DNA from: Turneriella sp.
GTDB taxonomy: Bacteria > Spirochaetota > Leptospiria > Turneriellales > Turneriellaceae
Direction: 5' to 3'
Assembly (NCBI GenBank): GCA_965279515.1
Contig: CBDIID010000003.1
Span: 3,616,001 to 3,680,000 of the forward strand
Length of the DNA: 64,000 nucleotides
Below are positions 1 to 64,000 of the stretch, piece by piece. The notes beneath the pieces were generated by a model. It did not search any database. It saw nothing but the letters and a program-made list of their open reading frames with translations, and was not told the DNA's origin. The translations under genes were made by a program, and so were the position numbers. Position 1 is the stretch's first letter. Each line of letters opens with the position of its first letter.

Positions 1-760
1 TCGTGCCATAGCTACGCACGATCTCGTAGGTGAGCAGCGTCCAGCCGTCGACGAGTACGAAAAGAATGATCTTAAACGGCAGCGAGATCATTACCGGCGG
101 CAGCATCATCATACCCATCGACATGAGCACACTCGCGACCACCATATCGATGATCAGAAACGGTATGAAAAGATAGATGCCGATAATAAATGCCTTTTTG
201 ATTTCTGTGAGCATAAACGCGGGGATTAACACCTGCATTGAAACATCATTGATTGTTTTGGGTTTTTCCGATTTACTGAGGCGGATAAACAACGCAATTT
301 CCTTAATGCCTTCACGGCCGATCTGTTTGATCATGAATTTGCGTAACGGCGCACCCGCCTCTTTAAAGAAGTTGGTGTTTGAAATCTTGCCGTCGAGGTA
401 GGGTGTTATGGCCTTGCGGTTCATTTCATCAAAAGTCGGCGCCATGATAAAGAATGTGACAAACAGCGCGAGCGAGACCATGACCTGGTTGGGCGGCATG
501 TTCTGCAAACTGAGCGCGCGCTTCATGAAGTCGAAAACGATGATGATTTTGGTGAACGACGTCAGCATCAGCACGATGGCCGGTGCCAGCGATAAAATGG
601 TCAGTAGCAGCAGAATCTGCAGCGACAGGGCTACCTGCTGCGGGTTCTTTGCCTGTGTGATGTTAAAATCAACGCGCGGGATAGGCACCTGCTGCGCATA
701 GAGTGAATGTGCAGCGAACAGCACCAGGGCAATGACGGCAAGGCGTGTAAGAATCTTCAA
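1..760 (-). CDS. fliP: Flagellar type III export protein FliP (3' end runs off the window)
   Basis: Manual translation from TTG at 760 (TTGA overlap with the fliO stop): ...[47 protein letters not shown]...[26 protein letters not shown], typical FliP motifs; frame open to position 1. Confidence 0.95.
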
Positions 761-1500
761 GATTTATCCCGCCAGTCGTATTTATCGGATTTGAGCTTTC
801 TCAGGCGCTCGAGCGAGCTTTGGCGCTGCGCCTCGAGCGATTCACCGCTATTCGTGATGTCGGGCATCATGAAATTATTAGAATTCTTTTTCCCGAAACG
901 CTCGGTGATATTTGTCTTAATCGCGCGTGAAAGTTCTGTCAAAAAATCGGCCCTCGGCGCCTTGGAATCTTCGGCGCAATCGAGTTTGATGCGGTCGATG
1001 GTGTATTTGTCCGTAACCTCGCTGATGAGCTGGACGGAGTTCTCTGAGACACCCAGGATCATCAGCCGCCCGGCGATTTCGAGAATCTGCAGGCGCTGGT
1101 TCTGCCCCAGCGGAAATTCATAGATGCTGCTGACCGCCGAAAAATTCTGCGTCGGTAGTTCGCGCTTAAACTTATAGAGACGAAAAACGCCATAAAATAT
1201 TCCAAGTAAAACAGCAAGTGTGAGCAGTGTGCGCACGAACTGCCAGAATACCGAAGGTTGTTCTGCGCCGTTTGCCGGGCGATCGGGCGTGCCTTCGAGT
1301 TCTTTCTGCAGCTGCTTTTCGAAGTCGGCGATCGAGTCGTTTTTTTTCTCGCCGTTCTCGGCCTTGCCTTCTGCTGCTTTGGTTTTATTTTCCGCGGGTG
1401 CGGTTTGTTCTTTATTTTCGGTTTTTGCCGCGTCCTGGGTATGCAGCGCCGCGGTAGCTACGAAGAGAGAAACCAGTATGATTGAAATCCCACTACGCAT
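757..1500 (-). CDS. fliO: Flagellar biosynthesis protein FliO/FliZ-like
   Basis: Signal-peptide-like start [10 protein letters not shown] at ATG 1500, one TM helix, then [33 protein letters not shown] (FliO core); directly upstream of fliP. Confidence 0.8.
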
Positions 1501-1641
1501 GCGTTGAAGTACGATGTGACATAATTCAGAACAGCGCGACAAGGAAAAAACCGATATTATACCCTGAAAGGAATTGAGATTTAATAACCACTGCGATCGC
1601 GGAGCTAAAATCGGCAACCCGCAGTGGTTTTTCCTATGGGG

Positions 1642-2579
1642 TCAGCTGATTGTCAGTATTCCTTCAATCACATTGTTCCAGCCGAGACCGATGTTGGTAA
1701 GATTGTAACCACCGCCACCCAACGCTAGCAGGCGGCCGCCCGCATGTTCTGCGGCGAGTTTGGCGAGGTCCAGACCCGCGCGGCGGAACGAGGCCGAGGT
1801 ATATTCCATCTGTGTGATCGGGTCGCCGGCAATCGAATCGGCGCCGCACTGCAGAATAATGAATTCGGGTTGATGCGCTTTGATATGTGTGAGTACATCC
1901 GCCCAGGCGCGGTCGAAATCTTTATCGTTCGCATGCGCGCGCATGGGGATATTCAGCTTCTTGCCTGCCGCATCACCGATGCCGGTCTCGTCGCTGTCGC
2001 CCGTGCCAGGGTAGATGTATTGCTGGTGCATGTCGGCGAAGATGAGGCCGGGATTGTCTTCGAACTCATAATAGACGCCGTCGCCATGGTGTGCGTCGAT
2101 ATCGATGTAGGCGATGCGTTTGAGGTTGTGCTTCGCGAATAAGTTTTCGATGACAATGCCTGCATCGTTGAAAATACAGAACCCGCCCGCCATGTTGCGC
2201 CGCGCATGGTGCAGGCCTGCGATGGGAATAAATGCAGCTTCGGTTTCCCCGGCCATAATCGCTTCGCTGGCGGCGAGTGCGGTGGCGCAGACGGTCAGGG
2301 CCGCTTCGAAACAGCCGGGGAAGGCGGGTGTGTCGCCGCGGTCGAGCAGGCCAAAGCCGCGATCTGATGAACTCTGCACCAGGTGGATGTAGGCCGAGTT
2401 GTGAAACTCCGCCAGTAATTCTGCATCGCCCTCTGCGGGGTCGACGACCGTGGTCTGGCGGGCGAGATTACGTTTTTCAAACTCTTTATAGAAGGCCCCG
2501 AACCGGTAGGTGCTGAAGGGTGGCCGTCGGGAAAGCCGTAGCGGGCAAGCGCTTCCCCTGCATAGACCTGAGTGCGCAT
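1642..2579 (-). pseudogene. Histone deacetylase/AcuC-family protein split by a 1-nt frameshift near 2520
   Basis: C-terminal frame has GLHHA, GGFCIFND, YIDIDAHHGDG, QCGADS and GGGGY; N-terminal MRTQVYAGEALARYGFPDGH (ATG 2579) is in a different frame; a -1 shift at 2520 gives GHPFSTYRFGAFYKEF... continuous with the C-terminal frame. Confidence 0.85.
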
Positions 2580-2659
2580 AGGGCGCGCTCGTTCACCTTA
2601 TGCACAGTGGCAACGCTATTACGGATTTTCAAGGAGTGATTGCCTTTCATAGTGGGCCA

Positions 2660-3277
2660 ATGTCCTCTCCCCAGCGTTATCCCGTGTTAATCATCCAGGG
2701 ATTTCTCGCCCCCACCCTCACGAACTTTGTCCTGAAGACCCGCCTGAAGGCTGAGGGTTTTCTCGCCGAAGATGTGCCGCTCGCAGGCCTCAATGCCGGC
2801 GATATCCGCGAATCGGCGCGCGTCGTCGAAATGAGCGTCAATGCCATGCTGACGCGCGCTGGTACGAAAAAGGTCGACCTGATCGGCATCAGCATGGGCG
2901 GGCTGATCGGCCTGCACTATTTGCGCAAGCTCGGGGGTGACGAATATGTGCGCCGTTTCGTCGCGATCGGTACTCCTTTTAAGGGAACACATTTCGCGCG
3001 GCTGATGAAAGCGCTGACATTCGGGCGCGCGCCCGGCGCCGAGCAGATGATCCCCGGTTCTGATTTTCTCAGCGACCTGCACGACCATGACGGTCAGCAT
3101 CAGGCTGAAATTTACAGCCTGCACACCGATGCGGATGCCTTTGTTTCCGAAACCGCCGCCACGATGGACAAGGTCGAGCTCGTGAAATCGCCGCACGGTG
3201 TCTGGCCCGCAGGGCATTATACGCCGCTTTTTTTGAAAGAAGATTTTAAACTCATTAAGGAAATTCTGCTGAAATGA
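2660..3277 (+). CDS. Alpha/beta hydrolase (lipase/esterase-like)
   Basis: PVLIIQGF, nucleophile elbow GISMGG, IGTPFKGT; likely start ATG 2660 inside ORF 2600..3277. Confidence 0.85.
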   Translation: MSSPQRYPVLIIQGFLAPTLTNFVLKTRLKAEGFLAEDVPLAGLNAGDIRESARVVEMSVNAMLTRAGTKKVDLIGISMGGLIGLHYLRKLGGDEYVRRFVAIGTPFKGTHFARLMKALTFGRAPGAEQMIPGSDFLSDLHDHDGQHQAEIYSLHTDADAFVSETAATMDKVELVKSPHGVWPAGHYTPLFLKEDFKLIKEILLK

Positions 3278-3981
3278 AACTCGAAAAAACCGGCGACCCG
3301 AAGAAAACACCCGCGGTCTTTCTGCACGGTTATGGTGCGCCTCCCAGGCTCTACCTGGACTTTGTCAGGCGCCTCGCGGAAAATTATTATGTCTACGTGC
3401 CTGAAATCTTCGGCATGAACGGTATCTGCCGCCGTGATTTTTTCGGCAACGTCGAAGCTTTGAGCCAAATGATGCGTGAGCATGATCTGGGGCAGAGCCT
3501 GGTTGTCGGCCATTCGTACGGCGCACTTGCGGCGATGCATCTGGCCGCGGAGTTTCCGTCGCTGCAGCGCGCCATCGCTGTAAATCCGCTGCTGCCTGAA
3601 ATTTTTACCCCTGATAAATTCAAGCTGCAGCTCGGTAACATGCAGCGTGACCTGAAATACGCCACGGGTGAGCTGCGCGGTATGCTCGCGAACCCCGGCG
3701 TCGGCATTGCTTATGGCATCAACGTCATTGCAAACCCGCTGGGGTATATCGAAGGCGCGGCGCGTGCCGTCGCGAGCCGGCTGCCTGAAAAACGCAGCGA
3801 GGTTCCCGTCGAACTCGTCTACGCCGATCTCGATACGCTTTTTCATATTGAGAACGACGATCTCTCCAAATGGCGCGGCGTGTTGCCGAAGCTGAAATTC
3901 ACACCGGTACCCGATTACAGCCATAACTGGCTGATCTACCATGGCTCGTATGCCTACGATACGATGAGGGGAATTTTGTGA
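3274..3981 (+). CDS. Alpha/beta hydrolase
   Basis: VFLHGYG and GHSYG motifs; ATGA overlap with the upstream hydrolase. Confidence 0.85.
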   Translation: MKLEKTGDPKKTPAVFLHGYGAPPRLYLDFVRRLAENYYVYVPEIFGMNGICRRDFFGNVEALSQMMREHDLGQSLVVGHSYGALAAMHLAAEFPSLQRAIAVNPLLPEIFTPDKFKLQLGNMQRDLKYATGELRGMLANPGVGIAYGINVIANPLGYIEGAARAVASRLPEKRSEVPVELVYADLDTLFHIENDDLSKWRGVLPKLKFTPVPDYSHNWLIYHGSYAYDTMRGIL

Positions 3982-4445
3982 CCCCACCCCGGCCTTCGGC
4001 CACCCCTCCCCACTAACGTGGAGAGGGGTTTTCGGAAAGTATGGCGATTAAGAACAAAGCCCGCAGTCTTCGAAAGAGTATGACTGATGCAGAAGAGGTG
4101 CTCTGGGAAAAATTGCGAAATCACCGTTTTCATGGTCTTCAGTTTAGGAGACAATATCCGGTTAGTCAGCGATACATTTTGGATTTTTACTGCGCTAAGA
4201 TTAGATTAGGGATTGAGATCGACGGAAAGATTCATGAGGGCAAACATATGAAAAGAAACGACACATTACGCACCGAAAGTCTAAATGCAAAGGGTATTAG
4301 AATTTTGCGATTTTCAAATTCCGAGGTCGTCGAAAAACTTCAGTTAGTTCTAGAGAAGATATTCTCACAGTTTCCCCCCTCTCCACGTCAGCCGTTGGCC
4401 AAGAGGCCACCGGCCTATTGGTGGGGAGGGGGTGAGGGGGTGGGG
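3982..4445. mobile_element. Putative mini-element: DUF559 gene between inverted C-rich/G-rich hairpin repeats
   Basis: Terminal inverted repeat CCCCACCCC (3982-3990) / GGGGTGGGG (4437-4445); internal hairpins at 4003-4028 and 4375-4432; flanking direct repeat (G)TGA at 3978-3981 and 4445-4448. Confidence 0.6.
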
Positions 4446-4448
4446 TGA
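4041..4448 (+). CDS. DUF559 / Vsr-like PD-(D/E)XK endonuclease-domain protein
   Basis: ARSLRKSMTDAEEVLWEKLR...FRRQYPV...YILDFYC...IEIDGKIH...GIRILRFSNSEV matches the DUF559 pattern; AT-richer than its neighbours; the C-terminal tail is read through the right-hand repeat. Confidence 0.9.
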   Translation: MAIKNKARSLRKSMTDAEEVLWEKLRNHRFHGLQFRRQYPVSQRYILDFYCAKIRLGIEIDGKIHEGKHMKRNDTLRTESLNAKGIRILRFSNSEVVEKLQLVLEKIFSQFPPSPRQPLAKRPPAYWWGGGEGVG

Positions 4449-5380
4449 GAAAAACCCTCAAAGCCATCCGCGACAAGTTGCCCTCGGGCGCGCAGATTTC
4501 GGGCGCGGTGCAGGGGGTGATCGGTGACAAGCTGCCGAAGCGCTTCGCTACGGAGATGGCGTTTTATGCCGAAGGTAAGGCACTGCCGGCCGACTATATC
4601 GCCGGCAAAAAACATGCTGTGATCTTTGTGCACGGCAGCGCCGACACCGAACTCGGCTGGAATGTCAAACCCGGTGAAATGAATTTTGCAGAGCGCTTAG
4701 TCCACGACTTTCCGGTTGAGGCGCTCTACCTGCGCTATAACAGCGGCCTCGCGGTGAGCGACAACGGTGAGAAACTCGCCAGGCTGCTGAGCGATTTCGC
4801 CGCCCGCAATAAAGCCCTGCGCAGCCTGACCTTGATTGCTCACAGCATGGGTGGCCTTGTCGTCCACTCGGCGATCTATCACAGCCGGGCCCAGAATAAA
4901 ACCTGGCTTAAAAAACTGAAGCAGGTGTTTCTGCTCGGCACACCGCATGCCGGCGCGCCGCTGGCGCAAATCGCCGAAAAGGGCGAACAGATTCTGCAAT
5001 TTATTCCAAACCCGTTCACGCTGATCGCCGCGTCTGTGATTGGCCTGAGAAGCCGCGGTCTCAAAGATCTCAGCCGCGGGCAAAAGGGTCTACCGGCCGA
5101 GGGCAGCATTCTGCAGCAGGGCGTGAAATATGTATTTATTGCCGGGGGTGTGCAGAAAAAGGCATCGGGGGTGATGAATCGCCTCATCGGTGACGGTATG
5201 GTGCGCAGCCACAGTGCGGTGCAGGGTCAGCAGGGGGATGTCCCCTGGCATAAGCGGGCTCTGCTCTGGCTCAAAAAATCAGCCGATGTCAGGGTCGAGA
5301 ATCTGCCCGGAATCAACCATCTGGCTCTGAGGACATCCCCCCAGGTTTATGCCGTGATACACAGCCACTTCAGCTCGTGA
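4445..5380 (+). CDS. PGAP1-like alpha/beta hydrolase
   Basis: VIFVHGS, YLRYNSG, AHSMGGLV, LGTPHAGAPL, GDGMV and INHLAL motifs. Confidence 0.85.
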   Translation: MRKTLKAIRDKLPSGAQISGAVQGVIGDKLPKRFATEMAFYAEGKALPADYIAGKKHAVIFVHGSADTELGWNVKPGEMNFAERLVHDFPVEALYLRYNSGLAVSDNGEKLARLLSDFAARNKALRSLTLIAHSMGGLVVHSAIYHSRAQNKTWLKKLKQVFLLGTPHAGAPLAQIAEKGEQILQFIPNPFTLIAASVIGLRSRGLKDLSRGQKGLPAEGSILQQGVKYVFIAGGVQKKASGVMNRLIGDGMVRSHSAVQGQQGDVPWHKRALLWLKKSADVRVENLPGINHLALRTSPQVYAVIHSHFSS

Positions 5381-5430
5381 ACCCCGTGTTTTTTTAATTG
5401 ACGCGACTGCCGATCGCCCTGCTTTACGGT

Positions 5431-5760
5431 ATGCTGATTGTCGATAAGCCCTTTGAAAAAGGCATCATTTTGGCCGTCAAAGAGACGCGCATCGACATGT
5501 CGATCTCGCGCAAGTTTCGCGAGCAAGTCGCAAAGTACCTCGAAAAAAAGCCCGCCGTTGTCGTCTTCGATATGCATGAGACCGAGTATCTTGATTCGTC
5601 TGCGTTGGGCGCACTGGTGACGATTCTGCGCGATGTAAAAAATTACGGGGGCGAGATACGCCTCGCGAATCTCAACCAAACATTGAAGACGCTTTTTAAG
5701 CTTTCTAAACTCGAATCGATGTTCAAAATTTTCGAGACCATTGAAGAAGCCGCGAAGTAA
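5431..5760 (+). CDS. STAS-domain anti-sigma-factor antagonist
   Basis: VVFDMHETEYLDSSALGALV phosphoserine motif; likely ATG at 5431. Confidence 0.9.
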   Translation: MLIVDKPFEKGIILAVKETRIDMSISRKFREQVAKYLEKKPAVVVFDMHETEYLDSSALGALVTILRDVKNYGGEIRLANLNQTLKTLFKLSKLESMFKIFETIEEAAK

Positions 5761-6196
5761 AACCGGCACAAACCCAGAGCCCGGCGATATAAGCGCTGCT
5801 GCGGATAACACACCCACTTCCACACAGCTTGCCCAAAAGGCCTGGGTGCGTTATGTCTATATCGGCCTGGGCTGGTTGTCTCTCGCACTGGGGATTATCG
5901 GCGTGGTAACACCGATTCTGCCGACGACGCCCTTTATTCTGCTCAGCGGTTTTTGTTTTGCGCGCGGCAGCGAACGTTTCTACGCCTGGATCATGGCGCA
6001 CAAATATTTCGGGCCGATGATCCGCGCGTTCCGCGACGAAAAACGCATTCCGCTGAAGGCGAAGATTCTCGCAACGGCGATGATTATCGTGACGATGACC
6101 ACGACGGCGGTCATCGTCAGAAAACCGGTGGCGATTATCGGCATGGCCTCGGTGGGCGTCGGCGTCATAGTCTATATCTGGACGTTTAAAAATTGA
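5741..6196 (+). CDS. YbaN/DUF454 family membrane protein
   Basis: LGIIGVVTPILPTTPFILLSGFCFARGSERF...HKYFGP motif. Confidence 0.9.
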   Translation: MKKPRSKTGTNPEPGDISAAADNTPTSTQLAQKAWVRYVYIGLGWLSLALGIIGVVTPILPTTPFILLSGFCFARGSERFYAWIMAHKYFGPMIRAFRDEKRIPLKAKILATAMIIVTMTTTAVIVRKPVAIIGMASVGVGVIVYIWTFKN

Positions 6197-7590
6197 ACTC
6201 GATCGAGAAAAAATTTCACCGGCTCACGAAAGAAAGTTATCCGCGGCTCGTGGCCCTGATCCAGAAGCTCTGCGAGGGCCGGCGTTTTATGCTGCTCAAG
6301 CGCGCGCTCCACGCACTGCATCCCACCTCGCTTGCGCTCTTGTGGGATTCCTTTGATGAGAGCGAGCGCGAAATTATTCTCAGCCAGCTTTCGAGTGAGT
6401 ATGCCGCCGAATTTCTGACGGAGCTGGGCTCAGACGAGCGGACGGCGATTTTCCGCAGCAAAGACACGGCATGGATTTTTGATCGTCTTGAGGAGCTCGA
6501 AACCGACGACATTGCGGGAATTCTGCGCGATTTAAGCCCGCGCGATACAAATTTTATCCTGCGCCGTTTTGATAAAAATTATACCGGCAAAATCCAGGAG
6601 ATCCTGAAATACCCTGAAGGCTCTGCCGGCGCGCTGATGACCTCCGATTTTCTCGCGGTAAGCCGGCAGGCGACGGTCAAGTCGATTGTCAGCCAGTTCC
6701 AGAAACTCGTCAAACACGACCAGTTGGAGGACCTGCAGTTCACCTTCGTCGTCGACCGCGACAATAAATTCCTGGGCTATATTCCGCTCAGGAAACTCAT
6801 TCTCGAAAAATCATCGCGCAAGGCACAGGATATTATGCAGCCTGCACAGGTGATGGTGAACCCCGGTGAAGACCAGGAAGCTGTTGCCCAGATTTTCAAG
6901 GATTATAACCTGTTGAGTTTGCCCGTCGTGGACTCGCGCGGTATTTTGCTCGGGCAGATCACTGTCGACGACGTGGTCGACGTACTCGAAGAAGAGGCCA
7001 CGGAAGATATTCTGCGCCTCGGGGGCGTCACGCAAGATGCGCCGCATGCGCAGTCGCTGGGCAGTATGGCGCGCGGCCGCCTGCCATGGCTCGCGATCAA
7101 TCTTGGCACGCAGGTCTTTGCTGCCTGGGTGGTGACTTTTTTCGACGATACCCTGTCCAAAGTGATTCTGCTGGCGCCGCTCATGACGATCATCGGTGGC
7201 CAGGGCGGCAATGCGACGATGCAGTCGGTGACGGTTGTCGTGCGCTCTCTTGCCCTGGGGCAGGTCAATTCACAGAATGCCGCGCGTGTGATTCTAAAAG
7301 AAATCGGTGTCTGCTCGCTGAATGGCACGCTGATTGGCACACTCGCGGCGCTGGTCGTTTTTGCCTACACGCAGAAGATCCTGCTGGCATCATGTATTTT
7401 CATCGGCATGGTATGCAATACCTTTGTCGCCGGTGTGGTCGGCGCCATGCTGCCCTTGGGGTTGAAGGCGATTAAAATAGACCCGGCTCTGGCGTCGGGG
7501 CCGATTGCCACGACCTTCACCGATATCTGCGGTTTTTCGGTTTTTTTAGGGATTGCAACTGTATTTTTGCATAAATTCGGATCGTTATGA
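6193..7590 (+). CDS. mgtE: Magnesium transporter MgtE
   Basis: N domain, YPEGSAGALMT, CBS pair, RLPWL, GGQGGNATMQS, IDPALASGPIATTFTD. Confidence 0.95.
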   Translation: MNSIEKKFHRLTKESYPRLVALIQKLCEGRRFMLLKRALHALHPTSLALLWDSFDESEREIILSQLSSEYAAEFLTELGSDERTAIFRSKDTAWIFDRLEELETDDIAGILRDLSPRDTNFILRRFDKNYTGKIQEILKYPEGSAGALMTSDFLAVSRQATVKSIVSQFQKLVKHDQLEDLQFTFVVDRDNKFLGYIPLRKLILEKSSRKAQDIMQPAQVMVNPGEDQEAVAQIFKDYNLLSLPVVDSRGILLGQITVDDVVDVLEEEATEDILRLGGVTQDAPHAQSLGSMARGRLPWLAINLGTQVFAAWVVTFFDDTLSKVILLAPLMTIIGGQGGNATMQSVTVVVRSLALGQVNSQNAARVILKEIGVCSLNGTLIGTLAALVVFAYTQKILLASCIFIGMVCNTFVAGVVGAMLPLGLKAIKIDPALASGPIATTFTDICGFSVFLGIATVFLHKFGSL

Positions 7591-8348
7591 GCGTGCTCGA
7601 TAAAATTACGGCAGAAAGTAAAAAACGCGCAGCGGTTTTGCCGCAAATCGCCCTGGTTCCGGAAATCAATCGCGTTGATTTCGCGGCTGCATTAAAGCGC
7701 CGGGGCAAAATGCCGCAGCTGATCGCCGAACTCAAGCGCAAGAGCCCGTCCAAAGGCACCCTGAAAGAAGGTTTGGCCGTTGCCGATGCGGTGAAACTTT
7801 ATGCTCCTTATGCGGCCGCCCTAAGTATTCTCACCGAGCCGGTGCACTTTATGGGTTCCATCGACGATCTCAAAGAAGCGCGAAAGCTGACGGATTTACC
7901 CCTGCTCCGTAAGGATTTTATCGTGGATACAAAGCAGATCGACGAAGCGCGTGGGGCGGGGGCCAGCAGTTTTCTGCTCATCGCCGCATCGCTCAGCGAC
8001 GCAGAACTTACCGCCTTCATCACGCATGGCCGCAGATTGGGCATGGAACCACTTGTCGAAGTATTGACCGAAGAAGAACTGCAGCGCTGCCTGAATCTGG
8101 ATATTAAAATCCTGGGAATCAACAACCGCAATCTGCACACACTGGAAATCGATATGAACCGCTGCGTTACACTTGCCGAAAAAATTCCTGCGCAGAAACG
8201 CGAAGAGCTGGTTCTGGTGGCCGAGTCGGGCTACAATACGCGCGAACAATTACTGGCACTGCCGCACTATTTTGACGCCGTTCTCATGGGCACAGGCTTC
8301 ATGCAGGAAAAAGAGCCTGCCGCGAAGCTCAAAGAAGTTTTCGGCTAG
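7587..8348 (+). CDS. trpC: Indole-3-glycerol phosphate synthase
   Basis: IAELKRKSPSKG, LSILTEPVHFMGS, PLLRKDFI, GINNRNL, VAESG. Confidence 0.95.
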   Translation: MSVLDKITAESKKRAAVLPQIALVPEINRVDFAAALKRRGKMPQLIAELKRKSPSKGTLKEGLAVADAVKLYAPYAAALSILTEPVHFMGSIDDLKEARKLTDLPLLRKDFIVDTKQIDEARGAGASSFLLIAASLSDAELTAFITHGRRLGMEPLVEVLTEEELQRCLNLDIKILGINNRNLHTLEIDMNRCVTLAEKIPAQKREELVLVAESGYNTREQLLALPHYFDAVLMGTGFMQEKEPAAKLKEVFG

Positions 8349-8466
8349 CAGGCTCGCGGAAAAAACTACCGAAAAAGCGAAAAGCCTCGCGATTTGCTAC
8401 CGCAAATCGCTGCTAAAGCGGCCGAAACGGCCTGCTTTTCACTTTTTCGGTTCCGCGAGCCTGCTA
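8346..8466. repeat. Cruciform MITE-like palindromic element
   Basis: Perfect 16-bp terminal IR TAGCAGGCTCGCGGAA / TTCCGCGAGCCTGCTA, an inner imperfect stem and two small hairpins. Confidence 0.75.
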
Positions 8467-8490
8467 AAGAGTTTCCTGAAAGGAAACTCT

Positions 8491-9228
8491 TTAGCTTTCA
8501 GAGCGAAAGTCCAGCTCGAGACCGATGTCGTCGTCGCGCACGAAGCCGTCGGGGTTGATGCCGCGCACACTCTTGAAATTTTCAGTGAACGGTATTTCGA
8601 TGCGCGCGAGTGATTTGCCGTCGACCATGCCAACGCGGAAAAGTGCCGGGTTGATATTTTCAGCCTTGAGCAGTACTAAATTCATCACGAGGCCCAAACC
8701 CTCGCCTTCGGTGTTGTCGGCGTTTTTCATATAGAACGTCGCGAGATCGTCGTAGGTGGCGCCTTCGGCAAGTTTCATGCGTATACGTTCTTCGTCGGTG
8801 GGTAAGATGTCGGCGTCGTTGCGTACTTCAACGCGCATGCCGTCATCGTTATGCGTGAATGCCACCGAGACTTCCATGCCGCGTTGTTTTGCCTTGCGGC
8901 CGTATTCGAGAATCCAGCTTTCGGAAAGCAGTTTTTTGAGGCGTTTCATACCCTCGATATAATCTTCGCGTTCGTTGAATTTCAGCCCTTGCTCTTCAAA
9001 GAATACCTTTTTCGCATTGGCTTTGGTCGCATTGACAACGACTTCTTTGACGCATGAATAGAGCGCAGCTTGTAACGAGGCTTTACCGTATTTTTCGAGG
9101 ATTTTCGCGATCAGGAAGTCGATCTGTTTTTCGACGTTGTCCGTCAGGGAGTGGGTAACGAGCACAAACTTGCGGCCCGCTGCGACACCTGTAACGATCT
9201 GGTCTGTACTTCCGGTTGTGCCCGCCAT
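8491..9228 (-). CDS. Conserved hypothetical protein with a histidine-kinase-like ATPase fold
   Basis: KEVVVNATKAN (N-box-like), VEVRND, TEGEGLGL (G2-like); no sensor or HisKA domain seen. Confidence 0.65.
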   Translation of the reverse strand: MAGTTGSTDQIVTGVAAGRKFVLVTHSLTDNVEKQIDFLIAKILEKYGKASLQAALYSCVKEVVVNATKANAKKVFFEEQGLKFNEREDYIEGMKRLKKLLSESWILEYGRKAKQRGMEVSVAFTHNDDGMRVEVRNDADILPTDEERIRMKLAEGATYDDLATFYMKNADNTEGEGLGLVMNLVLLKAENINPALFRVGMVDGKSLARIEIPFTENFKSVRGINPDGFVRDDDIGLELDFRSES

Positions 9229-9263
9229 CGCCCAGTAGATGCGCTTACCCCGGCGCCGTCAAG

Positions 9264-9959
9264 TTAAAGACCGCCGAACTTACGCTTGCGGCGGGCGAAT
9301 TCAAAGATCGCCGCGTCGACGTCGTCTTCGGCAAAATCGGGCCAGGTCTTATCAGTGAAGTAGAGCTCGGCATAGGCGGCCTGGTAGAGCATAAAATTTG
9401 AGAGCCGCAGTTCCCCCGCGGTGCGCACGAGCAGATCGACGTCGGGCAGCTCGCCCTGCCAGAAATACTTACGGAATTCCTTGGTCGAAGGTATTTTGAT
9501 TGTCCTTTTCGCCTGCTGGGCTGCAGCGAAAGCCGCTGCCGCACGGTGAATCTCATCGCGCGCGCCATAGTTGAGACAGAAGTTAGCCGTTAGTCGTCGC
9601 CCGCGCGCGGTCTTTACCATGGCGTCCGCCAAAAGCTCGCGGCTTTTTTTCGGTAAGCGCGAGATATCTCCGGAAGTGACAATCCGCACACCCTTCGCGA
9701 TCATCTTGTCGAGGCGCGTTGTAATGAATTCATTCAACAGCGTGAAGAGCGCCGAAATTTCGGGCCGTGGCCTGGCCCAGTTCTCGGTTGAGAATGCATA
9801 GAGGCTGACATAGGGAATTTTTATTTTTACCAGGTGGTCGAGTAACCGATCGACGGTTTCGGTACCGGCGCGGTGGCCTTCGCTGCGTTTTTTGCCGCGG
9901 GCTTCGGCCCAGCGGCCATTGCCGTCCATGATGACGGCAATATGTTTCGGTTTCTTCAA
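9264..9959 (-). CDS. uppS: Undecaprenyl diphosphate synthase
   Basis: HIAVIMDGNGRWA, YAFSTENWARP, NYGARDEI, RLSNFMLYQAAYAEL, WPDF. Confidence 0.97.
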   Translation of the reverse strand: MKKPKHIAVIMDGNGRWAEARGKKRSEGHRAGTETVDRLLDHLVKIKIPYVSLYAFSTENWARPRPEISALFTLLNEFITTRLDKMIAKGVRIVTSGDISRLPKKSRELLADAMVKTARGRRLTANFCLNYGARDEIHRAAAAFAAAQQAKRTIKIPSTKEFRKYFWQGELPDVDLLVRTAGELRLSNFMLYQAAYAELYFTDKTWPDFAEDDVDAAIFEFARRKRKFGGL

Positions 9960-10519
9960 ACCGTCATGATGTCTTTTTCTTTGGAAGTAAAAAGATCATC
10001 CATTTTTTTGATGTAGTCGTCGGTGTGTTTTTGCACCTGATCGGAGAAACCCTTGAGCTGGTCGTCGCTGACGCCGCCGCCTTTGAGTTTTTTCAGCGTA
10101 TCGTTGGCATCGCGGCGCACGTTGCGCACGGCAACTTTATAATCTTCGACTTTGCCCTTGGCAAGTTTAACCATCTCTTTGCGCGTCTCGCCCGACATTT
10201 CGGCGAGGTTAATACGAATCAGTGAGCCGTCGTTCGAGGGGTTGATATTTTTTCCCGATTTCTGTATTGCTTTTTCCACGGCCTGCAGCTGTGACTTATC
10301 CCAGACATCGATGGTGATGAGCCGCGCTTCGGGAGCAGAAATCGATGCGACCTGGTTCAGGGGCATGTTCTGGCCATAGACCTCAACCCGGATATCCTCT
10401 ACCAACGAGGGTGTTGCCCTGCCTGAACGAATCTGGGCCATCTGGTGCCCGAGATCGTCGAGGCTCTTCTGCATGCGGTTTTTCGCGTCGCCGATGATTT
10501 TATTCGCTTCGTCACTCAT
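9956..10519 (-). CDS. frr: Ribosome recycling factor
   Basis: [34 protein letters not shown]. Confidence 0.97.
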
Positions 10520-11294
10520 AGAATACGCTGTCTCCTGTGGCGTCGATCAGGGTACCAATAGCTTCTCCCTGAACGGCTTTTTTGAGGTTACCCTCTTTAC
10601 CCATATCAAAAACCTGAATCGGCATCTTATTGTCGAGACAAAGCGAGAACGCCGTGGAGTCCATGACCTTGAGCTGCTGCACCAGCGCGTCTTTGAAGCT
10701 CAGGTGTTTGTAGCGTTTCGCCCCCGGGTTTTTTACGGGGTCGGAATCATAGACGCCGTCGACCTTAGTTGCCTTAAAGATGACATCCGCATCGAGTTCG
10801 ACGGCGCGCAGGGCAGCCGTCGTGTCGGTGGTGAAGTAGGGGTTACCCGTGCCCCCCGCGAGAATTACAATGCGTTTTTTTTCGAGGTGGCGAATCGCCT
10901 TACGGCGGATGAACGGCTCAGCGACCGACTTAATTTCAATCGCAGTCTGCAGCCGTGTGGTTAAACCTTCTTTTTCGAGAAAATCCTGGAGTGCGAGGCC
11001 GTTGATGACGGTGGCCATCATGCCCATGTAGTCGGCAATCGCGCGGTCCATACCGTCTGACGCCGCCGAAACACCGCGGAAAATATTGCCGCCGCCGATG
11101 ACAATGGCCATTTCAATGCCGCCGGTTTCGCGGTGGATCTCGCGGATCTCTTCGGCGAGACCACGGATAATTTTGACGTTGATACCTTGTTTGTCTTCAC
11201 CGGCGAGAACTTCGCCCGAGAGCTTCAAAACGACACGCCGAAAAGCCCTCCCCTCGGTATTTCCGCGGGCGGGTTTTTCTGCTGCGTTTGCCAT
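10512..11294 (-). CDS. pyrH: UMP kinase
   Basis: [42 protein letters not shown]. Confidence 0.97.
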
Positions 11295-11295
11295 A

Positions 11296-11886
11296 TTACT
11301 TCAGTGCGTAGCGGACGAAACGGCCGACAGCGATATTTTCGCCGAGCGTTGCGATCGATGCCTTGATGATATCGCCGACAGTTTTTTCGGGTTCTTTGAC
11401 AAACCCCTGATCGAGCAGGCAGATGTCTGCGGCAAATTTTTTCATTTTGCCTTCGAGAATCTTGTCGACCTTATCGGCGGGTTTGCCTTCTTCGATGAGT
11501 GCCGCGCGTTGTAATTCGCGTTCTTTTTCGATCAGTTCGGGCGAAACCTCTTCTGCTTTCACAAACAGTGGGTTCGTTGCGGCGATGTGCATCGCGATGT
11601 TTTTACCGAGTTCGATAAACTTTTCGTTGCGCGCCACAAAGTCGGTTTCGCAGTTGAGCTGCACGAGTACACCGATCTTGCCGTTGTGGTGCACATACGA
11701 CACGATCGCGCCTTCAGACGCTTCGCGGTCCATTTTTTTCACGGCTTTGACGATACCGCGTTCGCGCAAGAGCGAAGCCGCTTTTTCGAGGTCGCCGTTG
11801 GTCTCTTCGAGAACTTTTTTACAGTCGAGAATCCCCGCGGCGGTCATCTCGCGGAGAGTTTTTATTTTTTCCTGATCTATTGCCAT
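11296..11886 (-). CDS. tsf: Elongation factor Ts (short form)
   Basis: [36 protein letters not shown]. Confidence 0.97.
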
Positions 11887-11904
11887 GCTGATTTCGCCTT
11901 GAAA

Positions 11905-12720
11905 TTACGGAGTGCGTGCTTCTTCGTAGCGCTGTTCGATTTCTTCGAGGTCGTCGAGTTTTTCCATAGAAGTTTTGAGCTCGTTTTCGTCCATGCTCTC
12001 GCCTTCTTCGATTTCAACCTGCTGGAACTCCCCGCCTTCTTTGCCTTCTTCAATCGCGTTTGCCATGATCTCAAGGAACAGGGCTACAGCGCGGATCGCG
12101 TCATCGTTCGCGGGAATCGGGTGCTGGATAAGGTCGGGATTGCAGTTGGTATCGACCATCGCAAAGATCGGGATACCGAGAGTGTTCGCTTCTTTCACAG
12201 CGATCGTTTCACGCTCCGGGTCGACGACAAAGAGCGCGTCGGGCAGGTCGTTCATATCGCGGATACCCGAGAGGTCTTTGCGCAGGCGCGCGACTTCACG
12301 GTCGAGTTGCAGAATCTCTTTCTTCGTTTTTACAATTTCGTGTACGGTATTGGTTTCGAACGCCTCTTCGAGTTTACGCAGGCGCTGGATCGATTGTTTT
12401 ACCGTGCGGAAGTTGGTGAGAAGACCACCGAGCCAGCGGTTGCTGATGTAAAACATGCCGCAGCGTTTTGCCGATTTTTCGATATCAGCCTGTGCTTGTT
12501 TTTTGGTACCTACAAAAAGTACCTTGCCGCCTTTTGAGGCGAGGTCCCGCATGGCTTCGTACGCATCTTTCGCGAGTACGATCGTCTTTTGCAGGTTGAG
12601 AATGTGGATGCCGTTACGGGCAGTGAAGATATATTTTTTCATCTTCGGGTTCCAGCGGCGGGTCTGATGCCCGAAGTGAACCCCAGCCTCTAAGAGGCTT
12701 TTCATCGAAATGGTTGCCAT
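11905..12720 (-). CDS. rpsB: 30S ribosomal protein S2
   Basis: [37 protein letters not shown]. Confidence 0.98.
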
Positions 12721-12914
12721 TTTAACTCCTAAGCTGTATTAAACAGCCTATAAATCCCTGGGCTGCGCCCGCCTCTGGTTCGGCACGGGAGATTTACCAG
12801 CCGGGTTTTTTCAAACCCGTTAGCGTCAGAAACTATATTTCAGACAGCCTGTCATGTTTTTTTGAACTTAGGGGCCTCGATACCGTCAAATTCATATCCA
12901 TTAGGGGGATTACC

Positions 12915-13661
12915 TTGTCCGCAAAATTCTATCCGCACTTTCTCATTCTTTCTTTTATACTCTCAGCCTGCAGTTCCAGTAAAGGAGCCTACCGTAGCGA
13001 GGCCTCGGGTGGCGACGGCGCGCAACTGGCCGCCTCACGGGGGCAGGGCGAGCGCGAAGCGGGTGAAAAAGACGGCACGGGCGCCATGGCGCCGGGAGCG
13101 ACTGCGCCCAAGAGTGCCATCCTCATCTACAACGCGACACTTTCGCTCGAAGCGACAGAGAGTGAGGTTAAGACCCTGACCGGCCAGATTGTCGACAAGG
13201 TCAAGGGGCAGGGCGGCTATCTTTCGCAGCGCTCTTCCAATTCGCTGACCGTGCGCGTACCGGCGAAGGAATTTACCGCCGCCAACGATTTTATCCGCAC
13301 CCTCGCCAAGGTGAAGTACGAGAACTCGACTGCGCAGGACATCACGATGCAGTACTCCGATCTTTCGATTCGCCTCGACGTGCAGCTGAAGATGCTCGCG
13401 CGTTACCAGGACCTGCTGAAAAAAGCGAACTCGGTTAAGGACGCGGTTGAGGTGGAGCGCGAACTTTCACGCATCACGGAGCGGGTCGAGCAGCTGAAGG
13501 GGCAGATTCGGTATTATGACAGCCAGGTTGCTTATTCCACGATCACGGTAAATTTTCAGGAACCGTATACGGCCTTCAACAAAGAGACCAAACCGGGGCC
13601 GCTGGGTTGGGTGTTCTATGGTCTCTATGTCGGTGTCAAATGGCTCTTTGTTTGGGATTAG
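12915..13661 (+). CDS. DUF4349-family lipoprotein
   Basis: Lipobox ILSAC; LTVRVPA, DITMQYSDL, VERELSRITERVEQLKGQ, VAYSTITV. Confidence 0.8.
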   Translation: MSAKFYPHFLILSFILSACSSSKGAYRSEASGGDGAQLAASRGQGEREAGEKDGTGAMAPGATAPKSAILIYNATLSLEATESEVKTLTGQIVDKVKGQGGYLSQRSSNSLTVRVPAKEFTAANDFIRTLAKVKYENSTAQDITMQYSDLSIRLDVQLKMLARYQDLLKKANSVKDAVEVERELSRITERVEQLKGQIRYYDSQVAYSTITVNFQEPYTAFNKETKPGPLGWVFYGLYVGVKWLFVWD

Positions 13662-13813
13662 ATACCCATGTTCTGAAGAGATCGGTAGGGTTTGGACGCA
13701 GCTTGTAAATGTTGTTGTGCGAAGCTGGCAATAAGTCGGTTAATCGGATTGTTTACAAGAGTCACCGGATAAAAATGACTTTACCATATAAGGATTTAAT
13801 ACTCGGATTACCT

Positions 13814-14194
13814 ATGAGATTACATATTGCAGGTATGATTTCTTTAACCTTTTTGTTTACTGGTTTTGTTGGGGCAGCCTCCCTAAAAGATGATCAAAAT
13901 AAACGCTGTTCCGTAACTAAAGAAAACCTTCGCAAAGCGGCGAAGGCTAGCTTCGAAGGATTGATCGCCTATGATCCAGGAAAGGATGTATACCTTGATC
14001 CAAAAGACTGCAAGCATGAGCCCATTGCGTGTGAGGATGACGGAAAAGACAGTATCGTTACCTTTCCTCTGACCTGCGGGTTGTTACATCATGCACCGAA
14101 TACACCTAAAGACAATACCTCTACAGGCGAGAAGCATTCCTTTAAAATTCGGGTTCGCGTAACTCCCGAAGGCAAAACCACCGTCCTGAAATAA
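13814..14194 (+). CDS. Small secreted Cys-rich hypothetical protein (paralog 1)
   Basis: Signal-peptide-like N terminus (start uncertain; ORF is open from 13709); clear similarity to the next ORF. Confidence 0.65.
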   Translation: MRLHIAGMISLTFLFTGFVGAASLKDDQNKRCSVTKENLRKAAKASFEGLIAYDPGKDVYLDPKDCKHEPIACEDDGKDSIVTFPLTCGLLHHAPNTPKDNTSTGEKHSFKIRVRVTPEGKTTVLK

Positions 14195-14202
14195 GCAGCC
14201 GT

Positions 14203-14595
14203 ATGGGCTCAGGAAAAGCCTTGAACCTTTTAATAGTTTGGCATATTGCTTTAATGGGTACAGTTTTCCCGACGGCAAAGGAGAGAAAACCTGAGTCGCG
14301 ATTATGTTGTGGGATTACAGAAGAGCACTTGCATAAGACTGCCGATGTGGCTTTAGAGGCACTTGTTGCTTATGACCCGGGTGAGAACTTAATGCTCGAT
14401 GCAGATAATTGCAAATATCATGATATGAGTTGCGTGGCGGATGGAAAAGATAGTATTGTAAGCATCCCATTAAGCTGTAAACTGTTACATTCTTTTCCAA
14501 ACAGTCCAAAACATAAGACTCAAACAGGCAAGACTCATTCTTTCACAATTCGCATTAGAGTTACTCCAGAAGGTAGAATGACCATTTTGAAGTAG
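14203..14595 (+). CDS. Small secreted Cys-rich hypothetical protein (paralog 2)
   Basis: Shares AYDPG, DGKDSIV, PLxCxLLH and HSFxIRxRVTPEG...LK with the upstream ORF. Confidence 0.7.
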   Translation: MGSGKALNLLIVWHIALMGTVFPTAKERKPESRLCCGITEEHLHKTADVALEALVAYDPGENLMLDADNCKYHDMSCVADGKDSIVSIPLSCKLLHSFPNSPKHKTQTGKTHSFTIRIRVTPEGRMTILK

Positions 14596-14626
14596 AGTTC
14601 AGTCTTCATGCTGGCTGGGGCAGGGC

Positions 14627-14732
14627 ATCTCTGGCGCGTACGGCCGCGATGAGCGAAGTGAATCTCCCCTTAGGGAAAGTACGCGAGCACCAAATGGCCC
14701 ATAGCGAGCGCAGCAGGTAATTATTGTTACAT
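14627..14732. repeat. Partial copy (right half) of a long hairpin repeat
   Basis: GGCCGCGATGAGCGAAG..CCCCTTAGGG..AGCGCAGCAGGTAA also present at 18188-18292. Confidence 0.75.
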
Positions 14733-14736
14733 GCCC

Positions 14737-15456
14737 TTAGCGTTGTATTGAATCGGCTTCGGTCACTGTTTCCTGAAGAAAAATAGAGCCTTTGCCGTCT
14801 TTGACGACCATTTTACCGCCTTTTGGCAGACCTTTGCCCCATTTGCCTTTTACTTCGATAAGTGCAGGCAGCCGATCATACTTTTGTAAGGACCCAAGAT
14901 ATGAAAGAAGACGTTCGTTTTTCTTGATAAAGTCATAAAAATCTTTGCGGATGACTCTTACGATATCAAATTTTAAGAGCAGCATGCCGTCGCCATCAGG
15001 CAAATTGTGTTGCCAAATGCCGTCATACGTGCAATAATCAACCGCAAAGCCTTCGTGTCTTGGAGGTACGGAGTTACCATCTTTATGGAACATCGCTTCA
15101 AATAGATCGCAGCTGCCTAAGATGCTTGTAAAGATCCCCTTTCCTGCCATCTCATCGTTTAGCCATTCGCCTATGTACCGGCCTCCACTGGAGAATATCT
15201 GCGTACCACGACCGTGGCGCTTGCCTTCAGACCAGTCTCCTGAATAGCCATACACCCTATCTTTTTTAAAAGCCTTTAGAGTCCCTTTACCATGAAATTT
15301 TTTATTTTGGAAATTTCCCTCATAATCGGAGCCATTCTTCAAGCTCAATCTGCCAAATCCATTTTCGCAATTTCCTTCACAGACTCCGGCTGCCGAAGTC
15401 AAACCTTGAGGGAACAGGAAAAATATGGTAATTAATTTTAGAAGGCTTCTGAGCAT
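14737..15456 (-). CDS. MORN-repeat secreted protein
   Basis: Signal peptide, CEGNCENGFG, and repeats YEGNFQNKKFHGKG, YSGDWSEGKRHGRG, YIGEWLNDEMAGKG. Confidence 0.85.
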   Translation of the reverse strand: MLRSLLKLITIFFLFPQGLTSAAGVCEGNCENGFGRLSLKNGSDYEGNFQNKKFHGKGTLKAFKKDRVYGYSGDWSEGKRHGRGTQIFSSGGRYIGEWLNDEMAGKGIFTSILGSCDLFEAMFHKDGNSVPPRHEGFAVDYCTYDGIWQHNLPDGDGMLLLKFDIVRVIRKDFYDFIKKNERLLSYLGSLQKYDRLPALIEVKGKWGKGLPKGGKMVVKDGKGSIFLQETVTEADSIQR

Positions 15457-15561
15457 AATAATTCCGCTAATGGCACACGACGTTGGATTTTACGCTGACG
15501 TTTTTTGATGCTTGTGTCAATTATTCAATCTGTAAAGTCGATTTGCGTCAAAAACTGTGGT

Positions 15562-15688
15562 CGTAGCGGCTCTGAAGGCAGAGACTCGCCTTCGGCTCGT
15601 CGCGCGACAAAGCACAAAATAATCAGCCCGCTTGCCGCTGGCAAGGCAACGCCTTGTGCTTTGTCAGCGATCTTGTGGCGCGTAGGGC
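15562..15688. repeat. Partial copy (left half) of a long hairpin repeat
   Basis: CGTAGCG.CTCTGAAGGCAGAGAC..CCCGCTTGCCGCTGGCAAGGCAACGC..GTAGGGC matches 18064-18190. Confidence 0.85.
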
Positions 15689-15863
15689 TGGGCCACAACG
15701 GATAACTTCTCGCAATTAGTATTCCAACACATGCCCCACCGTAAATAGACTTTACGCTTGATAGACCATGGGGTGCACAGCCTCGGTGGTAAGCCCTTGT
15801 GTTTTGTACCATAATCGCATACGCAAGACACCATAACTTTTTCATGCCTGCGCGGAGGCGTAA

Positions 15864-16541
15864 ATGCGTCTAGCGGCTTGGGCAAGTCTGTTGCTCGCGG
15901 AACTCCTGTTCATGGGTCATTTGGCAGCGATGAATCCGGAACCAGAAAAACCGACGCCTTCATCCCCACAGTCAGCAGCGAAACCCGAAGCCGTCCCCGG
16001 GGATTTTTGGCAGCGTGTTGAGGTTCATATCGGCGCGGGAGGCGGCTTTCACTTTGGCGCGAACAGCCTTTTCCGTTATGGAGTCAGCCTTTCCGAGTCC
16101 TTGGAATTCAGGTATGACAGGAATTTCGGTCTCTTTATCGGTTTTTCCTTCGGGCAACTGAATACAAAAAATGCCGAACTCATCGCGGGTAACTATTCGC
16201 TGAAGTTGGCTGAAGGTGGCGGCCTCAATCTCTTGTCTGCGCAGTTAGCGCCGCAATTCAGTTACTTTTTCGCCGACAAAATGCATGTGTCTCTAGCCGC
16301 CGGGGTTTCGCTCGTGCAACTTTATTCACGTGTATTCTATCCGGATGCGATTATTTCCGTTCTTGTTATTCCCGCCTTTTGGTATGAAGCTGCCGACAGA
16401 CTCGAATTAGGCGGTCGGGTAGCGATAAGTTATGGGAAGCTGAGCGGGGTCAGTGCCAATGGATCGGATTTGACGCTGACGAAAAGTGTTACGGTTTTAG
16501 ATATTGCCCTGATACTGGGAGCCCGCTACAGAATAAAATAG
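15864..16541 (+). CDS. Hypothetical outer-membrane beta-barrel-like protein
   Basis: Signal peptide, amphipathic beta-strand pattern, C-terminal LGARYRIK. Confidence 0.55.
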   Translation: MRLAAWASLLLAELLFMGHLAAMNPEPEKPTPSSPQSAAKPEAVPGDFWQRVEVHIGAGGGFHFGANSLFRYGVSLSESLEFRYDRNFGLFIGFSFGQLNTKNAELIAGNYSLKLAEGGGLNLLSAQLAPQFSYFFADKMHVSLAAGVSLVQLYSRVFYPDAIISVLVIPAFWYEAADRLELGGRVAISYGKLSGVSANGSDLTLTKSVTVLDIALILGARYRIK

Positions 16542-16542
16542 C

Positions 16543-17784
16543 TCATTTGTAATATTTGGGCGAACCGGAATTCCAGCGGTTGGCCACGATCTGATCGACT
16601 TCAGCCCAGGTTGTGGGAGGGTTTGCCCAGAAAACCACATCATCCAGATAACCGCGGAAGTACCTGTCGATGTTGTCGTAATAAGATCCAACGGTAAAGA
16701 AGCTATTCACTTGCCAGAGCGTCGACAATGTACTGGTGGCTTCGCTCCGGCTCTGCCCGTCGACGTACATCCGCACCTTAACGGAATCGACTGTATTGAT
16801 CTTAGCGACAACAACGTAATGCCATTGATCGTCGAAAACGTTTGCCGTGGATGTGACAACCGTCGTGGTTCCATTAGAAAGATATAACCGTAAACTTGGG
16901 TTTTGAATGAGCACAGACCACCCTGTGCCGGAACCTGATCCGCCCCAGGCAAAATTGCCCACGAGGCCCTGGAGATTAAAACTGTCCGCCGATTTCATCC
17001 AGAATTCCACGAGAAAATATTGTGTTGCAAAAACGCTGTTGTTGTTCCGGAAGTTCGTAGACGCAGTGTGGTATGGGCCGCGTGCGTTGCCGAAATATCC
17101 GGCAATGCTGTTGGTTGTACCGTTGGCCGTAAGGGGATATGTCCCGCGCGAGTCGGCGATGCCTCCCGTCGTCTCATCCATTTTCCAGTGCGTGGTCAGG
17201 CCGGTGGGGTAAGACAGATAATCTGCATTGAACGTAACGCGAATCGTGTAGTTTCCGGTATTCGGGCTGCCGATGCCACTGCCCGCGACGCGGATATAGT
17301 ATTTCCCCGGACTATTAAAGCGACCGTTGATCGTTGAACAAGGATTTGGTACGGGGCCGCTTACAGTTGAGGCGTTATCATTGGAGCTCAGTACAGTTGT
17401 GCCATCGGTAGAAAGTAGAATCAGAGTCGTATCAAGGCTACAGATATTTGTAGCAAGGTCATAGGTTAAAAAGGTGTACGTGCCCGCCGTATCGGTAACA
17501 GTCAGTGCGTAATAATCCACGTCTCCTACCGGCGTAATGCTTGAATTAATTGCAGTTCCGTTCGTCAGGTTCGTCGCGCAGGCAGCGGTATCGTTTCCAT
17601 CATTCGGGCAAGCGGGCGGCGGTGTCGGAGGAGGCGTCGAAGACCCCGAACCCGTTCCGGAAGTTGTGCCCGAGCCACCACCAGTCTTGGAATTGTCGTC
17701 CATTGTCAGGCTAGCACTCTTTGCGCACCCGGCCCCAAGCAAAGTCATTGCCAGTAAATAACAGACTGTGAGGGTGGATCGCAT
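16543..17784 (-). CDS. Lipoprotein with PPC-like and LamG/concanavalin-like domains
   Basis: Lipobox LLGAGC, G/T/P-rich linker, GDVDYYAL...GKYYIRV (PPC-like), HWKMDE...DDQWHYVVV...MYVDG...FRGYLDDV (LamG-like). Confidence 0.75.
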   Translation of the reverse strand: MRSTLTVCYLLAMTLLGAGCAKSASLTMDDNSKTGGGSGTTSGTGSGSSTPPPTPPPACPNDGNDTAACATNLTNGTAINSSITPVGDVDYYALTVTDTAGTYTFLTYDLATNICSLDTTLILLSTDGTTVLSSNDNASTVSGPVPNPCSTINGRFNSPGKYYIRVAGSGIGSPNTGNYTIRVTFNADYLSYPTGLTTHWKMDETTGGIADSRGTYPLTANGTTNSIAGYFGNARGPYHTASTNFRNNNSVFATQYFLVEFWMKSADSFNLQGLVGNFAWGGSGSGTGWSVLIQNPSLRLYLSNGTTTVVTSTANVFDDQWHYVVVAKINTVDSVKVRMYVDGQSRSEATSTLSTLWQVNSFFTVGSYYDNIDRYFRGYLDDVVFWANPPTTWAEVDQIVANRWNSGSPKYYK

Positions 17785-18063
17785 AGGTGCTTACGGGATG
17801 AGCGCCGAAAAGACAAAATGTCAACAATTTTTCATATGATATATCCGAAACTACACGGCATGTCGTTGCTACTAGGATTGCCTCACATGTCTCTTGCGCC
17901 TGAGAGACCTTAGCGGAGCTTCATTTCTACGTTTTCATCAGCATCTGGTTGCACCATCGATACGACGTCGGCGAATAACAAAGGCTGAGATGTTTCAAGC
18001 AACGGAGAATTCGCCTGAGACTTAATGACGCTTTGTTCAACTTTTCCGCTGGTAAGATCTGCC

Positions 18064-18292
18064 CGTAGCGCCTCTGAAGGCAGAGACGCGCCTACGGCTC
18101 GTCACGCGGCAAAGCACCAAACAAGCGTCCCGCTTGCCGCTGGCAAGGCAACGCGTTGTGCTGTGTCCGCGATCTTTTGGCAGGTAGGGCCGCGATGAGC
18201 GAAGCGAACCTCCCCTTAGGGGGCACGCGCGACGAGTCTTCGAGTCTCCGTCTTCGGTAGAGCTGCTGCACCGAACATAGCGCAGCAGGTAA
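18064..18292. repeat. Full-length long imperfect-hairpin repeat
   Basis: Contains both half-copies; arms GAAGGCAGAGAC..CTCGTCACGCG and CGCGCGACGAG..GTCTCCGTCTTC are complementary. Confidence 0.8.
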
Positions 18293-18314
18293 ATTTTGCT
18301 TGGCGAAGAACCGG

Positions 18315-19127
18315 CTAGTCACCACGGCTGCCGAAAATGCCAAGTTTTGCGGCAGCATTGCCTTTTTGGATATTACCTATTAATGACATGTATGCTTTTG
18401 CGGGCAAAGTTCGATAGAAGGCACTAATGATTGCCTTAAAGGGGGGATTTGTATCAACGTCATAATCCTGATTAGGTGCATAACCCTCTTTTTTAGCATA
18501 ATACAGCATGGCGGCTACTAAATTTTCAAAGAGGAGACTCCAGTTCGATGGAGCTTTTTCGAAATGTGGAGAGACTCTCTCAGATAACATAGTGATGTCC
18601 ATGTCAACGTAAAGCAAAAAGGCGTCAGCGCCATCTACAGGCTGCCCAGCTTTTGTATGAAAAATCGTCTCGGATCTATAGTCTTCCGTTCGTTCGGCCA
18701 GATTCAGACGAACAATCTCCATTTTGACTGCGTCGAGATCTTCCTTTAAGCTTCCAGACAGAGCTGTTAACTCGGTTCGAATTTTATCAAATTCCTGTTT
18801 TTCCACAAGTCTTGTCATAGTAAAATAGAGAGCGATAATTGTCGTCAAACCAAGCAGAATCGAAATTAATAGAATATAATGCTCTCTTTCACGCTCGAAA
18901 ATGCGCATTAGCTTTTCCTCCGGTAAGGCGCCGGAGAATTTGGTCAACTGGGAATTAAGCTCAGTCAATGAATCTTTCGAAATCTTAAGTCCATTCGCTT
19001 CGGGAGATACGTTCTCTATTTTCAAGGAAACATTTATTGTCGGAATAGATCTTGTACCATAAAGAAAAAAGGCAAAAAGCGCTATCGTTAAAATGTATAG
19101 TGTAATGATGAATGTTTTGTTTAGCAT
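18315..19127 (-). CDS. Hypothetical membrane protein (2 TM, AT-rich)
   Basis: ORF 18315..19169; ATG 19127 preceded by GGAG; two hydrophobic segments and a coiled-coil-like stretch. Confidence 0.65.
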   Translation of the reverse strand: MLNKTFIITLYILTIALFAFFLYGTRSIPTINVSLKIENVSPEANGLKISKDSLTELNSQLTKFSGALPEEKLMRIFEREREHYILLISILLGLTTIIALYFTMTRLVEKQEFDKIRTELTALSGSLKEDLDAVKMEIVRLNLAERTEDYRSETIFHTKAGQPVDGADAFLLYVDMDITMLSERVSPHFEKAPSNWSLLFENLVAAMLYYAKKEGYAPNQDYDVDTNPPFKAIISAFYRTLPAKAYMSLIGNIQKGNAAAKLGIFGSRGD

Positions 19128-19215
19128 ATAATCTCCGGTTTTTGGCCCAACGTTTATTCTGCGAACCAATCCTAGAATCTTTCGTCAAACAATTAATCCC
19201 CATGCACCGACTGAG

Positions 19216-19478
19216 TCCTATCATGCGGATAATGCCCAAGGTCCGCTTGAACTTCCCTATTTCCCATGATTCACCCGCCGGTTCTGGCGGGGTATGTCAG
19301 AAAGAATCTCCATCGCCCAGCGCTGGCCCGCAAAACATCCGGACCGTATACAGCTCTATTCTTTTCCGACGCCGAACGGTGTCAAAATTTCCATCGCGCT
19401 CGAAGAGATGGGCTTGCCTTATGAAGCGCATCGCGTCGATATTCTCCAGGACGAAAGCCGCACAGTCGAATATCTTTC
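19216..19478 (+). pseudogene. Truncated duplicate of the gst upstream region and 5' end
   Basis: Near-identical to 20389-20650; encodes MSERISIAQRWP...DESRTVEYLS and then diverges. Confidence 0.85.
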
Positions 19479-19608
19479 AAGCGAATGTCGTTGCGGTCGA
19501 CCCAGAACGGTTCGAGGCCGCGACCTTCGGCATCGGAAATTTCGTAAGATAGCGATTCCTCTTTGTTATACCACTCGAGGGTCAGGGAGCCTTGATAAGA
19601 TTTTTGGT

Positions 19609-20007
19609 TTATTCCCAATCTTCTAGCCGAATGCCTGAGACTCGTGAAAACTCCTTTGTATTGTGGGTGACGAGAATTGTATCTTTTGCAACCGCCGTGG
19701 CAGCAATGAGAAGATCATACGGGCCAATCGGAGTGCCTGCTTTTTCGAGGGTAGCGCGAATTTCACCGCATTTATCGGCGATCTGGTCGTCGACGTGAAT
19801 ACTCGAAAAAGAACCAATGAATTCGCGAATCAACGGCAGTTTTTTCTGCGGATTGCTGCTCTTATGAGCACCATAGAGCAATTCAAAACGGACAATCGAA
19901 GGGATCGCAATATCCGCGCTGAGAGCTGCCGAGATTTTTTCTTTAACTTTCGGCGACGAGCCCTTCAGGATCTGAATACAGACGTTCGTATCGAGAATGT
20001 ATTTCAC
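19609..20007 (-). CDS. vapC: VapC PIN-domain toxin
   Basis: YILDTNVCI, FELLYGA, GTPIGPYDLLIAATA, LVTHNTKEFSRV, LEDW. Confidence 0.95.
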   Translation of the reverse strand: MKYILDTNVCIQILKGSSPKVKEKISAALSADIAIPSIVRFELLYGAHKSSNPQKKLPLIREFIGSFSSIHVDDQIADKCGEIRATLEKAGTPIGPYDLLIAATAVAKDTILVTHNTKEFSRVSGIRLEDWE

Positions 20008-20216
20008 AACGGTTCACGTTTTTCAAATTCACCCTGCGGCGCACGTTCCGGAAAATCGGGAATAGAGCCGAAGAAATCAGCTAATGATTTGCCACCCGCC
20101 GCTCTTGGCTCATCGACCAGAACGATAATTTCCCCACGTTTATGCGCCATGTCGCTCGGGATCGTCAAAGTAACGGTTTCAGGCAGGTCTTCATAGGTAG
20201 TACGCATCGCGTTCAT
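20004..20216 (-). CDS. Putative VapB-type antitoxin
   Basis: 70-aa ORF whose stop overlaps the vapC GTG start; acidic C terminus FFGSIPDFPERAPQGEFEKRE. Confidence 0.75.
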   Translation of the reverse strand: MNAMRTTYEDLPETVTLTIPSDMAHKRGEIIVLVDEPRAAGGKSLADFFGSIPDFPERAPQGEFEKREPL

Positions 20217-20465
20217 ATTTCCCTCAAATCAGCGTTTTCACAGTCGTGTACGGCGTCAAGAAACAGCCGCCGCAGCCGCCGCAGAGCAAAGCAAGCGCTT
20301 ATAATACCGTTCCCCAGGTTCAATTCAATGTGCTTGAAATCGGGAGACTTTTCGTCATAGTATCTTTCAGTAAGGTCTTCTTTCTAATTCCTATTATGCG
20401 GATAATGCCCAAGGTCCGCTGAATTTCCCTATTTCGCATGATTCACCCGCCGGTTCTGGCGGCAC

Positions 20466-21158
20466 ATGTCAGAAAGAATCTCGATCGCCCAGCGCTGGCC
20501 CGCAAAACATCCGGACCGTATACAGCTCTATTCTTTTCCGACGCCGAACGGTGTCAAAATTTCCATCGCGCTCGAAGAGATGGGTTTGCCTTATGAAGCG
20601 CATCGGGTCAACATTCTCCAGGACGAAAGCCGCACAGCCGAATTTTTGTCGCTGAACCCGAACGGGAAGATTCCTGCGATCATCGACCCGAAAGGGCCCG
20701 ATGGCAATGCTATCCGCCTGTTTGAATCGGGCGCGATTCTGCTCTATCTCGCGGAAAAATCGGGAAAACTTTTGCCCGTCGATGCCGCGCGCATGTACGA
20801 GACGATCCAATGGGTGTTTTTTCAGATGGCGGCGATCGGGCCGATGTTCGGGCAGCTGGGATATTTTCTAAAATTTGCGGGCAAGCAGATCGAAGACAAA
20901 CGGCCGCTCGAACGGTATGTCGAAGAATCGAAACGGCTTCTGGGCGTGCTCGACGCGCACCTGACCGGGCGTGATTGGTTCATGGGCGAAGAGTACACGA
21001 TTGCCGACGTGGCGCATATCGGCTGGGTCGAAAACCTGATCGGCTTCTATGGCGCGCGTGATCTCGTGGGTTTCGATAACTTTAAAGCGGTATCACGCTG
21101 GCTTGAGCGCTCTCTCGCCCGCCCGGCGGTGCAGCGCGGTCTGAAGATACCGGCTTAA
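20466..21158 (+). CDS. Glutathione S-transferase, YfcG/YghU (Nu-class) type
   Basis: YSFPTPNGVK, LNPNGKIPAI, LFESGAILLYLAEK, EYTIAD, RPAVQRG. Confidence 0.93.
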   Translation: MSERISIAQRWPAKHPDRIQLYSFPTPNGVKISIALEEMGLPYEAHRVNILQDESRTAEFLSLNPNGKIPAIIDPKGPDGNAIRLFESGAILLYLAEKSGKLLPVDAARMYETIQWVFFQMAAIGPMFGQLGYFLKFAGKQIEDKRPLERYVEESKRLLGVLDAHLTGRDWFMGEEYTIADVAHIGWVENLIGFYGARDLVGFDNFKAVSRWLERSLARPAVQRGLKIPA

Positions 21159-21203
21159 CTTTTCCGGTATTGCATCCGCAGGCTGCGCGGCGTACGGTTA
21201 TGC

Positions 21204-22202
21204 TCATGGTTTTACGGCCGAAATTGCGCCGCGGTGTATGGGGGGATAGCTCAGGCGCACGGATGCGCCAGAGCCAGCGCCGCCACGGAGGGCGTCTTTG
21301 CGCTGGCCCTCGATGCTCGTGCCATCGGCCGTGATGGCGTCGGCAAAACTTTTTTGCGGCGAAAACTCACTGCGACGCTGTTCATCCGCCGTGAGCTTTA
21401 TTTCGTGCAATAGCCGTACATCGGCAAAACCTGAGAAACGCAATTGTTCGCTGAGTGCCGCTACTGTCGGCATCGCATAGACGCCGCCAATGCCCGCATA
21501 TTTCCCCGCGGGGAAAATTTCGAGATGCGCCGGCGAAGGCACGGTCACTGATTCACAGATCAGCGTGCCGCCGGGCTTCAGCGCGGTTTTACAGGCATGA
21601 AAAATTTCAAGCGGGTTGGGGTCGTGGTAGTTCACGCCCATCAGAAAAATGACGTCGAAATACCCGGGCAGATGCCTCAGCGCCTGCCAGCCCAGCGGCA
21701 AAAAACCGATCGGGAGTTCGGGCGCGTGGCGCGTGATAAACTGGAACTGCAGCCAGTACTTGAGCGTCGGGTCAAAGCCCAAAACGCGGCGCGCGCCGGC
21801 TTCGGCGATGCGGAACAGGTAATAGCCGTTGTTGCAGCCGACGTCGGCGACAGTTTTCCCTGCGAGCGCAGGCAGGTCGCGCAGCAGGCGATCCCACTTT
21901 TTATCGGAGCGCCATTCGGCATCGATGGTCAGACCGTTCACACGGAAGGGCCCCTTGCGCCAGGGAATGAGATCGTTGGCGATACGCGCCGCATCGGCAG
22001 CTCCGCTTTGCTCTTCGTAATGGCCGTCAAAACCGACGACGCCGTCGCGGATCTCCATGCGCGCATCCTGGAAATGCAGTTTTTGTATGTCTTCGTAATG
22101 CGCGTTGAGCGGCGATGTCATAATAGCCGCGAGTTTTTCCTGCACGCCGCGGATCAGAACCGGCTGCGCGTCGGTGGGCAGCTCTTGCGGCGAAAAATTC
22201 AT
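21204..22202 (-). CDS. cmoB: tRNA U34 carboxymethyltransferase CmoB
   Basis: PWRKGPF, IDAEWRSDKKWDR, DVGCNNGYY, GFDP, MGVNYH; coupled to cmoA. Confidence 0.92.
   Translation of the reverse strand: MNFSPQELPTDAQPVLIRGVQEKLAAIMTSPLNAHYEDIQKLHFQDARMEIRDGVVGFDGHYEEQSGAADAARIANDLIPWRKGPFRVNGLTIDAEWRSDKKWDRLLRDLPALAGKTVADVGCNNGYYLFRIAEAGARRVLGFDPTLKYWLQFQFITRHAPELPIGFLPLGWQALRHLPGYFDVIFLMGVNYHDPNPLEIFHACKTALKPGGTLICESVTVPSPAHLEIFPAGKYAGIGGVYAMPTVAALSEQLRFSGFADVRLLHEIKLTADEQRRSEFSPQKSFADAITADGTSIEGQRKDALRGGAGSGASVRLSYPPIHRGAISAVKP
21249..21307 (+). repeat. GGA-loop double-hairpin element, copy 1 (in frame in cmoB)
   Basis: GGCGCA-CGGA-TGCGCC then GCCAGCGC[CGCC-ACGGAG-GGCG]TCTTT-GCGCTGGC. Confidence 0.7.
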
Positions 22203-22930
22203 CCGGGTTTGATGGCGAGGAATGAGGCGAAGTTATAACACTTGAAGAAAATCGAAACAGGATTGAAACCCGCCTCGCGCAGCATTTCGACATTCTCGCT
22301 GACACGGAACGGGATCAGCACGTTTTCGAGCGCATCGCGCTTTTCGGCAATCTCGAGCTTTGAATAGCCGTTGCGTTCCTTGAGCGCATGGTGGCGCGCG
22401 GCAAAGACACGCGAAACATCCGCCGAATCCTCGAGGCATTTCTCAGACAGAATCAGGCAGCCGTCGGCGGGCAGTGCGGTGAAGATTTTTTTCAGTAAGG
22501 TTTGTCGCGCCAGCGGCCGCAGAAACTGGAAGGTGTAGTTCGAGACGATGACCGAGGCTTGTTTGAAATCTACTTTTGTCATATCTGTTTGCTGGAAATC
22601 TACCTCTCTTGCCCCGGAATTAATTCCGGGGCAAGAGAGTCTGGCTTGCTTTATCATTTCCTCTGAAGTATCGATGCCTATGTAGGAAAATTTCTCCGCG
22701 CCGAATTCGGATATCAGTATGCGCACCAGAGCGCCCGTGGAACATCCGAGGTCATAGATGGTTGTTCCCGGTTGATAAAATTCCCGCGCCAGCTCTGCGC
22801 TCATCTGCAAAACTTCCTTGTAGAATGGCACCGAGCGCGAAACCATGTCGTCGAACACGTCGGCGACCTGCGCGTTGAATTCGAACGGAGTTTTACCCGA
22901 ACCGGGGTGCTTAAAGATTTCGTCTTTCAT
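22199..22930 (-). CDS. cmoA: Carboxy-SAM synthase CmoA
   Basis: FEFNAQVADVFDDMVSRSVPFY, YDLGCSTG, NYTFQFL, KERNGYSKLEIAEKRDALENVL. Confidence 0.95.
   Translation of the reverse strand: MKDEIFKHPGSGKTPFEFNAQVADVFDDMVSRSVPFYKEVLQMSAELAREFYQPGTTIYDLGCSTGALVRILISEFGAEKFSYIGIDTSEEMIKQARLSCPGINSGAREVDFQQTDMTKVDFKQASVIVSNYTFQFLRPLARQTLLKKIFTALPADGCLILSEKCLEDSADVSRVFAARHHALKERNGYSKLEIAEKRDALENVLIPFRVSENVEMLREAGFNPVSIFFKCYNFASFLAIKPG
22604..22639. repeat. Perfect 36-bp palindrome inside cmoA
   Basis: CTCTCTTGCCCCGGAATTAATTCCGGGGCAAGAGAG equals its own reverse complement. Confidence 0.9.
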
Positions 22931-22954
22931 GGTTGCCCGCAGGCGCCGGGCATA

Positions 22955-23494
22955 TTAGAAAATTTCATACCCCGCGCCCAGCGAAATGGCATGGTGGCTG
23001 CGGTTGGCAAGAATGACGTGGTGTACTGTAAAACCCAGCGTGAAGCCATGGCCGGTGAACGCGGGGTAATGCAGGTCGAAACCCCAGGCTGCACCGAAAC
23101 CGATCGAAGCATTGGAAAAATTGGGCTCATGCGAACCCGAGCCGCCGATACCGATCTTGCAGGTCACGTCTTCAAAAAAACAGGTTTTCTTTAAGCCAAT
23201 GACGACGGGCTGGTAACGGCTGGCGATCGTCGGTTCCTGGTGCGAATCGTTCTCAATCATGGGATGCCAGAACATCACGGTGAGATCAGGCTTGCGGAAG
23301 GTGTAACCCAATTCGACATTGCTGAAGACGCCCGAAGCGCGCGTGCCCGCTCCTGCGCCCAGTGCAAACTGGAAATGAAAACCGCCGCGGTCGATCGGCC
23401 TGCCGAAAACCGATGAGCCGGCCTTGCCCAGCATCGGCTCTACGGCGCTAAGCGTTGTGCAGCAGAGGATGAAAAGTGTCGGTAAGTATTTCAT
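22955..23494 (-). CDS. Hypothetical secreted/outer-membrane beta-rich protein
   Basis: Signal peptide, Gly/aromatic-rich strands, C-terminal YEIF. Confidence 0.6.
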   Translation of the reverse strand: MKYLPTLFILCCTTLSAVEPMLGKAGSSVFGRPIDRGGFHFQFALGAGAGTRASGVFSNVELGYTFRKPDLTVMFWHPMIENDSHQEPTIASRYQPVVIGLKKTCFFEDVTCKIGIGGSGSHEPNFSNASIGFGAAWGFDLHYPAFTGHGFTLGFTVHHVILANRSHHAISLGAGYEIF

Positions 23495-25257
23495 TCGGGT
23501 ATGCGGTTCCTTTCAGGCAGCATGTCGGCGCAGGCAATTGCGGTGATATAACGATAGGCATCTTCATTATTGCAGATGCGGATGGATTGCTCTTTGTCCT
23601 CCGGTTCGCGCATAGAGGCACTTCCTGTGCCGCGCGAACCATGGACATCCGTGTCCTCTGCTTCGCGCGCATCGACGACGGTGACTTTACGACATGCTGT
23701 CAGCGCCGACTCCTGCCGGATTTCCTTTCCCTTCTTGACCCCGGTCAGGTGGCAGGCGGCGTTCATGCCCGTGCGCATGGCAAAGCCGTGGCCGATAAAT
23801 TTAACCCAGTCGCCCGCATAATAGATATTGCCGCGCCCCTGCATCGGCGTTAACAGCTGATCCATGACGGCAATGTGCCAGAGATCCTGCGCGTGGTGGC
23901 GCCACACCCGGCTGAGAATCGGGTCTTTCGCGCGGCGCTGCGGGTTGAGGTGAATCAGCGGTTCGGGTTTGATATCGCCATAACCGAAAATATCGGCCGA
24001 GCGCCCGATGAGTTCGAAATGTTCGACATTGCTGTCGCGCTGGAAATAGTTGAACGCGCGGCGTTTGTTTTTTTCGGGCAGTACCGATTCGTCGCTGTGC
24101 AGGTCGACGATGACGGGGGTGTACCGCGCCTGGGCCAGGGCCCAGTCTTCCCACCATTCGGTCACGACAATATTGCGCGCGACATCGGCGGGTACAGTAA
24201 CGATCACACCGTCGAAGACATCATGGTGTGTCTGCGTCAGGTTGTCGGTCCAGGTGACGATCACCTTCCCGTCCTTGCGTTCGATGCGTGTCACCGGCGC
24301 GAAGAGCTGAATCTTGTCGCGGAAAGGGGCAGTCAGCCGCGCATAATATTCTTTGCTGCTGCCTTTGACGACCCAGGAGCCGTAACCGCGGCGGTAATCC
24401 ACCCATTTACCGGGGCCGGCATACATATTGAGAATAAAACGCGTCGACTGTTCATAAAAACCCTCGCTCGAAACGAATAACACGACGAGCATCGGTGTCA
24501 GGTGTGTTTCGCGGAATTTTTCAGAGAACCCGTTCTTTTTGAGCCACCAGCCAAAAGGCATGAGGTTGAGCGACGGATCGTTATAGTCGCGGTCGGCGAG
24601 GCGGTGGAAACGTTCGACTTCTTCCGTCAGGGTTTCCGGCGCTTCCGTTGCCCACTCGGTATCTTTTACCTTGGTATAATACGTGAGCCGGCTCATGGTG
24701 CGTTCGACGCCGTGGAGCGCCAACAGGGTTTTAAATTCTTTATAAGAGGAAGGCGCGCCGAAAATAAATCCTAAATCCACGGGATAAGTTTTGCCGCCAC
24801 TTTGAAAATCGTAACCAAGGGCATGGCCCCCGACATAGTCCGTGGCTTCGAAGACGCGGAAATCCACCTTGTTCTGGTGCAACACCCAGGCGGCGTGTGC
24901 ACCTGCGCTGCCGGCACCGATCACGGCAATCTTGCCATTCGTGATCTGCGGTGCGGGGTATTTTTTCGGTTTGAGTATGAAGAAGATAACGATGAGTGCG
25001 GCGGCAAAACCCAGGGGACGCACCCAGCCGCTGAAAAATTTCCGTGTGAACCTCAAAGGCTGGGCGAGTAGTTTTCGTCCCTTGCTGAAAACCGGCAATA
25101 CGACCAGAAGCAAGGCGATCAGAATACCCGGATATTCAAGGATGGGTCTTACGGTAGCCTTCCACGCCGCCGAGACGCTCAGGTAGAGCAAAAGTATCGT
25201 TGAGAAAAACGACCAGCTAAGATAAAAGATGATGCGAAACCAGCGTGGTACGATCAT
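23491..25257 (-). CDS. Membrane-anchored FAD-dependent oxidoreductase (amine-oxidase-like)
   Basis: Three N-terminal TM segments, IAVIGAGSAG, FEATDYVGGHA, PVDLGFI, QGRGNIYYAGDW. Confidence 0.8.
   Translation of the reverse strand: MIVPRWFRIIFYLSWSFFSTILLLYLSVSAAWKATVRPILEYPGILIALLLVVLPVFSKGRKLLAQPLRFTRKFFSGWVRPLGFAAALIVIFFILKPKKYPAPQITNGKIAVIGAGSAGAHAAWVLHQNKVDFRVFEATDYVGGHALGYDFQSGGKTYPVDLGFIFGAPSSYKEFKTLLALHGVERTMSRLTYYTKVKDTEWATEAPETLTEEVERFHRLADRDYNDPSLNLMPFGWWLKKNGFSEKFRETHLTPMLVVLFVSSEGFYEQSTRFILNMYAGPGKWVDYRRGYGSWVVKGSSKEYYARLTAPFRDKIQLFAPVTRIERKDGKVIVTWTDNLTQTHHDVFDGVIVTVPADVARNIVVTEWWEDWALAQARYTPVIVDLHSDESVLPEKNKRRAFNYFQRDSNVEHFELIGRSADIFGYGDIKPEPLIHLNPQRRAKDPILSRVWRHHAQDLWHIAVMDQLLTPMQGRGNIYYAGDWVKFIGHGFAMRTGMNAACHLTGVKKGKEIRQESALTACRKVTVVDAREAEDTDVHGSRGTGSASMREPEDKEQSIRICNNEDAYRYITAIACADMLPERNRIPE
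23603..23656 (-). repeat. GGA-loop double-hairpin element, copy 2 (in frame in the oxidoreductase)
   Basis: Minus strand: GGACA-CGGA-TGTCC then GGTTCGCGC[GGCAC-AGGAA-GTGCC]TCTAT-GCGCGAACC. Confidence 0.7.
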
Positions 25258-25258
25258 C

Positions 25259-25567
25259 TCAGACGCCGTCGCGCATGAAGCGGATGATGGCTAAAAGCTC
25301 GTCGTCGCTGCAGTTAAGGCAGCGCCCCGACGGCGGCATGCCGACAAAACCCTTGCGCACCGCGCGCAGAATATCCTGCGGGTCCTGGTTGCGGCGGATC
25401 TTCCAGTCATAGGTGGTTTTGCGTGTCGGAGCACCACCAGCGCCAATTTCATGGCATGCAGCGCAGTGTTGGGCATAGTGCTGCTTTACTTTCGGCGGCG
25501 CGCCGCAAAAGCTCAAAAACAGGGGCACGATGATTATCAGCCCAAAGGTGTAGTTTTTACCCTTCAT
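25259..25567 (-). CDS. Cytochrome c5-like (lipo)protein
   Basis: CAACH heme motif, GAGGAP, GMPPSGRCLNCSDDEL. Confidence 0.85.
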   Translation of the reverse strand: MKGKNYTFGLIIIVPLFLSFCGAPPKVKQHYAQHCAACHEIGAGGAPTRKTTYDWKIRRNQDPQDILRAVRKGFVGMPPSGRCLNCSDDELLAIIRFMRDGV

Positions 25568-25628
25568 GCAAGGAATTCGGGCGTTTTTTAGGAGCGCTTT
25601 AAAGTGAAAATGATTTTATTATGCGGCG

Positions 25629-27269
25629 CTACAGTATTCGCATGACGACCATCGTCATGTCATCATGCTGCTCTGCACCAGCCGCGAAATCGTCGAGATC
25701 GCGCACCAATAGATCGATCATTTCTTTGGGGTTTTTGTCTGCATATTCGGCGACTTTTTCGCGTACCCGTTTCAGTCCGAATTCTTCTTTTGTGTGGTTC
25801 CAGCATTCGGTGATACCGTCGGTGTAGAGCACGACAATATCTCCCGATTGCACAGTGAGTTTTGCCAGCCGGTAGACATTTTCTTCTTCGATGCCCATCG
25901 GCAGGCCTTCGAGTTTTGTCGAGGTGCACACCTTGCGGTCGGCGCGGTAGATGAAGATCGGGCCGTGACCGCCATTCGAAAACTCGATTGTTTTGCTCAG
26001 CGGATCAAAAATAAAGAACAGGATCGTCGCAAACTTGTCGATGTGCGCTTCGCCGCACATCACGCGGTTGATCGTGCGCAAGATCGTGTCGCCGCGAATC
26101 GTGTTGAATAATTTCAAATACGTGGAAACGACGGTCTTGATGACCACCATGACAAGCGACGCCGAGATGGATTTTCCGCTGACATCCGAAATCAGCACAG
26201 CGATACGGCCATCGGCCATGACCTGGAAATCGTAGTAGTCGCCGCCGATACCTTTCGCGGCACGCGTGAAACCCTTAATCTGGTATTCGGGTTTTTTCAG
26301 AAAGCGCTGCGGATTCATCCCTTCCTGGATCTCCTGCGCTTGTTTTAACTGGTCGTTAAAAACCGCTTGCTCTTTGGCTTCGCTGCTCGCGCGCTTTAAG
26401 CTTGCCGTCATGGTATTAAATTGTTTTGCGAGTTGCCCCAATTCGTCGCTGCCCAAGGGAGGCAGTGTAACGTCGAGATTGCCCTTGCTGACTTCTTCGG
26501 AACCTTTCGAGAGTACCTTCACCGGCTTTACAATGAAGCGCGAGAGCAGGTAGGCGGCGATCATGGCAAACACAAAGAATCCCGAACCAACAACGCCGAG
26601 TTCAATCCAGCTTTCGCGTATCGAACGGTTGATGTATTCGTCTGTGACGGCCACCTGGGCAACGGCTAAAAGCGGCGGATTGACTTTGACGAAGGGATGA
26701 AAGACCGCTTTATGAAAATACTGAATTTTTACGCTTTTGTCACCGAGATAAGGTTTTTCAACAATCTTCAGGAGTTCGGGAGACGTTGCGACCGATGAAT
26801 TCTGAACCTGCGGTTTTTTATCCTTGGCTTCTTCTTTCCTGGGTGGAGTTTCTTTTGTTTTCCGGTTTTCGGCGCTGTATCCTGCCTGCAGGCCGAAAAT
26901 ATTTTCCCATTCGGCGCGCACCGTTTCGAGCGCATCGCGTTCTATTTCTTTCTGTTTGTCACCCAGGGTCTTGCCGACGCGGCTGATGAGCGGTGCTCTT
27001 TTCGCGGGTGTATAAACAGCCCCGACGGCAAAGCCCGGCAGACCCTGCGCGTTCTGCAGCGAATCGGCCAGCGCCAGGTCGTCGCGGTCAAGTATGGCGC
27101 GTGAGGCAATAAAAGCGAGGCTGGCGAGCTCCTTACGCGCTGTCGCAGACGCGGTGTTCATCAAAACCTGCTTTTTTTCGCGGGCGACGTAAAAGGCGAG
27201 GGAGCCGATCACCGCGGTAATCAGGGCCACGATGAGGGCAGTGAGCTTGAATTGCAGGCCGAAACGCAC
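25629..27269 (-). CDS. HAMP-domain SpoIIE/PP2C-family phosphatase
   Basis: 2 TM, HAMP DELGQLAKQFNTM, IGGDYYDF, ISDVSGK, LYTDGITE, DDMT. Confidence 0.9.
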   Translation of the reverse strand: MRFGLQFKLTALIVALITAVIGSLAFYVAREKKQVLMNTASATARKELASLAFIASRAILDRDDLALADSLQNAQGLPGFAVGAVYTPAKRAPLISRVGKTLGDKQKEIERDALETVRAEWENIFGLQAGYSAENRKTKETPPRKEEAKDKKPQVQNSSVATSPELLKIVEKPYLGDKSVKIQYFHKAVFHPFVKVNPPLLAVAQVAVTDEYINRSIRESWIELGVVGSGFFVFAMIAAYLLSRFIVKPVKVLSKGSEEVSKGNLDVTLPPLGSDELGQLAKQFNTMTASLKRASSEAKEQAVFNDQLKQAQEIQEGMNPQRFLKKPEYQIKGFTRAAKGIGGDYYDFQVMADGRIAVLISDVSGKSISASLVMVVIKTVVSTYLKLFNTIRGDTILRTINRVMCGEAHIDKFATILFFIFDPLSKTIEFSNGGHGPIFIYRADRKVCTSTKLEGLPMGIEEENVYRLAKLTVQSGDIVVLYTDGITECWNHTKEEFGLKRVREKVAEYADKNPKEMIDLLVRDLDDFAAGAEQHDDMTMVVMRIL

Positions 27270-27335
27270 GAAGTCCGTAAAGTCGCCTTAGATTTGACAC
27301 CGTATGTCAAACACAAGTTAGGGGCGCCATTCATT

Positions 27336-29258
27336 ATGAGCACAACGCAAACCTTTGAATTTCAGGCCGAAACCCGGCAACTCATGGATCTGATGATCCA
27401 TTCGATTTATTCCAATAAAGAGATATTCCTGCGCGAATTGATCTCCAATGCCTCAGATGCGATCGATAAGCGCAAATTTCTGGGGCTGACCGATAAGACT
27501 ATCACCCAGGAAACGAATAACTTTATCCGCATCGAAGTCGATAAGGCGGCGCGCCGCCTGACAATCACCGACACTGGTATCGGTATGAACCGCGACGAAG
27601 TCGTCAGCAATATCGGTACGATCGCCAAGTCGGGTACCAAAGAAGTTTTAGAACAGATGAAATCCGCCGGTAACGTCGCTGACCTGATCGGCCAGTTCGG
27701 CGTGGGTTTCTACTCGGCCTTTATGGTCGCCGATAAGATCACGATGCTGACGCGCCGGGCAGATTCCCCTGCCGGTGTGCGCTGGGTTTCGACGGGCGCT
27801 GGCACCTACACCGTCGATGAAGAAGATAAGGTGACCGTCGGCACAACCATCATTCTCGATCTGAAGACGGCAGATGCCGAGAACGGCCTCCCCGATTTCT
27901 GCGATGAATTCGTCGTCGAGAGTACGGTGAAAAAATATTCGGATTTCATTACGTACCCGATTCTGATGAAGAAAGAAGTCTATAAGACCGTCGGCGAAGG
28001 CGAAAACGCAAAATCTGAAAAGTCGATCGAAGAAGCGACGCTGAACTCGATGAAGCCGATCTGGACGCGCGCAAAAGCAGATGTCAAAGACGAGGAGTAC
28101 AATGAGTTCTATAAGCACCTTTCGCATGACTGGGAAGATCCGCTTAAAGTCATTAACTACCGCGCCGAAGGCCGCATTGAGTATACTTCGCTCCTCTATT
28201 TACCCAAACGCGCGCCGTTCGATCTCTATTACACCAGCTTTAAAGGCGGATTGCAGCTCTATGTGAAGAAGGTGTTGATTCTCGAAAAGGCTGAGGAACT
28301 TTTGCCCCGCTACCTGCGCTTTGTGAAGGGCGTGGTCGAAAGCGCTGATATGCCGCTCAACATCTCGCGTGAAATTCTGCAGCAAGACCGCCACATCGCC
28401 GCGGTGCGCAAGGGACTCACCACAAAGATTATTTCTTCGCTCACTGAGCTCATGGAAAAAGAGCGCGATAAGTTTGCCGACTTCTACAAGGAGTTCGGCC
28501 CCGCGCTGAAAGAAGGTGCTTCGACAGATCACGAGAATAAAGAAAAACTCTCAGCGCTTTTGCTCTTTGCTTCTTCGAATGATGCGGAAAAAACCACCAC
28601 GCTCAAAGAATATATTTCGCGCATGAAGCCTGAGCAGAAAGATATCTATTACCTTTCGGGCGAGTCGCGCCTGACGCTCGAAAATTCACCGCACACAGAG
28701 TCGCTGCGCGCGAAGGGTTATGAGATCCTCTATCTCATCGACGCCTACGATGAAATCGTGCTGCAGAACATCGGCGATTTCGACAGCAAAAAATTCAAAT
28801 CGGCCGCGAAGGGCGAACTCGATCTCGCCGACGAAAAACAAAAAGAGAAAGATACCGAGAAACTCAAGGAAGCAGATAAGGCAATGGGGCCGCTTTTGGG
28901 TTCGCTCAAGGAACACCTGAAAGACCAGGTGAAAGAGGTGAAGTTTACTTCCGTGCTGGTTTCAGCCCCGTCGCGGGTTGTCGGCGAAGAGTTTGATGTC
29001 TCGCCCTATCTCGAAAAAATTCTGTCGCGCAACGGCGAGAAAATGCCGCCGCGGCTGAAGACCCTCGAAATCAACCCGGAGCATGAGCTGACGAAAAAAC
29101 TTTTTGCGCTATACGATAAAAATCCCAGCGCGCCCGAACTCGCCGACTATGCCCAGATACTCTATGGCCATGCGGTGATCGCCGACGGCGGCGAACTCAA
29201 AGATGTAGCACGGTTTAATAAGGCATTGCTCGCGGTAGCCACCGGGGCGCTGAAATAA
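27336..29258 (+). CDS. htpG: Chaperone HtpG (Hsp90)
   Basis: FQAETRQL, YSNKEIFLRELISNASDA, IGQFGVGFYSAF, LNISRE, LEINPEH; ATG at 27336. Confidence 0.97.
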   Translation: MSTTQTFEFQAETRQLMDLMIHSIYSNKEIFLRELISNASDAIDKRKFLGLTDKTITQETNNFIRIEVDKAARRLTITDTGIGMNRDEVVSNIGTIAKSGTKEVLEQMKSAGNVADLIGQFGVGFYSAFMVADKITMLTRRADSPAGVRWVSTGAGTYTVDEEDKVTVGTTIILDLKTADAENGLPDFCDEFVVESTVKKYSDFITYPILMKKEVYKTVGEGENAKSEKSIEEATLNSMKPIWTRAKADVKDEEYNEFYKHLSHDWEDPLKVINYRAEGRIEYTSLLYLPKRAPFDLYYTSFKGGLQLYVKKVLILEKAEELLPRYLRFVKGVVESADMPLNISREILQQDRHIAAVRKGLTTKIISSLTELMEKERDKFADFYKEFGPALKEGASTDHENKEKLSALLLFASSNDAEKTTTLKEYISRMKPEQKDIYYLSGESRLTLENSPHTESLRAKGYEILYLIDAYDEIVLQNIGDFDSKKFKSAAKGELDLADEKQKEKDTEKLKEADKAMGPLLGSLKEHLKDQVKEVKFTSVLVSAPSRVVGEEFDVSPYLEKILSRNGEKMPPRLKTLEINPEHELTKKLFALYDKNPSAPELADYAQILYGHAVIADGGELKDVARFNKALLAVATGALK

Positions 29259-29260
29259 AA

Positions 29261-29315
29261 CCCCTCCCCAACCCCTCCCCTATTAGGGGAGGGGTGCCCG
29301 AAGGGCGGGGTGGGG
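29261..29315. repeat. Nuclease-free copy of the C-rich/G-rich hairpin repeat
   Basis: Reverse complement CCCCACCCC-GCCC-TTC-GGGC-A-CCCCTCCCC-TAATA-GGGGAGGGG mirrors 3982-4028. Confidence 0.8.
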
Positions 29316-30508
29316 TTTCCGCCGCGGCGAATCTTTCTAACCGCGAACGCCATCTCGTCGCCCTGTGGCGCGCCTATCTCGACCATCCCACGGCGCGGCA
29401 GGCCGACAAGTGGCTCGCGCAGTATTTCCGCGATCACAAGGCATACGGTAAGAAAGACCGCGCCTGGTACAGTGAGGAATTTTTCTCCCTGCTGCGCCGG
29501 GCCGTGGCTTTTTTGCCCGAAGATAAGACCAAAGATGCCGGGACGGTTTGGCACGAGTTGAAACTCGCCCCTATCCCCCAGCCCCTTTCCCCTAGTCAGG
29601 GGAAAGGGGAGCACAGTGCTCCTCCCCCAGACTTGGGGCGAACGCTGCCCCAAACATGGGTCGAATGGCTGAAGAACTCTTCACTGCCTGACGCAGCGAT
29701 TCCCGGTTTTCTGGAGCAGCTTGCGACCAAACCCCCTTTGTACCTGCGTGCCAATTACCCCGACAAGGTCAGTGAGATCGAAACCGAACTCAGGGCGGCC
29801 GGTTATGCCGTCACGACGACAAAGCGCGATTCGGGACTTGTCACCTTTGCCGTGCAGGGGCAGAAGCCGATCTATGAACTGGCCTGCCTGAAAGCCGGTC
29901 TCATCGAAATCCAGGACCTGGCCTCGCAGCTTTTGGGCGAGGCTGTCGATGCCCACCCGGGCATGGCGGTGTGGGATGTCTGCGCGGGCGGCGGCGGCAA
30001 AACGCTGCAGATCGCCTCGCAGATGCAGAACCGCGGCGTACTCTATGCCTCTGACATCCGCGACTACAAGCTCGACGAATTGAAGCTGCGTGCCCGCCGG
30101 GGGGGATTTCATAATGTGCGCCGGTTTGTTTACGACGCAGAGACTTCGCCCGAGCTTACAAAAGAAGTCAAAAACTCGGGCGGTTTTCACCGTATTCTCG
30201 TCGATGCGCCTTGCACCGCTTCGGGTACTTTGCGCCGCAACCCCGACGTGCGTTACCGCATCATGCCTGGTGACCCCGAAAAGTTCTCTGAGCTACAGCT
30301 GAAAATTCTGACTGCGGTGCACCCTCACCTGAAGCTTGGCGGCAAACTCATCTATGCAACCTGCAGTGTTTTCAGGGAAGAGAATGAAAAAGTTGTGGAA
30401 AAATTTTTGCTTGGCTGTCCCGGCTTTTCCCTCAGTGAGGCAAAGTGTGTCGGCTCGCCTGAGATCGACGCAGACACCATGTTCTTCGCCGTTCTCGAAA
30501 GGAAATGA
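29294..30508 (+). CDS. RsmB/NOP-family RNA (cytosine-C5) methyltransferase
   Basis: EIQDLASQL, VWDVCAGGGGKT, LVDAPCTASGTLRRNPD, YATCS, EENE; start codon uncertain. Confidence 0.9.
   Translation: MPEGRGGVSAAANLSNRERHLVALWRAYLDHPTARQADKWLAQYFRDHKAYGKKDRAWYSEEFFSLLRRAVAFLPEDKTKDAGTVWHELKLAPIPQPLSPSQGKGEHSAPPPDLGRTLPQTWVEWLKNSSLPDAAIPGFLEQLATKPPLYLRANYPDKVSEIETELRAAGYAVTTTKRDSGLVTFAVQGQKPIYELACLKAGLIEIQDLASQLLGEAVDAHPGMAVWDVCAGGGGKTLQIASQMQNRGVLYASDIRDYKLDELKLRARRGGFHNVRRFVYDAETSPELTKEVKNSGGFHRILVDAPCTASGTLRRNPDVRYRIMPGDPEKFSELQLKILTAVHPHLKLGGKLIYATCSVFREENEKVVEKFLLGCPGFSLSEAKCVGSPEIDADTMFFAVLERK
29568..29638. repeat. In-frame C-rich/G-rich hairpin repeat inside the RsmB/NOP gene
   Basis: CCCCTATCCCCCAG-CCCCTTTCCCCT-AGTC-AGGGGAAAGGGG followed by CTCCTCCCCCAGACTTGGGG. 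Confidence 0.7.
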
Positions 30509-30738
30509 CCGATTTAATTCTCGCACAATACGCTGCCGGTGCGTTCTGCCAGCTGCTGCAGGCAGGGCATATCATTGTGGGATTTCTTTACGTGCTAACG
30601 ATGGCGATCGTTGTAGTGCTGGGCTTCGTCTTCGATGTCGTCACCTGGTTCACACTGGGGCTTTACGAGCATTATCTGCCATGGATGCTGAAGGCCTTCC
30701 ATTTTCTCATGGACGGCCTTAACGGTTACAGCTGCTGA
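30505..30738 (+). CDS. Small hypothetical membrane protein
   Basis: ATGA-coupled to the upstream gene; hydrophobic 77-aa ORF. Confidence 0.55.
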   Translation: MTDLILAQYAAGAFCQLLQAGHIIVGFLYVLTMAIVVVLGFVFDVVTWFTLGLYEHYLPWMLKAFHFLMDGLNGYSC

Positions 30739-30743
30739 AAGTT

Positions 30744-31559
30744 TTACGTCAGGTAAATTTCCGTCAGTGACTTCGTCAGGAATTCAAAGGCGTCATCGGG
30801 GCTGTCTGCAAAATGGATATACTTGAGATCTTCATGTTTTATCATTTTCCAGTCGGCGATGGCCTTCCAGTTTATAATCTCATTCCAGTATTCACTGCCA
30901 TACACAACGATGGGTAATCTTTTCTCGACCTTTCTTGTCTGCACCAGCGTCAGAATCTCGAACAGCTCATCGAAGGTACCGAAGCCGCCGGGAAAGGCGA
31001 CAAGCGCCTTGGACATATTAGCCAGCCAGAACTTGCGCATGAAAAAATAATGAAATTCAAAATTCAGGTTCTGTGTGATGTAGGGATTCGGTTCCTGTTC
31101 AAAGGGCAGCGAGATATTCATGCCGACGCTTAAGCCCCGCGCATGCGCCGCACCGCGGTTCGCTGCCTCCATGATACCGGGGCCGCCTCCCGAGCAGATG
31201 AGAAAGCGCCGTGCCGAGGCTGGCAATGATTTTGACCAGCGCGTCAGGCGGTACGATAAGCGGACCGCGTCTTTGTAGTACCGCATGCGCAGGTTGAATT
31301 TTTTTTCCTCGTCGGCATCAAAACTTTGCTCGGCGATAAGCCGCTCACGTTCGGCCTTGGCCTGTGCCGGCGCCGGCAACCGCGCCGAACCGAAAAAAAC
31401 GATCGTGTCTTTGACACGCATTTTATCCAGGTGTGTCAGCGGCATGAGATATTCCGATAAGATACGCAGCGAGCGCGCCTCAAAGGACGTCATGAAGTCC
31501 GGGTCTTCGTATGCTTTTGTTAAAATGCGCTTTTTGACCATTATCTGTTTTATCGGCAT
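30744..31559 (-). CDS. LOG-family protein (type II, nucleotide monophosphate nucleosidase-like)
   Basis: VFFGSAR, SGGGPGIMEAANRGA, LPFEQEPNPY, FHYFFMRK, PGGFGTFDELFE; start may be 31541. Confidence 0.9.
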   Translation of the reverse strand: MPIKQIMVKKRILTKAYEDPDFMTSFEARSLRILSEYLMPLTHLDKMRVKDTIVFFGSARLPAPAQAKAERERLIAEQSFDADEEKKFNLRMRYYKDAVRLSYRLTRWSKSLPASARRFLICSGGGPGIMEAANRGAAHARGLSVGMNISLPFEQEPNPYITQNLNFEFHYFFMRKFWLANMSKALVAFPGGFGTFDELFEILTLVQTRKVEKRLPIVVYGSEYWNEIINWKAIADWKMIKHEDLKYIHFADSPDDAFEFLTKSLTEIYLT

Positions 31560-32115
31560 TTGTTTCCCGGGGCCGTTGTTAATTACAATGCCGCTGAGCC
31601 CGGGTACCCACGCTGAAACCGGTAAGAAACGCTGGCAGCCGCTGCGCGCAGAGAAGGATATCCTGCTGCTCCGGAACCAGCCTCACCACGTGATTGAAGG
31701 CACCGGCGCCGCGGGTATGCTTTTGGGTGAGAGCGAAATTGAGCTCAGGCAACGTTATGGCTCTCCCGCGTACCGCGATCATGCCGCCCCCGAGACACTC
31801 TATTATACCGAAGAAAAATTCAACGCGGCCTTTGTGCTGCGCAACGGCCGAATTACGGAAATCCGCCTCGAAATTGAAAAGTATAAGTCGCCGTCGAACG
31901 AATGGTTCACAGCGCTGGGTCTCTATGAAAGCGACCTCAGAAAGTTTACACTCCTGGAAGCGGCATCATATTTGCAGAGATTCTACCGTACCAAACGACT
32001 GCGGCAGGTGGGTGAAATGATCGAAGTTTTCAGCCGCGGCATCCGCTTTCGTTTTCGGGGTAAATCCGTCATTTTCGTCGATGTTATGGCACCGACCGCA
32101 TACGAAGGGGAATGA
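31525..32115 (+). CDS. Hypothetical protein (possibly secreted)
   Basis: 3' part of ORF 31285..32115 fills the gap before cheY; start at 31525 or 31588. Confidence 0.55.
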   Translation: MRFLTIICFIGICFPGPLLITMPLSPGTHAETGKKRWQPLRAEKDILLLRNQPHHVIEGTGAAGMLLGESEIELRQRYGSPAYRDHAAPETLYYTEEKFNAAFVLRNGRITEIRLEIEKYKSPSNEWFTALGLYESDLRKFTLLEAASYLQRFYRTKRLRQVGEMIEVFSRGIRFRFRGKSVIFVDVMAPTAYEGE

Positions 32116-32166
32116 TTGCAGATTGGGCCTGCTTAAGTCGAAAATAAAACTATATCCGAGGATAAC

Positions 32167-32538
32167 ATGAAGAAGGTTCTTACCGTAGACGATTCCGTAA
32201 CTATCCGCATGGTGATCAAGCGCACCCTGTCGCAGGCGGGTTATGAGGTGCTCGAGGCACCGAATGGCGCCGAGGCCCTGAAGATTATCGAAAACGACGA
32301 GCTGCACCTGGTGATTTCGGACTATAATATGCCGGTCATGAACGGCCTTGAACTGATGACCGAGGTGAAGAACAACCCCGCCTACAAAAAGAATAAATTC
32401 ATCCCGTTCGTAATGCTGACGGCAGTCATGGGCGAAGATCTCAAGGCAAAGGCGCTCGAAGTGGGAGCGCGCGCATACCTCGTTAAACCTTTCCAGCCGC
32501 AGCAAGTGCTCGAGATGGTGCAGAAGCTGCTTCCGTGA
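32167..32538 (+). CDS. cheY: CheY-like response regulator
   Basis: VLTVDDS, SDYNMPVMNG, LVKPF; first gene of the che cluster. Confidence 0.9.
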   Translation: MKKVLTVDDSVTIRMVIKRTLSQAGYEVLEAPNGAEALKIIENDELHLVISDYNMPVMNGLELMTEVKNNPAYKKNKFIPFVMLTAVMGEDLKAKALEVGARAYLVKPFQPQQVLEMVQKLLP

Positions 32539-32539
32539 T

Positions 32540-32902
32540 ATGCTGACCTTTGAAACCCGCGAGAACGAAACGCACCTTGAAATCCGCCTCGCGGGTGCGC
32601 TGACGCTGCGCGAAGTCGGCGATGCCTGGGCCTATGTCGAACCGCTCTGGCAAAAACAAAAAATCCTGATTCTGAATCTCGCGGGGGTCACCGACCTCGA
32701 CACGATGGGGTTCCAGATTCTGCTCTACCTGAAAATCCGTGCGCGCGCCGAAAGCCGCAAGCTGCATTTTGTCAAACATTCCACACCGGTTCTCGCCGCA
32801 CTCGACCTGTTTGGCGCTGTAGCAGAATTCGGCGATAAGATACACCTCAGCCCGGCCGAGCGTTCACGGTTTGCCTTTAAGTACGGGGTCAAAGTCCACT
32901 GA
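32540..32902 (+). CDS. STAS-domain protein
   Basis: LAGALT, LNLAGVTDLDTMGFQILL. Confidence 0.85.
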   Translation: MLTFETRENETHLEIRLAGALTLREVGDAWAYVEPLWQKQKILILNLAGVTDLDTMGFQILLYLKIRARAESRKLHFVKHSTPVLAALDLFGAVAEFGDKIHLSPAERSRFAFKYGVKVH

Positions 32903-32908
32903 GAACCG

Positions 32909-34888
32909 ATGGACGTCGATGAATTTAAGGAGATTTTTGCCGAAGAGGCGATAACGCACCTTTCCGCTTTTGAGCGCGGTATCCTGGCGCTCGAAAAAAA
33001 TTCCGCCGATACCGAAGCGATCAACGATATCTTCCGCGCCGTACATACAACGAAGGGCGCGGCCGGTATGGTTGGCCTCGTTGCGACGTCGCGGTTCTCA
33101 CACGCGGCTGAATCGTATCTCGACGAGGTGCGCAACGGCAGCGAAGTTCTGAACAAAGACAAAGTTTCGCTTTTGCTCTCTGTCCACGACGTGCTGAAGC
33201 TGGTTATTGAAAAAGAAATTTCCGGAAATGTCGGCGCCGTGCTCGAAAGTGAAGTCTCGCGCCTGGTAGGAATCCTGCGCAGCCAGGCGAGCCAGGGCGG
33301 TGCAACCCCGCAGCAGGTCGCCGCTGCGATGCCCGCGGCCGCACCGCGATCCCTCAAAAAGAATTTTATCCAGCTGCGCTGCAAGGCGGTGATGGCGCAG
33401 AACGGTTTTGATCCGCTGGCGTTTATCCGTTATCTGAAAAATGCCGGCGAAATTCTCAACTGCCGTGTGTTGCATTCTTTTCCCGAAGAAGCCTCTGCTT
33501 TTGACCCCGAACTTTTATACCTGAATTTCGAAGTCGTCCTCGAAACAGAAAAAACCGAAGAAGAGATCCGTGACATTTTTTCGCTTGCGGGAGATCTCGT
33601 AACGTTGACAATCGGCAGCGACCAGCGCACTGAAGAGCGCTCCACCGCGCCCGCTGCCGCGGCGGTCACAGCCGAAGTTAATGCTGACGCCGAACGGCAG
33701 AAGAAGAATTACCTGCGCATTGAATCGGGGCGCCTCGATTCGCTCATCGATTCCATCGGTGAACTCGTGATGACCGGCGCGGCGCTGAAATCGTTGCAGC
33801 CGACCGGCGCCGACGAACGGTATACCGACCAGATGGCACTGCTCGAGCGCCAGGTCGAAACGATGCGCGATTCGGCGATGTCGCTCAGGATTTTTTCGCT
33901 CAGCGAGGTTTTCCGCCGCTTTGAGCGCGTCGTCCGCGATATCTCTTCGGAGGCGGGTAAAGAAGTCGAACTCGAAATTTCCGGCGGTGAAACCGAGATC
34001 GATAAAAATCTCATGGACGGTGTCTATGACCCGCTGGTGCACATTATCCGCAACAGCGTCGATCACGGCATCGAGCCCGCTGAAGTGCGCCGGCAAAAGG
34101 GGAAATCCCCCGTGGGTAAAATCACGGTGCGCGCCGAGCGCATGGCCGGCATGATCTATATCAGCGTCGAAGACGACGGCTCGGGGCCGAATCTTGCGAA
34201 GATCGAGCAACGCGCCCGCGAACGCGGCCTCTTAAAAGAAGGCCAGCCGACGGAAAAAGAACTCATCGAGATGGTGTTTCAGCCCGGCTTCTCGACCGCC
34301 GAGAAGGTTACATCGCTGTCGGGCCGCGGTGTCGGCATGGACGTGGTGCGGCAGAATGTCACGCGCCTTAACGGCAGTGTGACGATGACGCGCAGTCCCG
34401 CCGGGGGTACGGTGGTGTCGATTCGCCTGCCGTTGACTCTCGCGATCATCGACGGCCTGCTTATTCAATCGGGCAGAAACAAGTATATTGTACCCTTGGC
34501 CCAGGTCATCGAGTGCGTCGACTACGACGAATTCGGCGAGGGCGGGGCGGTGACGGGGATCTTCAGCCTGCGCGGCGAGGCGCTGCCGATCATACCCCTG
34601 GGCACCGTGTTTGGCGAAGACTCGGCCACACCTCGTGTGGTGGTCGTCGTGCAGAACGCCGATAAACGGCGGGGTATCTTTATCGATAAACCTTTGGGTG
34701 AAATGCAGATTGTGGTGAAGCCGATCGAGCATATACCCGGGATACCGCAGATCTTCAACGGGGCGACGATTTTGGGCGACGGTCAGGTGGCACTGATTCT
34801 CGACCTCACGAACCTGATTGAGTACGCGCGCGAAGACGCCGATGTAATAAAGAAGGGATTGAGATTGGAGCTGGGGAAAACGGCATGA
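32909..34888 (+). CDS. cheA: Chemotaxis histidine kinase CheA
   Basis: Hpt [41 protein letters not shown]-terminal CheW domain. Confidence 0.97.
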
Positions 34889-37026
34889 ATATTGTAAAAC
34901 ACGCGCTCTCGGGATTAAAAATCCGCCGTAAGCTTTTCGTTATTTTAGTGGCCATGATGGTGCCCATCATCACACTGATGGTGGGGTATTATTTCCAGCT
35001 CGGTGAAAATTTAGGTCTCGCTGACCATGAATACCGCGGCGCCCAGCTTCAGGGACATCTTTACCCGATGCTCGATACCGCGCAGAAGCGCCGCCTCGCC
35101 CTGATCCGCGCGCAAGAAGGTAATCCGAATGCCCGCCTCGAAGCGGCTACGTTGACCTCCGAACTGCAGAAACATGCGGCTGAAGCGGATGCGGTCTATC
35201 AGCCGAATGCCGCTCTGCTGCAAAACAGCGATAAGTGGAGCGATATTAAGAAACTGGTACAGACCGAGCCTTCGACATTTTCCGCTTTGGGGTCCCGGGA
35301 AATCCGCACCTGGCATGCAGACCTCAGCCGCAAGATTATTGATTTCAATGCAGCGATCTGCGATACGTCGGAGCTCACGCTAGACCCGGCGATTGACACG
35401 TATTACATGATGTTTTTGACCTGCCAGCTGTTTGGCGAGCAGATCGATATGATTGTCGAGAGCCGCGGCATCGCCGACCAGGTGCTGACGACAAAAACGA
35501 TGAGCCCTGAGCAACGCGAAAATTTGCAGCGTTATGCGGGGCTTCTGCGCTGGACCGGAAAAGATATTGTTTCCAGCTATAAAAAAATGATCGATTTTAA
35601 CCCAGCGCTCAAGGAATGGGGGCAGGAGAAAACCCGGCGTTCGACCGAGAGCCGTGATGCTATCGTTGAACTCATTGACCGCGATGTTCTCAAAGCTGCG
35701 CGTTTCACGGTGAATTCGCAGGATTTCCGCGCCGCGACGTTTCAGCATTCAGAAACCTATGTGCAACTCGCGAAACAGACGGTGGAGCTTTTGACCAAGG
35801 ACCTCAAGGCGCGCGTTGACCAGTATAATTACAAAAAATGGCGCAACTACGCTTTTGCTATTGCGGGTATTCTGATTTCGATAGCCATAGCACTCTATAT
35901 CACCGGCATGATTACAACGCCGATCAAAAAGGCTGTCGTCAGTGCGCATAAAATCGCCGCGGGCGACCTCAGCGTTGTTTATGCGACAGATGAGCTCGTC
36001 GGCGATGAAACCGCGGAACTCAATGCCGCGATGGCAAATATGGTTTTGGCCCTGGGTTCGCATGCGGGTGTCGCGCGCGAGATCGCGCAGGGTAATCTCG
36101 ATGTCCTTGTTGATCCGAAATCTGACGGCGATGTTTTAGGCCATGCGCTCAAGACCATGGCGCTGAAACTCAAAGACGCGGTGGGCGAAGTCCAGGCGAA
36201 TGCCGAGCAGCTGCAGGCCGTATCGGAACAGCTCAATAGCACCGCGCAAGGCATCAGCCAGGGCGCGTCAATTCAATCGGCTTCGGTTGAAGAGACGAGT
36301 GCCTCACTCGAAGAGATTGCCTCGATCATTTCTGCGTCGAGCGAGAATGCCAAGACTACAGAGGCTATGGCTGTAGAAACTTCCAATTCGGCGGAGCAGG
36401 GCGGTAAGGTTCTGGTCGCAACGGTCGAAGCCATGAACGCGATCTCTGAAAAAGTCAGCATCATTGAAAATATTGCCTACCAGACGAACCTGCTGGCGCT
36501 GAACGCGGCGATTGAAGCGGCGCGCGCCGGCGAGCATGGCCGCGGCTTTTCCGTCGTCGCCGCCGAAGTCAGAAAACTCGCTGAGAAAAGCCAGGCTGCG
36601 GCGCAGGAAATCGGCAATTTTGCCACGACCTCGCGTGAGATCGCGCAACAGGCGGGAAAGATTTTTGGCGATATTCTGCCGCGCATCCGCCAGACCGCGA
36701 ATCTGACGCAGGAAATTTCATCTTCCGCAGTACAGCAGAAGTCGGGCGTCGACCAGGTGAACGCCGCGCTGCAGCAACTCAACGAGGTGATACAGTCGAA
36801 CGCCGCTGCGTCAGAAGAAATGGCGGGTACCGTCGAAGAGCTTTCAGGCCAGGCGGATGCACTCACTTCGGCGATACGCTATTTCCGTATTTCGGGAGTG
36901 TCGCACGTGGCGCATAATGCCGCGGCGCCGCTGGCACACTATAATAACAAGCCTGCCCTGCGGCACACCCCTGAAATGAAACCGGTTGAATCGCATACAG
37001 GACGTGGCGATTTTGTTAAATTCTGA
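34885..37026 (+). CDS. Methyl-accepting chemotaxis protein
   Basis: 2 [37 protein letters not shown]-terminal DFVKF. Confidence 0.97.
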
Positions 37027-37069
37027 TTCTCATTTAGCGGCTCGGGCACCGGAGCAAGATATCTATGGC

Positions 37070-37528
37070 ATGCATAATGCCGATCGTCAGTATTTGTTAC
37101 TGCGCAGCGCGGATGTTCATTTTGCTCTGCCAATTCTGACAGTCAGGGAAATTCTTGAGCCACCTGAGGTCACGCGCGTGCCGATGGCACCTGCGTGGTT
37201 TCTTGGCCTCGCGAATCTGCGCGGACAGATTCTGCCCGTGATTGATCTCATCGGCCGCCTGAGTATCGAGCGCCGGCATGAGGCACAACGGCCCGTGCTT
37301 GTGGTGGTTGACGTCGTGCTGCGGCAGGGAACCTTTCAGCGCGGGCTTCTCGTCGATGCGCTCGGCGGCATTATGGATGCGGCGCATGAAGATGTGAAAC
37401 CCTATGATGGCGTCGGCGCGGCGATTGCGCGCGAATATGTCACCGGCCTTCTTCCTTATCCGCCGAATTTTGCGATCCTGCTTGACCTCGAGCGTGTCTT
37501 TGCCGCCGTGCAAGAGATCGCGCCCTGA
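37070..37528 (+). CDS. cheW: Chemotaxis coupling protein CheW
   Basis: VREIL, TRVPMAP, GLANLRGQILPVIDL, GLLVD. Confidence 0.93.
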   Translation: MHNADRQYLLLRSADVHFALPILTVREILEPPEVTRVPMAPAWFLGLANLRGQILPVIDLIGRLSIERRHEAQRPVLVVVDVVLRQGTFQRGLLVDALGGIMDAAHEDVKPYDGVGAAIAREYVTGLLPYPPNFAILLDLERVFAAVQEIAP

Positions 37529-37535
37529 GTCATGG

Positions 37536-38387
37536 ATGGAAAAAACTAATCTACCCCCGGTAAATCTTCAGCTCTCGCCGCTGACCGACAAAGAGTTTGC
37601 CGGTTTTCAAAAGCTGATCTACGAATGGGCGGGCATCCACATGAACGAGAGCAAAAAGGCGCTCGTTTCGGGGCGTCTCATGAAACGCCTCAGGCACTAT
37701 AACATATCAAACTTCGGCGATTACCTGCGTATCGTCAAGAGTGTGGATTACCCCGAAGAAAAGCAGATCATGATCAACCTGCTGACAACGAACGAGACGT
37801 ATTTTTTCCGCGAACCCAAACATTTCGACTGGCTGAGACAAAAAATACGCACGCGAAACGCCGGGGAGACTTTCCGGTTGTGGAGCGCCGCCTCGTCGAC
37901 CGGCCAGGAAGCCTATTCGATCGCTATGGTCATTGCTGAAGAAATGGGCATGACCGGCTGGGAAATTCTCGGCTCCGACATTAGTGAAAAGGCGCTCGCC
38001 TCGGCTATCCAGGCAACGTATCCGCTGGAACAGTCGACGCAGATTCCGGAACGTTACCTCAAACGGTTTTGCCTCAAAGGTGTGCGCGATTCCGAGGGCA
38101 AGTTTTGCATCCGGCCTGAAATCCTCCAGAATATCCGTTTTTTCAGGATCAACCTCAACGAGGCTCTGCCGCAGAATTTTGGTCTTTTTGACGTGATCTT
38201 CCTGAGAAATGTGATGATCTATTTCGACCGCCCGACCCGGCAGAAAGTGGCTGAGGGCCTGATGCACTTTCTCAAACCGGACGGCAATCTTGTGATCGGC
38301 CATGCGGAGAGTCTGCACGGTATCACGGAAAAACTCAGGGCAGTAAAACCCACAATCTATGCGGCACGGGCGACCACATTCACCTGA
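37536..38387 (+). CDS. cheR: Chemotaxis methyltransferase CheR
   Basis: TTNETYFFRE, WSAASSTGQEAYSIAM, FLRNVMIYFD, GHAES. Confidence 0.95.
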   Translation: MEKTNLPPVNLQLSPLTDKEFAGFQKLIYEWAGIHMNESKKALVSGRLMKRLRHYNISNFGDYLRIVKSVDYPEEKQIMINLLTTNETYFFREPKHFDWLRQKIRTRNAGETFRLWSAASSTGQEAYSIAMVIAEEMGMTGWEILGSDISEKALASAIQATYPLEQSTQIPERYLKRFCLKGVRDSEGKFCIRPEILQNIRFFRINLNEALPQNFGLFDVIFLRNVMIYFDRPTRQKVAEGLMHFLKPDGNLVIGHAESLHGITEKLRAVKPTIYAARATTFT

Positions 38388-38865
38388 TACACCCGCGGGG
38401 GTGAAAAATGTCTATCTGCAACCCGGGGAGTACTTCTGGGGCGATGAATCATATCGCATCAAAACCCTGCTCGGATCCTGCGTCGCAATCTGTGTCTGGC
38501 ATCCGGCACGGCGCATCGGCGGCATGAGCCACTGCCTTTTACCGACACGCGGCAACGACCGCACGCCCGAACTCAGCGGCCGCTACGTCGATGAGACCTT
38601 CGATATTTTTTTCGCCGAGATGAACCGGCATGCGACGCAGAGAAAAGATTACCAGGTAAAACTCTTCGGCGGCGGCAATATGTTTGAACTGCCCGATAAG
38701 ACAGGCATCACCGTCGGGGAAAAAAACCTGACGATGCTGCGCTCGATCATGAAGCGTGAAAGCATGCATATTCTTGCCGAACATGTCGGCGGCAAAGGCC
38801 ACCGCAACGTGATCTTTGAACTCTGGAACGGCGACTGCTGGGTGCGCCACACGGAGCTGCCATGA
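38359..38865 (+). CDS. cheD: Chemoreceptor glutamine deamidase CheD
   Basis: TLLGSCVAI, GGMSHCLLP, KLFGGGNMF; start may be GTG 38401. Confidence 0.93.
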   Translation: MRHGRPHSPDTPAGVKNVYLQPGEYFWGDESYRIKTLLGSCVAICVWHPARRIGGMSHCLLPTRGNDRTPELSGRYVDETFDIFFAEMNRHATQRKDYQVKLFGGGNMFELPDKTGITVGEKNLTMLRSIMKRESMHILAEHVGGKGHRNVIFELWNGDCWVRHTELP

Positions 38866-38913
38866 GGCACATCGTGTGCCGCAGCTCCCTCAGACCTCCT
38901 GTCTTTGGTGAGG
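38853..38913 (-). repeat. GGA-loop double-hairpin element, copy 3 (cheD end and cheD-cheB spacer)
   Basis: Minus strand: GAC-AGGAG-GTC hairpin then GGAGCTGC[GGCAC-ACGAT-GTGCC]TCATG-GCAGCTCC. Confidence 0.65.
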
Positions 38914-38917
38914 TACC

Positions 38918-39988
38918 ATGACAACATCACCGATTCGCATTTTTATCGTCGACGATTCGGCACTCGTGCGCCGTAGCCTCACAGAAATTTTTTCGCGCGA
39001 ACCGGGTTTTGTCGTGCTGGGTTCGGCCGAAGACCCGATCGCCGCCGAACGCAAAATGCAGCCCGAATGGCCCGACGTCATTTTTCTCGATGTCGAGATG
39101 CCCAAGATGGACGGCATCACTTTTCTCACCAAACTGATGCGCGAGAAGCCGACGCCGGTGATTATCTGCTCTTCGCTTGCCGGTCGCAGCCAGGAACTCA
39201 CGATCAAGGCATTTGCGCTGGGCGCCGTTGAGGTTCTCGCAAAACCGGAATTGGGTCTCGCCGATTTTTTTGAAGCGCAACGCCCCGCCTTTATCGAAGC
39301 CGCCCGCGCCGCTGCGGGTGCAAAACTCAAAACGCTCGTCGCGAGCCTTCCGCCAGGTGTGCATCCTCCTCAAGCGGCTAAACCTAAAAATGTTGCGCGT
39401 GCATCTTCGGGCCGCCTCATCGCCATCGGCGCGTCGACCGGTGGCCCGCAGGCGATCGAGTTTTTACTGCGGCAACTCGACGAGACAGTTTTACCGATCG
39501 TCATTACGCAGCACATGCCCGAAAATTTTACGCGCGCCTTTGCCAAGCGCCTCGACGACCTGATGCCCGTCAGCGTCAAAGAGGCCGAGCATGGCGATGT
39601 GCTGCTCAAGGGGCGTGTGCTCATTGCGCCGGGCGGCCGGCATATGCGTGTGAAACGGCAAGGGTTTGAGCTCGCGGTTGAGCTGGTGGATGGCCCACCG
39701 GTGAACCGTCACAAACCTTCAGTCGACGTACTCTTTCGCTCTGTGATCGAGGCGGCACCCGAAGCCGCGCTCGGCATTTTACTGACCGGCATGGGCAACG
39801 ATGGTGCGCGCGGCCTTCTCGAGATGCGCGAGCACCGGTTTGCCACGATTGCCCAGGACGAAGCTTCGTCTGTGGTTTGGGGCATGCCGCGCGAGGCGGT
39901 GAAACTCGCGGCGGTCGATGAGCGGGGTATTTTGCCGCTGGACAGAATCGGGTCAGCGATAAAGGCTTTTGCGGCGCACAATCCTTGA
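38918..39988 (+). CDS. cheB: Chemotaxis methylesterase CheB
   Basis: REC domain plus IGASTGG, QHMP, HKPSVD, LTGMGNDGA. Confidence 0.97.
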   Translation: MTTSPIRIFIVDDSALVRRSLTEIFSREPGFVVLGSAEDPIAAERKMQPEWPDVIFLDVEMPKMDGITFLTKLMREKPTPVIICSSLAGRSQELTIKAFALGAVEVLAKPELGLADFFEAQRPAFIEAARAAAGAKLKTLVASLPPGVHPPQAAKPKNVARASSGRLIAIGASTGGPQAIEFLLRQLDETVLPIVITQHMPENFTRAFAKRLDDLMPVSVKEAEHGDVLLKGRVLIAPGGRHMRVKRQGFELAVELVDGPPVNRHKPSVDVLFRSVIEAAPEAALGILLTGMGNDGARGLLEMREHRFATIAQDEASSVVWGMPREAVKLAAVDERGILPLDRIGSAIKAFAAHNP

Positions 39989-40139
39989 TGGGATGAACCG
40001 CCTATGCTGGCGAATTTGCCGGTATTTATGGGTTTTTTCGATTTACAATATCAATGCCGCCTCTAATTTAATTTTACCGACCCCTTCGGTGGGGTCAAAC
40101 GTCTAATGGATAAGAGCAGATTTGCTCAAAGGAGTTACA

Positions 40140-40760
40140 ATGAAGAAATTGCACTTAATTTCAGTGCTCGCGCTATCATCGATCATCAGCGCACCGACAT
40201 TTGCAGCAGGTGGTTTTGAGGTTAAAGCTGGTATCGCATCAGTTAAGTCTGCAGAAAACAAAGCGGGCTTTGACGCGGGGGTTGCCTATGCGATCCGGCT
40301 GGAAAGATTTTTTGCTGTTTTACCAGAAATCAACTTTAATTGGTTGAATTATGATGGAGCGGCAACAACGATCAGCGGCTCAGGCCTTGGCACAACAGCG
40401 ACTCCATCGGTTAGCTTGTATACACTGCCGATGCTCCTCAATGCACGGTTTTACATCCCCATGGGAACCGACGATGTTCCTCTGCTTCAACCCTTTGTGA
40501 CAGTCGGGGCAGGTTATGGTCTGGCATCGTACATAAATAAAACTCCCAATCAACCCACTGCGACTGAAACAATCAGCGGGCTGATGTATCAGGCCTCATT
40601 GGGGCTGGCACTCAATCTCGGCATGGTAGCAGAAGGCTCGGCATCCTCGACCAGCATTCTTCTGGAAGTTGGTTATCGTGGAGGTCAATTGGAAAAAGGC
40701 CTTGTTAAGTTTGATTACGGTGGTTATGTAATCCGTGCCGGTGCATCATTCTCGATGTAA
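40140..40760 (+). CDS. Outer-membrane beta-barrel-like protein
   Basis: AAAGGAG RBS, signal peptide, QPFVTVGAGYG, terminal RAGASFSM. Confidence 0.7.
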   Translation: MKKLHLISVLALSSIISAPTFAAGGFEVKAGIASVKSAENKAGFDAGVAYAIRLERFFAVLPEINFNWLNYDGAATTISGSGLGTTATPSVSLYTLPMLLNARFYIPMGTDDVPLLQPFVTVGAGYGLASYINKTPNQPTATETISGLMYQASLGLALNLGMVAEGSASSTSILLEVGYRGGQLEKGLVKFDYGGYVIRAGASFSM

Positions 40761-40826
40761 TTTGCTCAGCTTCCAATCGCTTGTTAAATGCGGTGCCTAA
40801 CTTAAGTCACCGCATTTGATCGGTTG

Positions 40827-40854
40827 AAAATCCCGGCTGGACCGGGATTTTTTT
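40827..40854 (+). terminator. Rho-independent terminator
   Basis: AAAATCCCGG-CTGGA-CCGGGATTTTTTT; preceded by another hairpin at 40786-40817. Confidence 0.75.
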
Positions 40855-40892
40855 ATGCTCGACGCCGCTGCGAGCGGCCGCAATCCACGGCC

Positions 40893-41894
40893 ATGCAATC
40901 GCGTTTCGGCCTTTCCAGAATTTTAGTTTTATCTGCACTTCTGATTCCCTCGTTCTCCGTTTTCGCCGAGGTTACGCTGAAGTATGCGACACTCGCCCCG
41001 GAAAATACCGTATGGGCAAAAACCATCAAGAAGTGTGTCGATGAAATCGCTGCGAAAACCAACGGCCAGGTGCAGATCAAGGTCTTCTATGGCGGCATCG
41101 CAGGCGACGAGCCTTCGGTGATGCGCAAACTCAAAACCGGTACCATTGACATCGCCTCCTTTACCGGGCAAACGCTGGGCACCGTTGTTCCCGAATCGCG
41201 CCTGCTCGAGCTGCCGTATTTTTTTGAGAACACGCGCCAGATCGATGCCGTCGTTGCGAAAATTTATCCCGAGCTTTCGAAAAAATTTATGGCGCAGGGC
41301 ATCGTGCTCGCGGGCTGGGGTGAAAACGGTTTCGTCTATCTGATGAGTAAGAATAAACCGATTACAAAATACGCCGACATGCAGGGCGTCAAAATCTGGG
41401 CACCGAAGGGCGATCCGCTGGTGAAGGCGATGCTCGCCGAATACGGCCTTGTTCCCGTTTATCTCGGCTTTGAAGCGGTGCTGCCGCAACTGAAAACCGG
41501 CGGCATCGATGCATTCTATGCGCCGCCGTATGGTGCGATCGGGTTGCAGTGGTTCCGTGAAGCAAAATATATCACCAACAGCAGGCTGGCGAACGCTGCC
41601 GGAGCGACACTGCTGGCAAAATCGGCGTATGACCGGCTGACAGACGAACAGAAAAAAATCGTGCATACGACGCTGGAGAAATATGCGTACGAACTCACAC
41701 AGGAGCTGCGCCGTGAGAACGAGAAGTCGTTACAGATTCTTCTCGGCAAAGGCCTCGAAAAAGTAGAACCTAATCCTGAAGAACTGGCGGGGCTCAAGGC
41801 CACGGCGGTGAAGGTGCAGGATAAACTCGTCGGCGAATTATATTCCCGTGAACTTTTAAATATGGCGCGTAAGGCGCGTGACGGAGCTAAATAA
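40893..41894 (+). CDS. TRAP transporter substrate-binding protein (DctP/TatP family)
   Basis: Signal peptide, LKYATLAPENTVW, YGGIAGDE, LELPYFF, WGENGF. Confidence 0.88.
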   Translation: MQSRFGLSRILVLSALLIPSFSVFAEVTLKYATLAPENTVWAKTIKKCVDEIAAKTNGQVQIKVFYGGIAGDEPSVMRKLKTGTIDIASFTGQTLGTVVPESRLLELPYFFENTRQIDAVVAKIYPELSKKFMAQGIVLAGWGENGFVYLMSKNKPITKYADMQGVKIWAPKGDPLVKAMLAEYGLVPVYLGFEAVLPQLKTGGIDAFYAPPYGAIGLQWFREAKYITNSRLANAAGATLLAKSAYDRLTDEQKKIVHTTLEKYAYELTQELRRENEKSLQILLGKGLEKVEPNPEELAGLKATAVKVQDKLVGELYSRELLNMARKARDGAK

Positions 41895-41917
41895 CCCACC
41901 GAAGGAGCTGATCAACA

Positions 41918-42433
41918 ATGGCTGCGAAAAAAAAGGTCAAAGCGAAAAAAGTGGCGAGGAAAAAACCAAAAGCCGCAAAAAAAACGGCGGTGCGCCGGAA
42001 AAATACGGCACGCCCGGCGGCAAAGACGGGCGCCGCGGCAACAGTAACACGGTCGGCTGCCGTGACATATCCCTCGTCGGATAACACACGTTTCTGGAAA
42101 CGCGAGCGTTATACCACCTTGAAAGAATTCTGGCCGTTCTACCTGCATGAGCACCGCTATACCGTGAACCGCACGCTGCACTTTATCGGCTCTACACTCG
42201 GCCTCGTTATTTTCGCAACTGCGATTGCGATCAGTAAGTTCTGGCTGATTCTGCCGGCATTTGTCAGCGGCTATGCCTTTGCCTGGGTGGGTCACTTCTT
42301 CATCGAGAAGAACCGTCCGGCGACATTCAAATACCCGTTGAAATCATTTATCTCTGACTGGCGGCTGTGGTATGTCGTTTTGACAGGCCGTGTGCGCGGC
42401 GAACTCAAAAAATTCGGCATCGAATCGAAATGA
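41918..42433 (+). CDS. DUF962/Mpo1-like membrane protein with a Lys/Ala-rich N-terminal tail
   Basis: EFWPFYLHEH, NRTLHFIGS, GYAFAWVGHFFIEKNRPATFKYP. Confidence 0.88.
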   Translation: MAAKKKVKAKKVARKKPKAAKKTAVRRKNTARPAAKTGAAATVTRSAAVTYPSSDNTRFWKRERYTTLKEFWPFYLHEHRYTVNRTLHFIGSTLGLVIFATAIAISKFWLILPAFVSGYAFAWVGHFFIEKNRPATFKYPLKSFISDWRLWYVVLTGRVRGELKKFGIESK

Positions 42434-43182
42434 CCCGGCTTTTCCAGGTCACCCTTGCTACGACACTCTGTTGCCTCGGCGCAGAAAGCCTGTCTGCCGC
42501 AAAATCCCAAAAAACAAAGCCGAAAGCGGCTGTTTCCGCAATCAACATTGCCGATCTGCCGCCGCTGGTGCTCCTGGGCACGGGGCGGCTGGACTGTACA
42601 ATTTCCAGTAAAGAGAACGGCACGCAGGTTTTGACGCTGACCGGCGGGTCGGGAGTCCATTTTGACATCGCCGTGACGCCGATTCTCGATGGCATTATTG
42701 AACTGAAGGATGGTAAATTGACTTCGCCCAAAGGCAGCGAGCAGCAGGTTGTTGCGCCCATGAAAGCCCGCGCGCTCAACTACCGTTTTACTTCGAATCT
42801 TGCGCACACACGGCGTTTTTCGGTTTCGGGCTTTCCTGCGGTTCACCTCGATCAAATGGAAACCAAGGTGTCGGTCAATGCGCGCCGTTTTCGGCAAGAG
42901 GGTGGCCCCGGCACGGCTGTATCATTCAGTTCAGAAGACATGGACAAGCAGGGCGTCTATATCGAGTTCCGCGGAATATTCCATGAAGTGGAGAGCAACA
43001 AACGTTTTGCTTTCCGTACGATCTTGGGGCCGCCATCCGATGGCTCGGGCCGCGTGACACCGCTCGATTCCAACGACAACTCGCGCATCGTGGCAAAGAG
43101 CGTCATGGTTGATATTCAGCCCAAACCCGGCGGAATCTTCACGCAAATCACCACGACAATCCGCGAGCTGGATGAGAAGTAA
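42430..43182 (+). CDS. Hypothetical secreted protein
   Basis: ATGA-coupled, signal peptide, beta-rich. Confidence 0.65.
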   Translation: MTRLFQVTLATTLCCLGAESLSAAKSQKTKPKAAVSAINIADLPPLVLLGTGRLDCTISSKENGTQVLTLTGGSGVHFDIAVTPILDGIIELKDGKLTSPKGSEQQVVAPMKARALNYRFTSNLAHTRRFSVSGFPAVHLDQMETKVSVNARRFRQEGGPGTAVSFSSEDMDKQGVYIEFRGIFHEVESNKRFAFRTILGPPSDGSGRVTPLDSNDNSRIVAKSVMVDIQPKPGGIFTQITTTIRELDEK

Positions 43183-44353
43183 GCGGCTCGCGCTTTGCAC
43201 GACCGCGCTCGTTCTTGCAGGTGGTCTGACAGCCGAGCCCCGCCCTTACCTCAGGCATAAGAACCTGAACCCCACGGCGTATCTGTCGCGCGAGATGCCC
43301 GAACACCTGATTCTCGGCGAAGTGCTGTTCAAGAGCCCCTTTATCCTGGGTGAAAAAATGGCGGCGCAGAATATTTCATGCCATAGCTGCCACCCGAATG
43401 GCGCCGCGACGGATCGCGTCGTCGTTACGGGAAATGCCCCGCGTCCGGGTCTCGTCGACCTGACACATAAAACTATCCACGCGCACGGTGATAATGGCCG
43501 CGACGATGCGCTGCGTATACCTTCGCTGCGCGGCGTGCGCTACCTGGCGCCCTATGGTCACGATGGGCGCATGAAATCGTTGCGCGATTTCACGCGCGAC
43601 ATCGTCGAGAATACTTTTGCAGGAGCGCCGCTTTCAGAAACTGAACTGAGCGCGCTCGTCGCGTACATGATGGAATTTGATTTTCTGCCCAACGCCCGGC
43701 TGGCGCCGACCGGGCGACTCGCGGCAACAGCGGATGCTGCTGAAAAGCAGGGCGAAAAAATATTCATGAATGCGGGCTGCACGCGCTGCCACGATCCACA
43801 GACATACTTCAGCGACGGCAAGGTCTGGCGGCTTACCGGCAAAAAAACACTCTCACCGTACTCCTCGGAAAATGGTTTGAAGACGCCGACGCTGATGCGG
43901 GCACGGCGTGCACATTATCTGCACGACGGCGCCGCCGACTTTGACTCGGTGCTCGAACAACACGCGGCCCAGGTAGAAGTGAAGCTCGACGCGGATGACA
44001 TCCGCCTGTTAAAAAAATACCTCGAAGCGCTGATGAGCGAAGAGAAGCCCGTGGACGAGCGCCATGTCGCTGAGCGCGCCGCGGAGCTCAACAGCTGGCT
44101 CAAGCTCTTCGATAAGGATATGCCGCGCCGGCAGCAGGTTATGGTGCTGAAAACGTTGCAGAGTAATTTTGCGGCACTGAGGTATGACGTGCGGACCGCA
44201 AGGGACCGCTATTTTCTGGCCGTCTACCTCGATGGCCTCACCAAGCTGGCCGATATGGCGGGCCGGCAGGCTTCGCTGGTCATGCGGGCGGGTGTAAAGG
44301 GGTTTCAGCGGCGGATGGCCCCCGGATTGCGTCTTTTTGGCACCGAAAAGTGA
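43172..44353 (+). CDS. Di-heme cytochrome c peroxidase/MauG-like protein
   Basis: SCHSCH and GCTRCH, IPSLRGV..APYGHDG, KTPTL..YLHDG. Confidence 0.8.
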   Translation: MRSKRLALCTTALVLAGGLTAEPRPYLRHKNLNPTAYLSREMPEHLILGEVLFKSPFILGEKMAAQNISCHSCHPNGAATDRVVVTGNAPRPGLVDLTHKTIHAHGDNGRDDALRIPSLRGVRYLAPYGHDGRMKSLRDFTRDIVENTFAGAPLSETELSALVAYMMEFDFLPNARLAPTGRLAATADAAEKQGEKIFMNAGCTRCHDPQTYFSDGKVWRLTGKKTLSPYSSENGLKTPTLMRARRAHYLHDGAADFDSVLEQHAAQVEVKLDADDIRLLKKYLEALMSEEKPVDERHVAERAAELNSWLKLFDKDMPRRQQVMVLKTLQSNFAALRYDVRTARDRYFLAVYLDGLTKLADMAGRQASLVMRAGVKGFQRRMAPGLRLFGTEK

Positions 44354-44395
44354 CATGATTCCCTCTTGGCATGCGTTTTGCTGCTTTCGAGTGGG

Positions 44396-46198
44396 ATGCT
44401 GGAGCTAAAATACGGTAAACGGCGTGTTGTCAAATACCGCGGCGCGAAGACGGTTATTGGTGGTCTGACGCCCAAAGACAAGATCGATATTCTGATGTAT
44501 GTGAGCAAAGAGCTCTCAACGCTGCGCGATCCGCAAACACTCTTTAGCCGCGTTATTTCGCTGTGCTCAGAAATTTTCGAAGCCGACAACGTGACGCTGC
44601 GCATCTGGGAAAATGACATGCTGATGCCCGTCTCGTTTCTCAAGCAGACGGTTCCCGAACGCCGGCCGCTGGCGAGCGGCGAGGGTTTTTCGGGCAGCGT
44701 CTATGCCGACCAGAAATCGAGCCTGATCTACGATCTTTCACAGGATTCCAAATACCTTGACCCCGGGGAAAATACCCTCTGCGTCATCTGCGCGCCGATC
44801 AGTGTGCGTGAAGATAAACTGGGTACCCTTGCCGTTGAAAAAGGCACATCGCATTTTTATAAAAAGGACGACCTCGAGATTCTCGAAGCGATGGCCGCAC
44901 AGATTGCGCTCGCCATCTTAAGCTCGCGCCTCATCAACGGCATGCTTGTCGCGCAAAAGGCGCAGGAAAGGCTGAACAACCAGCTGCAGTTCGATCTCAA
45001 AATCGGCCGCACGGTGCAGTCGCAGATTATCCATTCGACCATACCTTCGTTCAAAGCGATCGATTTAAGGTCGGCTTATGAGCCGATGGTTGAAGTTTCG
45101 GGCGATTATTTTGACTATTACCGCTCGCATGAATCGCTGACCATCATCATGGCCGATGTGTCGGGTCATGGCGTGCCCGCGGCGCTCATTACCATGGCGC
45201 TCCACTACCATTTTCGCCTGCTGTCGGCCCAGGGGTTAAGCCTGCTGGAACTTTTGCAGCAGCTGAACGAACAGATGAAATCGACACTGCCGCAGGGAAT
45301 ATATTTTACCGCGCAGCTGATGCGTGTCCATAGCGACTACAGTTTTACTTTCGTAAACGCGGGACATCCCAAGATGCTGCATTATTCGGCGTACAGCAAC
45401 GAAATTCTCGCGCAGTACGACACGCCGGGTTACCCCCTGGGGATTACCAGCTTTGACATACGGAACTACGAAGAGATTTCGGGTAAACTGCGACCGGGAG
45501 AAACCCTGGTGATGATCACCGACGGTTTTGCCGAACAACACAACGCAAACCAGGAGCAGCCGGGCGCCGATAAGGTCGCGGCATGGATGTCCGCCGCGCT
45601 GGCGGAACCCGCGGGAGCGATCGAATCTTTCATGCAGAGTTTCAAACTCTACCGCGGCGACGAGGTAAATGAAGACGACCTCACCGTGCTGACGCTCCAC
45701 TATAACCTGCGCCATCTCGAAGCAGATACCTATGTGCACCAGAGCCGGCAGAAGATTAAAACCAACGACTACGAGGCGGCGAAAGCCCTGGCATTGCAGG
45801 CGCTGGCCGTACGGCCGCAGCACCAGGACGCCCTCATCATCGTCGGTAAACTTGCCCTGATTGAGCGCGATTACAAGACCGGCGCCGAGTATTTGGCAAA
45901 GGCCTGCTCCCTGGACGACCATGTGGATCCGCAGATTCTGCTGCTGGCGGGGCATGCATCTTATAAGGCCAACGATATTTCATCGGCGAAGCGGTTTTTG
46001 AAGCTTCTGCTGGCTGACGAGCCGCAGCATATTAAGGCAGCCCTGTTGCTCATCCGCTGCTATGTCAGGGCCGGCGAGCCGCATAAGGCGATGCGCACAC
46101 TGCACGCGGCAATGAAGTATGCGCCGCAAAACGATAAATTGCACCAGGTGGCAGCATTTTTAGAGAAGAAGAATCCGGCCGAAGCGGCAGTTGCCTGA
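44396..46198 (+). CDS. GAF-SpoIIE(PP2C)-TPR phosphatase
   Basis: GAF domain, VSGDYFD, ADVSGHG, TDG, DDLT, C-terminal TPR-like helices. Confidence 0.88.
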   Translation: MLELKYGKRRVVKYRGAKTVIGGLTPKDKIDILMYVSKELSTLRDPQTLFSRVISLCSEIFEADNVTLRIWENDMLMPVSFLKQTVPERRPLASGEGFSGSVYADQKSSLIYDLSQDSKYLDPGENTLCVICAPISVREDKLGTLAVEKGTSHFYKKDDLEILEAMAAQIALAILSSRLINGMLVAQKAQERLNNQLQFDLKIGRTVQSQIIHSTIPSFKAIDLRSAYEPMVEVSGDYFDYYRSHESLTIIMADVSGHGVPAALITMALHYHFRLLSAQGLSLLELLQQLNEQMKSTLPQGIYFTAQLMRVHSDYSFTFVNAGHPKMLHYSAYSNEILAQYDTPGYPLGITSFDIRNYEEISGKLRPGETLVMITDGFAEQHNANQEQPGADKVAAWMSAALAEPAGAIESFMQSFKLYRGDEVNEDDLTVLTLHYNLRHLEADTYVHQSRQKIKTNDYEAAKALALQALAVRPQHQDALIIVGKLALIERDYKTGAEYLAKACSLDDHVDPQILLLAGHASYKANDISSAKRFLKLLLADEPQHIKAALLLIRCYVRAGEPHKAMRTLHAAMKYAPQNDKLHQVAAFLEKKNPAEAAVA

Positions 46199-46249
46199 GA
46201 AAATTGTAAAAAACGCTCGATCGTTTCTGTAGGCGTTTATTATCGCCAT

Positions 46250-46996
46250 ATGGAAATCGCATACTACTTCAAGAATTTACCCCCGACTGACGCTATTAAG
46301 GCTTATGCCACAAAAAAGATAGATAAGCTAAAAGAACGGCTGCACCACATCGAGGGCATCGATGTACGCTTTTCCCTGGAAAGGCAGAACCAGTTCTTCG
46401 AAATCACGGTGCACGGTGATGCTACGGTATTTCACCTGAAGAAAAGCGACAAAGATCTCTATGCCGCGATAGATAATGCACTCGATGTCCTGAATAACCA
46501 GATCGATAAGTACCGCAAAAAGTTCGAAGAGAAGACTTCCGAAGTCAAAGAAAAGTTTCTGCCGACCACAGACGATCGCACGGTCGAAGAAGAGACTGAA
46601 ATCGAAATGCGCGATGCCGAAATCAAGCCGATGGACGACCTCGAGGCGGTATTACAGCTGCGTTCCAAGAAATTTCGTTTCCTCATGTACCATCACGCCG
46701 ATGAAAAAAATTACGGTCTCGCGACGGCACGTAACGACGGCAACTACAGCATCGTGATGCCTTCGCCGGGTGGCGGCGGTTTTGTCGAAATGGTCGCACG
46801 GTTCTCCGAAAACAAACTCGAGAAGCTTGCTGAATCGATTTACCCGGTTTCCAAGTTTACCGTCGCCGAAGCGCTCGACGTTTTGAACGAGGCAAACCTC
46901 GAATACCTCGCATTTGTCAACGAAGACAACGATCGCCTGAACGTCATTTTCCACGCACAGGGCGGCGGCATCATGATAAAGAGGCCCGCGACCTGA
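46250..46996 (+). CDS. hpf: Ribosome hibernation promoting factor (long HPF/RaiA family)
   Basis: TDAIKAYATKKIDKL, DLYAAID, QIDKYRKK, KPMDDLEAVLQL; upstream of hprK. Confidence 0.88.
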   Translation: MEIAYYFKNLPPTDAIKAYATKKIDKLKERLHHIEGIDVRFSLERQNQFFEITVHGDATVFHLKKSDKDLYAAIDNALDVLNNQIDKYRKKFEEKTSEVKEKFLPTTDDRTVEEETEIEMRDAEIKPMDDLEAVLQLRSKKFRFLMYHHADEKNYGLATARNDGNYSIVMPSPGGGGFVEMVARFSENKLEKLAESIYPVSKFTVAEALDVLNEANLEYLAFVNEDNDRLNVIFHAQGGGIMIKRPAT

Positions 46997-47931
46997 AAGC
47001 GGTAAAGGTCAGAGAACTACTGGGTGACGCCGACCGGCTGAAGATTCGCCTGATCAACGAAGACGCGGATCTCGACCGCGAACTCAAAGAGATCGACGTC
47101 AACAGGCCGGGGCTTGCGCTGAACGGCTTCTTCGAACACTTTGCGCATGATCGCATGCAGGTTTTTGGCCAGGGCGAACATGCCTATGTCGCGAGCATCG
47201 CTCCCGAGAAACTGCTGGAGCCGCTCGAACGGTATTTCAATTACCCGATTACCGGCATCGTTTTCACACACGGTAACTTTCCTTCAGATCTGTTCCTGAA
47301 ATTTGCCATGAAAAACCGCACCCCGGTTTTTGTATCGGGCCACCGCACCAGCAAATTCATCAATGTTTTTACCGATTTTCTCGATGCGCAATTGGCGCCG
47401 CAGACACTGTTGCACGGTACGCTTGTCGAGGTATCAGGCGTCGGTATTCTATTGCAGGGCAAGAGCGGCGTCGGCAAGAGCGAAACGGCCCTTGAACTCG
47501 TGCAGCGCGGCCATAGTCTTGTCGCAGACGACGCCGTGCGCATCGTCTGCCGCGATGCCTCACGGCTTTATGGCTATGTCTCGCAGACGATCGAACACCA
47601 CCTCGAAATCCGTGGGCTCGGCATCATCAATATCAGTGACCTGTTCGGCGCCGGCGCCGTGCGGATGAATAAACGTATCGATCTCATCATCCATCTCGAA
47701 GACTGGGATGACAAGAAGGAGTACGACCGGCTGGGCCTAGAAGATCAAACCGAGGAAATTCTGGGTGTCGAGATTTCCGTCATGACGATTCCTGTACGCC
47801 CGGGCCGTAACGTGCCGGTGCTCATCGAAACGGCGGCGAAGAACTTTAACCTGAAATCGCGTGGGCACAATGCGGCGAAAAAATTCCAGGAACGGCTTGC
47901 CCGCATGATTAAAGAAGCGGCAGAGAACTAG
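46993..47931 (+). CDS. hprK: HPr kinase/phosphorylase (apparent CTG start)
   Basis: NRPGLALNGFF lies upstream of the first ATG (47155); LHGTLV, GKSGVGKSETALEL, LVADD, LEIRGLGII, PVRPGRN. Confidence 0.93.
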   Translation: MKAVKVRELLGDADRLKIRLINEDADLDRELKEIDVNRPGLALNGFFEHFAHDRMQVFGQGEHAYVASIAPEKLLEPLERYFNYPITGIVFTHGNFPSDLFLKFAMKNRTPVFVSGHRTSKFINVFTDFLDAQLAPQTLLHGTLVEVSGVGILLQGKSGVGKSETALELVQRGHSLVADDAVRIVCRDASRLYGYVSQTIEHHLEIRGLGIINISDLFGAGAVRMNKRIDLIIHLEDWDDKKEYDRLGLEDQTEEILGVEISVMTIPVRPGRNVPVLIETAAKNFNLKSRGHNAAKKFQERLARMIKEAAEN

Positions 47932-48028
47932 GTAAGTTATGAAAAAGCGCCATCCAGAGCTTTGCCCATGGCAAAGCGCATTCCTTCGCGTTTCGCTTGC
48001 GAAACGCATGACTTTTTCATAACTTACC
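47931..48028. repeat. Cruciform MITE-like palindromic element
   Basis: Perfect 17-bp IR GGTAAGTTATGAAAAAG / CTTTTTCATAACTTACC enclosing two hairpins. Confidence 0.75.
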
Positions 48029-48032
48029 GCAG

Positions 48033-48299
48033 ATGGTCTCGCGCAGCGCTACAATACGCAATGAAACCGGTGTTCACGCCCGGCCGGCGGCAGTGTTCGT
48101 GAAAGCCGCGAACAAATTTCCCTGCGAAATTTTCGTCGAAAAAGACGGCCAGCGCATCAATGGTAAGAGCATCATGGGGCTCATGATGCTGGCTTTGACG
48201 CGCGACACGCGTATCATGGTCATCGCCGAGGGTGAAAAAGAAGAAGAGGCCGTGGCCTCTCTTTGCTCGCTGGTTGAAAATAGTTTTATTGAATCCTGA
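48033..48299 (+). CDS. ptsH: Phosphocarrier protein HPr
   Basis: GVHARPAA, NGKSIMGLMML. Confidence 0.96.
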   Translation: MVSRSATIRNETGVHARPAAVFVKAANKFPCEIFVEKDGQRINGKSIMGLMMLALTRDTRIMVIAEGEKEEEAVASLCSLVENSFIES

Positions 48300-48303
48300 A
48301 AAT

Positions 48304-50685
48304 CTATTTTTCTGTGAAAGTTGCCCGGTTTTTTTCTCCGCGAGCGGCAAGCTGAATCATGTCCCTGAGTTCTTCTGCACTGTAGGGTTTTGCGATGTGC
48401 CCTGTGAACCCCGCTCCACGGCATGCGGCAAGATCTGAAGGCAGTGCGTTCGCGCTCAGCGCGTATATGGGCATGCGGCTATTCGCGTTTGTCAATAGCC
48501 GTGCCTGGCGCACTGTGGTATACCCATCCATTTCTGGCATCTGCAAATCGATCAGTGCGAGATCATATTCGTTTTTCCTTAATAGCGCCAATGCTTCGAG
48601 ACCGTTGATCGCGGAGTCAAAACGGTGCTGGTCCTGCTTCAAAATATGTTCGACCAGCATCAGGTTGATTTCATCGTCTTCAGCTATTAATATTCTAAAT
48701 GAAAGTCTGGGTTGTGATACGATAGCGGAAGCAAATGGGATATCGGGCGTCTTTTGAAGCACAACGGTAAAATTAAAGACAGTTCCCCCGCCTGCGTTCT
48801 CTTTGACATTAATCTCGCCTTCCATCAGAGAAACAATACGCGAAACGATCGCGAGGCCCAAACCCGAGCCTCCGTACCGGCGGCTTACCCCTGCATCGGC
48901 CTGGACAAAACTCTCAAAGATCATTTGCCGTTTTTCGGGAGAAATGCCGATGCCCGTATCAGCAACAGAAAAATGTACCCGTACACGATCTGCGTCTTCA
49001 GCAATCGCGGTTGTGTGGGCAGAGATGATAATTCCTCCCCGCCCGGTAAACTTTATGGCGTTGCCGATTAAGTTCATGAGTACTTGCGAGAGCCGCGCGG
49101 CATCGCCGCTTAAATTTGAATTCTCCACCTGGTTCCTGACAGAAATGGATAACCCTTTGGCCGCGGCTGCCGGCCTGAAGAGATCGACCAGACTCTTCAA
49201 CAAATCCGCCAGGTCAAACGGACCTTTCTCCAGTGTAAATCGCCCCTCTTCGATGCGCGAAAAATCAAGTACCTGATTGACAAGATGCGCCAACCGGTTT
49301 CCGCTTTCTTTCAGGGCATGTGTATATGTAACCCGTTCGGTGGCCGGCAGGTTATCTGTCAAAAGCTGGGCCAGGCCCAGCATCGCTGTGAGCGGGGTCC
49401 GGATTTCGTGGCTCATGATGGACAGAAACTCCGTTTTAAACCGATCCGCAGCCACGGCCGCTTCACGCTCAATCTTAAAGGTGCGCACCTGGCTTGCGAG
49501 GGCAAAGGAAAGAATGGTTATTGCACCTGTCGCTCCGATGATAAATCCGAATTGTGATACGGGTGTCGATTGGACTATGCCGAGAGTAACAAAGGCAAAT
49601 GCAACCGTACCCGCTGCAAAACTAAGAAGCGCGGAGAAAAAATACCAGGCAACGGTTTTCCGTTCGCGAATGCCGAGGGTTACGGCAAATAATATGGGAA
49701 CAAAAAGTGAAACGCCGGAGATAATCATCGTACGCACGACGGTTCCGTATGAGAGGAATGGTAAAAAAAACAGCGGAGCAACTACCAATAGCGGGGAAAA
49801 ACGTAAAACCCGGTCAGTCCATTTCCAGTGCTCCGATCCAATGGCGAAACGCACAAACTGCGCTCCCAACACGCCGAAAAGTCCGATCGCAAACGCATTG
49901 ATGTTCAAAGCAAACCGTGGATAATCGGGCCAAAAGTATTGGTAAGCGAAGCCGTAGGTTGCTGAGTAGAATACGATGCCTACCCATACAAGGCCCGAAT
50001 AGACAAAGAAAACACGGGAACGAAGGAAAAAAGCGATAGCCAGGTTATAGACGAACAGTAATAAATGCGAACCCAGAATGAGACCGAAAATCAATGTTTC
50101 GCGGATCTCAAATTCCCTGAAGGCTTCAGGACGCCAGATCTGCACGGGTATTTGTAAGGATGTTTCGGAGCTGACCCGCAGGTAATAGGTAACATCCAGC
50201 CCCTTTTTCAAATGGATTGGAAATACAAATTTGCGGCTTGGATAGGGGCGTTCGGCAAAGGGGCGCTTTATTCCCGTTTGAACCACTTTAAATCCATCGG
50301 GTACCGCTGGTTCGAAAAATTGAATATCGCTGAGCCGCGGGGCGGGAACCACGAAAAACCAAAGACCGTCTTTTTCGGAACGGAGTGTTATGCGTACCCA
50401 ATAAGCTGCATCTGTGAAGCCATAGGACGGAACTCCTTTACCCGCAGACTGCCAGGGGGCGTTCATTTCCGCTGGATCTTTTACCTTCTGAACTTCTTTC
50501 GCGACAAAAAGTTTTTCCGCGGCCAGATAGAAATCTGCTTCGTTTACCTTCAGTGTCTTTGAAGAAGGTATATCCGCCGCCTGCGCGGCAGAAAAAATAA
50601 TAAACAAACCTGAAAAGAGAGCAATTGGAATTTTGTTAAAGCGGAACATTCGGAAAATATCCCCCATGGGTGCGGCTGTGGGCAC
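48304..50685 (-). CDS. 7TM-DISM hybrid sensor histidine kinase/response regulator
   Basis: 7TMR-DISM extracellular domain and 7 TM, MSHEIRTPL, NLIGNAIKFT, YGGSGLGL, REC domain; start may be 50667 or 50649. Confidence 0.9.
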   Translation of the reverse strand: MPTAAPMGDIFRMFRFNKIPIALFSGLFIIFSAAQAADIPSSKTLKVNEADFYLAAEKLFVAKEVQKVKDPAEMNAPWQSAGKGVPSYGFTDAAYWVRITLRSEKDGLWFFVVPAPRLSDIQFFEPAVPDGFKVVQTGIKRPFAERPYPSRKFVFPIHLKKGLDVTYYLRVSSETSLQIPVQIWRPEAFREFEIRETLIFGLILGSHLLLFVYNLAIAFFLRSRVFFVYSGLVWVGIVFYSATYGFAYQYFWPDYPRFALNINAFAIGLFGVLGAQFVRFAIGSEHWKWTDRVLRFSPLLVVAPLFFLPFLSYGTVVRTMIISGVSLFVPILFAVTLGIRERKTVAWYFFSALLSFAAGTVAFAFVTLGIVQSTPVSQFGFIIGATGAITILSFALASQVRTFKIEREAAVAADRFKTEFLSIMSHEIRTPLTAMLGLAQLLTDNLPATERVTYTHALKESGNRLAHLVNQVLDFSRIEEGRFTLEKGPFDLADLLKSLVDLFRPAAAAKGLSISVRNQVENSNLSGDAARLSQVLMNLIGNAIKFTGRGGIIISAHTTAIAEDADRVRVHFSVADTGIGISPEKRQMIFESFVQADAGVSRRYGGSGLGLAIVSRIVSLMEGEINVKENAGGGTVFNFTVVLQKTPDIPFASAIVSQPRLSFRILIAEDDEINLMLVEHILKQDQHRFDSAINGLEALALLRKNEYDLALIDLQMPEMDGYTTVRQARLLTNANSRMPIYALSANALPSDLAACRGAGFTGHIAKPYSAEELRDMIQLAARGEKNRATFTEK

Positions 50686-50718
50686 CAGCTCTCTCAGGGT
50701 AAAGCCTGTTTTCGTCGT

Positions 50719-51657
50719 TCAGGGTCGGGGGAAATCCGGATGCCGGGGGCGCATCGCCAGCGTTTGCCCTTCGAATTCATACATCGAACGTTTGCCGTAA
50801 TAATCCGATTTGGTTTCTTCCATATGGCAATCAGCCGTTGTTGCAAAACCGCGGATTGCCTGGGCGAGATCGATTTGTTTTCTGAGCTCCGCCATTTCTG
50901 CGGGATCAAACGACATTTTTTGATCAGGGCCTGGCAGGTTCTTATCGAGTGTGAAATGTTTTTCAACAATCACGGCGCCGCCGGATACCGCGGCAAAAGC
51001 GGCGATGGTGCCTTCGGTGTGGTCCGAGAAGCCTAACGGAATCTTCTTATCGGCTGGGAGCAGCGCCGCGATGCGGCCCAGCCGGGAAATGTTGGCTTTT
51101 TCTACGGGTGTCGGGTAGAGCGACACACAATGGAGCAGGGCATAAACAGCTGCGGATTTTTCGAGGTGGCCGATCGTCGACTTCACTTCGTTTTCGCTCG
51201 CTGCACCCGTCGATACGATGAGTGGTTTCTTTTGTGCTGTCACCGCCGCCAATAGCGGCCAGTTATTCACGTCACCCGAAGCAATTTTGAACGCGGGGAC
51301 ATCCAACTTTGTAAGATTTTCAACCCAGTCGGCGGTGAGTGGTGTTGAGAAAAATATCAGGCCTTGCGCAACCGTGTAATCCCGAAGCTGTTCATGGAAA
51401 GCAAAATCGAGTTCGAGGCCGGCGAAGATGTCATAGAGACCGTGGGTATTTTCAAACTTCCGGTTAATAAAATATTTGGTCGTATAGGATTGCAATTTCA
51501 CCGCGTTGACGCCGCTGGTTTTCGCTGCGTCGACCATGCGCTTAGCCAGATTAAGATCGCGGTTATGGTTGAGGCCGAACTCGGCGATGAGAAACGGTTT
51601 CTCCGATGCAGATATTCTTCTGTCGGACGGATTTGCGGCTGAACGCCTGAGATTCAT
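50719..51657 (-). CDS. NeuB/N-acetylneuraminate synthase-family protein
   Basis: IAEFGLNHN, AVKLQ, FKIASGD, LLHCVSLYP, GFSDHT, EKHFTLDK, GPD. Confidence 0.88.
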   Translation of the reverse strand: MNLRRSAANPSDRRISASEKPFLIAEFGLNHNRDLNLAKRMVDAAKTSGVNAVKLQSYTTKYFINRKFENTHGLYDIFAGLELDFAFHEQLRDYTVAQGLIFFSTPLTADWVENLTKLDVPAFKIASGDVNNWPLLAAVTAQKKPLIVSTGAASENEVKSTIGHLEKSAAVYALLHCVSLYPTPVEKANISRLGRIAALLPADKKIPLGFSDHTEGTIAAFAAVSGGAVIVEKHFTLDKNLPGPDQKMSFDPAEMAELRKQIDLAQAIRGFATTADCHMEETKSDYYGKRSMYEFEGQTLAMRPRHPDFPRP

Positions 51658-51663
51658 GAAATC

Positions 51664-52998
51664 TCAGCGGCGCTTCGAGCGGCCGCGCAGGCCCTTGAGA
51701 AATTTGACAGGGTTTACGTTCTCGCCGTTCTTAGAAATTTCAAAGTGCAGGTGCGGACCGAAAGAATAACCCGTGTCACCGGTACGTCCCAGGACCTGGC
51801 CGCGGCGTACGCGCTGGCCGACGGCCACGTGGCGGCGTGAAAGGTGACCGTAGAGTGTCTTGTAGGTGTCGTCGTGCGTCACGATGATGGCGTTGCCGTA
51901 GCCGCCCAGCCAGCCTGAATAGGTGATCGTGCCTGACTTCGCGGCGCGTACAGGTACATAGAATGCCTTGAGGTCTAAGCCCTTGTGGAAGGCTGAGCGT
52001 GGGTAATTACGCCAGCCATAACCTGAGGTGACGACACGGCTGGATACCGGGATCAGCCAGCCCTCGGCGTGGCGTATGGGCTTCGCGCCGGGCAGAAAGA
52101 TCTCTTCGCCGACGTCTAAGAGGTCAATATTGACATGCTCATTTTCGGTCATGAACTTATCGAGCGTGACCTTGTGCGCCTGCAGAATGTTTGCGAGGCG
52201 CTCGTTTTTCTTCACGATGTAATAAAACCCGTCGCGGGTCGGCACCGAAAGTGTCTGGCCAGGTGAAATTTCCTGGAATTCATTGAGGCGGCTCGAACCG
52301 CTGATCGATTCAGGTTTGACTTTGTACTTTTTAGCGACGGATTGCAGCGTATCACCGCGCTTCACCTTATACTGCAGCTTCTGCACTTTATTCGCACTGT
52401 TCTCTTCGGCTTTGTCGCTCTGCGTGCGCTCTTCGAGCACACCCATGAGCTGGTCTTTGATTTTTTCGTCGCCTTCAAATTGCGCGATTTCGCCGGTGAT
52501 GTCCGACGCTTCGCTGATAACCTTGCCCGACTCAAGGCGTCCCACACCGCCGATACCGGTCTTGGCCTCAGAGAAAGCCATCTTCACAGCGTTCTGGCGT
52601 TTTTTCCAAAGAGCGATAGATGTAGATGTGACGATGCAGGCCGAAGCGAGCACAAGCCACACCATCGCGCGGCGGTCGATCCGCAATGCGCCGCTCTTCA
52701 GTGTACCGCGGCGCTTGTAAAAATACAGAAACTGGCCTTTGCCCTGATAGGCAACCTCGGCAAAACCCAAATTGATGCGCAGGCCACTGAGGCGGGGTTT
52801 TGTTTCTACGGGTGCGGCAAAAACGGGAGTCGGAACTACCGTCGGAGCCTTTTTGGCCGCTGCCGCTGACGGTTTTACGTCGAGGACAAAGAAATCTTTT
52901 CGGTCAGTTTTTTTCGGTGGCATCGAGCGCATAGTCGACCTATGCTCTGATTTTCGACCTGAACTAGTGTTTCCTTTGAGAGCTTTTTTTCTGGCCAA
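51664..52998 (-). CDS. LysM + M23 peptidoglycan endopeptidase (membrane anchored)
   Basis: TM, YKVKRGDTL LysM, HKGLD, YGHL, GPHLHFE; start uncertain. Confidence 0.9.
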   Translation of the reverse strand: MARKKALKGNTSSGRKSEHRSTMRSMPPKKTDRKDFFVLDVKPSAAAAKKAPTVVPTPVFAAPVETKPRLSGLRINLGFAEVAYQGKGQFLYFYKRRGTLKSGALRIDRRAMVWLVLASACIVTSTSIALWKKRQNAVKMAFSEAKTGIGGVGRLESGKVISEASDITGEIAQFEGDEKIKDQLMGVLEERTQSDKAEENSANKVQKLQYKVKRGDTLQSVAKKYKVKPESISGSSRLNEFQEISPGQTLSVPTRDGFYYIVKKNERLANILQAHKVTLDKFMTENEHVNIDLLDVGEEIFLPGAKPIRHAEGWLIPVSSRVVTSGYGWRNYPRSAFHKGLDLKAFYVPVRAAKSGTITYSGWLGGYGNAIIVTHDDTYKTLYGHLSRRHVAVGQRVRRGQVLGRTGDTGYSFGPHLHFEISKNGENVNPVKFLKGLRGRSKRR

Positions 52999-53023
52999 GG
53001 TAGATCAACCGCCGTTCGATAGA

Positions 53024-53431
53024 TTATTGAATGCCTTTTTTGTCGAGTTCGCGCACTAAACCATAGCTTTCTTCAACGATTTTACGCGGGTCTTTCTTAT
53101 GACCACCGTGGATGCTGACATTGCCCTTGAGGACCACGCCGCGTGAGATCGTGAGCACTGGAGTTATAATATCGCCGACCATTCTGCCCGTTTCGGTGAG
53201 ACGCACTTCGTCTTTCGCGTCGATATCACCGATCAGTGTGCCTGCGAGAATGACCTCGCGCGCGGTGATATTGGTCTTCACCTTGCCGGTTTCGCCGACA
53301 ACAAGCGCTTCGTCGGTGCGTATATCGCCCTCAAACTTGCCGTCGACCCTGAGGCTGCCTGAAATATAAAAACGCCCTTCGAAGATCGAGCCTTCACCGA
53401 TTACAGAGTTAGTTTGATCGTACTTAGCCAT
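53024..53431 (-). CDS. Bactofilin (polymer-forming cytoskeletal protein)
   Basis: SVIGEGSIFEG, LRVDGKFEGDI, VGETGKVKTNI..AREV, GRMVGDI. Confidence 0.93.
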   Translation of the reverse strand: MAKYDQTNSVIGEGSIFEGRFYISGSLRVDGKFEGDIRTDEALVVGETGKVKTNITAREVILAGTLIGDIDAKDEVRLTETGRMVGDIITPVLTISRGVVLKGNVSIHGGHKKDPRKIVEESYGLVRELDKKGIQ

Positions 53432-53548
53432 GGTTCACCTGCGCCGAAATAATAGGTCAGAACATAAGGCAGAGGCATCGTGAGAATCAAAAAAGCCCTG
53501 TAAGGCATCGCTCAGAAATGGCCCCGATTCTGCCGAAAATAAAAGGTA

Positions 53549-54034
53549 ATGCCGAGACCTCTCTCACGTTTCCCGTTTTATGTCACCTGCATTTTTATGC
53601 TCAGTGGGATCTCCCCCGTCAGCCTGGCAGCGTATGAGAACAAACCCGACTTCGACGACTACCGCAAGTTCGGCGACGTGGTCGAGAAGTACTCGCGCAA
53701 CAAAGAGAATAATACCTATGGAGTGACGTTGCGTATGCGCGAGAGCGCCATACATGCGCTTGCCGACGGCCGCGTGCACAGTTCAGGGCGCCTGAGGGGA
53801 TACGGGCGCTATGTAATTGTCGATCATGGCCAGGGCTGGCATTCGCTCTACTCGCATCTTGCGCGCGTCGACGCCGCGAAAGGAAAAGAGGTGAAGCGAG
53901 GCGCCGTGATCGGCATTGCGCGTCACAAAAGGCTTTTTTTGGTTGTATCCTACAGAGGAAATCCAATAAACCCCTCAGAAGTGATGAGCGCCCGCATATA
54001 TTCTGAACATCTGACGGCGGCGGCGAACGACTAA
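53549..54034 (+). CDS. Degenerate M23/LytM-domain secreted protein
   Basis: GYGRYVIVDHG, SLYSHL, NPINP; HxxxD and HxH zinc ligands absent. Confidence 0.75.
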   Translation: MPRPLSRFPFYVTCIFMLSGISPVSLAAYENKPDFDDYRKFGDVVEKYSRNKENNTYGVTLRMRESAIHALADGRVHSSGRLRGYGRYVIVDHGQGWHSLYSHLARVDAAKGKEVKRGAVIGIARHKRLFLVVSYRGNPINPSEVMSARIYSEHLTAAAND

Positions 54035-54035
54035 C

Positions 54036-55268
54036 ATGGCCTGGGAACTCGTCAACGGCACTATCGTCACACCGCGTGACGTCATCGAACGCGGCTCGGT
54101 CACGATCGATAAAACGCGCATCGCGCAGGTCTCAAAGACCTCGCGCAAATCACAAGATACCATGCAGATCGACGTCAACGGCATGCTGGTATTCCCCGGT
54201 CTCATCAACTGCCACGACCATTTGCTCGGTACCTATGTGCCGCGCGTCGGCGACCGCCGGCCCTACCTCAACTGGCTGGAGTGGGATAACGATCTCAAGA
54301 GTTCACCTGCGTATGCAGAGCGCCAGCAAATCGAATCTTCAGACCTCTACCTGCTCGGCGGCTACCGCCACCTGCTGTGCGGCATCACGCGCGTGCAAGA
54401 TCATATTCCGCATTTTGTGCGCGAGCTGTTTGCGAAGAACATGCCGATCAAAATCATTTCTGATTTTGCCATGGCGCATTCGGTGACATCGTATGCGCTG
54501 AAATGGGGCGACGGCATCGAGATCGAGCATGCGAAAGCGAAAGAGAAGAACATCCCCTTTATCACACATTGTTCAGAAGGTTATGACGAAGAGACGCTGA
54601 GAAGCGTCGAGACACTTGCCGCGAAGGGCGCGCTTAGCAAGCAGACCGTGCTTATCCATGGCATCGCTTTTTCAGACAAAGACATGGAGCTGCTCGCGGC
54701 GAATAAATGCAATGTCGTCTGGTGCCCGGTATCGAACCTCTATATGTTCGAGCAGACCGCGCGCGTCAAAGAGCTCTTAGACCTCGGCATCAACGTCTGC
54801 CTCGGCACCGATTCGCCGATGTCGGGCAGTTTCAGCATTTTTGAAGAATTCCGCGCCGCGCGCGAGTTCTACAAGTTCGCCTATGGCAAAAGTATCGACG
54901 ACCGTGTGCTTGTCGACATGCTCACTACGAATGCAGCGAAGGCGATGTGCCTTCCCGACGCGGGTGAAATAGCCGAAGGCAAGACTGCGGATTTACTCCT
55001 GATCGACGGCAATTCGGCGAATCCATGGGCATCCCTCACCCATGCCGACTATGCAGACGTTATGCTGGTTATCGCCGACGGGGCGCCGCGTTATGGCGAT
55101 ATTGCATTTCAGCCTGTGTTTGACGCGATGAAGATACCATACCAGACGATTCTCGTGAAGGGCGCACGCAAGATTATCGCCGGCGATATTCTCGGGGTGC
55201 AAAGTCGTATACGGCACGCAGTCAAATTTAAAAAGGAACTCGATTTTCTGCCGATAGAGGCCGCTTAA
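54036..55268 (+). CDS. Metal-dependent amidohydrolase
   Basis: PGLINCHDH, THCSEG, IHG, WCPVSN, LGTDS. Confidence 0.9.
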   Translation: MAWELVNGTIVTPRDVIERGSVTIDKTRIAQVSKTSRKSQDTMQIDVNGMLVFPGLINCHDHLLGTYVPRVGDRRPYLNWLEWDNDLKSSPAYAERQQIESSDLYLLGGYRHLLCGITRVQDHIPHFVRELFAKNMPIKIISDFAMAHSVTSYALKWGDGIEIEHAKAKEKNIPFITHCSEGYDEETLRSVETLAAKGALSKQTVLIHGIAFSDKDMELLAANKCNVVWCPVSNLYMFEQTARVKELLDLGINVCLGTDSPMSGSFSIFEEFRAAREFYKFAYGKSIDDRVLVDMLTTNAAKAMCLPDAGEIAEGKTADLLLIDGNSANPWASLTHADYADVMLVIADGAPRYGDIAFQPVFDAMKIPYQTILVKGARKIIAGDILGVQSRIRHAVKFKKELDFLPIEAA

Positions 55269-56437
55269 TGCCGATCACACGTAACTACTCAGCCGGTTCC
55301 ATTGTTTATTTTGCCGGCGATGTCGGCGAAGACGTCTATGTAATGCAGAAGGGCCGTATCAGCCTTATCTCCACCTCGCTCGACCAGAAAGACGACATCA
55401 AAGAAGACGTGCGCAAGGGCGAGTTTTTCGGTGTCAAATCGGCTTTGGGCCGTTACCCGCGCGAAGAGACGGCGCAGGTGCTCGCCGATTCCCAGGTGCT
55501 GGTCTTTAAACTTCCCGAATTTGAACAGTTTGGGCAGAAAAATACCCGCATCGTTTTACAGATGCTCAAGGTTTTTTCGTCGCAGCTGCGCCGCGTGCAT
55601 AAAGCGGTGCGTGAATTTTTGGGCGAGCACGGCGCATCAGAAGCTTCGATGGAGCTCGTGAGCGTGGGCGAATATTATTATAAAGCAGGCAAAACCGATT
55701 ACGCTCTTTATGTGTTCGGAACATACCTCAAAAATTTTCCCGCAGGCCCGCTGGCCGAGCGTGTACGCAAACTCTCGCAAGCCGTGAAACAAGGTTCGCC
55801 CTTTCCGCTCGATTTGCCCGATCTCGCCGAAGAGATGCAGCGTAACGAAGTTGCTGCGCGCACCGGCTCGATGATGAGCCGTATCGAACAGGCGCCGGTC
55901 GACAACTATGAAGAGCATGCGGATGTACCGCTGCCCGACGACGATCTGCCGCCGCTCGACGCCTCAGCCCACGATCTCGGCGACTTGCCGCCGCCGGCAG
56001 ATTTTGACATGCCGATGCCTGACGACTTCGGCGACATGGGCGGCGGAAAATCTGTCTCAGATCATTTTAACGATGGCCTGACCGCCTTTGCCGGCCAGCG
56101 TTTCGACGAAGCACTCACCGCGTATCACGAAGCACTTACCGCGGCAGGTACGGCAGATCCCGCGATGCACGAAAAGATTTTATTCGAACTCGGCCGTACG
56201 CATGTGAAGAAGGGCGACAGCAAGGGTGCAGTGGAAAAATTTTCAGAGATACTGCGCACTTACCAACACGGCACTTATACCAAAAAGACCATGATCCAGC
56301 TCGCTGAAATCTACGAGCGTGCGCGCGACACGGCGCGGGCCGTGCAGTTTTATGAAAAAGCGGCGCGCATTCCGCCGCAAGATAAAGAGGCGAATATCGC
56401 CCAGCAGAAAGCCAATCAGCTCAGGGGAAATAAATGA
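55268..56437 (+). CDS. Cyclic-nucleotide-binding domain + TPR protein
   Basis: GEFFGVKSALGRYPREETA; TPR-like C terminus after an acidic Pro-rich linker. Confidence 0.85.
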   Translation: MPITRNYSAGSIVYFAGDVGEDVYVMQKGRISLISTSLDQKDDIKEDVRKGEFFGVKSALGRYPREETAQVLADSQVLVFKLPEFEQFGQKNTRIVLQMLKVFSSQLRRVHKAVREFLGEHGASEASMELVSVGEYYYKAGKTDYALYVFGTYLKNFPAGPLAERVRKLSQAVKQGSPFPLDLPDLAEEMQRNEVAARTGSMMSRIEQAPVDNYEEHADVPLPDDDLPPLDASAHDLGDLPPPADFDMPMPDDFGDMGGGKSVSDHFNDGLTAFAGQRFDEALTAYHEALTAAGTADPAMHEKILFELGRTHVKKGDSKGAVEKFSEILRTYQHGTYTKKTMIQLAEIYERARDTARAVQFYEKAARIPPQDKEANIAQQKANQLRGNK

Positions 56438-57075
56438 CCGGCGGCGGGCTCTTCAACAAATTCGGTAAGCAGTTCAATACCGGCGAAATTATCTTCTGCG
56501 AATTTGAGCCTGGCAACAGCTTTTATCTTATCCAGACGGGCAGGATAAAAATCTCCAAAGTCGTCAAAGACAAAGAGAAGACGATGGATATCCTCGGCGT
56601 CGGCGACATTTTCGGCGAAATGGCGATTCTCGAAGAGCAGCCGCGCTCGGCGACCGCAACGGCGATCGAACCCGTCACGGTACTGCATTTTGACCGGGAT
56701 AATTTTGTCTCGATGATGATGAGCCAGCCGCAGCTTGCTTTCAAACTCCTGGTAGTGTTCTCAAAACGTATCTATGACGCCAAACGCCGCCTCATGATAC
56801 TCCTGCTCGACGATATACAGTCGAAGATTGCGGACGTTTTCCTGATGCTGGCCGAAAAAGAGCCGACTTTTGCCAATATGCGCGAGGTCTCGTTTCCTGT
56901 GACGATCGACGATGTCGCCAATTGGGCGGGTACCGGCACCGACCAGGTCTCAGAGCAGCTCAACCATTGGGCCAAAATCGGTAAAATTGAGCTTTACAGT
57001 GACCGCATTTTCGTACGGAATATGGCGGATTTTAAAAGGATTGTCGCGCAGAAGCGGAAGGTTGAAAAAAGATAA
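56434..57075 (+). CDS. Crp/Fnr-family transcriptional regulator
   Basis: GDIFGEMAILEEQPRSATA; C-terminal HTH-like region. Confidence 0.88.
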   Translation: MTGGGLFNKFGKQFNTGEIIFCEFEPGNSFYLIQTGRIKISKVVKDKEKTMDILGVGDIFGEMAILEEQPRSATATAIEPVTVLHFDRDNFVSMMMSQPQLAFKLLVVFSKRIYDAKRRLMILLLDDIQSKIADVFLMLAEKEPTFANMREVSFPVTIDDVANWAGTGTDQVSEQLNHWAKIGKIELYSDRIFVRNMADFKRIVAQKRKVEKR

Positions 57076-57115
57076 ACATTAGCCCGCTTTCTGCCGATAT
57101 AGACTAGGGGAAACT

Positions 57116-57919
57116 ATGTTACGGAAAATCATTTTTGCCATGCTGTTGTCCGCGCCGCTCGTATTTGCGCAGACCAACGAAAATAAAGGTACGGGAGCTG
57201 CAAAAGCCCCTACGGGAACCGATGCCCAGCCTGCGGGCGGACGCATTCGCGATGAGCGGGTTTCGGTCGAAAACATGACGTTCTGGAAAAAGAACGCCAC
57301 GGACGGCAAGGGTGACTACCTTGAGTTCACCTTCGACATCGTCAACAAGACCGAAGACAGCATTCCCCTGAAAATGTTCATCATCGCCTTCAATGAACGC
57401 GACCTCGTCGACGCGGAATACCGCCGCTACGTGGAATATCCTAAATGGCGCAAATGGGACGAAGATAAGAAGATGCACAAACTGGTGCTCTTCAACAGCA
57501 TCCCTGACACGAAGCACGAAGATGTCGCGGCATACGCGCGCAAGAAAGAGGAGACTGTCGCCAAGAACGGCGGTTTTAAGCCTAAAGATGAGCCAGCGCA
57601 ACCAACCGGTAACAAAAAAAAGTCACCCACGCTGAAGGAATTTCTGCACTACGTACAGTATGTTCATGATAACCCAAACTCGGGTCTCGACGTCATGCTG
57701 CAGGGTTTTGAAGACGCCAAATTCACGCGCAAGGTCGAGCCGACCTACCGCATCGAAGAAAAAGCACTCAAAACCAACGTCTGGGGCAAGCTGCTGTCGC
57801 GCTACCGCGTCGACCGTAAGTTCTTCAACCATATCGGCCTTGTGCTCTACGATACAGAAACAAAAAAAATCGTACACCGCCAGTTCTACAGCATCAACGG
57901 CAAATTCAAGATTCTCTGA
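57116..57919 (+). CDS. Hypothetical secreted protein
   Basis: AGGGGA RBS, signal peptide (VFA-Q), 267-aa ORF. Confidence 0.75.
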   Translation: MLRKIIFAMLLSAPLVFAQTNENKGTGAAKAPTGTDAQPAGGRIRDERVSVENMTFWKKNATDGKGDYLEFTFDIVNKTEDSIPLKMFIIAFNERDLVDAEYRRYVEYPKWRKWDEDKKMHKLVLFNSIPDTKHEDVAAYARKKEETVAKNGGFKPKDEPAQPTGNKKKSPTLKEFLHYVQYVHDNPNSGLDVMLQGFEDAKFTRKVEPTYRIEEKALKTNVWGKLLSRYRVDRKFFNHIGLVLYDTETKKIVHRQFYSINGKFKIL

Positions 57920-57975
57920 CGAACCCACCCGATAAGTCTTGTCGTCGCGGCTCAGCAATTTAACCGCGACGTAAG

Positions 57976-58464
57976 ATGCTCACCCGCCGTATCGGCCAGT
58001 TTTTTGAGCGCAGCCGTGAGCACTGGCTGTTCGTGCCGCTCTTTGTGCTGCTGATTCTGTCGTTCATCTATGTTTTTTTTATTGGTGAGAAGGGGCTCAT
58101 GGCCTACCGCGTGCGGCTGCACGAACGCGAAGAACTGAAGACGCAGATCGAAAATTTTACCCGTCAGAAGGCGGAGCTCAAACAGAAACTGGTGATGCTG
58201 AGCAATAAAGACATGGCGGTCCAGAAGTTCAGTAAGGATTTCTACCTGTTTCAGGAAAAGGTGCGCATTCTGAAATTCCGCGAGGGCAGCGAAGAGAAAC
58301 TTCCCGAAATTACGGCAGCCGCCGATCTGGCGACGACGCAGAAATTTTATATTATTTTTACCAGCATTGTGATCGCGCTTGTCACATTGTTCTTCTACCG
58401 CCGCAACACCGCGCGCATGAATATGGATAAAGTGCGGCCTTTTGCGCTTTCAGACGATACTTGA
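57976..58464 (+). CDS. FtsB/DivIC-like septum formation initiator protein
   Basis: TM followed by GEKGL and a coiled coil; extra C-terminal TM. Confidence 0.6.
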   Translation: MLTRRIGQFFERSREHWLFVPLFVLLILSFIYVFFIGEKGLMAYRVRLHEREELKTQIENFTRQKAELKQKLVMLSNKDMAVQKFSKDFYLFQEKVRILKFREGSEEKLPEITAAADLATTQKFYIIFTSIVIALVTLFFYRRNTARMNMDKVRPFALSDDT

Positions 58465-58470
58465 GGTAAG

Positions 58471-60018
58471 ATGCGAATATTTTTCCTGGGCTCAGTGCTT
58501 GTTACGGTGGGACTATTTGCCGCCGACCCGCTGGTTAAATACCGTGCCGCCGTCGAAAAATTCGAAGCGAAAAAATACGCTGACGCGCAGAAACTTTTCA
58601 ACGAATTCATTACTGAAAATCCCTACGAAGCCGAGGTAAAAAAGTCATGGTATTACATGGCGCTGACCTCTGAAGCGCAGGGCCACTACCACGAAGCCAT
58701 TACCCGGGCAAACATCACGCTCGAGCGTTATCCCGGGCATAATGACCGCCTCGAACTCAAGGTGCTTACAGGCGAATGCCTCTACAAAGTGAATGCGCAT
58801 GCCCGCGCTGAGAAGATTCTGCTCGATACCGGCCGCACGGTAAAAGAGGGCAAGCTGCGTTACCGCATCGACAAGACGCTCGGTCTCATTGCCTATGATG
58901 CGCGCCTGCTCCCCAAAGCGACGACCCACCTCAAGGCGGCGCTGCGCATCCATGAAAAAACTCCGACGGGCGATGCGGATGTTTTTACGGTCTACAAAAC
59001 TTTAGGTACGATCTATGCGGATGACGCGCTGCAGATCGAAGCCGCAGCGACTTACCTGCAGTCGGCGATACAGATCGGCGAGGCGCAGAAGAATCCCGAG
59101 GTGAAAACGCTCCGGGTTTTACTGAGAAAAATTTCACTGCGTCGCATCGACAAGCTGAACGGCTTGCCTGACAACTCGATCGCCGATATCCGTGTCGACG
59201 GCGACGATATCTATGTCGCGACCTGGGGTGCGGGGCTCGTGCGTTACCTGAGATCACAGGATAAGCTGGAGAAGATACCCTTGCCGTCGCCGCAGCTACG
59301 CGGTATCTATGTGGATTTTGAAGAAATCTTTGTCACATCTTTCGATGGTGTTTACCGCATCGCGAAGAAAACCGGCAAAACTTCTGCCTTGAGCGACGAC
59401 TCGGGCGAACTGAAACTTGGGCAAAAAACCATCAAAGATGACCGGTATATTTATTTTTCCACGCTCAACCGCGGACTCATTCAGTATGATACCATCAAGA
59501 AGAAGGTTGTAACCCTGGGCAAAGAATCGTGGGTCGGATCAAATCAGGTCTATGCCATCGACGCGGATGTCGATTACATCGCCGTGGGTACGCTCGATCG
59601 CGGTGCCGCCATCCATAATAAGAAGACGGGCGAAACCTTTCGCATCATGACCGGCGAGGGGGGGCTCAGATCAGAGAATGTGAAGGCGGTACTGCTCGAC
59701 GGGCGTTATGTCTATGTCGGCGCGCACAACGACGGCGTCTATGTCTATGACATCCGCGAGAAAAAACTGACCCGCCTCAAAATGGAGCTGCCTTTCCCGT
59801 CTGCATTTGCCCGCCGCGATAATGAGATCTTCATCGGCACGTCGGGGCAGGGCATTCGTATTCTCGACCGCAACGATAACAGCGTCGAGAAGCTCAGCGC
59901 CGTCGAAGGCTTAAGCTCGAACGAAGTGCAGATTCTGCGCATCGAGGGCGACTTTCTCTGGGTGGGTTATCTGGAGAATGGCATCGATGTGGTCTATAGG
60001 CCACAAAAAGAGAAATAA
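58471..60018 (+). CDS. Secreted TPR + beta-propeller protein
   Basis: Signal peptide, TPR helices, repeats GLPDNSI/GLRSENV/GLSSNEV with VATWGAGL-type blades. Confidence 0.75.
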   Translation: MRIFFLGSVLVTVGLFAADPLVKYRAAVEKFEAKKYADAQKLFNEFITENPYEAEVKKSWYYMALTSEAQGHYHEAITRANITLERYPGHNDRLELKVLTGECLYKVNAHARAEKILLDTGRTVKEGKLRYRIDKTLGLIAYDARLLPKATTHLKAALRIHEKTPTGDADVFTVYKTLGTIYADDALQIEAAATYLQSAIQIGEAQKNPEVKTLRVLLRKISLRRIDKLNGLPDNSIADIRVDGDDIYVATWGAGLVRYLRSQDKLEKIPLPSPQLRGIYVDFEEIFVTSFDGVYRIAKKTGKTSALSDDSGELKLGQKTIKDDRYIYFSTLNRGLIQYDTIKKKVVTLGKESWVGSNQVYAIDADVDYIAVGTLDRGAAIHNKKTGETFRIMTGEGGLRSENVKAVLLDGRYVYVGAHNDGVYVYDIREKKLTRLKMELPFPSAFARRDNEIFIGTSGQGIRILDRNDNSVEKLSAVEGLSSNEVQILRIEGDFLWVGYLENGIDVVYRPQKEK

Positions 60019-60024
60019 CGCCGC

Positions 60025-60900
60025 TTAGGCGAATGTCTCTTTGTTGCCGATGAACTTAATCCCGGGATTCTCTTTCGCTTTCGCCAGGAAACTGCGCCAG
60101 ATGCGGTCGATCATATTCGCCGCCTGGCCCGTCGGTGCCATGAACTGCAGGTGCAAGACAATATGGCCGCCCTGCATCTCGGTTAAAACCCGCGGTTCGC
60201 GGTAACCCGACATGACATCGCGGTCATCCTCATCGGTCTCTTGCTGCTCTTTGGCGGCGATCGCCGTCGCATAGTGTTCGTTCGTGATCGAGCTCAGCAG
60301 AGCCGCGGCAGAATCCCAGTCAGACACAGCGTCGAGATGCACGTGGATCTCCTGAAAGGTATGCGCGATCTGTTTGCTCGTGGTGGCGATGATTTCGGTG
60401 AAAATTTTCGCGTTCGGGAAAAAAATAATGCGCCCGGTGGTGAGTCCCCCCTCGGTGCTTGAAACTTCCATGATGCTGGTTTCCATGAGGCGGATGTCAA
60501 TCACGTCGCCCGCAATCTGCCCCATCTGCACGCGGTCGCCGATCACGTAGGGCCGGCGGATGACGATATAGGCCCAGCCGCCGATGCACAGCCAGAGATC
60601 ACGCGTGACGATCAGAAAACCGGCACCGAAAATACCCAAAAAGGTGGCAATGTTACGGATAGAGGGCAGCCAGACGGGCAGCAGTAAAAAGACACCGACG
60701 AAAAATACGAAATATGAAACGCCGCGCCGGTAACGCATGCGCACGAATTTGTCTTCGATGCTGCGGTTGGCGATGCCGACCACCATCGCGCGTATGAGTA
60801 CCAGGAGCACAACCACGATCGCCGTCGCGATGTAGGTGTGCCCCGTTGTGAGTTTAACCCAGAGATTATTGAGATTCGTCGGACTGAAAAAATCAGCCAT
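60025..60900 (-). CDS. MscS-family mechanosensitive channel
   Basis: 3 TM, RPYVIGDRVQMG, GDVIDI, FPN. Confidence 0.88.
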   Translation of the reverse strand: MADFFSPTNLNNLWVKLTTGHTYIATAIVVVLLVLIRAMVVGIANRSIEDKFVRMRYRRGVSYFVFFVGVFLLLPVWLPSIRNIATFLGIFGAGFLIVTRDLWLCIGGWAYIVIRRPYVIGDRVQMGQIAGDVIDIRLMETSIMEVSSTEGGLTTGRIIFFPNAKIFTEIIATTSKQIAHTFQEIHVHLDAVSDWDSAAALLSSITNEHYATAIAAKEQQETDEDDRDVMSGYREPRVLTEMQGGHIVLHLQFMAPTGQAANMIDRIWRSFLAKAKENPGIKFIGNKETFA

Positions 60901-60903
60901 GCA

Positions 60904-62712
60904 TTATGCGCTGCGTTTTCTCATCGAAGGATTGAGAACTTTTTTGCGCAAACGCAGGCTTGAAGGAGTCACTTCAAGGGTTTCGTCATCTTCGAGAAAG
61001 TCGAGGCACTGTTCGAGCGACATTTTTTTATGAGGCACGAGGCGCAGCGCTTCGTCTGTACCCGAAGCACGGACGTTACTCTGCTTTTTTTCCTTAATCG
61101 GGTTCACGTCGAGGTCATTATCTTTTGCATGCAGGCCAATGACCATGCCAACGTAGACAGGTACCTGGGCAGTGACGAACAGGTCACCGCGGTCCTGGAT
61201 ACTGAAAAGAGCATAGGCGTTGGTTGCGCCGGCTTCCATACTGACGATCGCGCCACGCGTACGGCCAGAGAAATCGCCCGCGTAAGGGCGGTAACCCAGG
61301 AACAAACCTGACATTGAGCCTTCACCGCGCGTTTCAGTTAAGAAAAAGCTGCGGAAACCGATGAGGCCGCGCGTCGGCATTTCATATTTGATGCGGACGA
61401 ACCCTGTTGACAGGGTTTCCATAATCATCATCATACCTTTGCGGCGGTTCAGTTCCTGTATGACACCACCTGAATACGTTTCTGGCATATCCATAACCAT
61501 TTCTTCAAACGGTTCAAGCTTTTCGCCGTTTTCTGTTTTGAAGATAACCTGTGGTTTTGAGACACCCAGTTCAAATCCTTCGCGGCGCATATTCTCGATG
61601 AGGATTGCGAGCTGCAGTTCGCCCCGACCGGCGACTTCGAACGAATCTCCGCGGTCCTGGACTTTGAGCGAGAGATTGGTTTTCAGTTCGCGTTCCAGGC
61701 GCTCGCGTATGTTACGTGAAGTCACCCATTTACCTTCTTTGCCGGCAAATGGCGAGTCGTTGACCCAGAACTGCATCGATACCGTTGGTGGTTCGATCTT
61801 GATGCGAGGTAACGCCTCTGCGACGCTTTCAGCGCAGAGCGTATCGCCGATCGTCATCTCTTCGATACCCGCGATCGCGATAATGTTAGGGCACGATGCT
61901 TCGTTGACCTCGATGCGCTTGAGCCCGAGGAAGTCGAACAGCTTCGTGATTTTGTGTTTTGACACGGTGGGTTCGCCTTTTTCATTTTCACCGCGCAGAA
62001 CGACTTGGTCTCCGACTTTGACTGAACCATTGAAGACGCGGCCGATACAGATACGGCCGAGATAGTCGTTGTAGTCGAGGTTCGTCACCTGGAATGTGAA
62101 TGGGCCTGCGGCATCGCCGGCGCCGTCGCGAGCATATTTCATGACAGTGTCGAGCAGTGGTTTAATCGATGCCTTAGACTCGGGCTTTTCGAAATCCGCC
62201 CAATCTAAGAATGCATAGTTGTTCTTCGCACTGGCATAGATAACCGGGAAGTCTGTCTGTTCATCGGAAGCGTTGAGCTCGACGAAGAGGTCGAAAACAT
62301 CGTTGATCACCAGCTGGGGATCGCAGTTGGGTTTATCTACCTTATTGATAACGAGAATAATTTTGTGACCGAGTTCGAGCGCTTTTTTCAGAACAAAGCG
62401 CGTCTGCGGCATCGGGCCTTCCATCGCGTCGACGAGCAGTAAGCAGGTGTCGACCATACGCAGAATACGCTCGACTTCGCCGCCGAAGTCGCTGTGACCC
62501 GGGGTATCGACGATGTTGATGCGGGTGCCTTCGTATTCGACGGCGGTGTTCTTCGCAAGAATCGTGATACCACGTTCTTTTTCAAGATCATTCGAGTCCA
62601 TGGCGCGTTCCGTCACGTCTTTGGCGTCGCCGCCGGAGCAGAAGTTTAGAATCTTGTCGACGAGGGTTGTTTTACCGTGGTCGACGTGAGCAATAATGGC
62701 AATGTTTTTCAT
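60904..62712 (-). CDS. typA: Translational GTPase TypA/BipA
   Basis: [54 protein letters not shown]. Confidence 0.97.
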
Positions 62713-62833
62713 AGTTTTGTACGCTGCCAAAAACTGGAGTCGAGATGAGGTGTAAACCAAAGAAGATATGCCGGCTAGCTGCCGGATTTCAGGAAAATCA
62801 CGACGGCCCTGTCAGCAGGGCCGCCGCAAAGTA

Positions 62834-63493
62834 TCAGAAAGTATAGTTCGCGGCAATTCCCGGCATAATATTGAAGGAATTGGCCGAGTAGTCAGCGGCA
62901 CTGGCCTGCCCCATGGGCTGGTTCACGGTGGCGAAAGAATAAGCGAAATTCACGAACCCGCTGAGCGAAAATTCGCGCGTGATTTGATAATCGTATCCGG
63001 CGCGCAGCGACGCGATCGGGGACAAAAGGATTTTCGTAGTGGCAGAGCCGTTATCTGCTTTGAGCAATCCCACCGAATAGCCGAAGCCCGCGCCCGCCCA
63101 TAATCCTTTGATGAAATAATACCGGGCCAGCAGTTCCATGGGAATATAGGTAAGCCTTTCGGTCTGTTCCTGGCCGAAGTAGGTGGCTGTGTTGGTATAA
63201 ATCTGCATATACCCGGCGGAGAAACCGACCTGTGTCCGTGAGTTTCCGTACCAGCCGATGGCGCCGAAAGACGGAGAATAATAAGTCCCCGAATTTGACA
63301 GAGTGGAATCCACGGCCTTCGAGAAGGTGCTTTTCGTCGAATAGTTGAAAGCGCCCCAGGCAGATAGCTGGAAATTCGCATTCTTCCAGAATTCGTAAGA
63401 TGCCGGCTCTGATGTGCCTGATTTTTCCTGCGCATGGATCGGTACCAGCAGGATTGCCGCCATCGAGATTGCCATCGTAATTTTTTTCATCAT
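62834..63493 (-). CDS. Outer-membrane beta-barrel-like protein
   Basis: GGAG RBS, signal peptide, aromatic-rich strands, terminal NYTF. Confidence 0.7.
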   Translation of the reverse strand: MMKKITMAISMAAILLVPIHAQEKSGTSEPASYEFWKNANFQLSAWGAFNYSTKSTFSKAVDSTLSNSGTYYSPSFGAIGWYGNSRTQVGFSAGYMQIYTNTATYFGQEQTERLTYIPMELLARYYFIKGLWAGAGFGYSVGLLKADNGSATTKILLSPIASLRAGYDYQITREFSLSGFVNFAYSFATVNQPMGQASAADYSANSFNIMPGIAANYTF

Positions 63494-63500
63494 TAACTCC

Positions 63501-64000
63501 TTATCCGTTTTTTCTTAAAAGTTCGAGATCGCTGACAAGGCGGTCGAGATCCATACCGCCGCGCGTGCGGTAGATACCCCGCAGGTAAGCATTCTTATCC
63601 AACAGATAGATATTTTCTGTGTGGAGAAAGTCCGTGCCGCCGTCGGTCCGGCTTTTGGTGACGACATCGGCGTTAAAGGTTTTGCGTGCTATCTGGTAGA
63701 TCGCCTCTTTTGCGCCGGTTAAGAAATACCAGTTCTGTTGGGTCGCAGAGAAGCGCGCCTTGTAATTTTTTAAAACCTCTGCCGAGTCGTTCTCGGGATC
63801 GACACTGATTGAAAGAAAAACAAGATCGCGCTGGTCGGGGATTTTTGCCGAAAGTTTTTTAACGTTTGCGGTTACCATTGGGCAGATACCTGAACAGCGG
63901 GCAAAAAAGAAACCGACCAACGTAAATTTATCGGCGAGATTTTTTTTGGCGATTTCGCGTCCCGATTCAGAGATCAGCGAAAAGTCATTCAGTCGCCGCA
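63501..64000 (-). CDS. SCO1/SenC-family copper chaperone (5' end outside the window)
   Basis: FFFARCSGICP, SISVDPEND, WYFLTG, FLHTENIYLLD; frame open to the window edge. Confidence 0.92.
   Translation of the reverse strand, partial: RRLNDFSLISESGREIAKKNLADKFTLVGFFFARCSGICPMVTANVKKLSAKIPDQRDLVFLSISVDPENDSAEVLKNYKARFSATQQNWYFLTGAKEAIYQIARKTFNADVVTKSRTDGGTDFLHTENIYLLDKNAYLRGIYRTRGGMDLDRLVSDLELLRKNG

Follow-up and report, generated by a model that had tools for sequence, protein, structure and literature searches.

The genome of a Turneriella sp. carries, within the window analysed here (the whole stretch of 64,000 nucleotides), a 40%-GC gene for a DUF559 protein, a predicted nickase (4041–4448, forward strand) framed by inverted hairpin-plus-tail repeats (3982–4029 and 4375–4445). 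DUF559 is a common orphan domain. Genes of this family are linked to such repeats in this genus and beyond it, and enzyme clades match repeat subtypes. That the nuclease and its repeats form a specific partnership is very probable. Since the lineages of the enzyme correspond to the types of repeat from one related species to the next, it is likely the agent of their spread, and probably a necessary one. The pairing of gene and repeats is real and likely mobile; it resembles REPIN-RAYT systems but belongs to none of the known families against which it was tested.

The cassette and the class of its repeats

The genome that holds the window is designated G000 and its congeners G001 onward, the genus set comprising 14 genomes. 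Features in the window are as follows.

3274..3981, forward strand: upstream host alpha/beta hydrolase gene, its stop TGA (3979–3981) directly before the cassette
3982..4029, reverse strand: left repeat unit, with C-rich tail (3982–3990), mini-hairpin linker (3991–4001) and main hairpin (4002–4029)
4041..4448, forward strand: DUF559 gene, with Vsr/EDxHD-fold nuclease domain (4041–4370) and residues E18, D48, E59, D61, H65 and D74
4375..4445, forward strand: right repeat unit, with hairpin (4375–4432), linker TGA (4433–4435) and G-rich mirror tail (4436–4445)
4445..5380, forward strand: downstream host alpha/beta hydrolase gene, its GTG start being host sequence
29261..29315, no strand assigned: two-tailed repeat without a gene, of the same class but of the TA-loop subtype, unlike the cassette
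29568..29638, no strand assigned: repeat without a gene, AAGTCT subtype with TCG..CGA at its ends, in frame in coding sequence

The open reading frame matches DUF559 in Pfam (PF04480, E 2e-33) and its core has 39.8% GC, compared with 53% for the window. A first-pass annotation made from the letters alone, which described an AT-richer DUF559 frame between two related inverted repeats, is accurate in these respects: the repeats read as quoted there, the outermost 9 bp at either end (3982–3990 and 4437–4445) are perfect inverted copies of each other, and an ATGA stop/start overlap is present upstream at 3274–3277. Three consecutive alpha/beta hydrolase genes with tightly coupled stops and starts, then a STAS protein gene, occupy window 2600–5380.

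Both hairpins carry a mismatch, T4382·G4425 on the right and C4009·A4022 on the left; the latter is T·G on the minus strand, where the left unit conforms to the class II C-G-G triplex pattern of PMC4666352. The left 47 nt are identical between G000 and G001, while the DUF559 gene is 70% identical (dN 0.155, dS saturated). The right loop is about 30 nt longer than that of G001 and contains a nested extra stem (window 4387–4420) absent from G001. The DUF559 frame reads through the right repeat and ends at TGA 4446–4448; a single additional C, also absent from G001, moves the frame and brings the DUF559 stop into overlap with the start of the following gene.

These repeats belong to the BoxC/PIT/TM intrastrand-triplex class, since in sequence pattern a C-rich/G-rich hairpin is followed by a mirror G-rich third strand. 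The likeness to BoxC/PIT/TMECO (PMC4666352) extends from the order of parts (C-rich stem, loop, G-rich stem, G-rich mirror third strand, optional stem mismatch) to inverted pairs combining two linker types and a patchy copy number; unlike there, several subtypes coexist here, each tracking a DUF559 clade. In G000, a search with the exact TMECO pattern gave 0 matches. First known in the 1990s, BoxC/triplex repeats have been linked to genome instability, and the accessible text of PMC4666352 names no partner enzyme; within that same text, Holder et al. 2015 report no transposases near triplex motifs.

One detector found 114 half-units in the genome, versus 0 on one strand of a 2-Mb order-4 Markov control, and merging of detectors gave approximately 108 repeat clusters genome-wide, 19 of which (about one sixth) lie within long reading frames. 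Scored as mirrors of their own stems, 136 ends gave 8.99, compared with 8.20 for shuffled tails and a maximum of 8.36 in 1000 shuffles; tails thus mirror their own stems beyond all shuffles, as expected of a third strand. The window's subtype (CAC) has a fixed stem mismatch in 33/35 copies, C·A on one strand and T·G on the tail strand, whereas 95/145 stems in distant loci have no mismatch. T·G as a general Vsr-type signal was rejected, being found in only 21/145 stems in distant loci and 38/174 in G000 clusters.

The gene-less repeats at 29261 and 29568 had been taken for non-autonomous copies of the cassette element, which their TA-loop and AAGTCT subtypes, unlike the cassette ends, contradict. 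These two subtypes are abundant in G000 (38 TA-type and 29 AAGTCT-type ends); no DUF559 gene matching either was found there, and the AAGTCT type flanks none of the 24 DUF559 hits in the genus. Derivation of gene-less doublets by internal deletion of this cassette was considered and is not supported (6 spacers; 1/12 end comparisons reached p 0.02). A scan for promoters and terminators gave chance-level results only, and Rfam gave two chance-level matches with no family near threshold.

Linkage of DUF559 genes to repeats, and of enzyme clades to repeat subtypes

Searching the genus recovered 24 DUF559 hits in 11/14 genomes. A triplex motif lay within 250–300 nt of 23/24, the sole miss being a fragment at a contig end, and the same detector was positive at 68/80 DUF559 loci from GTDB (the best 80 of 397, the top two of which repeat congener loci), against a background of 6/219 control windows and 1/23 genus Y1 transposases. 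A stricter hairpin detector gave lower counts: 19/24 DUF559 loci and 5/23 Y1 loci in the genus, and 21/30 loci versus 2/106 controls in the phylum. The expectation that other DUF559 genes carry the hairpin repeats is borne out. Strong DUF559 matches (E below 1e-15) occurred in 13/16 phylum genomes with at least five pattern matches, compared with 32/235 others, a contrast inflated by kin that are not independent. A single genome may contain as many as 6 DUF559 genes, dispersed over different sites. In E. coli, an exact TMECO lies approximately 200 nt downstream of a DUF559 gene that, from its position after a sapF-like gene, is likely ycjD.

Repeat subtypes were labelled before the DUF559 tree (49 rows) was built, and each of five subtypes corresponds to a supported clade; two matched pairs each share a site and so are plain orthologues, and four genus rows (CTCACC types) fall in none of the supported clades. 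The window's CAC clade (support 95/93) occupies 3 sites and that of the second DUF559 gene of G000 occupies 4, so cassettes do move. Subtype abundance follows the matching clade, as the proposed check of copy number against DUF559 presence brought out: CAC copies number 32, 33, 23 and 18 in the four carriers, versus 0–6 in the other ten congeners. In a host tree of two genes and 12 rows, the carriers fall in three lineages (G000 with G001; G008, whose sister G003 has 6 copies; and G004, whose sister G005 has 2).

Genes and repeats also occur apart. The second DUF559 gene of G000 lies between direct doublets of a different subtype and its end pattern has 3 matches, all at its own locus, so that this repeat is not spread. 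G011, at 99% completeness, lacks DUF559 but has 33 hairpin matches; G006 and G010 likewise lack it, with 7 matches each. At an ABC-transporter site in G000 (C3:3433482-3433773), an internally deleted DUF559 without catalytic core lies between GCATGC-type repeats; G009 and G005 have a full DUF559 gene at this site, and G004 a doublet of another subtype.

A transposase encoded elsewhere in the genome (RAYT, IS91-type or DDE) could in principle move the repeats: RAYTs are known movers of REPINs (Bertels and Rainey, bioRxiv 10.1101/2021.07.10.451892), and G000 has one Y1 transposase. The palindrome of that transposase, however, occurs only at its own locus, with the nearest BoxC-type cluster 5 kb away, and Y1 transposases across the genus have AT-centred palindromes of their own, with the triplex detector positive at 1/23 as given above. 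None of 19 ORFs between close repeat clusters, 3 of them without a Pfam hit, matched a transposase family. In a search of the genome that covered the Y1 and ISL3 families, no ISL3 transposase was found in G000, and on this coverage the explanation is most improbable. The possibility raised beforehand that a RAYT or TnpA flanked by the same repeats accounts for them has thus given way to Y1/RAYT-like genes with unrelated palindromes. One such gene, with AT-centred palindromes (G000:C3:2616100-2616560), lies near the position of a DUF559 cassette in G007; the two systems may share hot spots. A GIY-YIG partner was also considered and rejected, the one match lying inside a 670-aa frame.

Titles and abstracts, from a literature in which subscription journals are mostly missing, gave no link of DUF559 or ycjD to BoxC/triplex repeats, and the supplementary gene-context tables of PMC4666352 may bear on the novelty of that link. 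The present analysis itself tested, at the level of subtypes, the match of enzyme clade with repeat abundance; it also found that the target duplication fails and excluded the Y1 transposases.

Insertion sites

Both genes flanking the cassette were recovered in 11 congeners (G012 yielded a single flank and G010 no orthologue). Alignment of these relatives, as had been advised, revealed presence and absence of the cassette: G001 has it at the same site and 10/11 lack it. The exact empty allele that was forecast, a GTGA stop/start overlap, was seen in none of these 10 nor in 3 metagenome junctions; as the relatives are 74–87% identical, junctions may have been rewritten after insertion. The nearest cassette-free relatives, G008 and metagenome locus L047, have a decayed hairpin of another subtype at the hydrolase end. 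L047 does have a GTGA stop/start overlap, but at a later position, several codons on, where it ends the decayed hairpin. In groundwater contigs of a further relative, the site is spanned by a join of 98 unlisted letters, which makes the junction unreadable.

According to the first-pass annotation, GTGA on both flanks was a target duplication. G4445, the first base of the right copy (4445–4448), is also the last base of the 9-bp inverted repeat, which leaves no more than TGA as a possible duplicate; the GTG of this copy is the host's own start codon, being GTG also in cassette-free G003, G006, L046 and L047, and the upstream hydrolase stop is compatible with the T(A/G)A end flank of the repeat subtype. 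The sole other filled genome, G001, has TTAA on the left and TGAA on the right. Among 44 two-ended copies in G000, paired automatically and with a few ends mis-set, direct duplications beside the C/G runs numbered 0/44 at 4 bp and 2/44 at 3 bp (0.77 expected). At 2 bp there were 6, mostly palindromic CG of one subtype, and a 2-bp CG duplication is conceivable for the AAGTCT subtype. Inverted 2-bp flanks numbered 21, compared with 10.5 in shuffled data, and end flanks are specific to the subtype: T(A/G)A, (T/A)AA, TCG or TGT. Duplications of GTGA length or longer were rejected (a 5-bp match was found in 4/44 at loose offsets, a count without control).

Eleven sites were also compared among G004, G005, G007 and other congeners, and by eye no flanking duplication was seen at any. 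At 4/11 (icd, L043, C100 and C26) the position of the cassette or doublet is taken in the counterpart by an unrelated palindrome; at four further sites the counterpart has another subtype or a shorter unit, and at the remainder the repeat is missing, replaces a short coding stretch or lies within a larger insert. Site L044 in G004 coincides with a contig break, and L082 had no colinear match.

It is against these junctions that the form first proposed must be judged, an autonomous IS-like element with terminal inverted repeats and a 4-bp target duplication. The outer 9 bp, perfectly inverted, speak for such an element, as do TGA on either flank, the presence and absence of the cassette and the GTGA overlap in L047. 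Yet duplications in the 44 copies number 0 at 4 bp and 2 at 3 bp, none was seen by eye at the 11 sister-species sites, flanks are inverted instead, G001 has TTAA on its left, and the L047 overlap ends a decayed hairpin further on. Nor is the layout fixed, as terminal repeats would require: in 78 distant loci, tails point inward in 22 and outward in 6. The traits of IS elements and MITEs, a target-site duplication and fixed outward-facing ends around a transposase, are accordingly absent, and this reading is largely refuted and very improbable. As to the broader proposal of an autonomous REP-type element mobilised by DUF559, it is supported in part: a target duplication and fixed ends find no support, its link between gene and repeat holds, and none of the three results that had been named as counting against it came true.

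Selection on the host could also hold gene and repeats together, the enzyme binding or cutting folded repeats for termination, RNA stability or chromosome upkeep, with copying as a by-product of repair. Different species retain the gene at one site with dS saturated, and one intergenic spot has four hairpin types in six congeners compared (L151–L155 versus L088; none in G002), as if any hairpin were favoured. Frequent gain, loss and decay, with 10/11 congeners lacking the cassette at the window's site, argue against such upkeep, as do the internally deleted copy in G000 and cassettes in frame inside larger genes; we regard it as quite unlikely.

The nuclease and a possible nick-and-copy route

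The model of the DUF559 protein has pLDDT 89.9, and its structure matches are 3HRL followed by the homing endonuclease I-Bth0305I (3R3P, E 4e-4, TM 0.62), with Vsr at E 0.06; by sequence, the EDxHD homing endonuclease match has E 0.41. The Vsr-type residues are intact: E18, D48, H65 and D74 are invariant and D61 is at least 90% conserved (31 rows). Pfam match and Vsr-type fold are found in place of the HUH motif and catalytic tyrosine of Y1 enzymes. The domain has 110 residues, starting at residue 3, and as a lone nuclease domain is unlikely, judging from its family, to join strands. Vsr, DUF559 and 3R3P have been grouped together (PMC3424549), and YcjD is related to Vsr (PMC1189080). The DUF559 fold had been said to have no accepted mobility role, which overlooks the EDxHD homing endonuclease family (PMC3239194, PDB 3R3P). 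I-Bth0305I has in common with the window's enzyme a Vsr-like catalytic domain and a mobile setting, but here there is no intron or intein host, no N-terminal DNA-binding region beside the 110-residue domain, and no tie to a single target gene.

With this fold, DUF559 might instead be an orphan very-short-patch repair nickase for T·G mismatches, the repeats spreading otherwise and the gene merely travelling along. It belongs to the same family group as Vsr, and Caulobacter VsrA carries DUF559, is linked to a cytosine methylase and has a proposed role in mismatch repair, the SOS response depending on it (PMC12907096); five proposed VsrA active-site residues, mapped by motif order, are E18, D48, D61, H65 and D74 here. 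The shared fold, the T·G mismatch fixed in the window's subtype and the existence of repeat-rich genomes without the gene accord with a repair enzyme. A repair nickase does not predict the match of clade and subtype, abundance following the clade, or the scattered copies, at most 6 per genome; moreover, the gene is framed by repeats between hydrolase genes with no adjacent methylase, and most stems elsewhere lack a mismatch. We consider such a role unlikely.

Our preferred reading, held with somewhat better than even confidence, is that the cassette is a DUF559 gene framed by BoxC/triplex repeats of matching subtype, where nicking by the enzyme would lead to copying by repair. DUF559 would nick DNA at folded hairpins or repeats; host recombinational repair, rather than the enzyme, would then copy from another repeat, the shared C/G tails serving as homology. 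The repeat, and more rarely the whole cassette, would thereby be copied to new sites without target duplication, preferably to sites already holding a hairpin. This route fits the lack of duplications, the swapped subtypes and the variable layouts, although as a specific mechanism it is put forward tentatively.

Such a system would resemble REPIN-RAYT in working with one long-lived gene and many gene-less copies, but its chemistry would be that of a homing endonuclease. REPIN-RAYT (10.1101/2021.07.10.451892) offers close parallels: inverted doublets of approximately 100 bp with variable spacers, gene-less and many per genome (44 two-ended copies here), and a lone nuclease gene that is flanked by its own repeat and has kept its location in different species. 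Here, by contrast, the enzyme has a PD-(D/E)XK Vsr fold, not HUH/tyrosine, the repeat has a third-strand tail, and about one sixth of clusters lie in long frames. Nor is the gene non-jumping and congruent with the host tree: a single clade of the cassette is spread over 3 sites and three host lineages, although it has long been retained at single sites.

More speculatively, DUF559 and BoxC-type repeats could constitute a widespread mobile system of their own, in which a minimal Vsr-fold nickase guided by DNA shape, not by a long target, homes its repeat into hairpins, evicts other palindromes and diversifies as matched subtypes. If so, DUF559 and BoxC/triplex repeats would both gain a function that is testable directly in E. 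coli, and a repeat-plus-single-enzyme system like REPIN-RAYT would have had a second origin, from an unrelated nuclease. Some DUF559 ‘fusion’ proteins would also be explained as in-frame cassette insertions. Whole DUF559 cassettes, including repeats, were found in frame inside large genes at L030 (G013) and L071 (G112), genes that by inspection look like restriction-modification methylases. DUF559 genes have been found enriched among predicted inversion targets (PMC9881135), and ycjD alternates with eefRABCD at one site (PMC12817139). The window's repeat subtype also frames approximately 200 bp of other AT-rich cargo at two loci in G001, L142 (250–550, C61) and L148 (C146), the former including a possible 25-residue hydrophobic peptide frame.
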